A model generated the notes under the pieces. It saw only the letters and a list, made by a program, of their open reading frames with translations. It was not told the origin of the DNA and did no database searches. Shown here piece by piece: positions 1 to 64,000 of a DNA stretch of 64,000 nucleotides. Every line of letters begins with the position of its first letter. The stretch's first letter is position 1. The translations under genes and the position numbers were made by a program. Source of the DNA: Carcharhinus longimanus (Eukaryota); the NCBI GenBank assembly GCA_030264375.1, contig JASCQW010000105.1:14957507-15021506 (forward strand), given 5' to 3'.

Positions 1-1437
1 CCTCCACATCTCTATTACTATTTGGGGGCCTATAGAAAACTCCTAACAACGTGACTGATCCTTTCCTATTTCTAACTACAGTCCATATATAAGAAATTGC
101 ATATGCAGATCACAAGGAAGGATTCTAAGTTTCTTTTGATCAGCAAGTAGCCTTGACTAATTTATCAAATATGCCTCTTTTAGTTTCTGACTTTTGAAGC
201 TACGTGTACAAAAGATTTTCAATTTGCTATGGGAATTTAAAAGCAGCTGCAAGTCTCCATGATATTTTAATGAGGCTGATTTTGGAAATCTGAGTGGGTT
301 GAATGGCCAGCGCATTAAATGGATATGAACTACACATTTCCCTGTTTCCAGTTAGAGTCATGTCCAATTTGAAAATCTGAATTTAAGTCATTTGACTGCC
401 CAGACACACAACTCTCCATTGCACAAATGAATGATAATTTAGAATTGATTAAAGATGATCATTTATACATTCACTAAGTCAAAAGGGAAAACTTTTGGTA
501 TGTGGCAATGGCAGAGTATCAAGTTGTCTTTTTCTACTTATAATTCCCCGCAGATCAATGCAAGCACTTTAAATAAAAAGGATAGAATCTGCAGAAAGAA
601 TGTGATGCTGGGAGATTTGATTTTTCATTTTGTGAACTATAACTAATGTAGTTGAGTAGGTGTTTTGTCACTTTCGAATATTGTCATTATAACCAGAATC
701 ATGAAGAATTGCAAAGGGGTTCACACCCATCAGCACGAATACAAATCATCTGTTAAATTAATTTAGAATGGCCCCAATTACTGGCAGCACTAGTTGCATG
801 TGCAAATTGCATAATGTTTGCTAAATTTCCTGAGAGGCCAAAATCCTGAGTGCAATTTTCCCTACCCCCCCTACCGCCCGAACCAATGATGCAATCGGGT
901 TCATGTTCATGAAGGGTGGGAACCTGATTAGCACATTTTAAAATAAATTTAAATATGATTAGCAGGCTTAACATTGCTACTTTTGCCCTCACCATATGTT
1001 CCTATCCAGCTGACGTGACATGATGCTGGTGCAAATCGCTACCAGTTTCAAAAATGAAACCATGCTGAAACTAATCCCTGGGTGATGCGAGACCTCGATG
1101 TTTGTCATTTTTATAAATGACCGTAGGTGAGGGTGTAGAAGGATGGATTAGTAAATTTGCTGACGACACCAAAGTTGGAGGAGTTGTAGACAGTGAGGAT
1201 GGATNNNNNNNNNNNNNNNNNNNNNNNNNNNNNNNNNNNNNNNNNNNNNNNNNNNNNNNNNNNNNNNNNNNNNNNNNNNNNNNNNNNNNNNNNNNNNNNN
1301 NNNNTAGATTGGTTCCACTGGTTGGCGCAACATCGAGGGCCGAAGGGCCTGTACTGCGCTGTAATGTTCTATGTTCTATATATGCATTAGCCAAATACCT
1401 CTATTCCTTAACTGCTTAGAGTACCCTTTCTTATACC

Positions 1438-1567
1438 CTCATGATGAAGGAACAGCATTCCAAAAGCTTGTGGCATTTACTATCAAATAAACCTGTTGGA
1501 CTTTAACCTGGTGTTGTGAGACTTGTTACTGTGTTTACCCCAGTTCAATGCCGGCATCTCCACATCA
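1438..1567 (+). repeat. Penelope terminal-repeat copy
   Basis: Degenerate hammerhead (atgatgaaggaacagcattccaaaagcttgtgg) followed by aaataaacctgttggactttaacctggtgttgtgagac...ggcatctccacatca. Confidence 0.8.
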
Positions 1568-2026
1568 AAGCAAGTAAACCATGGTGGCCTTAGTACCCTT
1601 CTGTCTTGCCTAAGATTAAAGGCACTAATATTTTCTGTACCCTTTATCTGGTGCCTCTGGAATTCTGCTAATATGTTTGTCTTAGTTTTCACACTGCAAT
1701 GTGTCTGTTTTCACGCATGTTTTGAATTTCTGCTAAAGTTTGCCTTTTTTGCGATTTGGCATTTAATCCTTTTGTGGCCCATAAGTGTTTGATTAATGAA
1801 GCCCTAGGTTACAATTTCCAATCAAGTAACATCTCAGCTGGACTCTCCAGATGACTCTGAAATCAAGACAGCAAAACTGAATGAAAAGATTAATAAACTT
1901 GGAAAATAATTAGCAAATAAGAGAATAAACAAATATTTGGATGAAATTGTGGAAAATGTGGAGCTGGAAGTTCAATTTTTTCAAGTGTCAACAAGAAGAA
2001 TGTGAACGTGTACAGACAGTTGGTAG

Positions 2027-2367
2027 CATATCATAGAATCCCTAAATGCAGAAAGAAGGCATTCACTCCATTGAGCTTGCACCAACAACAATGGTGGATG
2101 ACCAGGCCCTATCACTGTAACCCCATGTAATTGCCCTGTTAACACCCTGACACTAAGGGTCAATTCAGTATGGCCAATCAACCTGTGCATCTTTGAAGTT
2201 GGGAGGAAACAAGAGAAGCTGGAGGAAGCCCACACAGACATGGGGAGAATGTGCAAACTCCACACACAGTCACCTGAGGCTGGAATTGAATCTGGGTCAC
2301 TGGCGCTGTAAGGCAGCAGTGCTAGGCTCTGTGAGGCAGCAGTGCTAACCACTGTGCCACTGTGCTG
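2027..2367 (-). mobile_element. HE1/V-SINE-type SINE
   Basis: Reverse complement of the same head, V-domain and tail (catagaatccct...gtgcaaactccacaca...ctaaccactgtgcc). Confidence 0.85.
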
Positions 2368-3837
2368 TCTGCCTAGCTGGATAAGCTAGAAAATGGCTTG
2401 GGTTCTCTTGGTGCAAGTTTATTCATCTGGTTTGATCAAAACAATGAAACAAGAAGTGTTATGGAGGAAGTGAGGGAAATAATTTTGAAGCTAGTTGTCA
2501 ATTAGACATGCACACTGTCCATAGAAAACTTAAAGGACCCATTGAATGCACATTTTCATTAATATTGGGGAAGAGCAAGAAAAACGTCAATTTCTTCTGT
2601 TTTAAAGTTGAGAAACCTATGTGAAGTTCAGTTGGATCACATTGTGTGCCAAATATGCATCTACATGTGAAGAGGGAAAGATGGTGCAAAAGGTGAAAAC
2701 CCCAGTACAAAACAGGATAGATACTGATCAAGATGTTTCTAAAGAAAACTTTAATGTATCTTCACTACCTGATAATCCGACTTGCTGCATTTACCTGGTT
2801 TTTATTTGATTATAATATGATGTGTGTAATTGTGGAACAAAATGCAAAATTTATTTGTGCAGTTTAAAATTAGCTAGTTGTTAGAAATTTACGATAAGTA
2901 GTTCTTTATGAAGAACTTGTAAAATCATTGTAAAGAAACTTTCACTGTGGTGAAGCTTGCTTTCTTTCTTCCACCGGGAAATATATTATGAAAACCACAC
3001 TTACCTAAAGTCCAAGACGGGGGGGTGAAAGCTCCGAGGCCTGGCAGTCCTCAGACTGGGAGTGGACTACATGTGTGCAATTCAACATTTCAAGTTCTTT
3101 GGGCTGAGGATGGGTCCAGCAAGCATGCACAGAAAGGCAAATAACTCAAAAATAGGGATCATAGACCCAACAGCAGGGAGCCATTGAAGAGGCATTTCTA
3201 GCATGGGACAAAGAGAGGCCCAAAGGGCAGGGCACAGGAAGAGAGCCCAATTAAGTTGAAAGAAGAGCAGTGAAAGAGGGTCCAAGAAGAGGGCTGCAGT
3301 TAGACTTTAAAGTGAAGGCTCAGGAGAGATTCTGGCAATGGAAGAGGGCTTGTGAGAAACGTTTAAGTTGACTCCATGCTGCAAGCCACTGGGGAGAAGG
3401 TAATGCTTTGGAGCAGTGGTGTTCTCAGCATGGCTGAAGAGCTGTTTGAGAGTTGGTGCCTTGGTGCAGATTTGGGAATGGAGTTTCGGACAACAAGATT
3501 GAAATCCTATGAGGTGGATTGTTGTTGACGCTGTCCAAGTTGGAGTGACTTTTGGAGAGAATTCCAAATTGAGATCTTTGAACATGAAGACTGGATTTCT
3601 TACGAGAGAAACAAGTTTGGTTGACTGACATCTGAATGGTTTATTGAGAAATTTGCATACTCTGTCTTGGTAGCATCTGTCATTTATTGTGAAGTGTGAT
3701 GTGTTTGACCACAATTTTTAATTTATACATACCTCACATGTATACGGTAGATATTATAAATTATTTTATCTTTCTGAACTTTATAGTAAAATTTAGTTTT
3801 TTGTTCAAGAATCATAGAATCTTGTGGCTTTATTTCA

Positions 3838-4150
3838 GGACTAGAGGGCACAGCCTCAAGATAAGGGGGGGGCTGTTTAGAACGGAGTTGAGGAGGAACT
3901 TGTTCACTCAAAGGGTGGTGAATCTCTGGAATTCTCTGCCCGTTGAAGTGGTGGAGGCTGCCTCGCTAAATATTTTTAAGTCACGGGTGGATAGGTTTTT
4001 GATAGACAAGGGAATTAAGGGTTATGGGGAGAAGGTGGGAAAGTGGAACTGATCCACTTCAGATCAGCCATGATCTTGTTGAATGGTGGGGCAGTCTTGG
4101 AGGGCTTGATGGCCTACTCCTGCTCCTATTTCTTATGTTCTTATGATCTT
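3838..4150 (+). mobile_element. CR1 3' end
   Basis: RTRGHSLKIRGGLFRTELRRNLFTQRVVNLWNSLP; tail tcctatttcttatgttcttatg. Confidence 0.9.
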
Positions 4151-4719
4151 ATAATTCTTTGCACATGATTTCCCTTTCATGAATCCTTGCTGACTCAACT
4201 TGATTAGCTTATGATTTTCTAAATGTGCCCCTATTACCTTCCTTAATTGATTCTGACATTTTTCCAACACTAGATGTTCGGTTAATCGGGCGATAGTTAC
4301 CTGCTTTTTGCCTCTTTCCCTCTTTGTATAGTGGTGTCACATTGGCAGTTTTCCAATCCTCCAATACTTCTTTCGAATCAGAAAGGATTTTTGGAAAATT
4401 GCAACCAATGAATCCACTATCTGTATTGCTACTTCCTTTAGGATCACTCTGGTGCAGTCACCTCACTCTTCAGACACCCCTTCCAGACAGCCCAAACATC
4501 TCTGGTACCCTGACCCCAAACCCTCACCTCTCTCTCTCCCCCCCAGTCCACAATGTCACCCCGATTGAACAACACGAGCTGAATGGACCAGGACGGCTTT
4601 CTGAGCCCAGCAATAGTGAGAATGTTTGTGGACACTATGGGTATGCAAGAGCTCACCAAAGAGCTGGAACAATCACAGACAATGGGTCTGGTAAAGGACA
4701 GGCATTTATCCAAAGATCA

Positions 4720-5340
4720 ATGTTAAATTTACAAGTTGTGTTTTGGTCTTGGGATACCTTGACCATATCACAGCTGACCTATCGTTTCTGCAGGAGTGTG
4801 AGATGCCTCACCTCAGCACTTACAGTCCATGGTCACGATGGTGGTCTGATTGATCTGATCAGGAGGACATGATTCCTGTTCCTGCAGCCTGGATATTCTG
4901 CTGTGGAGAGGGAACTTCACCATCTCTGATGTTGTGGAGATGATGGGCAGTCACCTCCTCATATCAGACGTATTGTATAAGAATGCTCCGCTCTGGTTAA
5001 TCAATGTGTACACCCCAGCTCAAAACAGCAAGTGATGGGCCATCCTTCAGCAGCTCGCACTGCTGCTGGTGAATTCCAGGCCGGTCACTCTGGACAGTGA
5101 CATGAACATCATCGATATAGCTGGACGATCCAGCAGTGCCAACAGTAAACTGTGTGTCACGTCCAGCCTGATGATGACAATGGTAAGAAAAACCCCAAGC
5201 TGCACAATGTCTTTAGCAGCCCAGGTGACAGAGTGCTGCACAGATTCACCCACTCGAGGCCAGACAGGTCTGACCATTCCAGGATAGAATTCCTGTTTTA
5301 TCCCAAGTGTTCACAGTGAGATCGAATGATGTCAGGCAGG
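4720..5340 (+). mobile_element. L1/Tx1-clade LINE ORF2 AP-endonuclease fragment
   Basis: Decayed ADLSFLQEC, LWLINVYTP, DSDMNII (GDFN-like) and RIEFLF motifs in order. Confidence 0.65.
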
Positions 5341-5439
5341 TGTAGAGATTCTGCTTTCATGATACAGGACATGAATTGGACCATACCTGGAGCATGGTGA
5401 AAGGGTGGAAATCCTTGGAAGCCCTCTTTGATGTAGATT

Positions 5440-7665
5440 GTGAATAGTTGAGACCCAAGCACTGATCTTTGTGTTACCCCACTAGAAACAGGCTGCTCGC
5501 CTCAGAACGAGCATTTATCACTACTCTCTTTTTTCTGTGTGTTAATCAGTTCCCTTATACATATACTGGCATGTACTGCATGCTAGTACATTCCACCAAA
5601 TTTCATCTGCTGTAAAGTTATTTACTAACCTTTTGTGTGGGAACTTATTAAAAGCTTTCTGAAAATCTAAGTACACCAGATCCACCAGTTACAGCTTAAC
5701 TATTCTGCCAATACATTCTTCAAAATCTCCAACCAGTTTGTTAAACTGATTCCCTTTCATAAATCCCCATTGACTGTATCCAATTTCATCATTATTTTGT
5801 CAGTGTTCAGTTATTACATCATCTGTTACAGATCCTAGCATTTTCCCTCTGCCTAATGTCGGGCTAACAGGTTTTTCATTCCCCATATTCTCTCTCCCTT
5901 CTTTCTTAAACATCGGAGTTCAATTTGCATTTTCCAATCTGTAGGAACAATTCCAGAGTCTGTAGAATTTTGAAAGATAACCACCAATGCATCTACTTTG
6001 TCTACAGTCACTACTTTCAGCAGCTGAGGTAGAGACCACCAGGTCTGGGGAAATTTATCTACTTTAAATCTCATTCATTTCTGTATTTCTACGATTCCTA
6101 TCAGCCGAAGAGTATCTTGTAGTTCCTCATTAATGCCAGTCACCTGATCCTACATTATCTATAGGAGGTTTTTAATGGTGATCATTGACATCTGGACAGA
6201 TTATTGAGAAAGTGTGTGTGTTCTGCCTTCGTCATTTCATCTAACATGAGGTTTGAGGTGTGTGTGAGACGAGTGCCTGGAGCTGTGAGGTAGTAACCTA
6301 ATCAATGCACCACTGCGCCTCCTCAAAAATTATTGTGTTTCTTTCAAATTATGGAATCTTATGGCTTTATACCCTTCTTTAGTAACTGGGATTTCAAATT
6401 TGCTCTGTGCACCAAAAAACGTTGATTGTTCCTATTCTGAACATAACCAAATATGGAGCCTCTTCCGATATTGTAACAAATTTGGGGTTTGGTCTGATAT
6501 CGCACCAAGAAACTGCAAAACTCTAGGGTAGAGAGGGATCTGGATGTCCTGGTATAAAAATCATAAAACGTTAGTTTGCATGTACAGCAAGTAATTAGGA
6601 ATATAAATGGGATGTTGGTGTTTATTGTAAGGAGCATCAAGTATAAAAACTGTGCCTGCAGGGGTACAGGGCCTTAGTGAGATTTTGACCTCCTTACAGA
6701 AGATCATGAGATCATAAGACACAAGAACAGAGATAGGCCATTCGGCTCATTGAGTCTGCTCTGTCATTCAATGAGATCAGGACTGGTCTGATGTGATAAT
6801 CCTTCAACTCCATTTTCCCACCTTATTTCCATAACCCTGATTCCATTACTGATTAAAAATCTGTCTCTCTCAGCCCTAAAGATATGTCCCAGCCTCTACA
6901 GCTCTCTGCGGTAAAGAGTTCCAAGGATTCACTACCTCGGAGAGAAGAAATTCCTTCTCAAATCTGTCTTAAATGAACAACCCTTTGCTCTGAGAATATG
7001 GCCTTTCGTCCTGGACCCTCCCACAAGGGGAAACAACCTATCAGCATCCAATCTGTTAAGCCACCTGAGAATCCTATATGTATCAATAAGGTCACCTCTC
7101 ATTCTTCTCAACTCCAATGAGTACAGGCCCATCCTACTTAGCCTCGATTGATAAAAATATCCCTCCATATTTGGAATCAATTTAATGAACTTTCTCTGGA
7201 CTGCCTCTAATGCTGATATGTCTTTTCTGAGGTAAGGAGATGAAGACAGTATTCCAGGTGTGGTCTAACTAGTCACTTGTACAGTTCTAGCAAGACCTCC
7301 CTATTTTCATATTCCATTCCCTTTTCAATAAAGGTCAATATTCCATTTGTCTTCCCTAACACTTGCTGAACTTGCATGCCAGCTTTTTGTGATTTCTGCA
7401 CAAGGATCCCAAATACCTCTGTGCTGCAGCTTTCTGCAGTCTTTCTCTATCTAAGTAATATCCAGCTCCTTTATTCTTCCCACCAATGTGCATAACTTCA
7501 ATTTTCCTGCATTATTTTTCATCTGCCAAGCTTTCACCCACACACCAATTTTTTTTTTATCCCTCTGTGGATTCTGTCATCCTCACCACTTGCCTTCCCA
7601 CCTATTTTTGTGTCATCCTCAAACTTAGCAATAGTACATTCACTTCCCTCATCCAAATGATTAGT
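5440..7665 (-). mobile_element. Patchwork of CR1 fragments, mostly - strand (a + strand piece at ~6510-6690)
   Basis: - strand: GIVPTDWK and LYSLELRRMRGDLIDTYRIL...RRNFFSPR; CR1 tail (catgagatcataagac) near 6705. Confidence 0.8.
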
Positions 7666-8199
7666 ATAGGTATTATAAGAAATGACCATTGAATTCGAAA
7701 CAGATTCCTGGGATGAAGACGGTTATATTATCATTGAAAGCCTGAGCAGGTTTGGCCTATACCCATTGGAGTTTAGGAGAATGAGAGGTGATCTTATTGA
7801 CACATAGAAGACACTGAGGGGATTCGACAGGATTGATGCTGAGCGGATGTTTCCCTTGCGATGGCGTCTTATACAATGGACGGTTTGAAAATTAGCAATC
7901 TCCCAGTTAATAGAGAAATGAGATTTTGTTTTCTATCAGAGGGTGATTTGTGTTGGAATTCTCTACCCCAGTGAACAGTGGAGGCCGGATCACTGACAAT
8001 GTTCAACCAGATCAGTCATGATCTTGTTGAGTGGCAGAGAAGGCTCGAGGGGCCGAATGGCCGACTCCTGTTGCGAATTCTTCTGCTCTTGGAATTGATT
8101 TTTTGTGTGATATCTTACAGACTCCGATTGTGTACAATCTGTACGGTTACATCTAGATGATGCTTCACAGAGATATCAACTCCCAACCACTGTCACTCC

Positions 8200-9960
8200 A
8201 GCTTTCGCTCCTCCATCTCTGTCCCCTCTCCCCCTCTCGTCAACCTTGATCTTCCTTCCTGTTCTCCTGCTCAGTCTGACTTCCCTCTCTCAAATTCTCC
8301 TTCCCCAACCCGCTATCTCTCTGTCCTTCCACTCCATGTCCCTTATGCTTTCCTCTACTCCATATTCCCCACTTCTCCCTGCTAACTTCTTTCCACCTAC
8401 ATTCTCTCTCTCCTTTCTCCCTCTCTCACTCACCTCCCACTCTTCCTTTGTCTCTCCCTCTTTAATTCCTCTCTTCTTACCTTGGGTGGCACGGTGGCAC
8501 AGTGGTTAGCATTGCCAGTCTCACAGTGCCAGCGACCCGGTTTTGATTCCTGGCTTGGGTCACTGTCTGTGCAGAGTCTACACGTTCTCCCTCACATCTG
8601 CGTGGGTTTCCTCCAGGTGTTCCAGTTTCCTTCCACAGTCCGAAAGACATGCTGGTTAGTCATGCTAAATTCTCCTTCAGTGAACCCGAACACGGGCCGA
8701 AGTGTGGTGACTAGGGGATTTTCACACTAACTTCATTGCAGTGTTAATGTAAGAATACTTGTGACACTAATAAACTTGAAACTCAATCTGTTCCGCAATC
8801 TCTCTCCCATTTCCCAAAACCATCCCATCTCCCTGTCAGGCACTCATTTGTCCCTCCTGCTCCTTGTCCCTGCTCCCCATCCACTCTCCCTCAGCACCTT
8901 CCCACTCTCCCCCATCTACGCATAATCTCTCTCCACCTCACATCCTATCCCCTTCCCTCATCATTCTGCTGTTCTTCTCCCCCTCATTCTCCTCTCTTCA
9001 GAGTCTCTCCCTTTTCCCTCTCTCCCACATTCTTCCCTGCCCCCCCTGCTTTATTTCCCATCTTGTCTTTCAAATGGAAGGGTCTGTTTATTTCTTCAGA
9101 ATAAACTTGAGCATGACTGGTCCGAAGTAAATACTCTTTTATTTAAGCGTCTTTTATAAGCGTTTTCCAGAAAGCGAAATAAGGATTACTTAAGAGAGAG
9201 AAAGACAGCAGCGAAAAGCCAGCACTGAGATCGAACAACTCAAAACATAGTCTGGATCAAATAAACTAAGCAGCGATCTGTGTCTACAATATAACTGAAT
9301 ACTTATGTTATTACAAGTTTCGTATAAACAGTCTCCAGCTGCACCAACAACTTGTTTATGTGGCCATGAGAAAGCTTCTGTACATTGTATTTTCAGAGAA
9401 TACAGTGAGATATGGGCCAGACGTGGGCAATTGGGACTAGCTTAAGGGTTAAGAACTGGCGGCTTGGACAAGTTGGGCCGAAGGGCCTGTTTCTCTGCTG
9501 TAAACGTCTGTGACTTTCTGTGACAGCTCAGTCTGGACCCAGAATTTCAAGCTGATGTGACCGAATTAAGTTAGCTTAAAGCATCGCACATTTAGTTCCA
9601 TTAAGCAGAAATACCATAAAATGAAGCCTTTTTAACTGGGCAAACCATACGGAAGATCCCACACAACATTCTCTCCTCTCTCTGACTCTCTCTCTCTCAA
9701 ACCATCCTATTCTTCCTCCCATGCTCCTGCTCTCATTAACTCTCCTCGTTTCTCTTTCTCACACTCTCCCACTTTTGTATTCATGCTCTCTCTCACTCTC
9801 TCTGCCACCCTAAGTTCTGTGCTCTTCCACCCTGATCTCACAGCTTCCCACACTCCCTGCCTTCCAGATGCTCTCTCTACTCTGCCCTTTCTTTCTCACC
9901 CACTCTCCCAATCCCTGTCATCTGCTCTGCCGTTCTCTCTCCTGCTTCCACACTCAAAAC
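8200..9960 (+). repeat. CT-rich low-complexity tracts (~8200-8480, ~8790-9060, ~9660-9960)
   Basis: Strong pyrimidine strand bias with ctctc/tccc runs. Confidence 0.75.
8484..8780 (+). mobile_element. V-SINE-type SINE with an alternative 3' tail
   Basis: Same tRNA head and V domain as the other copies. The tail is ...gggattttcacactaacttcattgcagtgttaatgtaag...cttgtgacactaataaa, not the CR1-type tail. Confidence 0.8.
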
Positions 9961-12900
9961 GTCCCACTCTGACTTGCCCTCTCCATGAATGGGCCAGAAA
10001 CTGGCAAATAGAATTTAATGTTGGCAAGTGTGAGGTGGTCCACTTTGGTAGGAATAATGGTAGGAAGGACTATTACTTACGGGGCGANNNNNNNNNNNNN
10101 NNNNNNNNNNNNNNNNNNNNNNNNNNNNNNNNNNNNNNNNNNNNNNNNNNNNNNNNNNNNNNNNNNNNNNNNNNNNNNNNNNNNNNNCTACCTCTGGTAG
10201 CTTGTTCCAGACACTCACCACCCTCTGTGTGAAAAAATTGCCCCTCTGGACACTTTTGTATCTTCCCCCTCTCACCTTAAACCTATGCCTTCTAGTTTTA
10301 GACTCCCCTACCTTTGGGAAAAGATATTGACTATTTAGCTAATCTGTGCCCTTCATTATTATATAGACCTCTATAAGATCGCGCCAGAGAAGAAAGTCCT
10401 AGTCTATCCAGCCTCTCCTTACAACTCAAACCATTAAGTCCCGGTATCATCCTAGTAAATCTCTTCTGCATCTTTCTAGTTTAATAATATCCTTTCTATA
10501 ATAGGGTGACCTGTACTTAAGTACAAGTAGAGGTCAGAAACCCAAAACGTAAACTGTTGATATCAATGCTGGATGTATAAGTGGCATTTATTTCACAACT
10601 AATTGTTTAGACTGGGCAAGAGTTGCTTAACATTAATATTTAATGGTTCTCAGCTGGTTGTGATATTCGTCTTGTCATCTGATTATTTAAGCTATTGAGT
10701 AATTTGGAAGTAAAATCTGGTATCGTTTCACCTCTGGGAAAAAATTTATTTTTGGAAATTTTATATAATATTTTAGAAGCTGGATAATAGCCAATTGCTG
10801 ATGTAAAGATAATTAAATTCCAATAAGAAAATTTCTTGCTAGCTTACTAAAACTTCAGTTGTCAGTTGAGTGAATAATGTTAATATCACTTTGCCGAGAA
10901 AGTTGAATTGTGTACAGTGGGTTGAAGGTGCATTTGATTTGAATGTTCTCCATCTGGAGTGGCTTTCAGCTTTTCTGACAAGTGCAGCACACATTATGTA
11001 ATCTGTCAGTCTTAAAAGAAATGAGGCATTCATTTGTTATTTTGTTAGTCACTTCAAGCTGCTGGGCTACCTAACATAATTGGTGTTACACATACTAACC
11101 CTTTAAATGTTGAATTTTCTTTATAGTCAATCCTTCAAGAGTATTTAGAATTTTTTGTTCATAGCATGTAAACATTTTATTACTGTATTCTGTATCATTA
11201 CTGTTGATACTTTTCAATGACTGGTTGAAGAAAGGTATGTAAACTAGATCATTTTTATTAGACTGTGGCATATTGCAACCATCACATATAAGACACATTG
11301 TGCATCTTAAAATTTGCAATTTACGTCATATTTCAGTTTGGTAATTTATTATACCTCAAGTAACATTGAGAATGCAGTCAAGAAAATCACATCCCCTCTA
11401 AGATACTAATTATCTGAAACTTATAATTTTTCCGATTGAAGAAGAATTGAATGTTAATTCCTCTGTGCAAGATTCTCCAGTGCATCCTGTTGCCAGGATC
11501 TTCTGGTCCCACCAGTTGTGACCTCTCCACCCTGCACAACGCGTTCTCTGGCAGTAAGGCTGGCAAACAATGCAAATGGCCATTGACTTTGGCGGGACCT
11601 GCTTCCACCACAGAAAATCCCAGCATCTGTTTCTCTCTCCACTGATGCTGCCAGACTTGATGAATTGTTCCAACGTTTTTCCAATTTTAATTCAGATTTC
11701 CAGCGTCTGCATTATTGCTGCCAGACCTGCTGAGATTTTCCAGTATTTTCCCATTTATCTTTCCTGTTGCATCCTTGAAACTGACTGCCTGTTCAGTTAT
11801 TAATACAAATCACTACTGATTCACTGTGAGAAATATAAGTTTGCAGAAACATATTGAGTATTTTTGAGTTTTGGAAAGTTTTTGTCTCAATCTTGAATAA
11901 TTTTCATTCAAATTAAATATAGAGAAAAGAGAAGATGTATTTAGAACAGTTAACTGTTAACTATTTAATTTTTATGCCAACTTTTGCTTTCAAATTTTGT
12001 TAAATTGAAGGAAAATTAAACCAAGAAACTAGTGACTCAGTCATTTTTTTAAGGTTTTATTTTAAGCCAAAAGAAAAGTAATGACCCTGAGAACAGAAAG
12101 AGGAAAGTGCACAGACAAGACATATAGTTTAATGCTATTTTTGTTAGATTCATGAAATAAGTTAAGAAAATCAGATTGAAACAAAAAGGGGGCAGGAGAG
12201 GGGATTCTCCAAGCCTGCTAGCTCTGATTGCAAAACACAATGGCCTGGAGAATCAGGAATTGGCAGGAAAGCTGGTTTTATGCCAGCTCCAAACCCGCTT
12301 TGACCATCCCAGGCTGCGCTGTTGGCCCTGATCTGGTTCCTGCCCATATTGGGCAGAAACCCCATGCAATTTAAAACCACCAATTTAAATATAGTTAGTG
12401 GGCTTGAAGCCCAAGACAAATGGCCTTTGCAATTCATCTGCCTGCCCAGCAGGATCCGCAGCATGCAGGCTTTTGTACTGACCTTCACAAGCCAGGACCT
12501 GGCGTATTGGAGTCAGAGGGTCGACAAAGCACTGCAAAACCTCAGTAATGAGAGGCATTCTTTCTCCACTATGCAAGCATGATGTTTATTCAACCTGACT
12601 CTCTACTCAGGCCCCCTTTTCTCTTCAGACCTCTCCACTCAAAGCTCTTCGGGCAACATACCTTGGCCATGCCAACAGTATACTGCCCCTGGCACTGACA
12701 CCCTGGCCTTGGGCCCTGTGAGGCTTGAGGATGTAGGTCCCCTCTGCTGTTGCCAGGTTGTAGAGGAAGGGTCCCTCAAGCATCCTGGGGGTTGGTGTGC
12801 TCAGGCTGGGGTAAGGGTCTGAGGTCACCACTGTCCACTGGGGTGGGAGTGTTGGGGCTAGACTGCACTTTTAGCATTGACGGACCTGAAGATCACCTCT

Positions 12901-13079
12901 GAGATGACAATTTCAGGCAGTCCTGTGATCGGGTGATAGCAGACCTTTTTGAAGTCCTCTAACAGGGAGGAACCTGTTTTAATTTTGATCGCTATATATT
13001 ACACAACGAAATTTCATACCATCTGCAAACTTTTAGTTTAATGTTCTGTACTTCTTGTTCACAATGCTTGAAAGCAGCC

Positions 13080-15408
13080 TGGGAGATCCTTTGTATGCGT
13101 AGCCCTGTTTGTTTCAGTCTGAAAGACTTCATTTTAAGAGTTTTCTGCCAATGCACAATTACATTTAAATACTAGACTGTAGGGGTAACAAATTCTGCTA
13201 AACTGAACAATTGTAGATAGCTTGACTACATGTAGAATCAGAAGGCATGATGGGTTAGCTAAAAATTTACACTTCCAATACCAAGATAAGAGTTGAAATA
13301 TATTTTGGATTTTAGTGTGTTTTTTTTCAGTTTCAAGATGCAGTTCAGTTTGAAAGTAGAAAGAAACTTAAACAAGGTGTAAGGAAGGCTAAAAGGGGTC
13401 ATGAAAAGTCATTGGCCAGCAGGATTAAGGAAAATCCCAAGGCTTTTTATACAAATATAAAGAGCAAGAGGGTACCCAGGGAAAGGGTTGGCCCACTCGA
13501 AAGGGGAGGGAATCTATGCATGGTGTCAGAGAAAATGGGCGAAGTATTAAATGAGTATTTTGCATCAGTATTCACCAAGGAGAAGAACTTGGTGCACGAT
13601 GAGTCTGCAAAAGGATGTGTGGATAGTTTGAGTCATGTTGAGAGCAAAAAGGTCGAGGTAGTGAGGTTCTTGAGGAACGTTAAAGTGGACAAATCCCCAG
13701 GGCCTGATGGGATATACCCCTGAATACTGAGAGAGGCTAGGGAGGAAATTGCTGGGGCCATGAGAGAAATCTTTGTATTCCTCACTGGCTACAGGGGAGG
13801 TCCCAGAGGATTGGAGAATAGCCAGTGTTGTTTCTTTGTTTAAGAAAGATAGCAAGAATAATCCAGCTAATTACAGTCTGGTGAGCCTTACATCAGTAGT
13901 AGGGAAATTATTGGAGAGGATTTTTCAAGTCAGGATTTACTCCCACTTGGAAATAACGATGTATTAGCGAGAGACAACATGGTTTTGTACAGCGGAGGTC
14001 ATGTCTCACTTACTTGATCGAGTTTTTCGAGGAAGTGAAGATGATGATTGAGGGTAGGACAGTGGATGTTTCTAGATGAACTTCAGTAAGGCCTTTGACA
14101 AGGGCCCCCATGGCAGACTGGTGCAGAAGGTGAAGTCGCATGGGATCAGTGGTGAGCTGGCAAAGTGGATACAGAACTGGCTCAGTCAGAGAAGATGGAG
14201 GGTAGTAGTGGAAGGGTGCATTTCTGAGTGGAGGGCTGTGACAAGTGGCATTTCTCAGGGATCAGTGCTGGGACCTTTGCTGTTTGTAATATATATATAA
14301 ATTATATGGAGGAAAATGTAACTGGTTTGATTAGTAAGTTTGCGGACAACACAAGGATTAGTGGATTTGCAGATCACGATAAGGACTGTCAGAGGATACA
14401 GCAGGATATAGATCGTTTGGGCAGAGAGATGGCAGATGGAGTTTAATCTGGACAAATGTGAGGTTATGCATTTTGGAAGGTCTAATGAAGATAGGAAATA
14501 TACAGTAAATGGCAGAACCCTTAAGAGTATTGATAGTCAGAGGGATCTGGGCACAGGTACACAGGTCACTGAAAGTGGCAACGCAGGTGGAGAAGGTAAT
14601 CAAGAAGGTAAACGGCATGCTTGCCTTCATTGGCCAAGGCATTGAGTTTAAAAATTGGCAAGTCATGTTGCCGCTTTACAGAGTCTTAGTTAGACCACAC
14701 TCGGAATATAGTGTTCAATTCAGGTTGCCCCACTACCAGAAGAATGTGGAGGCTTTGGAGAAGGTACAGAAAAGATTTGCCAGGATGTTGCCTGGTTTAG
14801 AGGGCATTAGCTGTGAGAAGAGGTTGCAGAAACTTGGTTTGTTCTTTCTGGAACGGCGGAGGTTGAGTGGTGATCTGATAGAAGACTACAAGATTATGAG
14901 GGGCATGGACAGAGTGGATAGTCAGAAGCTTTTTCCCAGGGTGAAGAGTCAGTTACTGGGGGGCATAGGTTTAAGGTACAAGGGGCAAGATTTAAAGGAG
15001 ATGTACGAGGCAAGCTTTTTTTGCGCGGAGGATGGTGGGTGCCTGAAACTCTCTGCCGGAGGAGGTTGTGGAAGCAGATACAATAGTTTTTAAGGGGCAA
15101 TTTGACAAATACATGAATCGGGTGGGAATGGAGAGATATGGTCCCCAGAAGAGTAGGGGATTTTAGTTCAGTCAGGCAGCATGATCGGTGCGGGTTTGGA
15201 GGGTCAAAGGGCCTGTTCCTGTGCTGTAATTTTCTTTGTCCTTTGTTTAAGTTCAGTACAGGGCCTGACTGAGTGATGCCAGTCTCCAAGTTTTGTTTCC
15301 TTCTCTGTCATGTTAATTCTTTTAAGTTCTGTTCAATAAAAGAAAACATTTTAAACTCGTACAAAGTGGTGTCCCCTTGTCTTTTCAAACGAATGAATGG
15401 ACCCAACA
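13080..15408 (+). repeat. ERV 5' LTR, split by a CR1 insertion (LTR parts ~13080-13348 and ~15249-15408)
   Basis: Both halves align to consecutive parts of the 3' LTR (e.g. gcacaattacatttaaat..., gggttagctaaaaatt, gaatgaatggac.caaca). AATAAA is present at 15335-15340. Confidence 0.9.
13350..15248 (+). mobile_element. 5'-truncated CR1-clade LINE (ORF2 RT and 3' UTR) inserted in the ERV 5' LTR
   Basis: RT-region motifs KSPGPDGIYP, SLTSVVGKLLE, FSKAFDK, SQGSVLGPLLF, FADNT, LVRPHSEYSVQF and LERRRLSGDLIE. The 3' end reads gggcctgttcctgtgctgta followed by (TTCTTTG)-like repeats. Confidence 0.93.
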
Positions 15409-15413
15409 ATTTC

Positions 15414-15431
15414 TAGCGTCATGAGCAGGAT
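15414..15431 (+). promoter_or_regulatory. Primer-binding site, probably tRNA-Ser(CGA)
   Basis: TAGCGTCATGAGCAGGAT lies 5 nt after the LTR end. It differs at 3 positions from TGGCGTCACGAACAGGAT, the complement of a vertebrate tRNA-Ser(CGA) 3' end as I recall it. Confidence 0.6.
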
Positions 15432-16034
15432 CGCTGAAGGCCTAGTGGACTAAATCGAGGACATCAAACTTATGTCACAATCCCCGGAGGGTATGGGCTC
15501 CTCTTAATTAAAAATTCTCAGTCGGTTATCTAAGTCTCGTCCTTCCCTTTCCACGATCCTTAATGAGCCAATGCACTGGTACTAAGGCTCGAGGCCCCAC
15601 TCAGATATCTTGTTTCAACGGCATCTGTGATAAGACTCCAACCTGGCTAGAATAGCCTACAGTCCGATGCCCATTAACCTTTTAATGACCATCACCATGA
15701 TAGAAGCAAAAAGACAAACCAAAATTCTTCCACAGAATCAGTTACTGTCCGCAGTAAAAGATGGACAAGCCCCACCTAATGTTTCGGAAGATGAAATTCT
15801 GCAGCAGCTAAGAGAGTACATAGAACGGCAATTTGATTTGCTGAAAATCTGTACTGAGATTGAACAGAAATAAGGCACCTCCAAGGGACAGTGGTCCTTG
15901 AATGAGATAGAAAATCTAGGGAAAAAAACAACCCGTATGAAGGATGAGCAATGCATAACATGGTCCTTAGCTGTCATGGGCCAGATCCAAAAATAAAATG
16001 TAATCATAAAGAATTCCCAACAATTCCCTGAAGA

Positions 16035-16741
16035 ATAGGAGCTTAGGGGTGATCTTATAAAGGTCTATGAAATAATGAGGGGCATAGATAAGGTAGATGG
16101 CCAACATCTTTCCCCAAAGGCAGGAGGGTCAAAAACTAAAGGGGAGAGAGGAGAGATGGGCGGCACAGTAGCACAGTGGTTAGTGCTACTGTTTCACAGC
16201 TCCAGGGACCTCGGTTCGATTCCCGGCTCGGGTCACTGTCTGTGTGGAGTTTGCACATTCTCTTCATGTCTGTGTGGGTTTTCTTCGGGTGCTCCGGTTT
16301 CCTCCCACAGTCCAAAGATGTGCGGGTTAGGCTGATTGGCCATGCTAAAATTGCGCCTCAGTGTCCTGAGATGCGTAGGTTAGAGGGATTAGCGGGTAAA
16401 TGTGTAGGGATAGGGGTGTAGGGCCTGGGTGGGATTGTGGTTGGTGCAGACTCGATGGGCCGAAGAGCCTCCTTCTGCACTGTAGGGTTCTATGATTCTA
16501 TGAGATATAAAAGAATCCGAAGGGGAAGTTTTTTCAGTGGTGAGTGTCTGGAACGAACTGCCAGAGGCTGTAGTCGAGGCAGATATACTTTTTAAAAGAC
16601 AAAATTGTTTAGTCAGTTACGTGGATAAGATGGGTATGGGGGGATATGGGCCAAATGCAGGCAATTGAGACTAGCTAAAAACTAGGTGCCATGAACAAGT
16701 TGAGTCAAAGGGCCTGTTTCCATGTTGTAAACCTGTATAAC
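16035..16741 (+). mobile_element. CR1 3' fragment inside ERV gag, itself interrupted by a SINE
   Basis: LRGDLIKVYEIMRGIDKVD before the SINE; gtgagtgtctggaacgaactgcc...gggcctgtttccatgttgta after it. Confidence 0.85.
16158..16503 (+). mobile_element. tRNA-derived HE1/V-SINE-type SINE, full length
   Basis: GGGCGGCACAGTAGCACAGTGGTTAG (A box), GGTTCGATTCCC (B box), V-domain-like TGTGTGGAGTTTGCACATTCTC...CTCCGGTTTCCTCCCACAGTCCAAAGA, and a CR1-like tail ending ttctatgattctatga. Confidence 0.9.
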
Positions 16742-17586
16742 CCAATAGGAAAGGAACAGTGAGATGTGCAGGGGCTCGATGCTGGCTTAGAAGCAGACTC
16801 AGAATGCTCTAACAAGTGCAATGACACTGCAGAAGGGATTTTTGACATAAGAGTCATACCATTAAAGAGAAAAAGGGTCGAGATCAAGTCTGAGACAATT
16901 ACGGCAGATAGCAAAACCATTCATAAAAGCTAATATGTCTACAAATTACTGCACCAGGAGGCAGACCCAGAGAAAGTTGATAAATTGTCTAAACAGCTGC
17001 CACGCCTACAAAAGTGGGCATGAAGACCTGGGATCAATTAAACAATCTCAAAGGTATCTACCAACACCACCCATGGGACACAGTTCAGACTATAGTCGTA
17101 ATGGTGCCCGGATGAGTAGCAAAGAGACATGATGTGCAAACGTCTCTGGGTGAAAATGAACAACTACTAGATGCAGGATGGGATGCCATCAAGTGGTGGC
17201 TACAGGTATTCAGCCCCCTAAAACAGACTGGGGAAAAATAGCAGCCTGTCAACAGATACAAAAGAGGTATGGGAATATGACAGTTTAGGGCAACAGTTTG
17301 GATGGAATATTTAGGAATAGACAACACCTGACCCGAAGAAATGAATGGCAGAACTTTTGGATCTATGAATGTTGCATTTGTCACCGGCCTAAAGCCAGAA
17401 TTGGCAAAGAAGGTAAAGTTACACTTGCCAGACTGGGCAAAAACATGCTGAGCCAAGCAGCAAGGTAGAGGACATCAGGGACACCATCAGTCTCAGCATT
17501 AGTCTGAAGATGAAGAACATTTGAAGAAGTTTAAGCAGTTTACTACAGAGCAACAAGATGTGTTGCCAGACGCAGCAAAAAGCTAG

Positions 17587-17960
17587 AAGAGCCCGTCCTT
17601 GCCATCACAACCCTCCCAACTGGCGCTAGTAGAACAGTGGGGAGATGGGATATATATAACAATGAGAGTGGGCGATCTTGGCATAGACTGTCTTTTGAAC
17701 ACTAGAGCAGAATTAATCTGTCTACCACTGAAATGTTTCTCCACGGGCAACTGATTGGTAATGGCACAAGAGTCAAGTGGAGTTAACATAAAACTCCATC
17801 AGACTAAACCCAGTAGAATTAACCTTGGTCCTCATGAAGTGACTACCCGAATTTGGGTGGGACCAGTACAAAAGCCTTAATTGGAATGGATGTCCTGATT
17901 CAGCTAAACTCCTCTTTGGATTTTAAAGAGATTAAGGTGACCTGGTCTTTCAATGCTTTG
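17587..17960 (+). pseudogene. ERV aspartic protease remnant
   Basis: MRVGDLGIDCLLNTRAELIC (decayed DTGA at ~17698-17709) and the downstream IGMDVL (~17880-17897, ILGRD-type motif). Confidence 0.8.
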
Positions 17961-18029
17961 AAGAAGGAAGACCAATGAACCTCCTGAGATGGGCAAGTTG
18001 CCTGAGGGCCATGGACACCACCTGTCAAG

Positions 18030-19860
18030 CTATGATGGCCACTGCACCTGTTCTGGATCAGAAGCTAACTGTCAAGTGTCCCCACACAGTCCATGCTGTG
18101 TTGTTAATAAACAGAGTATCGCAAGTCATGGCAGCCTAATGAATCCATTGGACAATGGTTCTGGAGGCCCACAATCTCCATTTCATCTGGGCTAGTCCAG
18201 TTAACCCTGTAACTATACTCCTGCTCCCTGAGTTGGGAGAGTATGGAGAAGACCATGATTGTGTGGAATTTCTAAAAGAAACAGAAGCTGTCTAGTGGCA
18301 GAGGATCCTCTACCCAACCCAGATCTCATCCTTTTTATGGATGGCTTCTCCTATGTTAACAATAATGTCAGAAAAGCAGTATTTTGGCAGTTACTACCAT
18401 ATATGAAGTTGTGGTAAAAGGTTGCCTACCCTCAGGAACATCAGCTCAACAGGCCAAACCGCGAGTCTTGGCAGAAGGCTGCCGGATAGCTGAGGGACAA
18501 ACGGCTAATACTTATATGGACTCTTGGTGTGCTTTTGGAATTGCCCACTACTTTGGTCATTTATGGCGGCAAAGAGGTACACCTATTTGTTATAGGTGAG
18601 AATTCCGAGACTTACTGGAAGCCATACAGTTGCCCCAGGAGGCATTCATTTTGAAGTCCAAAGCCCATATGAAGGAAAACACTAAGGAAGCAAAGGGAAA
18701 TGCCTTAGCCAAAGAGGCTGCCTCACAATCCTGGTTGGAAGAATCAACCCAAATGTGCAGACTGGGAGCACTTAGTCTGACACAAGATCTGCAGAAGATA
18801 CGAATTTAGAAGGAAAAAAGGACATGGATCGAGGCAGGAATAAAGCTTTGGAAAGATGATATATGGAGTCAAAGAGACACTGAGAAGCCAGTCGTGCTCC
18901 AGCTGTTGATGTCCTTTCTAGCACAACAGATCCACTCGTGGGGATACTGGTCCCGCAACAGATGACAGCGAGATTTCAGAAAAGCTGATGGGGGAGAGGA
19001 TTCAAGAAACAAGTCCAGCTGGCAGAAGACCATTGTGTGATCTGACAGAAAAACAATCTGGGATTATTGTGGTAAGGCCCCCTGCACCGGTGGGACCATT
19101 CCAGGATTTGCAGGTTGACTATATATATCTCCCTCAATGTCAAGGATGCAAAGGCATCTTGGTCATTGTGGGCAGATTCTCCAGATGGATCGAGGCTGTG
19201 CTAGCCAGGAAATCCATTGCCAAACACAGAGCCAAGGTTTTGTGTAAGGGCTACATTCCCAGATGGGGACTCCTGAACAGTATTGACTCCGATCGGGGAA
19301 CCCATTTCACAGGTGCTGTCTATAAGGACTTCTGTAGACTGTTGAACATCACCTAGAATTTACATAGCCCTTATCACCCACAATAGTCTGGCTAAGTGGG
19401 GCGAATGAAAGGAACTCTGAAAGACCAACTTACTAATTATCACCGAGAAGGGACACCATGGCCTCAGGCACTACCAATTGTCCTGTGTAGTATCAGGGCA
19501 ACTCCAAATAAGACCATGGGTCTGAGTCCATTTAAAGTAATAACAGGAAGACCAATGTTGTCTGGATCCATTGATTTGCGAAAAGCTGATTGCTACTTGA
19601 TGAGCGACACTTCGTCAGAACATTGTATAATCCTGACAAATGTAATCAGTTCTATTTCCCAGCAGGTGTTGGCAACGTGGTGCAATGCGCCTGAAGAAGG
19701 ATGTAATATCATCCCAGGAGCGTAGATCTACGTGAAGAAGATACACAAAGAACCTCTGGGAGCCAAGTGGGAAGGATCCAACCAAGTGCTACTAACCACT
19801 CAAGGTCCAGAGGGAGAGAAGGCCTGGATACACGCATCACAGATCAAGAGAGCACTCAGT
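18030..19860 (+). pseudogene. ERV pol remnant: connection domain, RNase H and integrase
   Basis: Connection domain: LTVKCPHTVH and NPVTILLLP...DHDCVE. RNase H: LILFMDGFS, SAQQA, ANTYMDSWCAFG, GNALA. Integrase: PFQDLQVDYI...GRFSRWIEA...IPRWGL.SIDSDRGTHFTG, WPQALPIVL.SIRATP.K..GLSPF, KWEGSNQVLLTT and WIHASQIK. Confidence 0.92.
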
Positions 19861-19918
19861 GGCTCCACCTAAGGGCATTTTTCTTTTATACTTCTTGCAT
19901 ATAAAACCACATTTTAAC

Positions 19919-20340
19919 ATGTTTAAACTCAGTATCATGTTGTCTTTTTGTATGTTAAACATTTATCTATCACCAGCCTGCCAGCCCCTTGCACCTGAGG
20001 AACCAAAACAAGTGACCAAAGAATTACAGGTAAACATCTTTGCCTAATCCTATGTCAAATTTGGCTGGACATATTAAAAAGGAAGTTGAAAAACTTAAAT
20101 AGCCCCCACCCTCAATTTTGTTGAGCTGGGCAACTGGTTGGCTAGACTTAGGAGCTCCATGGAGCAAAGGCTGGTACTATTCTTTGTTATTGTTGTAATG
20201 ATATACTGAATACTCTTATGTTAAATGCATGTGTACCTATTTAATGACAGTGGAGAAGAGTAAACCCTCAGCGATGATGATGACTGCAAAGGGAAAGGAG
20301 AACAAGCCATTCCAGCATCTGAAAGAGGTTTCATATATTT
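19919..20340 (+). pseudogene. Possible internally deleted env remnant
   Basis: A signal-peptide-like MFKLSIMLSFCMLNIYLSPAC follows integrase. A Trp-rich LSWATGWLDL and hydrophobic LVLFFVIVVMIY (TM-like) lie near 20120-20210, just before the PPT. Confidence 0.5.
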
Positions 20341-20363
20341 GATTTGAAATGGTTATATAAACC

Positions 20364-20374
20364 AAAGGAGGGAA
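20364..20374 (+). promoter_or_regulatory. Polypurine tract of the ERV
   Basis: AAAGGAGGGAA immediately precedes the TG start of the 3' LTR. Confidence 0.8.
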
Positions 20375-20375
20375 T

Positions 20376-20888
20376 TGATGTTTCTGTGTATGTGTAGCCC
20401 TGTTTGCTTCATTCTATGCCAATACTTAATTTTAAGATATTTCTGCCTAAGCACAATTACATTTAAATGCTAGACTGTAGGGGTCTACTAACTCTGCTAA
20501 GCTGAACAATTGTGGCTAGCTTGACGACATGTAGACTCAAAAGGCATGATGGGTTAGCTAAAAATTGACTACATCCCTGAAGGATATACAATGGAGATAA
20601 CAGCAGCAGTTACAAGGATTGCTTTTTCTAGATGGAGACAGCCTGCAAAAAACACTTCCAATAATGAGAAAAGTGTTGAAATATATTTTGGATTTTAGTG
20701 TGTGTTTTCAGTTTCAAGATCCAGTTCAAGTTCAGTGCAGGGCTTGGCTGAGATGCTAGTCTCCAAGTTCATTTTCCTTTTCTGTCATGTTAATTTTTTT
20801 ACATTCTGTTCAATAACAGAAAACCATTTATAAAACTCATAACAAGTGCTGTACCCTCATCTCTTCAAATGAATGAATGGACACAACA
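20376..20888 (+). repeat. ERV 3' LTR
   Basis: TGATG...ACAACA, homologous to the 5' LTR halves and followed by the CAGCC TSD. Confidence 0.9.
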
Positions 20889-21209
20889 CAGCCCTTTTTT
20901 CAATTAGGCACTCAACAGTTTTCCAGACCCAACAATTTCAGCCTATAATCATTCCAGAGTCACTGTACCTACTTCATTGGACAGCTGCTGTTGGTAATGA
21001 TTCTACTTTTTCCACTTATATCCCTTCATTTTGTTTATTTTTCCCATTATCCATCACCTTGCACAATTATTGATTTGATGAAAATGATCATAATATCAAC
21101 AAACTGACTAATCATAAGCTCAAGATATTCAGTGACTGATGGAATTTCCTGAACTCTAAGTAAAAAGGCAACAAAAAAATCAACTGGTTTATCAACAAAT
21201 AAAGGCTGA

Positions 21210-22450
21210 AGTACAAAGGTACACCCTGACATGGAGAAAAAGTAGTGAGCAGACATTGTAAAAGAAACACAACATCTTGCTGACGTGTCTATAGTTTCTT
21301 TCTTTAATATTTATGGCCTGAGTACTGAAGGACCAGCACTTCTGAGGTGTAAGAAATGGAAAGTGGGGCGATCAATCTGATTGAGGAAAGGGAAGCTGTC
21401 AATGCCCATTGGAGAGAGCATTTTGAAGATCTTTTCAATCAAGAAACAATTGCTGACAAGTGATTTTGTACTTCAGCCCACAACACAAGCAAGCTTGGAA
21501 CTCCACCAGTGTTGTTGGAGGTATACAAGCCATCAAATGAAGAACAACAAAGCAGCTGGAGGTGGTGGAATTCCCACTGAAATCGTTAAGTATGGAGGGT
21601 AGGAAATAACATTCACAGTATCCTACAAATCTGGATTGAAGAGGAATTCTTAAATGATCTAAAGGTGCAATGATTGTGACAATCTTTAAGAAAGAGGACA
21701 ATCCAACTGTTGAAATTGCAAAAGCATCTCCTTGTTTTCCATTGCAGGAAAGATCATTACAAGAACTCTTCAGAGTCAATTCATTACACTTTCCTACTTC
21801 ATGATGTTATGTGACTAGTGATCCATTAAGATGGGAGTCAGTCAAGGTCGTGTTGTTGCTGCAGTTTTTTTTTCAATTTTCTTTGCTGCCATGTTCAAAG
21901 CTATTTAATCTTAACTGACTCCAGTCGAAAACTCTCTGACCTCAGGCATTGAGTTCTAGTATGCTGATGAGGTTGCAGTAAGTGCTATTTTGGAAATGGA
22001 TCTGCAGAGAATCATCACGTCTTTACTGAGGCATACAGTAAGAAGGGACTTAACTCAACATTCAAAAGACCAAAAGTGTTCCATCAGCATGTTCCAAAAG
22101 CACATACTCCAACCCCATTGATTAGAATTCAGGTTCCCAAAGCAGGTTGTCATCATTTCCCCCAGGGTAGATGCATCAGAGGAAGACAGAAGTAATGCTT
22201 CAAGGATGTGCTGAAAGCCAACATGAAGAAATGCAATATTGACATCTCCTTTTGGGAGACCATTGCCTTGGATTAAACCAAATGGTACCAGAGCCTGTGG
22301 GAAGGATCCCAACACTTTGAGATCAATGATGATATAATGAAGAGGAAATGCAAGACAGGCAGGAAGAACATACCATGACCTGAAGTAATAATGCATAGCT
22401 AGATATCCCACATGACAACAAATGCCCTATGTCTTTGGATCTCAAATTGG
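21210..22450 (+). mobile_element. RTE-clade LINE RT fragment
   Basis: MKNNKAAGGGGIPTEIVKYGG, IVTIFKKED, GVSQGRVVA (GVKQGCVLA-like) and YADE; highly decayed. Confidence 0.7.
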
Positions 22451-23813
22451 CCACATCAGCAGAGTAGTGGAAAAAAAGCTATCTTGCTACTGAGGGATAG
22501 CATAAATTTATAATAATTAGGGAATTGCAGGATTTTGACTGTGTGTGTACCTGGTCCTCTCATTCTTCTAGGCAGCAGAGATTGCTTTTGAAAGGTGTTG
22601 TCAAATAAGCCTTGGCAAAATGCTATAGTGCATCTTGTAATTGTAATACTTAGCAGCCATTGTCCAGGTGATGAATGGAGTGAACATATAAGTTAGTGAA
22701 TAGGATGTTAATCAACTAGGATTCTTTGTCTTCGATGGGGTCAAGTTTCTGAATGTTTTTGGAATTTTATGCATCCAGAAAAGAGGAGAGTATTATAGCA
22801 CATTCCTGGCTTGTGCTTTTGTATATACAGGACAGGTTTTGGGGAGTGAGAAGGTGAGTTACTTTCCACAGACTTCTCAGTATCTGACGCTTTTTTTGTA
22901 GAATGGTATCTATGTGGCTAGTCTAGTTAATTTTCTAATCAGTGGTGATCCCCAGGGATTTAGCAATGAGAATGCAATTGAATGTCGAGGGGAGGAGGTT
23001 ATACACTCTGGTTGGAAATGGACATTATCTTGCACTTTGTGGCAACTAACATTCATGCCATACATGAGCCCAAATCTGAATTTTATAGCTAGTGGCAGGT
23101 CAGAAAAAGGCCATTTGCTCTGTCATGTTTGCTCCTTTTTTCCTGCAATGGCAACAGAGCTAACCCCATTCCCCTGTGCTTTCCTGATAGTGCTGCATAT
23201 CTTTTCAGATGCCTGTCTAAATTTGTAAACCAAAACTAAATTTGCCTCCATCACACTCTCAGTAAATTCCAAGTCAAAACTGCTCGCTGAGCTAAAAGGT
23301 TTTTCTTCATACTTTAGTTGGTTATTTTGACATTCACTTTCAGTTGGTGTCCTAGTTCTTAACTCTTTTACCAAATTCTCCTTATCTTCTCTGCGCAGAC
23401 TACTCATAATTTTGACTAGCTCTATCAAATCTCCTTTCAACTTTCTCTAAGGAAAACTAACCCAACTTCTCCAATTTGTCCAGGTAATTGAAGTCCCTCT
23501 ATCCTGAAACCACTCTTGTTAAACTTTTCTGCACCCTCTTCAAAGCCATCACACCCTTCCAACATGGATGTCTAGGTCTAATTGCATGTGGATATGAACT
23601 CTTTCATTATCTGAGTTGTTGAGCACTGTGCAATCATAAGAGAATATCCCCATATCTGTCATTAGGAAAGGGAAGGTCATTGATGAAGCAGCTGCAGTGA
23701 TGTATTTCGGCTGAAATGATAGACCTCCAACAACTACAGCCAGTATTTTTGTACGAGTTCTGGAGCACAAACCTTCGGCACTAACATCAGTGGTTTCTTA
23801 GCTCACAGCTTCG

Positions 23814-24498
23814 TGTGATGTTATTGTTGCTAGCTTGACTGGAAACATTCTTCTTAAATGGATTAACAGGGGTTTTTTGTGTTTCCTCTGAGATTAGATT
23901 TATGATCCTTCATTGTTAGGAGAAAAAGTCATGTGTTTTTGGACAGTTTTCCTTTCCAGTGAATTTAAGGTTTCCATTTTAGAGTTCTGAGGCTGCAGTT
24001 TAATTTTTAGTTTTAGCAGTGGCATCAAGCAAGAAAAACACTGAAGTCTGTCTCTCTCTTTCTCTCTCTCCCTGTTCTATTTGGAAATTCTGCTGGTTAT
24101 CTCAAGGCAATGTTTTGCCTCCTGGAAGGAATGCAAAGCCTTCAAAAAGATTCAGTTCTAGTTGTGAGATTTAATCTATGCCATATTAAGTCTGAAAAGA
24201 GTTTTGTCTCTGAAGGGTTTTGGTTTGTTGGAGCACCTCTAATATTCAATTAAGGGTTAATACATTATTGTGGCTCTTCCTTTTTTTTGTTTGTAATTGG
24301 TAAAATGTATTGCTAATTTTCTTTCTATACATGTTAACTATATTAAATAAACTTTGTTTGTTAAAGCTTCCTGGCAGGTTGTTGAATTATATCTCAAGTG
24401 AAATATATCATGCTCATCCTAACCAAATTCAAGATGCAAACCTTATGGTTCAGATGGTCTTCATAAAACTCTTTGGAGTTTCTAACCTGATCCTTAAT
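23814..24498 (+). mobile_element. Possible solo LTR of a different LTR family
   Basis: TGTGATG start, internal CT tract, AATAAA near 24347 and an LTR-like end (tggagtttctaacctgatccttaa) abutting the Gypsy RT break point. No partner copy in the window. Confidence 0.4.
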
Positions 24499-24504
24499 GC
24501 ACTT

Positions 24505-26530
24505 TAGGCATCCCCTGAAGTATGTTTCCCATCATCCACTGGAATATAGCACATGCCAAAGAGATCCTAAAGGGCAGACACTTATTTTCATATAAGCCCT
24601 TGTGTGTATTGATCGTAACAAACTCTCAGGATGCTTCATTTAGTTTGAGTTGAAGATGACCATGGCTCATATCAGGTTAATGAACTCCTGGCCACGAGGG
24701 AACTGGGCGTACAAGCCCTCAATTCTGGCCACTTGGTACCTGTCTAATTTAGAGACCCTCTTTACCATTATCTTAAAATCCCCACAAATACAGACTGATT
24801 TATCCGGCTTGAGGATGGGGATGATAGGTGTAGCCACTCTACAAATTGTACAGGCCTTATAATGCCTAGATTTTCAAAGCACCCAAGTTTGGCCTCCACT
24901 TTTTCTAATAGAGGGTAAGGTACAGTTTTGCTCTATAATATTTGGGTGCAACATTGGGGTTTTGCAGCTTGGGTCCTTCCTGAAAAATATCAGGATGTCT
25001 CATAATGACTTCATACATCTCTCCCTCACCTATTCAGAATACCTCCAACCTTATTTGCTAGAGCTAATCTTTCCTCATTAGGCTTGCCATTGCCTATGCA
25101 TGATGATGAGTGGGTGTGGGGCCGATTGCTGCCCACTGGTCACTGGGGTCATTGTAGCACACTTTATCCTTTGTGATTTACCTGTGTAGTTGGCCTTTTT
25201 GTGTTATCCAGAAATAGATATAATTTCCCCGATAATGGAAACTGCAACTCTTGTGTCTACCTTCATATCCAATGGGTGTCCATTTAACAGCAATCCTGCC
25301 ATTATTAGGGTGACTTTGGTTGTAATAATGCAATTGAGTTGCGTTGTGTATTGCTCTGGTTGGGATGTACCTTCATGATACTGGCCTTGGCCTCCTTCCA
25401 GAGCAGCGTGTGCTTTGTCTACTCCTGGAACTGTGCCTTGGCTGAGTCACCTGGCTATGCCTAAAACAGTCCAACTTTTGGCTCTTGTAAACTTCCAGAG
25501 CATGATCTCCATAATTGGCAATATCATTGTGTTTCTTTGATTGCCTGGTGACATGAGCTGTGCTTTGATATTGTAGTGGAAACTCTAACATCTTACCTGC
25601 ATGAGCACCCTCAGTTGAGGAATGGTTATTACTACTCATGGTTCCTTTCCCTCTCCAGAGAATATGTTTCAGATGACCCTTGTAGCTGTTAAGCTCCTTT
25701 TTTTGTACTTTGCAGCGACAAGGCTATTTCCAGATCAGGTTCTGCCAATAGTTTTTGTTTTCACTTATCAAGTTGTTTATTCCATGTATCAATCTGTCTC
25801 TCAATATTTCATTTAGAGAGGACCTGAAGTCACAATTTTCTGCCAGTTTCCACAATCTGGCCAAAAATTCAAATGCATTCCATGGTGGTTCTCTCTATTG
25901 TAATAAAGTAATATCTCTTGAATGTGATGGAGAACTTTGAGTCTAAGTGATATTTCACCGAATCTACAAGTTCATTGAAAGCCTTCAAAACAGGGGTACC
26001 AGGGCAAATCTGGCTTTTTCTTATGCTGAACATCAGGGCCCCTACATGCTGTGAGAAAATTACTTTCTTCCTTTCGTCTCCCTCAATATTATTTGCCTGG
26101 AAGAAATAACACATGAACTCTACATATTGGGCCCATTCCAGTCATAAGGTTCGAGTTTACCAAAGAAAGGCACTTTTGTTTTTGTATAACAGAGGAAATG
26201 CTGTTTTCTGCTCAATGATGATGGTTACCAGAAGTATTTGAATAGAAAACAATCTTATTCACTCTTTTCACCAATGTAATAACTTCGCCAAGGCCAGTCC
26301 TCCAGTACAACACTGCTTTATTGAAACAAAGTAAAGGCCTCATCTGCAGCTTACAACAAATCAGGGTTCTTGCTCTGGACCTACTTATCCCAGTCCAGGC
26401 AGAGAGTGAAGGTTTTAAACTCCTGCCACTTGTCTCACATTGGACAAGCACCTGCTCGCTCAATAAGGAATGCTGTATTCCGCGAAGCCCATGAGGAGAT
26501 CTATTAATGACACTTTTGGCCACTATAACA
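24505..26530 (-). mobile_element. Gypsy LTR retrotransposon remnant (5' LTR, PBS, gag, protease, RT)
   Basis: LTR-like TG...CA at 26275-26530, followed on the - strand by PBS-like TGGTGAAAAGAG. Gag: LAENCDFRSSLNEILRDRLIHGIN (~25770-25860). Protease: LNGHPLDMKVDTRVAVSII (~25230-25290). RT: PILKPDKSVCICGDFK and TINTHKGLYE..CLPF.IS.AC.IFQ..M (~24510-24830). Confidence 0.85.
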
Positions 26531-29500
26531 ACCAAATCTTCAGTATAATTGCTGGAATATTGTCAGGACATTTGCAATATCCAGTGCCTGCAGGTGTTTC
26601 TTGATATCACATGGAGTGAATTGAATTGGCCAAAAACTGACATCTGTGATGTTCGGACTGCCGGAGGAGGCCAAGATGGATCATCCACTCAGCACTCCTG
26701 ACTGAAGATTGTAGCAAATGCTTCAGCCACATCTTTTGCATTGATTTGCTGGGATTCCCCATTGAGGGTGGGGATATTTGTGGAGCCGCCTTCTCCAGCA
26801 AATTTTTTTTTTAAATGGTTAGCTACGTTTTGTGATTGGATGTCACATTTTAGTTCTGATTTATTGACATTGGGATTCCTTAGCAGTGGGGAGGTGGTGG
26901 TGTATTGTCACTGAAATAATAATCCATCTACCCAAGGTAATGTTCTGAAAACCCAGGTTTGAATCCTACCACAATCTAGCAACTCGAGACTGGGCACCCA
27001 TGAGTGCTATGAGCCAGAATTGTACAGGAGCACATTTTGTAACTCCATGCCTGGCATATTCCCCACTTGACCATTATCATCAAGCCAGACAATCAACTCT
27101 GATTCAAGGAAGAGTGCAGGAGAGCATGCCAGCAACATTCATCTATGTGAAAGCTTCTGCCTATGTTAGCATTCAAGATTAGTTTGGATAAATGAAAAGT
27201 GGATGAAGGAAAATGGATACACAGATGAAATAATTAGGACTACTTGCTTGCATAAGTAATATACGCTGACATTGACTTTTTGAGTGAATGAGCTATTTCT
27301 GTCTTATAACTTTTATACATTAGGGAAGACTGAAGTGAAGGAGAGATATGTAGACAAGGGATAAAGAAATGCAGAGTTGGAGAGTAATGGGGGCAGGGAG
27401 GAAAAATTAGAGGATGGGGAGAGAAACAGAAGAGAGAAATACAAGTGTCTGCTAAAGTAACTGTTCATACATTGAGTTGAGGACAATCTTCTGCTAGATC
27501 TTTCCTTAATACGGGTTTATTACAAGACCACAAGCACATGCTCCCGACACTGGCAAATCAGTTCTTGTATACTGGAGAATGATTCCCTCATCTTTCTCCA
27601 ATTATTAACAACTGCTCTCAATTATAAACTAAAACACTCACGTTATTGTGACAGGATTTCGAAAGTTAACCTTGTCGATGAGAAGGTGGAAAAGAGAATT
27701 GAGACAGCAGAGGGGGAGGTTGAGAAAAAAAGTAAAAGAGAGGCAAGCAAAAAAGGACAATGAAAAAGAGAGAGGAGAATGATATTTTAGGAGAAGGGAA
27801 GAGGATGGTGAATAAACAACAGAAGTAAGCGAAGGACGAAAGAGGGAGTGAGGCATGGAGGATAAGAAAAGGGTGAAGGGAACAGTAAGAATTTGTTTTT
27901 AACTAAATCCCCCAGATGACAAACAAATTAACATTTTATATTTTATAATAAATTTCAATCAAAGCCAGAGTGTGAGGAAATTAAATTGGATGCTAGTACT
28001 TGCACAATCTTGACCCCAGTAAGCAGCTACAAACTGATAAGAGGCCTGACATGAACGTCCCAGTGGACCAAAAATGGATGCAGTCGAGGGTGGAAAGTTG
28101 ATCTTTTTGGAAAGAAAATTGTTCTTCACAGTCCTAAATAAATTTTTCTAGTGATGGAGCATTGATAATGAAAACTTAAGGTAATTTTGTTTTACATTAG
28201 AATAGTGAAGGTCATAGTGGGGATGGAGGAAAACAAACCACACCACAGGTTTTCCTTAGAAAACTGAAAGCTGAAATATGTACATGAAAAGAGTTTAAGT
28301 TTTTTAAGGTATCAACTTATAGAACTCCAGTTTAAATGTATAAATAAATACCCATTAATATTTTCAAAACAAAAGCCTTGTGTTGTCATCCTTATTTTTA
28401 TCGTGACACAATGAAAACAATCATGGTCAATCTGCTATATTTGTAACATAGGTTAAAGTTATTTTGTGCTGTAGCAGCAATTCACATGTGGCAAGTGGAG
28501 TATATCTATGCATCATTGATGCTTTGTTTAGAAGATCATATTTTCTCACCCATTTGAAATGTGAACCATCTTAGATTGAATGTCACATTTTGGTGTAATT
28601 AAAGTTTTAGTGCTTGTTGTAAGTGCTAGGATTACCTTCATATATTTCTGACACAATTTTGCTGTAATGGAATTAGAAATACAGCTGGTGATAATAATGA
28701 CAATAGATAATGCACACCCTGCCATTACATTGTGCTCAAGACCAGTTATCAAATTATATGAAATTTCAAACAGACCAGTGTATCTAAAGATGCTGTAAAA
28801 CACAATTGCCCACTTCGACCAGTTAATTTCCCACCATACTTATTGGTGCAAAATTGTTTCACTTTGAAAATTAAGTGAATAAACAAGCAGGTATATATTT
28901 TCTCAACAATCAAATTGTAGGATCCTAAAATTTACAGGATCAGAATATGGTGGTATAATTTAGAATAATGGATTGAGTATTAAAGAAAGGAAAAAAATGG
29001 AGGAAGGGAAAAATTGGATTAAAAGTGAGGAAGAAGAGATAAGGATTTGTTTTTAAGAAACAAGTTTTAATTTTAATTTCAATATTCAAACAATTTAAAC
29101 CTTAAAAAGAGATTCCAAAAATGTAAACATTAATTTTCAGTTGCAGAGAGGTAATAATTAAGAATTATCACAGTATTAAAAGTGTACATGTAATGAAGTC
29201 TTGAGTTTCTGTGGCACGTTTACTTAGTATCTACAGGGCAAATTCAAGAACTTCACATTGCTCAATGCATTTTAATGGAGAGTTGGAGAATGAAATTCGT
29301 GAAGTTGAATATGGAGTGATACACCTCTGATAGCGCCTGTTTGATTTTGCATTTAATCAAGCACCTGACCTCACCAGAAGATGTTGTGGCATTTTTCTTT
29401 AAATAGAGCACTACTAACCTCGTTGTTACTTTGACGAAAGTTTTTGAACTGTTAAGTCGAGTACATACTTCTATCTGCAAACCATGCTTTGTAGAAGAAG

Positions 29501-29970
29501 TATAATTAAACTGTTGTACTATTTTTCTTCTGACTAACTCCAATTAAAATATTTTCATGAGAGCCCAAAATGGATAATGATTCAAAGACATTTAATTGAT
29601 TCAGTAGAATAATGATTTCCAAATATCTTCTGAAGTATCAATCTAGCAGAAATAGGAATATGAATTTAGTAATTACTGTTTTCACACAAAGCAATTAGTT
29701 GCATTCCACCTTTGCTGCTTAAGGTATATCTGCAGTATAGTACGAGAACAAAATCCTTAATACCAAAGTCCTTGCAAAGGTGCTGTAAACCTGGTCTCGA
29801 TGGCATATGCATCAGATCTCTGTTTCATTGGGTTGACCATGTGATTTGCAAAGAAAATTCTGTGTACAGCCAGCTGAGCAGAGGAACCTGAACCATAGGA
29901 CATTCCTATTGTAAAGATTTTTTCTGTGTCGCACTAAAGCTCAGAGGCTTGAAAGATGGAAGAGTAGCTT

Positions 29971-31182
29971 TGTTGTCAACACGTAACTATATACACATGT
30001 ATAAGCTGTAGCTCAAACATACGCATGTATTACGTATAGCCCAGACAATGAGCTAACTTCATACTTGCTTCAGCATAAGTCTCAAGACCATGTCTGCTCC
30101 ATGTCCTAACCAGACAGTTGCTTGTCATATGACTATTTACATCACACTGTAGGTGATGCTGTTTAACATTTATCCTTCCTATGCCAAAAAGCCTTATACT
30201 ACACCTTTCCTAAATCTTACCCAATATATTTACAATATGATCTCTTTTTATGTGCATCCCTTGTTCTCACCCTCCAAAGACTCTGACTTTATAAATTCAG
30301 ATGGTCTTGAGGCTTGTTGATTCTTATCTCATTCTGGTCATATCAGCAAACTTCGTTGGTTTGATGTTGAACTCATAGAGTACTCTGTTTCTGGGACTTG
30401 GTTGTCTTCACTTAATTCACTTTTTGCTCACCTTGGAATTGAACCTTTCCTTATCAACAATCTTTGTTTGGATACCATGGGCTTGTCCCATTCCTTCCAA
30501 AGGGAGAGTTCTCTCTCTTCCTTCACAATGGTCTTTTTCTGCCATGGGGTCTGCTATCATCTTTCCAGAAATTTCACTTTCAGCAATTAAACCTTTATTT
30601 CAATTTGTTTAATAATTTTAGCCAAATTAGTTCATTTTCACGTTCCAATTCTTTTTCAAGTTTGAGTCTTTTCAATCAGCTCAGCAACTACTCTGCTGAG
30701 TTCAGTTTTCTTTATTTAGAATTCCCTACAGAATTATTGTACAAATTTAACAACTTCACCTGAGCATTCAGTTTCATTTGGAATCTTTCTTCCCTTGTCA
30801 CTGACTGTTCCTTAGACTATTTTAACCCTCTTTTTAGATCCTCAAACTGTTTCTTAGAATTTTTATTGTGTGCTTTTAAAATCTGGATGTGTTCTTCCAT
30901 ACTGCGCACCTTCTTTCATGTTCTTCATGTTGGAGGTTCAAGAATTTAATCAGTTTAGATTATTAATTTGGAATTCATCCAGCTGTTCTGATCCATCAGG
31001 AATTCCTTATCCTGTTCCTGTTTCATGATACTTAACAGAGATTTCAGATAATTAGGCCATGTCTTAACCGGGCTGCTCTGTGTACAGGTGTCTTGTCATG
31101 TGACTCTTTACATCACATTGTGGGCAGTACTGTTTTCCAGTTCCACATTAACCCTTGCTATGCCAAACACCCTTATGTTCCA
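29971..31182 (-). mobile_element. Non-autonomous Gypsy-like LTR element carrying a TPR-like insert
   Basis: Direct repeats: a full LTR-like 29971-30203 (TG...CA) and a partial copy ~31055-31182 sharing cttgtcat.tgact.tttacatcaca.tgt and ctatgccaaa.a.ccttat. On the - strand a purine tract TAGGAAAGG precedes the complete LTR, and a Gypsy-integrase-like C-terminus RINKPQDHLNL* ends at 30289. No TSD was found. Confidence 0.65.
30625..31051 (-). pseudogene. Decayed, intron-less fragment homologous to the nucleoprotein TPR N-terminal coiled coil
   Basis: - strand translation across frameshifts and stops: [108 protein letters not shown]. These are collinear with TPR as recalled: [107 protein letters not shown]. 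Confidence 0.78.
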
Positions 31183-32144
31183 ACCCCTAATTTAGATACA
31201 AATATGTTTTGAATGCCAATCTCAAAACCTGAAGGTTGAACCCCCCTACAATGGGGGAAAAAAATAGCCCTGCACAGATTCAAATGGAGAAGTCTTGATG
31301 CTATGATCTCAATTGAGACTAACTTTTTTTATTTAAAAAGAAATCTGAAATTTGCTGGAAGTACAAAACCGTAACATTCCCCAGTTTCAAAGCAAACACG
31401 GAATACTACCTTGATTTTCTAAAACCTAGAATCAACATCAGTTAAATATTTACAGGAAAATTGCAGTCAATTATAATCTATAAATTACATGTTGAGTGGA
31501 ATATACAACTAAGATAGATCTTATAAATTGACTCNNNNNNNNNNNNNNNNNNNNNNNNNNNNNNNNNNNNNNNNNNNNNNNNNNNNNNNNNNNNNNNNNN
31601 NNNNNNNNNNNNNNNNNNNNNNNNNNNNNNNNNNGACTCCAATCAATTCAGTATATATGTCATCAATTTCAGTTGCAAAATCTTTAAAACTCTGTCTCCA
31701 TCACAAAGATTTTCAACTCGTTAAGGATTTTATCTGATTTTTTTAACCAACAGCAGTGCATGACCAAACAGAATTCCACTTCATTGTCTTCACCAAAAGT
31801 GGATCAACTTTGCAGAATCTGCTCAACTCTGCCTATGGTAGTTTGAATGGCATTGCTGCATTCGTGGTATCTTCAAACAATAAAAACATTTGCAGCAACT
31901 AAATCTTTGCTTATTCTCAGTTTCAGAATCTAGCCTCTCTTCTTCAGCCTGCCTGTACTATTCCATTGCACATAGCATCTACCACTGAGTCTGTGCTCTG
32001 TGTTCTTTTATATGATTTCCATTAAGTTCACTCTCCCCCACGTTCTGGTATACAATCTTACTACCCTGAGAAACTGCGTCAGAGTCTTTTCTCAGTTTTC
32101 CTGTCTTAACATGATTTAAAAAGAGACTTAATCTCTAAAACAAT

Positions 32145-32656
32145 GGGCAGGATTTTCCATGTCTTTCTCCCATCACCCCCCCCCAAATTTCCTGTTTTGT
32201 GGAGGCAGTCATTCTTGGTCACATGTGATTGTCAATGTGATTTTCCGTTGTTTGTACCCCCTCATTGCTGGGGAATTCATGGCAGGTGTTCGGTGTTTCC
32301 TCAGAAGGAATTCTTCAAAAATGCAACTAATGAAATACAACAAAACTTACTCCATCTTATAAATCAAAGAAAGGGCTTAATAAAAGAAATCATTACTCCA
32401 AACTTGGGGCTTCGCCCTGTGCCAGTCCAAGCTCTGTACAATTCTACGTAATTCCTTATTTATATGAATCAGCTGGTCAGCTGACTATTACATCACCCTG
32501 TAATTGACTCCATGGTTTACTGGGTCAACTGACCCTTACATCTCGTTCCCATTGGTCATGTTGCATTCAATACAAAGATGTCACCGGCTATATTCTAACA
32601 TTCGCCGTTGATGGGACTGAAATGCCCGCCAGTAGGGTTGGCTGGAAAATTCTGAC
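32145..32656. mobile_element. MITE-like non-autonomous DNA element (Harbinger-like TIRs)
   Basis: Terminal inverted repeats GGGCAGGATTTTCC / GGAAAATTCTGAC. A similar short TIR element occurs at ~11467-11623 (gcaagattctcc...agaaaatcccagc). Confidence 0.45.
32294..32600. mobile_element. Solo LTR-like insertion inside a MITE
   Basis: Begins TGTTT and ends TAACA; flanked by TTCGG (32289-32293) and TTCGC (32601-32605), a near-perfect 5-bp TSD. Confidence 0.55.
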
Positions 32657-33758
32657 TGATAAGCCGTTAGCTTACAATGGATGGACACAATGAGAAATGA
32701 TTACAAATCCTGAAAGCACTGAATGATGTTCTTCCAACAAACAGTATGACAAGGTTATAGTTTTTTAAAGAGTGTACTTTAAAATACAATTTTTTTATGA
32801 TCCAGCTTTAAAGAATTCTGAATATCATCTTCAACTTCCTTCAGATTTTTCCATGTTAAATGGGGCCACCAGATTGCTAATTGATCATCTTGATGTCAAC
32901 CATCATTTTTTTGGATTTGGAAGGTGGTTTTATAGCCAGATGCTGCATCCCATTCATCCAGGGATGGGAACCAGAGCAGGCTGACCAGAAGTGTCTCCCC
33001 TTACCACCTGACATAAGTATGTTGGAATGATTTACAGGTTCACAATCCATGTTTTGGCTTTACAATATTATGTATATATTACACAAATATTAAAATATTG
33101 CCATTTCTATTATATTTTAACTGTATATTTAATGCAGTGCATGCAATGTATTTATCATTTATTTTCTTTGAATTAAACATGGCAACTTGCATCATACTTT
33201 CATGCCTTTTTTGTGCTGACTAAAGTGAAAGATATTAATGCTAGGGACTAGAAAAATTCATATTTAGTCACTTGGTGCCAACTGCAAGGACATTTAGATG
33301 TAGACTTCCACCTGCACTCTACCCCAGTGACATGTTTGTGCCTTACCCAATCATTATCATGGCAAGAGTACCAGATTCAAGATTATAATTCAGGTTTCAC
33401 AGATGTATCTTATATATTACCTTTACAATTGACAGCGATTTTCAGTCTCTTAATCTGGGCTAGGATTGAACCCTTGTCCCGAAGTTGAAAGGCTGATTTT
33501 TTTTGTTTGCACTGTACTTAATATAAGAGTTTTTATATGCAGAATTTATGAGTATGTTTAACGTTAACTTTGGTACTTATCCTAAATTAGATACGAATGA
33601 CGGAACTCGGAATGATCTGAAAATTCATCCAACAACTCAAGTTCTAATTGGGAAAAAAAAATTTTTTTATCATCAATTTAAGTGATTAACTGGTTTAAAT
33701 AAACATTGCTTCAAAGCTGACTGTTTATATAATATTTGTGTGAACAGTTACAAGCAGA

Positions 33759-33778
33759 TTCCTTGACACTTTCATCAG
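33759..33778 (+). promoter_or_regulatory. U12-type (minor spliceosome) branch site and 3' splice site
   Basis: TTCCTTGAC at 33759-33767 matches the U12 branch consensus TTCCTTRAC. The branch A lies ~12 nt before the AG at 33777-33778 and there is no long polypyrimidine tract. The matching 5' donor was not found in the window. Confidence 0.75.
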
Positions 33779-33860
33779 ATTAGGTCGTCCTGGTGTTGAT
33801 TGCTATTGTCAACATGATAGTGGGGCAGCTGTATTGCAGCTTCAGTTCCTGATCAATGAG
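33779..33860 (+). CDS. STXBP5L: Internal coding exon (82 nt) of tomosyn-2 / syntaxin-binding protein 5-like, N-terminal WD40 region
   Basis: The exon is bounded by ...ttcatcAG and GTaagc. After one split base it translates as LGRPGVDCYCQHDSGAAVLQLQFLINE. This matches tomosyn as I recall it, and LGRPGVDC/VLQLQ fit STXBP5L better than STXBP5 (FGRPGVEC/VIQLQ). It ends in phase 0, compatible with the next exon. Confidence 0.93.
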
Positions 33861-35429
33861 GTAAGCTAATAAAACTCAATTGTCTGATTTCTGATTAACA
33901 CAGAGATTAATTGCCAATAATATGCAGTTAAAAGATATTGCATAATTAATATCAGATCATTTACGTGTAAAAGTGATGGCTTGAATATTCTGGCCTTGAT
34001 GATAGAGTTGCAGTAGGATGGAAGATTCTCCTGTTTTAGGGATGTGTCCCTGACCTCTGGGCAGATTTGCAAAATCAACTTATTTAAATAATTTTAGCAA
34101 ACTCCTTGACTGCCACCACCTCACACTCTCTTTCCAGAATCTCTCTAGATAATGGTTTTGGCCGGCCTTGGTCAGCAGTTNNNNNNNNNNNNNNNNNNNN
34201 NNNNNNNNNNNNNNNNNNNNNNNNNNNNNNNNNNNNNNNNNNNNNNNNNNNNNNNNNNNNNNNNNNNNNNNNNNNNNNNNNNNNNNNNNNNNNNNNNNNN
34301 NNNNNNNNNNNNNNNNNNNNNNNNNNNNNNNNNNNNNNNNNNNNNNNNNNNNNNNNNNNNNNNNNNNNNNNNNNNNNNNNNNNNNNNNNNNNNNNNNNNN
34401 NNNNNNNNNNNNNNNNNNNNNNNNNNNNNNNNNNNNNNNNNNNNNNNNNNNNNNNNNNNNNNNNNNNNNNNNNNNNNNNNNNNNNNNNNNNNNNNNNNNN
34501 NNNNNNNNNNNNNNNNNNNNNNNNNNNNNNNNNNNNNNNNNNNNNNNNNNNNNNNNNNNNNNNNNNNNNNNNNNNNNNNNNNNNNNNNNNNNNNNNNNNN
34601 NNNNNNNNNNNNNNNNNNNNNNNNNNNNNNNNNNNNNNNNNNNNNNNNNNNNNNNNNNNNNNATAAATTTCTGCTGAGCACCAAGAAAGATCTCCTTAAA
34701 AATCCTCCACTGCTCCTAATTCACTAGATATACAGCTTGCTTTCAGTTTAGGATTTTTGTTTTGGTGATAAAGATTATTAACTTGTCTAAGTATTAAATT
34801 TACAGTCCATATCCCCACCAACTGATATGTACACAGCATGCTTTTTGTCAGTGACTTTCTTTTTGCCCTCCTTTTCTATGCATCTTTTTATGTGTTCTCC
34901 TCAAAGATCTTCAACTTTACAAAGCCTTTTTTTAAAGCAGAGAACTCTACATTACAAAGTCCTTAGTGGAGATCATTAACTGGAAGTTCTATTATTGTTA
35001 TGAGTTACTGCAGTGGAATGCAGGTCACCATTCTTATTGTATTTGCATGTAATTTCAAATGGAACGGACAGAACCTTTCACTTAAATCCCTGTTAGTTAA
35101 ATCCCTGATCAAATCACTGATAATTGACAATTATTTCATCAAAATGTGATAAGCTTTCATCTGTAAAACCAAAGCTGTCACTACTTGAGCAATCTGTTGA
35201 GAAATGATTGTACAAATACTTTAAAAAAAGCTCAGTTAGTCATGGCCTAAGTAAATATGTTCTAATCATATTCCCGTTTATTTTTGCTTCAACTGTGCAT
35301 GTTTTGGTGAATGTGGTCACAGTAGGCAATTTTAATGGTATGAAAAATTGCAACATGCAATATAATTTTCTGGCACATGGCCCATTAAAGCGAACAATTA
35401 GTCAAAACAAATGAGGCATCAACCAGCAG

Positions 35430-36003
35430 TAATTTCACAGCTGGAGAAGCAGAGAAGCATACTGCTGTGGCCTATGTAGGAACCAACGTAGCAGGGAGAA
35501 CTGGCAATGAGGTCCTGCAGAGAGGTTTGAGGAGCGAGGGTACAAATTAAAAAGCAGAGCCTTAAAGATAATAATCTCCAGATTACTACCAGACTACAGT
35601 GCATGTTGGCAGAGGAAGAAACAGGTTAGAGGTTTAAATGTGTAGGTGAAAGAGTGATATGGGAAGCAGGGGTTTCAATATAGGGCACTGGCACTGGAAA
35701 AGGGCAATGTGGTCAATTGAGACAGGACCAATGATCTGGCAAATTGAGTAACTAGCATGGACATTAGGGCTTTAAACTCGTAATGGGTAGGAGGTGCTCA
35801 CTAAGGATAAAAATATAAACCTGAAGAGAAAAGGTAAGTCTGTAGAACTAGATTCTGACAGAGTTCAGAGATATTAATAGGATATTAGTGACTAAGTTAA
35901 AGTTAAATATTCTACATGTGAATGCAGGAAGCATTTGTAACAAGGTAGATGAATTAGTGTCACAAATAGAGGTAAAGGGGCATGATCCATTAGCCATTGC
36001 TGG
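35430..36003 (+). mobile_element. CR1 ORF1 (SGNH-esterase-like) / ORF2 start fragment
   Basis: VAYVGTN, KIIISRLLP and LHVNAGSICNKVDEL..IE motifs typical of the CR1 ORF1-ORF2 junction. Confidence 0.6.
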
Positions 36004-36186
36004 GACAGAGGGTTGGATTTTATGATTTTATGGAGCATCGTTGTCCCTGTACAACCCTTCCCCTAATGGCTATTGCCAGTACTGCACTTGGGAATTGAGG
36101 AGACAAGCTCAAGTGGTGCCAAGTTGGCAGGTCCTCATGGGGGTGGGATAGATATTGGGCCTTGAGGTGGCATGGGGATGAGGCAT

Positions 36187-36540
36187 GGGAGGTGTTGGCC
36201 CGGTGGTATTGTCACTGGACTAATGTTCCAAACCTGAATTCAAATTCCACCACGGCAGATGGTGAAATTTGAATCTGGTAATATCTGGAATCAAAAGTCT
36301 AATGACGCCCATGAAGCCATTATTAATTAATGTAAAAACCCATCTAGTTCACTAATGTCATTTAGGAAAGGAAAGCTGTTGTCCTTACCTGGTTTGGCCT
36401 ATATGTGACTCCAGACCTAAGCACTGTAGTTGACTCTTAGTATGCCCCTGAAATTGTTTAACACTCAGTTAAAAGACAATTAGGGATGGGCAATAAATGT
36501 TGGCCTAGCGAGCGATGCTCACATCTTGAGAATAAATTTT
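36187..36540 (+). mobile_element. tRNA-derived SINE with a Meta-domain-like core (MetaSINE-type) and a LINE-derived tail
   Basis: The head is ggaggtgttggcccggtggtattgtcactggacta. The core gttcactaatgtcatttaggaaaggaaagctgttgtccttacctggtttggcctatatgtgactccag resembles the Meta domain as I recall it. The tail tagggatgggcaataaatgttggcc is shared with the LINE end at ~58675-58740. Confidence 0.65.
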
Positions 36541-36699
36541 TTAAAAACACTTTGGAGAGCCAGGGAAGGACTCCCCTCCTGCCCCCCAGTATGTGAAGAG
36601 AACTCTGGTGGGCTGGTCACTTGGCATTGGCCTTTCCTGTCGCCGGCTGAATCATGTTAGTAGTGAGGAGCCCCCGAAAATGGGCATTAATTGGGGTGA

Positions 36700-38530
36700 A
36701 CAAAGAACAAAACAAAGCATAATTCAGCACAGGAAACAGGCCCTTCGGCCCTCCAAGCCTGCGCCGCTCATTGGTCCATCTAGACTATTCTTCTGTATCC
36801 CTCCATTCCCAGTCTGCTCATGTGACTATCCAGATGAGTCTTAAACGATCCCAGCGTGTCCGCCTCCACTACCCTGCTTGGCAGTGCATTCCAGGCCTCC
36901 ACCACCCTCTGCGTAAAATACGTCCCTCTGATATCTGAGTTAAACCTNNNNNNNNNNNNNNNNNNNNNNNNNNNNNNNNNNNNNNNNNNNNNNNNNNNNN
37001 NNNNNNNNNNNNNNNNNNNNNNNNNNNNNNNNNNNNNNNNNNNNNNNNNNNNNNNNNNNNNNNNNNNNNNNNNNNNNNNNNNNNNNNNNNNNNNNNNNNN
37101 NNNNNNNNNNNNNNNNNNNNNNNNNNNNNNNNNNNNNNNNNNNNNNNNNNNNNNNNNNNNNNNNNNNNNNNNNNNNNNNNNNNNNNNNNNNNNNNNNNNN
37201 NNNNNNNNNNNNNNNNNNNNNNNNNNNNNNNNNNNNNNNNNNNNNNNNNNNNNNNNNNNNNNNNNNNNNNNNNNNNNNNNNNNNNNNNNNNNNNNNNNNN
37301 NNNNNNNNNNNNNNNNNNNNNNNNNNNNNNNNNNNNNNNNNNNNNNNNNNNNNNNNNNNNNNNNNNNNNNNNNNNNNNNNNNNNNTTTTGATGGTTCTGC
37401 CATTTAATGTATAGCTCCTCCCTACATTAGTCCTACCAAAATGCATCACTTCACATTTATCTGGATGAATAGTCTGGCTCTAGTTTTTAGACAATGGTGC
37501 CTGGTCCTCGATTCTTCATCAATAGCTATCCCCCCACAACCGACCTCCACTATTTACCCTATCTGCTCCACCTTACAAATCTTACAAATTTTAATCAAAT
37601 CATCCCTTAACCTTCTAAATTCCAGAGCAGACACCTTAGTTTGTTTAATCTCTCCTCATTGCTTAACTGTTGGGAGTCCAGGAATTGTCCTGGGAAAACT
37701 GCATTGAATTCTCCCCAAAGCCTAAACACACTTTGTAAGTTGTGGTGCCCAGAAGTGTTCGTGGCAATCCAGGTATGCTCTAAGTAGGGCTTTATATAGC
37801 TGAACCATGACTTCTACCCTTTGTATTCTGTCCGGTATTAATCTGTCTAATTATTTTCATGATATTTTAAATATTCTGTTTATGAACTCCCAAGTCTCTT
37901 TGTACTTGCACTGTCTCTATCTTTTGACCATTCGGAAAGTATCCAATTCCAGCCTTTTATGCTCAAATGGATGGCTTCGCTTTTGCCTACATTGAAACTC
38001 ATGTGGCAGTTCATCCACTTAATCTATCAATAACTCTTTATAATTTTTTGCTTCCTTTTACATCGCTTGCAATACTGCCAATACTTGTGTCATTGACAAA
38101 TTTGGAAATGTGGTTTTCTATTCCATTGTCAAAGTCAATGATTACTGGCTTTGACAGATGGAATTTTTTCAGCAACACTCAACTGCTGTACTGCCAAAAG
38201 ACTATCTAAGTCATTGATACATAAAATAAATAGATGCAGTACATCTCATTGGTTACAACTTACCAATTAGAGTACATGCCCATTGTCCTGACTGTCGTCT
38301 TCCACTAAGCCAATTTCTGAATTAATTCAATAATTTACTTTCAATTCAGCTTAATTTACAGCTTCCACTTTAACTCAAGTCTATTATGAGTAACATTATG
38401 AAATTCCTTCTGGAAGTTCATACAAATAACATACGTAGGAATTCCTTGCCCTCTATGTCAGTTATCTTTACAAAAATTCAATTATATTTGTCAGTCATGA
38501 CATAGCTTTTACAAATCTTTGCTCTGTCTC
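36700..38530 (-). mobile_element. CR1 fragments (- strand) spanning a gap
   Basis: RGTYFTQRVVEAWNALPSRVVEADTLGSFK and MHFGRTNVGRSYTLNG, plus older decayed RT pieces. Confidence 0.8.
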
Positions 38531-38544
38531 TGCTCAGCTGAAAA

Positions 38545-38617
38545 TGATGTGGAGATGCTGGTGTTGGACTGGGGTAAACATAGTAAGAAGCCTCACAACA
38601 CCAGTTGGACTTTAACC
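38545..38617 (-). repeat. Penelope terminal-repeat fragment
   Basis: atgatgtggagatgctggtgttggactggggtaaaca...cacaacaccag followed by ttggactttaacc (collapsed fold-back). Confidence 0.7.
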
Positions 38618-40269
38618 AGTTGAAAATGTCGAAGTGTCATAAGGTAGTACAGAACTTGAGTACTGCTGAAAGGAAAGACAAGTCTCTTGCCAACTAACAG
38701 CATCCTTTCTTCCTATAGTATAAATTGATGTGATCGTTTGAAATTTGACATTCTTGCATTTGTTCTGATGAGAACAAGACAAAAAACTTGAGCAACATAA
38801 CTCTATTTTCAGCAATATTTAAATTATCAAGGTGTTCAGTTATCCTACCCTTACCTATAGACAGTAGCAATGTCCTAACTGGAGATGTTAACTGGTCTAT
38901 TATTACCTCGTTTCCTCTGTCACCTTTCTTAAAAGTAATCAGACTATTGAAATCAGCAAGTTGGAGGTTCTTCCACCAAGGTTAATCAATAACGCCAGGA
39001 ACTTCAGTCTTCATGTAGATTGTGAAAATCAAAGTGGCAAAAATAGCTTGGAAGATGAGTTTAAAGCTTGATTTGAGCCACTGTTTTAGAAGAACATGTA
39101 ATGGAACTAATAAGCAACCCTCTAAAACAGCATTCTGCCCCTGTGCAGCACTTTTTTCCCCCTCCGATGCAGTGCTCTGCATCCATCCCCACATCAAAAG
39201 CAACACCCCCCCACCCCCACTGGGACGTCCTCTCCCCCTGTTGTGGCACCCCTGGGGCAGCACGGTAGCACAGTGGTTAGCANNNNNNNNNNNNNNNNNN
39301 NNNNNNNNNNNNNNNNNNNNNNNNNNNNNNNNNNNNNNNNNNNNNNNNNNNNNNNNNNNNNNNNNNNNNNNNNNNNNNNNNNCCCTCCACTTCCTCATCC
39401 AGGTCATTTATGAAAATGACAAACAACAAGGGTCCCAGAACAGATCCTTGAGGCACTCCTTGAGGCACTATTTTGCTTTTATCTTACCATGTCTCTCTGT
39501 GTTTGACCACGTATCTATCTGTGCAGTCATTTGAGTATCTGTTTATCATTTCAATCTGTGTAATAATGATTATTTAATACTTCTCAGGCACCTAGAATGT
39601 CGCTTCACCGGCATAAATGTGAAAGACCAAAAGAGAAAATGCTAGAAAATCTCTGCAGGTCTGGCAGCATCTGTAAGGAGAGAAAAGAGTTGATATTTCA
39701 AGTCCAGATGGCCCTTTGTTAAATGCAAAAGAGTTTGTTATCCACCTGTGAATTACACAAAATCTGCTGAGAAATACCAAATACAGCTAAATTCTCAGTA
39801 ATTATTCTTTCCTAAACTATAAGCTCTGTAACTCAGTTGCAATCTTCCTACCACTGATCCAGTTGAAATGATCTAACTCAGCCAGGAACTGCCACTGAGA
39901 TCTTTCTATTCTGATAGCTCAGATATGGAGATGCTACCTTTGACAATGGTTGGATATTTATACTTCAAAACATCAGATTTCATGACATCACAGCTCTAGA
40001 CAACTCACAAAGCAAAGTAGAAACTAACAGGGATAATGTTTCCTTTGGGAAACTGAAAGGTTTGGATGAAATGCCAGATTTACACACCAACCAGAATTAC
40101 TCTCCAGTGACTATAACTGAAAGTAAAATCAGATGAGATGCAAGACCTAATCCCTTTAGGTTAGGTTAAAATTGCCAATACTGCTGATTGCGAAAACATT
40201 CATAAAGTTGAGGGAGTGTCAGCACTGCTACCTTCCTGTAGCTGTCTGATACAGACACCATGTTTAAAC

Positions 40270-41205
40270 TCCACAAATATCCCCATACTCAATGATGAAG
40301 GAGCCCAGCACACCAATCCAAAAGATAAGGCTGAAGCGTTCACAGGAATCTTCAGCCGGAAGTGCTGAATAGATGATACATCTCGGCCTCCTCTGGAGGT
40401 CCCCAAAAGTGGTTTTTGCTACCAAATAAACCTGTTGGACTTTAACTGGTGTTGTGAGACTTCTCACTGAGTTGTCCCCAGCATCACAGATGTAAGTCTT
40501 CAGCCAATTTGATTCTCTCCATATGATATCAAGAAATGGTTGGAGGTACAGGATACTGCAAAGGCTATGAACCCTGACAATATTCTAACAATAGTACTGA
40601 AGACATGCTCCAGAATTTCCCTAACTCCTAGCCAAGTTGTTCTAGTACAGCTACATCGCTGACATCTACCGAGCAATGTGGAAGATTGCCCAGTTTGTCC
40701 TGTACACAAGAAGCAGGACAAATCCGACCCAGGCAATTACTGCCCCATCAGTGTACTCTCAATGATCAGAAAGGTGAACTCCGGAGGTGAGTGACTGCCC
40801 TGACGAGACAGTATTTGACTGAGTGTGGCATCAAAGAGCTGTAACAAAACTGGAGTCAAGAGAAGTCAGGAAAACCCTCCTCTAGTTGGAGTCTTACGTA
40901 GCACAAGAATGATGATTGGAGGTCTATTTTCTCAGCTACAACACATCACTGTAGGAGTTCCTTCAGCTGCTTCGTCAATGACCTTCCATTCATATAAGGT
41001 CAGAAATAGGAATGGTTGCAGATGATTGCACAACGTTCAGCACCATTTGTAACTCCTCAGGTACTGAAGCCGTCCATGTCCAAATGCAGAAAGACCTGAC
41101 AATATCTAGGCTTGGGGTGTAAGTGACAGGTAATATACATGCCACATAAGTGCCACGCAATGACCATCTCTAACAAGGGGGAATTTAACCATTGCCCCTT
41201 GACTT
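40270..41205 (+). mobile_element. CR1/L2-group LINE fragment (same family as 56385-58740)
   Basis: Shared sequence atcccc.tcctcaatgatg..ggagcccagca, cagccaattcgattc.ctcc and WKIAQFVLY..KQDKSDPGNYCPISVLS. Confidence 0.8.
40408..40480 (+). repeat. Penelope terminal-repeat fragment inserted in a LINE
   Basis: gctaccaaataaacctgttggactttaactggtgttgtgagacttc interrupts the LINE at ...ggaggtcccc|agcatcacagatg. Confidence 0.75.
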
Positions 41206-41283
41206 AATGTCTGTGTTGATAGATGTGATCTTTGTGGAGACCCTCTCCACTTCGAGCTGACAGTTTGTGGTGTTGGTGGTAGC

Positions 41284-41519
41284 CACGATGTGGAGATACT
41301 GGCATTGGACTGGGATAGGCTCAGTAAGAATTCTCACAACACCAGGTTAAAGTCCAACAGGTTTATTTGGAGTCACGAGCTTTCAGAGTGCTGTTTCTAA
41401 GGAGGAGCTCCTAAACAGCGCTCCGAAAGCTCGTGATTCCAAACAAACCAGTTGGACTTTAACTTGGCATTGTGAGACTTCTTACTGAGCCCACCCCAGT
41501 CCAGCATCTCCATATCATG
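41284..41519. repeat. Penelope-derived hairpin (short fold-back)
   Basis: Inverted arms ~41284-41396 and ~41413-41519 of the same terminal repeat, separated by a 16-nt spacer containing the palindrome AGGAGCTCCT. Confidence 0.8.
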
Positions 41520-43246
41520 TCTACAAACGGTAGCAGCTGGGTAAGTAGGTGAAATAAGAAGGAAAAATTAACCCAGTTCATTAATTTAAAACATGTTTGT
41601 CACTCCAAAGATTCTGCCAGATCTGCTGAGTATTTCCAACATAATCTGTTTTTGTATTAGATTTCGTATATCCACAGTTTATTTTGTAATTACAAAGCAG
41701 AGGTTCAATATAGGGAACAGGAAAAATGTTGAATTTTTAATCAAAGAGGAAATTACTAAATATCTAGATAAAGAGAAATTAATTTGAGCTGCCAACACAG
41801 ATTTTTGAAAGAAAGATTGGCTTGGCAACATAGTTCTTTGAAGACATGACAGATGTTATAGATGGGGAACCGTAATGGATGTGTATGTGAACTTTTAAAA
41901 AGCTTTTGACAAGGTCTCGCACAGGGAGTTATTGAAGAAGATCAAGAGACATTGAATTAAGAGAAAGTTAGCAAATTGGATTAAAACTGGTTTGAAAAGA
42001 TGAAACAGAGTTGAGGAGTTAAGGGCAATTTCTCAGAGCATGACGCTGCAACAAATGCAGAAATAATTCTGTTCTGATTTCAGAACTGGTTTCATCACCT
42101 TGATGTTGCAAAATTAAAAATAAACAGCTTGAAATATTGTATTTCTCCAATTTCCTTTTTGATATCTTCATTAACATTTCCCCCAATTTCCTTTAATTTT
42201 TATCATTTGAGTTTTACCTTTCAGATTGGTTGTAACTAAATCCAAATTTTTCTTATTAGTTCTTGGGTAATTGCATATCCATTTTCCAGTGCTACCACTG
42301 TAATCCATTATTTGTTCCAACAGTTGGAGTTGCTTCATCTGAAATTCCCTCCAGTGAAACAGCAAGTCCAAAGTTTTATCTTCCAACCAGTCATGGATAA
42401 GAACCCTAGAAACTGTCACAGAAGGAACAGAACCAATCTTTAAAAACTGGAATACTCCTTCCAATTCCACTCTAGTGATGAAGACAGTTGCCAGCTTCCA
42501 CTTTGCCCCCTGCTAATAGTCTCTGCCTTCAACTTCCAGGATCTGCCTGAGGATAATAGCTCAAAATCTGGTATCAATTCTTCAGTGCACTACCTAGTCA
42601 TTTCAAACATCCCTTCTCAATTTAACATTTTTTTAAAGGAGACACGAGGCCATGTGAGCTTTGGGTCTAGCTGTTCTTGTGATTGCTAGGCGAGCATGTT
42701 TACTTAACAGTAATACTTTAACACATAACTATAAAATATAGAAGTGAAGAAAACGTGTACTTTTTTGTCAGAGATATGGGTGTAGCAGCCATTGCCAGGT
42801 AATTTGCATTGACTAGGAGGTGGAAAGGGAAAGAGTATCTCAGGTCATTCAAAGTATATGGCTTGAAGTCACGTTCTCAGCTATTTTGGCAATTCAGCTG
42901 TTACACATGGCTTAAGAGCCCCTGCAGTAAGATGAAGAAAATTAACTAGGGTCGTTTCTCCTGATTGCTATCTAATGACTCCTAGAAGGTTATATGAGTG
43001 TGGATGTGAAGACACAGCTTGCTAACTCACTGAGACACATAGGTTGCCACATGCAGGATGTTTATTAGTGTAAGATGTTGGATGGTGCACAGCAATCATG
43101 AAAGTATCTCGGGGAAGAGGCATTACCATCTGGGGAGGAGTATGGAACAATAGCTTGGTCAAAGAAGGAGGAAGTAAATTGTGTAGTTTAATGCCAAACA
43201 TGTGCTCTGGGACAAATTTGTAATGTTGTCACCCACTTCTATATAA

Positions 43247-43577
43247 GGGCAGCATGCTGGCACAATGGTTAGCACTGCCGTTGCACAGTGCCAGAAATCC
43301 GGGTTGGATTTATGGCTTGGTCACTGTCTGTGTGGGGTTTGCACATTCTCCCTGTGTCTGCGTGTGTTTCCTCCAGGTGCTCCAGTTTCCTCCCACCATC
43401 CAAAGGTGTGTGGGCTAGGTGGATTGACCATGCTAAATTGTCCCTTAATGTCAGAGGGATTAGCTATGGTAAATGTATGAGGTTGTGGGGATCGGGCCTG
43501 GGTAAGATTGTGGTCAGTGCAGATTCGATGGGCCAAATAGCCTCCTTGTGCACTGGGGGATTCAATGATTCTATGAA
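43247..43577 (+). mobile_element. HE1/V-SINE-type SINE, full length
   Basis: gggcagcatgctggcacaatggttagcactgc head, V domain and gattcaatgattctatga tail. Confidence 0.85.
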
Positions 43578-43944
43578 TTCTGCAACTTTTCATGTTTGGT
43601 ACAGAATCAGATCTAAATTAATCTCATTTTTCAGTTTCAGTACCTTTTTCTAAAATATAATGAGTGATTTTAACTGTCAACTGGTTTCCTTTGGCAAACT
43701 GCTAACGCCAACTAACTTCCTAACAGTCAGTGCAATATGAAAGAGTGACAGTTTTAACTAGTGGATCCCATTAACCTGCCACTGATCTATTTCCCATCAA
43801 GAATTAGTCAGACGTGGGTGGGAGGATGTGCTGCTGGCCTCCCAAAAACCATGATGTGGAGATGCCGGCGTTGGACTGGGGTAAACACAGTAAGAAGTCT
43901 CACAACACCAGGTTAAAGTCCACAGGTTTATTTGGTAGCAAACG

Positions 43945-43981
43945 CCACTATCTTTCGGAGCGCTGCTCCTTCGTCAGGTGA
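43945..43981 (-). ncRNA. Minimal hammerhead-ribozyme motif (opposite arm)
   Basis: - strand TCAC-CTGACGA-A-GGAGC-AGC-GCTCC-GAA-AGAT-A-GTGG. Core and stem II are perfect; the palindrome is mutated to AGAT. Confidence 0.65.
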
Positions 43982-44327
43982 GTGGGAGATCTGTTCAGAA
44001 ACAGGGCATATAAAGACACAAACTTAATTTACAGAATAATGATAGAAATGCTAATCAAATAGCCAAGTTCTGCACACATGAGGGTGGCCTCAACTGGAAT
44101 CATGTCACATTATCTGTAACCCCCACAACTTGCCTGGCCTTGCAAAATCTCACTAACTGCCCTGTCTGGAGACAATACACATCTCTTTAACCTGTGCTTC
44201 ATGCTCTCTCCACTCACATTGTCTTTACCTTTAAGACTTGATTGGCTGTAAAGACTAGCATTTCAATCATTATTCTGTAAATTGAGTTTGTGTCTTTATA
44301 TGCCCTGTTTGTGAACAGATATCCCAC

Positions 44328-44364
44328 TCACCTGATGAAGGAGCAGCGCTCTGAAAGCTAGTGG
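44328..44364 (+). ncRNA. Minimal type I hammerhead-ribozyme motif in a Penelope-like terminal repeat
   Basis: TCAC-CTGATGA-A-GGAGC-AGC-GCTCT-GAA-AGCT-A-GTGG: catalytic core, stem II (one G-U), palindromic AGCT stem III, UA cleavage site and stem I CAC/GTG. Confidence 0.7.
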
Positions 44365-46734
44365 TGTTTGCTACCAAATTACCAAATAAACCTGTTGGAC
44401 TTTAACCTGGTGTTGCGAGACTTCTTACTGTGTTTACCCCAGTCCAACGTCTGCATCTCCACATCATACACTGCTTCTGGCATTGACATACATGATATTT
44501 TTCTTCTGTATTGTCTGTGAAGTAGATATCTTGGGGCTGTTCATGACATTTTAGTAGTGTGTATGCAGACTGCCCCCAACACCAACCCCCCTCCATTGCC
44601 CCTGACCCCCATCAAGTCACTTTGGAAATTTGCCATTTCTAGCTTTCCAACATGCCTTAGGGCTTTGCAATCTTTTGGGAGAAACAGTGTCTCCTTCACC
44701 TGCAATGCCTGTATCAGGGTCTCTTTCGCAGTTTGGAAAACTTTGCCATATTTAGGGCAAGTTCTTACGGAATTTCTGCCTTCAGACTACATTTCCCCTA
44801 TAAGTTGCTTTTAATTGGCATCACAAATACCCAAAACCTAACTCTTCCCCCCTCCCCAGCGCATCCCCACACCCTCCCAAAAGTATGCATCCAGTGAGAT
44901 GCACAGGTAGTGCTAGCTGTACATCATTAAAGTCAGGAAGCAGAAGGAATATTGAGCATTGTCTGTAAACATTTGAATTGGTGGACCTGGGTTGATCCAG
45001 ATTTCTAAGCCATAATCTAAGCCAGTTTTGACTATGTGAATAATTGAGACCGCCAAAACAGATGAACTGATCTGTCACCTTATTGCTATTTGTCTGACCT
45101 TGATGTGTGTACAGTGATAGCCATATTTGTCTCCTCATTTATCCTTCAAAGTGAAGATGATTATGTTCTGCATCTGGGGTATTCCACAGGGTATGTTGGT
45201 GATTGCTACAGCCAATCTTCACCGAGTAGGTTCTGCTACCAGTGGGATGGGATACCACACGTGATTGAGTCTTAGGTGAGTTGCTGGCTTGGGATTTCCT
45301 CTCCTTTCGTTTTCTCTGTACTTTTGAAATGCGCTTGCTTTCAAAGTAGGTTTCTTTTATTTGATTGCCCCAGGTGCAACAATCCTGGGCAAGCTTCTCC
45401 CAGGACTTGAAGTTAGTGTCAAAACTCCTGAGTGAAATCTTCAGAGAGTCCTTTTACTATCACAAGACCATCATTCCAGACTCGAGTTCTGATCGGTGCA
45501 GGCTTGGAGTGCTGAAGGGCCTGTTCCTGTGCTGTACTGTTCTTTGTTCTTGTTCTTCTCTCCACAGAAGGTTCACTTTGTAAGCATGTGTTAGGCATCC
45601 TGGTAACATGACCAGCCTAACTCGTTTATGACTGTCTCACTCCAAGATTGATGTTCAACGTCTGCTCCATTCTCAAAGTTACAAAGCCAAGCTGACAAAA
45701 TGAGGCATTGCACCCCAACCTGAGCTTGATCTTTGCCAAAAGGCCAAGAAGTTTGCTGAAAGTTACACTTGCTTTGACAATTATTGTATGTTGTTTTGTC
45801 ATCAAAAGCTTGTGCTCTTAAGATAAGTAAAATTCTTCACTGCTGACAGGTTCTAGTCATGCACTGAAAACTTGGGCTGAAGATAGGACTTTCCAAGAGC
45901 AGGCTGATATATTATTTAAGTTTCCTTTGTGCCGATTGAAGAATGTTTATATTTGGAGATATAGACAGTGATTACACTTCAGAAATAATTATTTGGCTTT
46001 TATATGATTTGGCACCTCCAGATGTGGAAAATGCTGAAGAAATACAAGCTGTTTTTTGTGTTCTGTGCATTGTTTCTCAGTTGGAGTTTGAGCTACAAGC
46101 AGGAACAAATAAATTTGAAATTATAGGACAAAAGCTGGAAGTACTATCATCCACTGTTGTCACTTATTTCATCATTTCAATTAGAAAAACCTGATGGCAC
46201 TGACTCTCTGTGACAAAAGAGTTACTTAGAAGACAAGTAAATATGACCCTTCAGAATATTATAAAACATCTGCAAACCTCTGATTTATCCCAAAGGTTAA
46301 TTGTTCCTGATGGGAAAGAAAGGAGGCATCCAAAAAGACCAAGACACCGGCTTAATTTCCTGTTCTAGCCTTCATTTGTGAGTTCAGAATGCTTAACTTG
46401 AAACGTGCATCACTGAATGCAGTAGTTGCTGATTACTGTATATTCAATAAAATACATCACCCACATTCCTGTGCAGTGAACCATAGAGACTTTCAGCCTT
46501 TAGCTGCTCTCCCGCTCTCTCACTTGTATCTTGTTAGTCTAACTCTGTCCAAGTTTCAGGGATATCTTGGAAACCCTTCCCCTCTCGAAGCACATATCCA
46601 TGGCAAAATGTATCATGTGGGCCTTATATCCAGGCAGAAATGCAGCAGAAGGAGGTTCTGCTGCTCTAGGGATACCATGACTTCATTATGTCAGTTGATT
46701 GGACCAGAGATGGCCTCCAACTGTGTGGATCGGT

Positions 46735-46945
46735 GCACAATGCCACTCTGGTATCCAAGGACAAAGGCAGATGAGAGGTACAATAGGTGTCATTCCTCCA
46801 TAAAGATGGTAATTGAAAGGATAGTTGGGCTGCCTAAACAAAGGTTCTGCTGGCTGGACCAATCGGGGTGCATTTTAGTGTCCTCTAAAGCGCATATGCC
46901 TTATTGTCATTATCTGCTGCACTCTGCACAATCTGGTGCTGGGAA
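46735..46945 (+). mobile_element. Harbinger/PIF DDE transposase (HARBI1-like) fossil
   Basis: MPLWYPRTKADERYNRCHSSIKMVIERIVGLPKQRFCWLDQSG, followed after a frameshift by IVIICCTLHNL, typical of the Harbinger C-terminal catalytic region. Confidence 0.75.
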
Positions 46946-49900
46946 TGATGAGGATACTGAAGCAGCTCCACAGACATCTAGGAAGGCTATACTGATAGAT
47001 CTGATGAGTAGCCCAGGCAAGCCCTGAGTAAGGATGTTAGCGGCAGACTTGATGAACCTTCAGGGAAATGGACACCTTAATTCAATGCATCCTCGGCTAG
47101 GCTGGCAAAGGATGACTTCAATTTCATTGCAAGAGCATTGCCTCCTTCCACACACTTCTGAGAAGTCAATCCCATGACCCCGATGTCACTTCATCACCTG
47201 CTGCCTATCATAAGGCACTGATGAGGCCTGCACCTATCGAAAACTCAGCTTTGAAACAAAATCTTGATTTATATTTTTACTACAGTTGCAGAAAAGGAAT
47301 ATAATATGGTTGCTCTGTCACACAAAACCAGCATAACACTGATGAGTGTGTCGTCCATGAGAACCCCATCCTGCGTTCACAGTTCTTTAAACATACGCTT
47401 GCAAGTGCTACGTCTCCACACACCATGCCAACAGAATGTCCCATCTGGCACTCACTGCCTCTGAGAGTACGTGGGCACTGGACCAAGAAGTGGGGGGCAG
47501 AGTGTCCACCTACATTGCCTCCCACCGAGTGTGTCGAGTAAGTACTGATGCCATTCTGTATGAACCCCCTTTGCCTCTTCTGAAACTCCTGGCAACCTTC
47601 AGGATGCTGCTTCAGCCGATTTGAAACCTCCCACCAGGTCATCACACACCTGCCAGCAGCCCTTTCCTGACGTGGGGAGGTGTTTTATGCTGTTTATCCT
47701 TAATTGACTAGCCAGCATGAAGCCAGGTTGTTTTAACATTCATGGCCAGAAACTGAAGTCACGGCTGCATTCAGCCCTTTGGAACACGCACACCTGACAG
47801 GCTTGAAATTCAAGTCAATGAGAATACACTTCAAAAAAAGTACTCCCCTGCTGTAAAGCTCTTGAGATATCCAGGTTTGTGAAAAGTGCTAAATAAATGC
47901 AAATCTATCTGTATGCATGGCCAACACCCAATATATAGCTGTCCCTAATTTTAACTTAATTTAGATTCTCAAGTGTTCAAATGATTTCTGTTCAGGATTA
48001 GAGTTATAAATGGAAAAAGTGTCAGGTAACCTTTATTCAGTACAGAACAACTTGTTTCAGAGAAACATTCAACTTTTGAACTTGACAAGATGGAGAGAAA
48101 GTGATTTCTCAGTAGTGAACTTAGTGCCTGGCTTCATTTGAAGCATTACAGAAGCTAGCTCTATGTTGTCTTCAAGCAAAGCACCTTGAAACCTTTTTCT
48201 AATTAAATACAACAGGCCATAGTTTTTTAGTTGCCTTTTATGGAAAGTTTCAGAAAGTACAAACTCGTAGTAACAGATCAATGAGGGAAACTCAGCATCT
48301 GGGCCTTGAGTTAACAGGGAAAGCAGCTGTGTATTTGCTTAACCAATCAAATTGAAGGATTGAGAAAGAAGTGTTAATTAGATAAGATGAATTCAATGTC
48401 AAATCAAATGTAGAGAGAAAAAGATGGAAAGCAAGATTAGATTGAGAGTGAAATGTGAGCCAGAAAGGATTTTTTTAACTTGATATTTTTGTACTTTGTA
48501 TCTCAAACAATACTTAAAACCTGAAGGAATGTGACTTTCGCTTGTAATTCTTAATTTTCAATGTCATGGTATGTTTGGCAGCAACTAATCAAGATTTATT
48601 ATGTAATTAAAAGGGTGCTTAGACTGACATGAACAAGACTTAACATCCTGTAATGGCCTTAGAAATACAGAAACTTCAGACTTTAATGCCTTTCAGTGGT
48701 GAACCATACAGTGAGATACTGCTTTTACTAAGCTAATGGTGGAGTCGAACATCTTCTAGATTTCCCAATTTAACCATCTGCCTGTTTTCGCTTGAAGTTA
48801 TGCAGTGTTTGTGCATAATTAATGAAAAGAGCCATTAGCCTTGCTATTATTTTGACAGCTATTATGGCCCACGATATCATTACATTGTTTGCTTATCCTC
48901 CTTTATTGAAGAAAATAAGTATGTTATTGAAGCAACAATATTAGGGACAGCTGATATTAAAAACAGCTGTATTAGTCATGTAGATTGGATCATTCAGTTT
49001 AATATGATTTAGTACTTTAACTAGAAAAAAACTTAATCTTACATGTTTAAAAAGATAGCCCTTCTGATATTTTGTAAAATAATGAACTTGATGTAAACTG
49101 CACATAAATCAGTAAGGCAATATCAGAACTCACTTCTCAATTGTCCTGAAGTATGACAATTGGTCTTGGTCAATTAAGCAATACTGCAGCCAGCTGCACA
49201 GCAGTGATTAACTCTTATACCTTTGCAAGTATGAAAACTGGATGGGCAATGAGTGGATGAAATGAGAATCTGGCATTTGTATGGGATGCAAAAGAATTAA
49301 GATTCTTTGATTTGATTTATTATTGTCACGAGCATTAGCATACAGTGAAAAGTGTTGTTTTTTGCATACCAAAATTGAAATTGTGCATTTAATAGATACA
49401 AACTTAAGTGGTTCATTGTGCTGTAAAATCTCCTTTATCAGGCATGCTCAGGTAATAGGTGGTGCCAGTCAATCAAAAATTCCACTTAATGGGAGTTGCA
49501 TTACTCTGCCCACAAGACCTGGTTCTCATCTGTCTTTCAGGAGTTGAGGGTAGTACAAGGTAGTACAACTGAGCAGTCAAGTGTCCCAGCACAGCATGGT
49601 ATCACAGTAAAAACACCGCAACTAAAGACCAAGCTGACACCATGACCTTGAAACTATCTTTTTAAAAAACAGAGCTGTCAGCTTTATTAATGATTGTTCC
49701 CAGTAGTCTATCTTTGCTCAAGTGCAATAACCAAAACTGACCCAATAACTTAATAATTTCATTGCAAAGCTTGAGAACAATGAAAGCAGATTTACAATCT
49801 CTTCTTAGTATTGTTAGTTTTTTTAAAGTGCATTATCTGAACAATGAAAGTGACTTTTTTTTAAATCCAGTTTTAGAAATTTCGGTTTCTAGAGAATTCT

Positions 49901-51303
49901 GGTTGTTCAGAGTGCCAGATGGCATTAAGTTTGCTGTAATTTTTTTTTCAGCAGGGGGTTGGTGGGGGAAGAAATTATTTTTTGTGAAGTGATGTATGAA
50001 CTTTTTTTGATTTTAAAAGAACTAATTTATGTGACTAAGAGCAAAACTGATGGCGGTATTGAAGATCCTAAGGTGTACGGACAGTTAATAGTGAGAAACG
50101 ATTCCCACTCCAAGCAATCATCAAGAGCTAAAGGGTACAGATTCAAAATAATTGGCAAAACAAATAAAATTTGAGAGTAAAATTGTTTGTAAGTTATATT
50201 TTTGCAAATTAGCAATATAACCTCAGAATATAGAATATGTATTAATAACGTTTTCACTTCTGTGCTCGGTACTGTTCCTTACTGTTTTCTGTCCCTTGTT
50301 TATACGAGAGAAAAAAGATTTTCAGCTATGGGCAGAATCGTGTTGCGGTATCTGGGATCTTCACTTGCTGGCTGGAGAGCTGGTGAAACCCCTGTGGTGT
50401 CTCTTTTCAGGAAGGCTCGCCAAACCACATGTCAATCAGATAATGGCAAGGTCACTGGTGGGCCTTCTCCTGAAATCAAGACCTCTGGAGTGGAAGTACC
50501 ACCTTGCGAGAGTTGTTGGCCAATCACTGGCACCACTGAGAGTGCTGTGGCTTCTGTCATAATGGCACTCCGAGAGTCCCAGGTTGTAGAGGACCCAGCC
50601 TAAAGATAAATAATATGGGAGGAGGTGTTGGGGACAATTGGAAGAGGTGGGCAGGGGAGATTGGAAGCAAGGGGCAGAGGTTGACTCACAGTGGCCCATG
50701 AACTGCTGTCTCCAAGCTCACCAACAGCAGAACAGAGGATTCCTCCCAAAATCAAGCCATTCCTGACCTCAGGGTATCCAAAATGCTTTACAGCCAATTA
50801 AATACTTCAGAAGTGTAGTTACTGTTGTCATGTAAGCAACCAGTTTCTATAAACAGCAATATGATAACATTGGCTGAGGGATAAATATGGACCAGGAACT
50901 GCTCTTTTTTGAAATAGTAGTAAGACCATTTACCATATGGGAGTACTAGCTGGACCTCGGTTTAGTGTTTCCTTGTCTACTTTTTCATCAAAATGGCATT
51001 GAAATATAAATTTATTACTTTTTACTGAATCACCTTGGCACTCAATTTTAGAGAATGATATGGAATGGAAGAAGGCTATTTGCCTCTGGGCATGGGACAA
51101 CTTTTTGAAAGAGTTACATATAGGGATAAACCAGAGAACTACAGACCAGTGAGTCTCACATCAGTGGTAGGGAAGCTATTAGAGAAACTTCCGAAGGAGG
51201 CCGNNNNNNNNNNNNNNNNNNNNNNNNNNNNNNNNNNNNNNNNNNNNNNNNNNNNNNNNNNNNNNNNNNNNNNNNNNNNNNNNNNNNNNNNNNNNNNNNN
51301 NNN

Positions 51304-51425
51304 AGGAAACCCACACAGACACAGGGAGAACGTGCAAACTCCACACAAACAGTGACCCAAGTGGGGAATCGAACCCGGGTCCCTGGCTCTCTGAGGCAGC
51401 AGCGCTAACCACTGTGCCGCCGTGC
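51304..51425 (-). mobile_element. HE1/V-SINE 5' part, cut by an assembly gap
   Basis: Reverse complement of GCACGGCGGCACAGTGGTTAGCGCTGCTGCCTC...GGTTCGATTCCC. Confidence 0.85.
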
Positions 51426-51439
51426 TTCAGTCCAAAACA

Positions 51440-51658
51440 GGGATGGAAGCATGGAGGGAGGGAGGGAGGGGGAGGAGTGGAGGGAGGGAGCGAGGGGAAG
51501 GGATGGAGGAAGGGAGGGAGGGGAGTGATGGGGGGAGGAAAAGAGGGAGGGATGAAAGGAGGGAAGGAGGGAGGGATGGAAGGGGAGGGAGGGAGGGAGG
51601 GAGGGAGGGAGGAAAGAGGGATGGGAAGGGATAGATGGAGGGAGGGAGGGAGAGAGGT
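51440..51658 (+). repeat. (GGGA)n-like purine-rich low-complexity tract
   Basis: Runs of ggagggagggaggg directly visible. Confidence 0.9.
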
Positions 51659-52139
51659 AGATGTCTCCGAGGGGAAACTGGTGGAGGGCAGTGACTCCAA
51701 ACCTCCCAGGGGAATGGGCAAGGTTTCATGTGGTCAGTTTTTCTATGTTGCCAAGCCAATGGTCTCTGTATAGCGTCTATTGAGTTGTGGAAGCAGAATA
51801 GTGTCAGAGGGAAGGTTCTGGAACATGGATGTCATCACTCTGGTCGAAGAGCAACGTTTCAATTGATATTCATATCCGAACAGGAGGAACACCCAAATCT
51901 GGTCTTCCGGAGTGTTCCATACCTGAAATTGCTGAGATAGGGATGTGATGTCTAGAGAGGCCAGACAAAGTGCGTTGTCTTGTTGGCTTTGAGATGGAGG
52001 GTATTCTGTAAAGGACATGCTCACTGAGGTATTGGTGAAGCAAGCTACAGACAGCCCTGCCTTGGTTCTCACCCTGAGAGAGAGAACAGAAAGATAAGGG
52101 TACTCTGCTTCAGTTAGATAGGGATTGATGAAACTCGCA

Positions 52140-53872
52140 CATTGAACAGTGCGTGCAGTTTTAGTCTCCTTATTTGAGGAAGGATGTCAATGCATGGACA
52201 GCAGTTCAGAGGGTGTTTACTAGATTGATGCCTGGAAAGTGAGACTTGTCTTATCAGGCCAGTTTGGAAAAGCTGGGCTTCTTTCTGCTGGAGTTTAGAA
52301 GAATGAGGAGGTAAGATAATTGAAGGAGGTGAGATGTGAGCAGTATTGACAAAGTGGACATTGACCAGATGTTCTTTCCTGTGGGTGACTCCATAACTAG
52401 GGGCATTGTTTTAACATTAGGAATCGCCCCCAACAGGACAGAGATGGGGAGGGTTGTGTTCTATCAGAGGACTGTCCAATGATAGAACTCTCTGGTGCTG
52501 GAAGCAGGGTCACTTAATATTATTCAGACAGAGCTAGATAGATTGGGCAAAGGAATCAGAAGTGATCAGGAGTAGATGGGAATGTGGAACAAACAGAGCA
52601 GCCATGATCTTACTGAATGGCAGAAAAAGCTCAAGGGGCTAAATGGCCTCCTCCTGTTCCTAGTTCGTATGAAGAGAAAAAGAGCAGATCACAGGCTGGC
52701 CCAAGGCCTGAGCAGCAAGAGGAAGTGAGGTCTCACCGTCCTGGTGAGCAGGATCAGTGTGACAGTGAGCATTGGCCTGGGGGAGGCTGCATCGCAGGTG
52801 ATGCTCTTATCTGGAAATGAGCGAAAAGCAGTGCTGGAGGAACACAGGATGTAACTGCTCACATCTGCCATCCTCACCACTAGCAGCAGTGAGTGTAAGG
52901 ACTTTGTGGAGGAGCAGTGTAGAGCTCCGGGTTTGCATTGAATGAATGAGTTTCTGGTCCCTCTTAAATATGATGCTGTTAGGAAGCAGAGGTAGCTGTA
53001 AATTTAGGCTTAATTTGTGTTTCAGTATGTGTGTCGTGGGCTACATGAAGGTGTAGTCAGAATGGTCAAATGGACAGGTAAGTGGCAGGTGGAATTTAAC
53101 CCTGAAAAGTGTGTGTTGATACATTTTGGAAGGAGTAATTTGACAAGGAAGTATTGAATGAATAGCAGGACACTAGAAAGTTCTGTGGAACAAAGGACCT
53201 TGCCTGTTTGTCCATTTGATCTCTGAAAACAGAAGGGCATGTTGGTAGGGTGGTGAAAAAGGCACATGAGGCACTCGCTGTATCAACTGAGACAGAGATT
53301 ATAAAAGCAGGGAAGTGATGTTGGAGTTGTATAGAACTTTGGTGAGGCCACAGCTCGAGTACTGTGTGCAGTGCTGGTCACCACATTATCAGAAGGATGT
53401 GATGAACTGGAGGGGTGCAGAGGAGATTCACCAGGATGCTGCCTGGGATGGAACATTTAAGTTATGAAGAGAGGTTGCATAAGCTTGGGTTGTTATCATT
53501 GGAGCAGAGAAGACTGAGGCACAACCTGATTGAAGTGTACAAGATTATGAGAGACATGGACAGAATGATCACCTTAGTTGAAGGGTCAGTCACGATAGGC
53601 ATAAGCTCAAGGTGAGGGGCAGGAGGTTTAGAAGGATGTGAGGAAAAATGTTTTTACCCAGAGGATGGTGACAGACTGGAATGCTCTGCGTATGAGAGTG
53701 GTAGATCAGGGTTGCCTCACATCCTTTATAAAGTATCTGGATGGGCACTTAGCACATCATAACATTCATGGCTATGGGCCAAGTCCTGGCAGATGGAATT
53801 AAGTGGAAGTTTAGGTGTTTCTAATGTATCAGTGCGGACTCGATAGGCCAAAGGGCCTCTTATTCTATGATC
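52140..53872 (+). mobile_element. Two CR1 3' fragments (~52140-52670 and ~53030-53872)
   Basis: QRRFTRMLPGMEHLSYEERLHKLGLLSLEQRRLR, FFTQRMV..WNAL and CR1 tails. Confidence 0.85.
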
Positions 53873-54129
53873 ATTAGTCCCATTCCCTGCTCTTTCAACA
53901 TAGCCCTGCAAATGTTTCTGCTTAAAATATTTTTCCAGTTCCCTTTTCAAAGTTACTATCGAATCTAGATTCCAGTTTCTGGGATCCCAAGAAACTATCC
54001 TTAAGGAGGGGGCCCCTCTTATTTCACAGCAGCGTGCTGCCCGGCAGCGATACCATCCAAAAACACAGCATCAGTTTCCACATGTTTCAGATTTACTTTG
54101 CCACCTAATATCTTGAGCTTTGCACTGTC

Positions 54130-54960
54130 TGTAAATTGTCACAATGATTTGAGATCAGCCTCTCGACAAAAAGAGATTTCTTGCAATTAAATAATGGGAA
54201 GACTGAAGCTATTATCTTCTATTCCTTATACAGGTTCTGTTCTGTAGTCACCAATCCCATCTCAGTCCCTAGCAACCTCTCCAAGGAAACTGAACTAAGA
54301 TGAACTTTTGACCACATGCCCATATCATGAAGAGTATTTTCAGTTTCCTATCACCATCACTCTGCCCCTTCTTCAGCTCACCTGCTGCTGAAACACTCAT
54401 CCAAGTCTTTGTTACCTCTACACTTGATTATTCCAAAATATATCTGGCCATTCCCTTACATTCCCCCTCTGTAAATTTGAAATCATCCTAAACTCTGCTG
54501 CTTGTGTCCACACTTGGACCAAGTCCACTTTATTCGTTACCGCTGTGCTTGGTGACCCATTTTGGCCAATTTTAAAATTCTGATCTTCATTTCCAAGTTC
54601 ATTCACAGTCTTTCACTTTTCTGCCTCTCTAATTTCCTACTGCCATTTAGCCCTCCAAGATATCTGCACTCCTGTTCTCTTCAGCATCTCCAATTTTATT
54701 TGGTCCTCCATGGGTGACTGTTTCTTCAACCACCAGCGCCCTAAGTTCTGGAATTCCCTCTCTAAATCTCTCAACTGTTCTTTGACTTATTCCTCTTTTA
54801 AGATTATCTTTAAAGCTTACCTCTTTCATTAAACTTTTGTTCATCTGCCCAAATATGTTTTTCCATGACTTGGTATCAAATGTTGCGTTATATTGCACCT
54901 GAGAACTGCTGTGAATGATTTATTACTTTAAAAGCGCTCTATAAATACAAGTTGTTGTTG
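54130..54960 (+). mobile_element. L2-clade LINE 3' region
   Basis: FLQLNNGKTEAII, AAETLIQVFVTSTLDYS (L2 RT C-terminus), APKFWNSL, and a 3' end gcgctctataaatacaagttgttgttg. Confidence 0.75.
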
Positions 54961-55293
54961 AATCTGCTTCCACCACCATTTCAGGCAGTGTATTCCAAAT
55001 CATGTTTGTTGTGTAAAGAAAATGTTTCCTTATGTCAAACCTTGTCCTTTTGCAGTTACCTTTTGTTCTGTAGTTACTGATCTTGATGTCACTGGAAATA
55101 GTTTCTTCTTATTTACTCTGTCCTTCATGATTTTAACCGCTATCAAATCTTCTGTTCACCATCTCTGTATTTAGAACATTTCCCAGCTTCTCTAATCTCA
55201 CCATGTAATTGAAATAATTTCAGTGGAAAATATCCTGTGGAGAGTAAGAATAATTTGATCATTCATGAAATTTCTTTTTCCGTATCTCTGCAG

Positions 55294-55394
55294 GGAGCTT
55301 TAGTAAGTGCTTGTGCAGATGACACACTTCATTTATGGAATCTTCGACAAAAGCGCCCAGCAATCCTTCATTCACTCAAATTCAATCGAGAACG
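55294..55394 (+). CDS. STXBP5L: Next internal coding exon (101 nt) of tomosyn-2 / STXBP5L
   Basis: Polypyrimidine tract plus cAG acceptor (tttctttttccgtatctctgcag) and GTaaga donor. It translates in phase 0 as GALVSACADDTLHLWNLRQKRPAILHSLKFNRE(R), which directly continues the previous exon. KFNRER is the STXBP5L-type sequence (STXBP5 has KFCRER, from memory). Confidence 0.95.
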
Positions 55395-55860
55395 GTAAGA
55401 GGTTGTTCATGTTGCTATTTTTCTGAAGTAGTGTGACAAGAACATTTTAGATGTAGTATCTGATGTACAAACATATCTTGGCTTGTAGTTTATTGAAATG
55501 ATTATGTTCATCTGCCTATATTCAGAAGCTTTACGTATATAATCAAATGAATACGTGTGACTTCCTTCCATACCAAGACTAACCTCTCAATTTAACTATT
55601 GCCAGCAGTAAGGCTTCTTCTTACTGCTATTCCTATATTTAAAGTTTCAATTTGTGTCTTGCCTTTTTTGTTCTATTTTGTTACAGTTTGCTGTTTATTT
55701 ATCTCCTGAGTTTTTCCACTCAAGGTGAATTGGAGTAAGGATATTAGCAGCCCTTCAGAACATTGCTCAAGTGGGTACTTTTCAGCACTTCTTAGACTCT
55801 CATGATGGGTGATATAACAAGGAGCATTATAGTTGAATTTGATGACATGCCTCCTGTTAT

Positions 55861-56658
55861 GCAAACATACACTCTTTGCAGCAAGGTTCTTGATTAATTA
55901 TCAGGGTCATTGTCCCCTGATTAAACAATTGTTTTGTTCAAATTAAACAATTGTTTTGTTCAAACAAAACAATAAATTTGTTTAAACAAAATCTCCTGTA
56001 CCTCATTTTAACTGTTGTTCTAAACCTAGTCAATCATTTGGAATGACAGATTAAAATACAGTCTGATTGTTTTTCATCAAGTTACGATATAGCTGAGACT
56101 GACCAAACCCCTAAATCAACACAAGGCAACATCGCTTAAGGAGAAGGGAAACAATCTTCAATGATTAAAGTGAGTGCAGATAAATCAATGCCAGCACTAC
56201 CTAACCTTAAGAACACTGATGCTCTGGTTTTGTTTTTAATTCTTGTTAATATTAAAATTTAGTAGTAATATTTGAGCAAGTGTAGCCATCAGTAGATGTT
56301 TTAAAGGTAAACATGGAACTAGTAGCTTGCTGCTATGGATATCAACTGGTTGGTTCGTTCAGCTTCATAATGCCTCTTTGCTTTTACAGAGTATCTAAAT
56401 ATATGATATGGAATACACTCCATGGTATTGTGTGGCACTATCATCAAGCTAAACAGGATAGATTTTGAACAGATCCAACAACTCAAGACTAGGCATCCAT
56501 GAGATACTGTGGGGCATCAGCAGCAGCAGATTTCTATTCAACCACAATCTGTAACCTCATGTCCTGGCATGGTTTGTTTGAACAAAGCAATTGTTTAATC
56601 AGGGAGCTATGCCCCTGATAATTAATCAAGGACCTTGCTGCAAAGAGTATAAGTTTGC
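55861..56658. repeat. ~90-bp inverted repeat pair (55861-55968 and 56573-56658)
   Basis: gcaaacatacactctttgcagcaaggttcttgattaattatcaggg...ctgattaaacaattgttttgttcaaacaaa versus its reverse complement. The left arm has a perfect 22-bp tandem duplication at 55920-55963. Confidence 0.85.
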
Positions 56659-58740
56659 GTTGCTGCTACCATTACTGCCAAGCCAAGGGATCAACCTTAG
56701 TTCAATGAAGAGTGCAGGAGGGCGTATTTACAAAAGAGATGTCAGTCTGGTGAGGCTACAAAATACTGGACTGTTGCATGCCAAACAGCATAAGCAGCAC
56801 TTAACAGACAGAGCTAAGCAATTCCACAAGGAATCAGATCTAAATTCTGTAGTCCTGCCACATCTATTATGACGGTGGTGAGCTTCACTAATATCCCATC
56901 CTCAATGATGGGGGAGCCCAGCATATCAGTGCAGCATTTGCAATAATCTTCAGCCAGAAAAGCCTTTTGGATGATCCATCTTGGCCTCCTCTGGAGGTCC
57001 CCAGAAGCACAGATGTCAGTGTTCATCCAATTCGATTCACTCCACATTATATCAAGAAATAGCTGAAGGCACTGGAGACTGCAAAAGCTACGGTTCCTGA
57101 CTGCATTCTGGCAATAGTACCGAAGATTTGTGCTCCAGAACTTGTTGCACCCCTTAGCCAAACTGTTCTAGTGCAGCTACATCTCTGGCATCTACATGTT
57201 ACATTGCCCGGTTATGTCCTGTACAACAGAAAAGGGACAAATCCAACCCAGTCAACTACTGTCCCATTGGTTTACTCTCAATCATCAGTAAAGTGATGGA
57301 AGGGGTCATCAGCAGCACTTGGCAATAACCTGCTCACTGATGCTCATCTTGTGTTCAGCCAGGATCATTCAGCTCCTGACCTCATTACAGCCTTGGGTAC
57401 AAACATGGTCAAAAGAACTGAATTTCAGGGGTGAGGTGGGAATGACTGCCCTTGACAACATTTGACTGATTGTGTCATCAAGAAACCCTAGCAACATAAG
57501 GGGAATCCCTTAAGTTAAGGAATAAGGGGAATCCCCCCCCCTAGTTGGAGTCATACTTGACACAAAAGATGATGGTTGTGGTTGTTCGGATCAATCATCT
57601 CAATTACAAGACATAATGCAGGTGTTCCTCTGGGTATTGTCCCAGGCTCAACCAAATTCAACTGTGTCATCAATGACCTTCCTTTCATCATTAGTGGTGA
57701 TGTTTGCTGATGACTGCACAATGATCAGCACCATTTGTGCTTCCTCAGATGCCTAAGCAGTCCACATCCAAATGCAGCAAAGACCTGGACAATATCCAGG
57801 CTTGGGCTGCCAAGTGGAAAATAACATTCACCAAGGGCCAGGCAATGTCACCACTGACAAAAACTGCACGGGACTAGCCATATAAATATGGTGATTATGA
57901 GAGCATGCCAGAAGCCAGGAATCTTGCAGCAGTTATCTCACCTCTTGACTCCCCAATGCCTGTCCACCATCTACAGTGCACAAGGCAGGAGTGTAATGAA
58001 ATACTCTCCACTTGCCTGGATGGATGCAGCCCCAATAATATTGAAGAAGCTCGACACCATTCAGGACCAAACAACGTGCTCAGTTGCTACCTCTTCCACA
58101 AAACATATTACCGAGGAGGTGATGGTCTAGTGGTATTATCACAAAACTATTAATCCAGAAATTCAGTAACGTACTGGGGACCGCGGTTAAAATCCTGCCA
58201 CAGCAGATNNNNNNNNNNTTAGTTAATGAAGTAAATCTGCTGATCTTACCTGGTCTGTGTTGCACGTGACTCCAGAGCCACAGCAATGTGGTTGACTCTC
58301 AATTACCTTTGAGTAACTAGGATGGTCAATAAATGCTGTCCAGTCAGCATCGCCATGTGCACAAATGAACAGTAGGTAGCAGTGTGTACCATCTACAAAT
58401 GCACTGCAGGTTCTCATCAAGATACCTTAGGTAGCACCTTCCAAAAACCTATGACTCCTCCCATCTAGAGGGACAAAGACAGCAAATGCTTAGGAACATC
58501 ACCACCTTGAGGTTTCCCCCAAAGTCACTCACCTTCCTGAATTGAAATATATCACCATTCCTTCACTGTTACTAAAATCCTGAAACTCCCTCTCTATCAA
58601 TATTATGAGTGTATCTATACCTCAGGGACTGCAGCGGCCCCAGAAGGCAGTTCACCAGCGCCTTCTCCAGGGCCACTAGGGATGAGCAATAAATGCTGGC
58701 CTAGTCAGCAATGCCCACATACTGTAAATGAATTTTAAAA
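56385..58740 (+). mobile_element. CR1/L2-group LINE ORF2 and 3' UTR (second family)
   Basis: KRDKSNPVNYCPIGLLSIISKVMEG, AGVPLGIVPG, MFADDCT and RSVMKYSPLAWMDAAP..LKKLDTIQD; 3' end tagggatgagcaataaatgctggcc. The same family occurs at 40270-41205 (+) and in - strand pieces at ~23560-23775 and ~26535-26800. Confidence 0.8.
58113..58372 (+). mobile_element. Second copy of the MetaSINE-type SINE, inserted in a LINE
   Basis: gaggaggtgatggtctagtggtattatc head, cttacctggtctg...gtgactccagagcc core, and tagggatg-like tail (taggatggtcaataaatgctg). Confidence 0.65.
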
Positions 58741-59219
58741 AATGTGAGAGCAGTGATTTTGTTTTTGGACACTTCATTGCCACCAAATATGATCAAAAAA
58801 TGCTATACCTACTGATAATTCTGTACTGACCAGTTATTGTCTGCTAAATACTCAATGGAGAATTTAAACCATTGTCATTTTTTAAACTTTAGACTATTCC
58901 ATCTAGTTTTAATGTTAAAACTGCTCTCCTTAGAAGATTACGATTAGATAATAAGGTTAATGAGACCATATCTAAGCAGTTGTCTTGTGACCAATGTGAA
59001 ATATCTCAACAGTCCACAGAACAATTGTGGCATGACATAACACAGTGCAGAAAGAGACTTCGTTGTGCCTGTGCCAGATAAATGCCTTCAAGTAAAATAT
59101 ATTTAGCTACTCTGTCATTCCTGGAGCAACAAAAATGCTTCAAGGCCAGAAATGCAACTAATGCAGCGATTCCCAACCAGAGGCACAGTGATGTACTGTG
59201 CTGAAAAATATAGGTTTCA

Positions 59220-59815
59220 AACATAGAACATAGAACACTACAGCACAAACAAGCCCTTCGGCCCACAAGTTGCACCGATCACATCTATACCTACTAAGCC
59301 GTAGACCTATCTATAACCCCCACTCCCATTAGATCCCATATACTTATCCAGAAATCTTTTAAAAGACCCCAGCAAGTTCTCCTCTACCACCACCGATGGC
59401 AGCCGATTCCATTCACTCACTACCCTCTGAGTGAAAAACTTACCCCTAACATCTCCTCTGTACTTGCTTCCCTGCACCTTAAATCTGTGTCCTCTCGTNN
59501 NNNNNNNNNNNNNNNNNNNNNNNNNNNNNNNNNNNNNNNNNNNNNNNNNNNNNNNNNNNNNNNNNNNNNNNNNNNNNNNNNNNNNNNNNNNNNNNNNNAG
59601 GCACGACCTGCCCTTGACAAATCCATGCTGACTATTCCTGATCATGTCAAACCTCTCCAAATGCTCGTAAATCTTATCCCTCAGAAGCCTCTCCATCAGC
59701 TTACCAACCACTGAGGTCAGACTCACCGGTCGGTAATTTCCCGGGCTATCCGTGTTCCCTTTCTTGAAAATAGGAACCACATCCGCAATCCTCCAATCCT
59801 CTGGAACCTCTCCCA
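59220..59815 (-). mobile_element. Relatively young CR1 fragments around a gap
   Basis: GEVPEDWRIADVVPIFKKG..DSPGNYRPVSLTSVVGKLME..QHGFVKGRSC and TRGHRFKV...FFTQRVVSEWNRLP; (ACATAGA)n tail at 59221. Confidence 0.9.
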
Positions 59816-60810
59816 ACATACCAATGCATGTACAAAATCTATCTTTGTGTGCAGTCCTGAGGGCAATATCTCTATTTTCAGTGAACTTTGGGCTTTCTGT
59901 GCATGTGCAAGCCAGGAGCTGGTCAAACATAAATGATTTGGACTATTTATTTTTGCCAAACCTCCTGCATGTGCCCATGGGTCTGACAAATGTAAAAAAT
60001 CCCAAACTGTGCATGTGCAGCCTGTTTCCACTTAGCACGTAAATAGGGTGCCCGAGGTTCATCAGGAATTGGAGATGCTGATCTTGGATCTGAAGGCGAA
60101 GGCCCCATGCACCTGTACAAGGAGTGAAATCTCAAAAAGGGCACGAAGATCCAGGGACAATTGAAGAAGACAGGGAGAAAATAGAGGAAGAAGTCCAAAA
60201 ATGAAGTTCCAAGTAAGAGTAGCAGATAGGAGTAAGAAACAGGAACCAATAAAGTTAAGAACAAGAGAAACCAGCTCCAATTAGACAAAGGGCTGGGAGA
60301 GCAAACCTTAAGTGAAGACGTTTTAGTAGTTAAAAAGACCTTCAAAGAAGCCCCAAAAGTTGGAGTAGGCAACCAAAAATTGTCACAAGGTGTTGGGGCA
60401 AGGACGTACTTTTAGAGCAGTAATGTTATGCTTGGCATAACTGAAGAGCTGATATTCTTCCTGTAAATTGATACTTGAGGGCATTTATTGTGTAATGTAG
60501 TGAGTTTTGACCATTGTCTGCCACGGAGAAGTTCTTGAAGAGAACTGAAGAATCCTACTTTGATTCTGATGTGGCCAGAACAACAATACCTCAAGAGAGA
60601 AACTCAAGGTTCATACAAAGACCATTGGATTTTCATGGATTGATGCCTCTTGCTCTGCCCCAGAATACTTAATTTGCAGGGAGAAGTTGTAATGTATTAA
60701 GTTAAAGCACCGTTTGATTATAAAACACAGTTTGCTCCCTAGCAAGGATATATTGTACCTTCAAATGCTTGAGAGAACAAACTGATGTCCCAGCTTCAGA
60801 TAATTAATTG

Positions 60811-61700
60811 GAGGCAAGTTACCTGGTGGTTCAGCTCATAGCAAACTTGAAGAAGGTGCACACCATTATCAAAACCCTAATTCTGCCAGCATGCAAAGGT
60901 ATTGTGAAGTAATGTTGGGAGCTGTTGCTGCTGCCAAAGAAATCAACAAAGTACCTCTTTCTGATAATACAATCAAATGGCATATTGTTGAAATGTCAGT
61001 TGATATTAAACGGATGCTTCGAGAGAAATTAGAAATGAGTGAAAAATTTGCCCTGCAGATTGATGACTCCATAGATAGCACAGATAGACCCTGCTAGCTA
61101 TTTGCCAATGTCAGGTACATTGACAGGGATTCTATTAGTGTATTTCTTCTTTTGCAAAGAGTTGCCCGATCATGCTACTGAGAGGAAATCTTTCGTGTCA
61201 CAACTGCTTATCTGGGGGAAAACAGCCTTAAGTGAACTGAGTGCATTTCATCTGTACTGATGAAGGCAGCTTCTATGAAGCGAAACTTCAAAGGATTTAT
61301 GAGTCCTTGATGGTTAATGTTAAAGGATTTGTGAATAAAATGAAAGAAGAGAATCCTGACATAAAGATCAGTCACTGTATCTATGTGTAAAATCACATCT
61401 TTTGAAATGGCACTGCTCACTATTTCATATGAAAAATTGAAAGCTGAGTGTCAAGGTTTACTCCTGTATGCTGAAGTGTGATGGCTGTCTTGGGGAAAGG
61501 TCCTCTCCCTTGTTTATGAGTTCCATAATGTGCTGAAAGAGGTTTCCACTCTGCATGAATTGCCACAGAAAGATTAAATATGCGATTATTCTTGGTGTGC
61601 TAAGGTTACATATTCTTCAGATATATTCAGCCATGTGAATGAGCTGAATGTTAAAATGCAGGGAAAAATAAGAACATTTTGACTTCTGCAGATAAAGAGA
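60811..61700 (+). mobile_element. hAT (Buster/Charlie-type) DNA transposase fossil
   Basis: EASYLVVQLIANLKKVHTI..LILPAC, INKVPLSDNTI, FALQIDDSID and LLYAEV*WLSWGK (cf. LLHTEVRWLSRGK), with stops and frameshifts. Confidence 0.85.
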
Positions 61701-62391
61701 AGTTTGAATGTTACTTCCCCTCCACAAGTATGAAAAACTTGGACTGGCTGCTTGATCCATTTAGTTGACTTTCTTTTGAATTGTCCAAGAAACTGTCTTT
61801 AAAACGACAGGAAGAATCCCCCAGAGCTCAGGATCGATCATACACTAAGTGAGTTTGCAAAAGGAGCCTGTCACTGCAGCAAGACCTATGAGTTGTCCTG
61901 CCATTTGTTCCTCCCCAGATCAAAAGACTGCTCACAGAGGCAGGCCCAGATACCATATTAACGATGCCAGTGAAATGTTGCTCACAATATTTCTACATTT
62001 GCACTTTGCTATTTATATATTTTAAATTTTAGTTTTTTTTGATTAAAAGGGAAGAAAATGAATGTTTTTATTGTTATGAAATGAACTTTCACTTTAAGAA
62101 ATGCAGACTTAAACTAAGAACTGAAATCATTAATGGGAAACACTTTTAAATTGTGTATGTTTTCTCTTAAGTAGGTTGTATTTGACTTGGAACTGGTGAT
62201 AAGGCTTTCATTATAAACTGCTAAACTAATGAAAATTTTATTAGATGGCGGCTTAATGTGTTTCTTTTATAAGTTGTTAGAGATGAAAGGCTTTTACTGG
62301 AGGGCAATTCAGTTAGAGAAAATAGGATGTGTTTTATTTAATTTAAAGGTGTACTGTGACATCAAAGTGGGAACCACTGGAATGTGTTCTT

Positions 62392-63151
62392 GGGGGTACA
62401 GTAAGAAGCCTCACAACACCAGGTTAAAGTCCAACAGGTTTATTTGGCAGCATCAGCTTTCGGAGCACTGCTCCTTCATCAGGTGAAGAAAGCTTGTGCT
62501 ACCAAATAAACCTGTTGGACTTTAACCTGGTGTTGTGAGACTTCTTACTGTGCCCACCCCAGTCNNNNNNNNNNNNNNNNNNNNNNNNNNNNNNNNNNNN
62601 NNNNNNNNNNNNNNNNNNNNNNNNNNNNNNNNNNNNNNNNNNNNNNNNNNNNNNNNNNNNNNNNCTACCAAATAAACCTGTTGGACTTTAACCTGGTGTT
62701 GTGAGACTTCTTACTGTGCCCACCCCAGTCCAACGCCGGCATCCCCACTTCTTGGAGTACTGTTTTGCAGTTACATGCATAACAAAAATCATAAAAATTT
62801 GCACTACATTTAAGATTCTTTTCTGTCAATGATAGTTTTGCTTTTATTTTGGCATTAATTGCAAGTTATTATTGTATTTACTATCATCTCTAAAGTAGAA
62901 GTTGCCTGTTGGGACGTAAGGATATATCGCATAGTAGAGCCATATAGGTGTTTCATGTTGTGACTGTAAAGACTTGATTTACCTGTCAAGAATAGCATTC
63001 CAACCATTGTCTTATAATTAAGTTTGTGTCTATATATGCCCTGTTTGTGAACCCAACTCCCACTCACCTGATGAAAAAGCAGCACTCTGAAAGCCATGCT
63101 ACCAAATAAACCTGTTGGACTTTAACCTGGTGTTGTGAGACTTCTTACTGT
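62392..63151. repeat. Cluster of Penelope terminal-repeat copies
   Basis: Fold-back at 62392-62564, a copy after the gap at 62665-62750, and a longer 3'-end copy at ~62960-63151 with a degenerate hammerhead (cacctgatgaaaaagcagcactctgaaagcc). Confidence 0.8.
62451..62486 (-). ncRNA. Hammerhead-like motif in a Penelope fold-back
   Basis: - strand TCAC-CTGATGA-A-GGAGC-AGT-GCTCC-GAA-AGCT-GATG. The core is intact, but the cleavage triplet and stem I 3' strand are altered. Confidence 0.55.
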
Positions 63152-64000
63152 ACTTCATGTTATTATGGAACATTTACTATTGTGATATGTTGGTTTTCTT
63201 CTTTGGCAACCATAGTTTTTAAGAAGCATCATGAAGAGGAAAAATGAGATAGATGTGGAGAGGTTAAGAAGGGAATTGCAGAGCTGAAGGTCTTGACCAA
63301 TGGTGGAGCATTTGAAAACTGGTATGCTCAAGAGACCAAAGTTCGAGGAGATGTATATATTACTGTTGTGGGGATGGGGAGGAAATCATAGGATGGCATG
63401 ATACCATGGAGAGATTTGAAAACAAAGGTGAAAATTTTAAAGCCAGGTATCAAGCTGGGATCCAGTAAAGGTAAACCAGCATAAGTGGACGGTGAATGGG
63501 ACTTTGTGCAAGTTAATCACAATGGTAAATATTGACATAAAAGACTGAAGATGGAAGCACTGAAATAGACATTTTGAACTACCTTGTCCATATAAATTTT
63601 CTTCTCTTATGAGCCACAACTGAAAGGCTATCAATGTCAGGAATGGTTGAACAGGCTAGTTTTCCTACAGAAAAGACAAGTAAAAGTAAAAATGTGGGGC
63701 GAGATTCATCAATCTCATCCATGGCTGCGCTGCTGCAAGTGAGAACTGAGAATTTAGTGTTCCAGCCAAAATTCCATTCACTTTCAGCAGTAGCGAAGAA
63801 TCCCAACGAGGACAGAGATTTTTGGTGATAAAATCTAAAGATTGTAGTGTAGAATTTCAAAGACAAGTTGGTGGAATAGGTGGACAGCAGATGAAGTTCA
63901 GTGTAGAGAAATATGAAATAATGCTTTTGAAAGGGAGAACATGGAGGGATAATATATAATAAAGGGTAAATTCTAAAGCGGATGCAGGAGCAGAGGGGGA

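Follow-up and report, generated by a model that had tools for sequence, protein, structure and literature searches.

A dead, 5'-deleted member of a multi-copy, non-autonomous LTR retrotransposon family lies on the - strand of the window, the term used here for the whole stretch of 64,000 nucleotides that was analysed (14957507-15021506 of its contig, in the 2.68 Gb genome of Carcharhinus longimanus). Between its LTRs the element carries spliced sequence of TPR. In the backbone to which the window copy belongs, this gene closes a series of at least three host cargos, a point overlooked in an earlier sequence-only reading of the same DNA; the cargos ahead of it come from UACA and ninein. The structure of the family and the history of capture described below are held with high confidence.

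On its own strand the window copy runs from an LTR remnant through pieces of TPR and a tail to a purine tract and a complete LTR (Table 1). The remnant meets TPR exon 5 across a short common stretch at ~31050-31043. The primer site, the gag-like part, UACA, ninein and the first TPR exons are deleted at this point, and because reverse transcription makes both LTRs whole, this 5' interior was lost after insertion. The largest TPR piece carries a 33-base deletion common to the family and is interrupted by stops and frameshifts. A common 96-base deletion, situated where the mRNA has a near-repeat, precedes the exon 10 piece, and the exon 12 piece, weak in the window copy (9/16), is clear in other copies.

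Table 1. Features of the LTR element in the window
Feature	Position	Strand	Remarks
5' LTR remnant	31055..31182	-	first ~130 of ~297 bases
Spliced TPR, from the end of exon 5 into the start of exon 9	30678..31050	-	whale-shark residues ~172-309
TPR exon 10 piece	30643..30694	-	residues ~338-355
TPR exon 12 piece	30578..30637	-	residues ~418-441; after common 186-base deletion
Element-derived tail	30212..30577	-	also in gag-type sister elements without host cargo
Putative integrase-like end RINKPQDHLNL*	30324-30289	-	within tail; aligns with tail of gag-type sister L081
Polypurine tract AGGAAAGG	30204..30211	-	
Complete 3' LTR	29907..30203	-	297 bases; TG start; CA end in orthologues of three other species labels
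Possible left target-site duplication GGGGT	31183..31187	-	matches right one 3/5
Possible right target-site duplication GGAAT	29902..29906	-	

The two direct repeats noticed by the sequence-only reading are present at 30121-30171/31092-31142 (78% identical) and, when aligned further, agree at 82/99 bases (83%). They are LTRs, since full elements (L085, L159, L081, L120 and L121) are flanked on either side by this ~297-bp repeat, which adjoins a primer site and is accompanied by a target duplication in L085. The edge formerly placed at 29971 was wrong. The 3' LTR ends at 29907, and the CA at 29971 belongs to a degenerate poly(A)-signal region that has AATAAA in other copies. The insertion is also present in three other species labels, whose contigs cross the LTR-flank borders or span both flanks; the contig of a fourth label covers only part of it. 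An Rfam search of the 64-kb window gave no match, and no RNA record is listed for this stretch, which bears neither way on its expression. Elsewhere in the window, a common small element forms numerous palindromes or inverted repeats (41279-41524, 62394-62555 and 43851-44467), and a 194-codon open frame at 14509-15090 resembles the end of a CR1-type LINE reverse transcriptase.

The identity of the cargo is clear. In a blastx comparison, window positions 31017-30715 matched whale-shark TPR with 51/114 identities and 83.6 bits, while the same insert reached at best 26.2 bits against 40 UACA/RAI14 proteins and 28.5 bits against 41 proteins from a ninein search. TPR is thus the best match, as had been expected, and not a generic coiled coil. 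The ungapped block, given by the sequence-only reading as about 26/58 identities to human TPR, has 26/57 when counted against chimpanzee TPR, in agreement with that figure. A protein database search with the broken frame of the window gave no match (length limit, divergence), and the cargo was therefore named via host exons. The host TPR gene is located at contig C81:53.26-53.32 Mb, with exons 1-16 placed by tblastn, and its exon 6 is 98% identical to whale-shark TPR. This locus is the best PF25481 match without a stop, and it is the single match in the genome to PF07926, the 3' TPR domain. Host exons are joined in the insert without introns at 5/6, 6/7, 7/8 and 8/9, as had been predicted, and in the window copy and its relatives consecutive host exons are matched end to end. 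The central proposal of the sequence-only reading, that an LTR element took up spliced TPR mRNA, is supported.

The family shows the features of non-autonomous LTR elements: TG...CA LTRs, a primer-binding site, a polypurine tract and a target duplication. In many copies the 5' LTR is followed by TGGTGGCAGC, the complement of the 3' end of the tRNA-Leu of the host genome plus CCA. LTR pairs are 73-84% alike in 9 elements. Among 4 elements inspected, the 5-bp target duplication is perfect in L085, matches at 3/5 in the window copy and is absent from two others. Copies with two LTRs are 1.6-5.3 kb long and are filled by a gag-like start, cargo and tail; no reverse transcriptase or integrase core was found in them. 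Neither an intact helper nor a copy with pol was found among the 6 matches to the gag-like piece or the 20 LTR-anchored loci. A Penelope-like tandem or 3'-end-only repeat was considered and is ruled out by the two-LTR copies, the primer site and the target duplication. One copy, L085 (contig C112:40219000-40228999), is a 1.6-kb miniature consisting of LTR, primer site, TPR from exon 4 onward, tail and LTR.

The number of copies is large. The insert search returned 232 candidates, of which the best 40 were scored and all matched, those other than the window copy at 68-76%. At least 113 matches to the PF25481 profile were counted among the best 150 scored, one of them host TPR. The UACA-derived piece matched in 150/150 scored out of 627 candidates, and the ninein-derived piece in 65/150 scored. 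Excluding host genes, the union comprises at least 319 loci on 39 contigs, at least 145 of them with a TPR match, both figures being lower bounds. Capture-recapture estimates of 261-3389 copies are biased and support just "several hundred or more". The suggestion that the TPR-bearing element was amplified as a non-autonomous family is thereby confirmed. Of 20 further loci found by their LTRs, 3 carry host cargo, and the rest have a gag-like interior with the same tail or are cut short. Cargo-free sisters are seen at L081:7114-9330, L157:1755-4630 and L161:2050-4940, with a length of 2.2-2.9 kb, the same LTR and tail, and gag- and protease-like remains; they are a second non-autonomous family. 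Comparison of L085, L120, L121, L136 and L159 with these cargo-free elements indicates that the cargo replaces part of the interior. The sister interiors are putatively of Gypsy type (Gag, zinc knuckle, protease and integrase end), and RINKPQDHLNL* is a putative integrase-like end. Pfam matches of the family stay below the cut-off (zf-CCHC E 0.012, PNMA E 0.1-0.17), and no relative was found among PDB entries or viral contigs.

Among 92 non-nested loci analysed, 72 carry TPR, 51 UACA and 47 ninein pieces. The long copies (L120, L121, L136, L153 and L159) begin with an LTR, the primer site, a gag-like start and ~1 kb of element sequence. UACA residues 688-719, 812-1019 and 1169-1204 come next, and after a ~90-base piece these copies continue with ninein 1162-1252, TPR 99-441 with internal deletions, the tail, the purine tract and the LTR. 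Each of the three cargos comes from a single host locus. The source of UACA is a single 973-codon host exon on contig C163; over 500 residues, host UACA is 93% identical to that of Mustelus and 84% to that of Carcharodon. The source of ninein is a 590-codon host exon on contig C132, for which naming against an atlas returned only generic coiled coils. Ahead of TPR, this backbone has UACA and ninein; TPR exons 1-2, tried as an origin of that stretch, gave no match. The ~90-base piece (L116:4359-4448) occupies the same place in most long copies, in frame with UACA and ninein. No host source for it was found among 50 matches, and it is possibly a fourth captured gene. In L088, L173 and L119 the cargo order is unusual, a late UACA piece standing ahead of earlier ones, which suggests recombination between subfamilies.

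A separate group of 11 loci has other flanking sequence; 4 of them were placed in the tree (stem 0.146, support 1.0). The TPR part of this second backbone starts in exon 1, immediately behind the motif GNDLA, which we take to be the end of a Gypsy protease. The natural copy L143 has 62 stop-free codons running from the protease-like motif into TPR exon 1 and on to exons 3-4; in L059 and L042, exon 1 is likewise crossed in frame. The stop-free run in L143 upholds the proposed fusion of TPR to the frame of the element itself. Second-backbone copies, in element orientation, are L143:4420-5530, L059, L139, L142, L134, L058 and L042, with L141 and L055. They have zinc-knuckle- and protease-like sequence upstream, a different terminal repeat, and several hundred coding-like bases after TPR, which may be further host cargo. 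No copy of the window's backbone extends as deep into exon 12 as L141 and L055, which have the upstream part of the second backbone and carry the 186-base deletion of the window's backbone. We infer a single TPR capture. Judged by cargo length and tree position, TPR from exon 1 onward would have joined the second backbone first, behind its protease-like region; the ninein junction would be the point at which it later entered the window's backbone, with its internal deletions.

The UACA capture is old. The UACA cargo lacks 4/4 carcharhiniform-specific states and 5/5 states of host plus Mustelus, and it shares 3/3 galeomorph states. In a tree rooted on rays, 24 UACA copies form one clade inside galeomorphs and outside catshark, host and Mustelus. 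An AU test with 6 of the 24 copies, run in a fast search mode with fewer replicates than recommended, rejected a grouping with host plus Mustelus (p 0.014), and a position beside all carcharhiniforms (0.13) or outside galeomorphs (0.07) stayed unrejected. States, tree and test therefore indicate that the capture predates the split of the host lineage from catsharks; the burst of copies would also precede it.

As seen in the junctions between cargo pieces, the reading frame was largely preserved. Seven junctions, each present in at least 10 copies, are all in frame (8/10, 14/19, 10/13, 10/15, 20/24, 19/20 and 15/23 copies; modal offsets 282, 450, -1371, 117, 33, 96 and 186), comparable with continuous 30-base controls, which are in frame at 59-87%. 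Measured directly over the ~90-base piece, 4/19 copies are in frame, at a length where the controls are noisy; block by block the values are 13/19 and 15/20. The upstream element frame, taken over the last ~140 bases before UACA, leads into UACA in frame in 12/16, 12/16 and 14/16 copies. A stop is the commonest state in 0/564 codon columns, and a shared indel occurs in 0/70 intervals; neutral stems would give 3.8-5.6 breaks (P 0.004-0.02, under a rough model of our own). In the second backbone a stop is commonest in 1/126 columns, with ~3 expected. Junction phase alone is weak evidence (P just 0.015-0.32), because short matches among the host mRNAs are in frame 50-88% of the time and 22/34 single-copy junctions are also in frame. 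Host mRNAs share 11-13/16 bases at 4/7 switch points and 8/16 at 3/7, judged from present-day host sequence, and small shared junctions out of frame also occur (offset 127 three times; 193, 479 and 22 twice each). Stop depletion in individual copies (0.70-0.76 of expectation) is not counted as evidence, because the loci came from protein searches and 20 were chosen for long open frames. The intact frame for which the sequence-only reading advised a search does not appear in the loci analysed: all copies are broken, and the longest cargo frame has 205 codons. That reading also had the TPR frame run on into an integrase-like tail. The tail itself stands, as it aligns with L081; on the continuity of the frame the copies are divided, 4/8 being in frame by direct distance and block chaining giving an offset of +1.

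At the protein level, copies decay neutrally after insertion (calibrated dN/dS 0.95, 0.99 and 0.86) and every one analysed is broken, unlike functional retrogenes. The tree is star-like, with terminal branches of 0.19 and internal ones of 0.017. Between host and element, dS and dN are 0.53 and 0.06 for TPR (columns that include 13 second-backbone copies), 0.26 and 0.077 for UACA, and 0.22 and 0.10 for ninein. At 25/30 differing TPR columns the whale shark equals the host, so the change lies on the element side, in accordance with the period of evolution inside the element that had been suspected. The silent excess of TPR (2.36 decay units, where UACA and ninein have 1.25-1.29) is no proof of constraint, because earlier capture with neutral element change (~0.45 units) and an equal host-side change fits it. 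TPR replacements are no more conservative than decay (mean BLOSUM -0.43 against 0.00), and the two backbones differ at 4 silent and 8 replacement sites, as under neutrality. The TPR cargo ends at residue ~440, with residues 356-417 deleted. The pore-binding domain (450-606) lies beyond this end, and the deletion cuts into the ZC3HC1-binding domain (386-481; domain limits from bioRxiv 10.64898/2026.10.08.757499). The retained coiled coil is of the homodimerising kind, according to PMC2876962. The suggested role in engaging or decoying the nuclear basket is poorly supported, because the amino-acid changes are non-conservative and the pore-binding domain is absent.

The following history would account for these observations. 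Coiled-coil mRNAs, A/G-rich and with in-frame short matches, would have been co-packaged and were probably copied into the element by successive template switches of a reverse transcriptase, which a helper element, together with integrase, would have provided. A single long frame from the gag-like start would have kept the RNA translatable and stable, so that breaks were purged while residues drifted. That the open frame was maintained by selection is considered probable, and we lean towards selection for the unbroken frame itself and not for TPR function. If the cargo was instead inert and merely carried along, in-frame template switches and short stems between capture and burst would have kept the register. 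The in-frame bias of short host matches and of single-copy junctions would be expected on such terms, as would the neutral-like replacements, a silent excess in TPR explained by earlier capture with neutral change on both sides, the stop column in the second backbone and the loss of whole cargo parts from many copies. We regard pure hitchhiking as unlikely, however, since it predicts several breaks where neither a stop column nor a shared indel is present in the main backbone, since three of the seven junctions are in frame with only half of the switch-point bases matching, and since the further joins to the element's own frame are likewise in frame.

A chimeric coiled-coil protein may also have been made and been useful, either as an oligomerising rod fused to part of Gag or by acting as a partner of, or decoy for, TPR or centrosomal proteins. 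The three named cargos are all long coiled coils, each in its own sense frame; the TPR cargo persisted through two backbones; the host-versus-element dN/dS of TPR is low (0.12 raw, 0.25 calibrated); and nuclear pore components reportedly bear on Ty1 (PMC5909446). This low ratio, however, includes purifying selection in the host itself, and the replacement pattern, the missing and cut binding domains, the repeated trimming of the cargo and the shortness of the longest frame speak against such a product, which is judged improbable. It is equally doubtful that a vertebrate LTR lineage, in which the TPR module was handed between two backbones, built a new accessory protein from a Gag piece, UACA, ninein and TPR and reached many hundreds of copies because this protein helped it, for example by binding the TPR or centrosomal scaffolds from which its parts derive. 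Taken by itself, the window copy, intronless and broken, could pass for an ordinary processed pseudogene of TPR inserted into an LTR relic. Across the family this alternative, offered by the sequence-only reading for the case of a single copy, fails, as TPR is tied to the LTRs; it is given almost no credence. The internal deletions, the tail and the LTR are common to the TPR loci, 0/112 loci matched TPR exons 13-16, and PF07926 has its single match in the host gene. A LINE-type processed pseudogene would not end its cargo in exon 12, and the internal junctions common to copies refute this reading. Selection on an unbroken frame in a non-autonomous element stays the preferred explanation.

These findings extend LTR-driven exon shuffling in vertebrates from single events to the scale of a whole repeat family, which records successive captures and the handover of cargo between backbones. 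The hundreds of copies allow tests of open-frame selection in non-autonomous elements regardless of the encoded content, and they preserve old states of three shark genes. They are also an annotation trap, with more than 100 false TPR-like matches in one genome.

Transducing oncoretroviruses are defective, depend on a helper and fuse Gag to host sequence, and TPR-kinase fusions use the N-terminal coiled coil of TPR; a rat TPR-raf fusion was among the matches in the TPR protein search. In contrast to these viruses, no envelope, kinase or infectious phase was seen in the shark family. In the mostly open-access literature, Dfam, Repbase and the supplements of PMC5131818 (with its cases from fish, chicken and mouse) aside, neither this family nor a vertebrate case at such copy number with a kept frame was found. 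mRNA capture by template switching, chimeras of several parents and later non-autonomous rounds are known from the accounts in PMC5131818, PMC5408686 and PMC13317346. The LTR-mediated animal retrocopies of Tan et al. 2016 (PMC5131818) are alike in that partial spliced mRNA replaces element frames between LTRs, with several parents per locus and further non-autonomous rounds; the short matches at their joins may have a counterpart at some of the shark junctions. They are young, and 14/21 older ones have a loss-of-function change, whereas the shark family is ancient, comprises hundreds of loci, subfamilies and two backbones, and has no shared break in its main-backbone cargo. FAM8A1 in a human endogenous retrovirus (Jamain 2001, cited in PMC5131818) likewise joins a vertebrate LTR element to a spliced host gene, but, as summarised there, it has one parent gene and a retroviral backbone and is an untranscribed pseudogene. 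The bdelloid ORF3 genes (PMC5408684) are similar as acquired frames common to different backbones; in the description given there they are complete additional genes that accompany an intact gag and pol, whereas the shark host pieces replace gag-pol and have no evident function. The closest known case, on the accounts in PMC5131818 and PMC13317346, is maize Bs1, in which pieces of three unlinked host genes form a hybrid frame with switch points common to copies. Bs1 has 1-5 copies, is still transcribed and translated, and has one cargo that is not in frame, whereas the shark family is found in a vertebrate in hundreds of copies, dead in every case seen, with every named cargo in frame and coiled coil.
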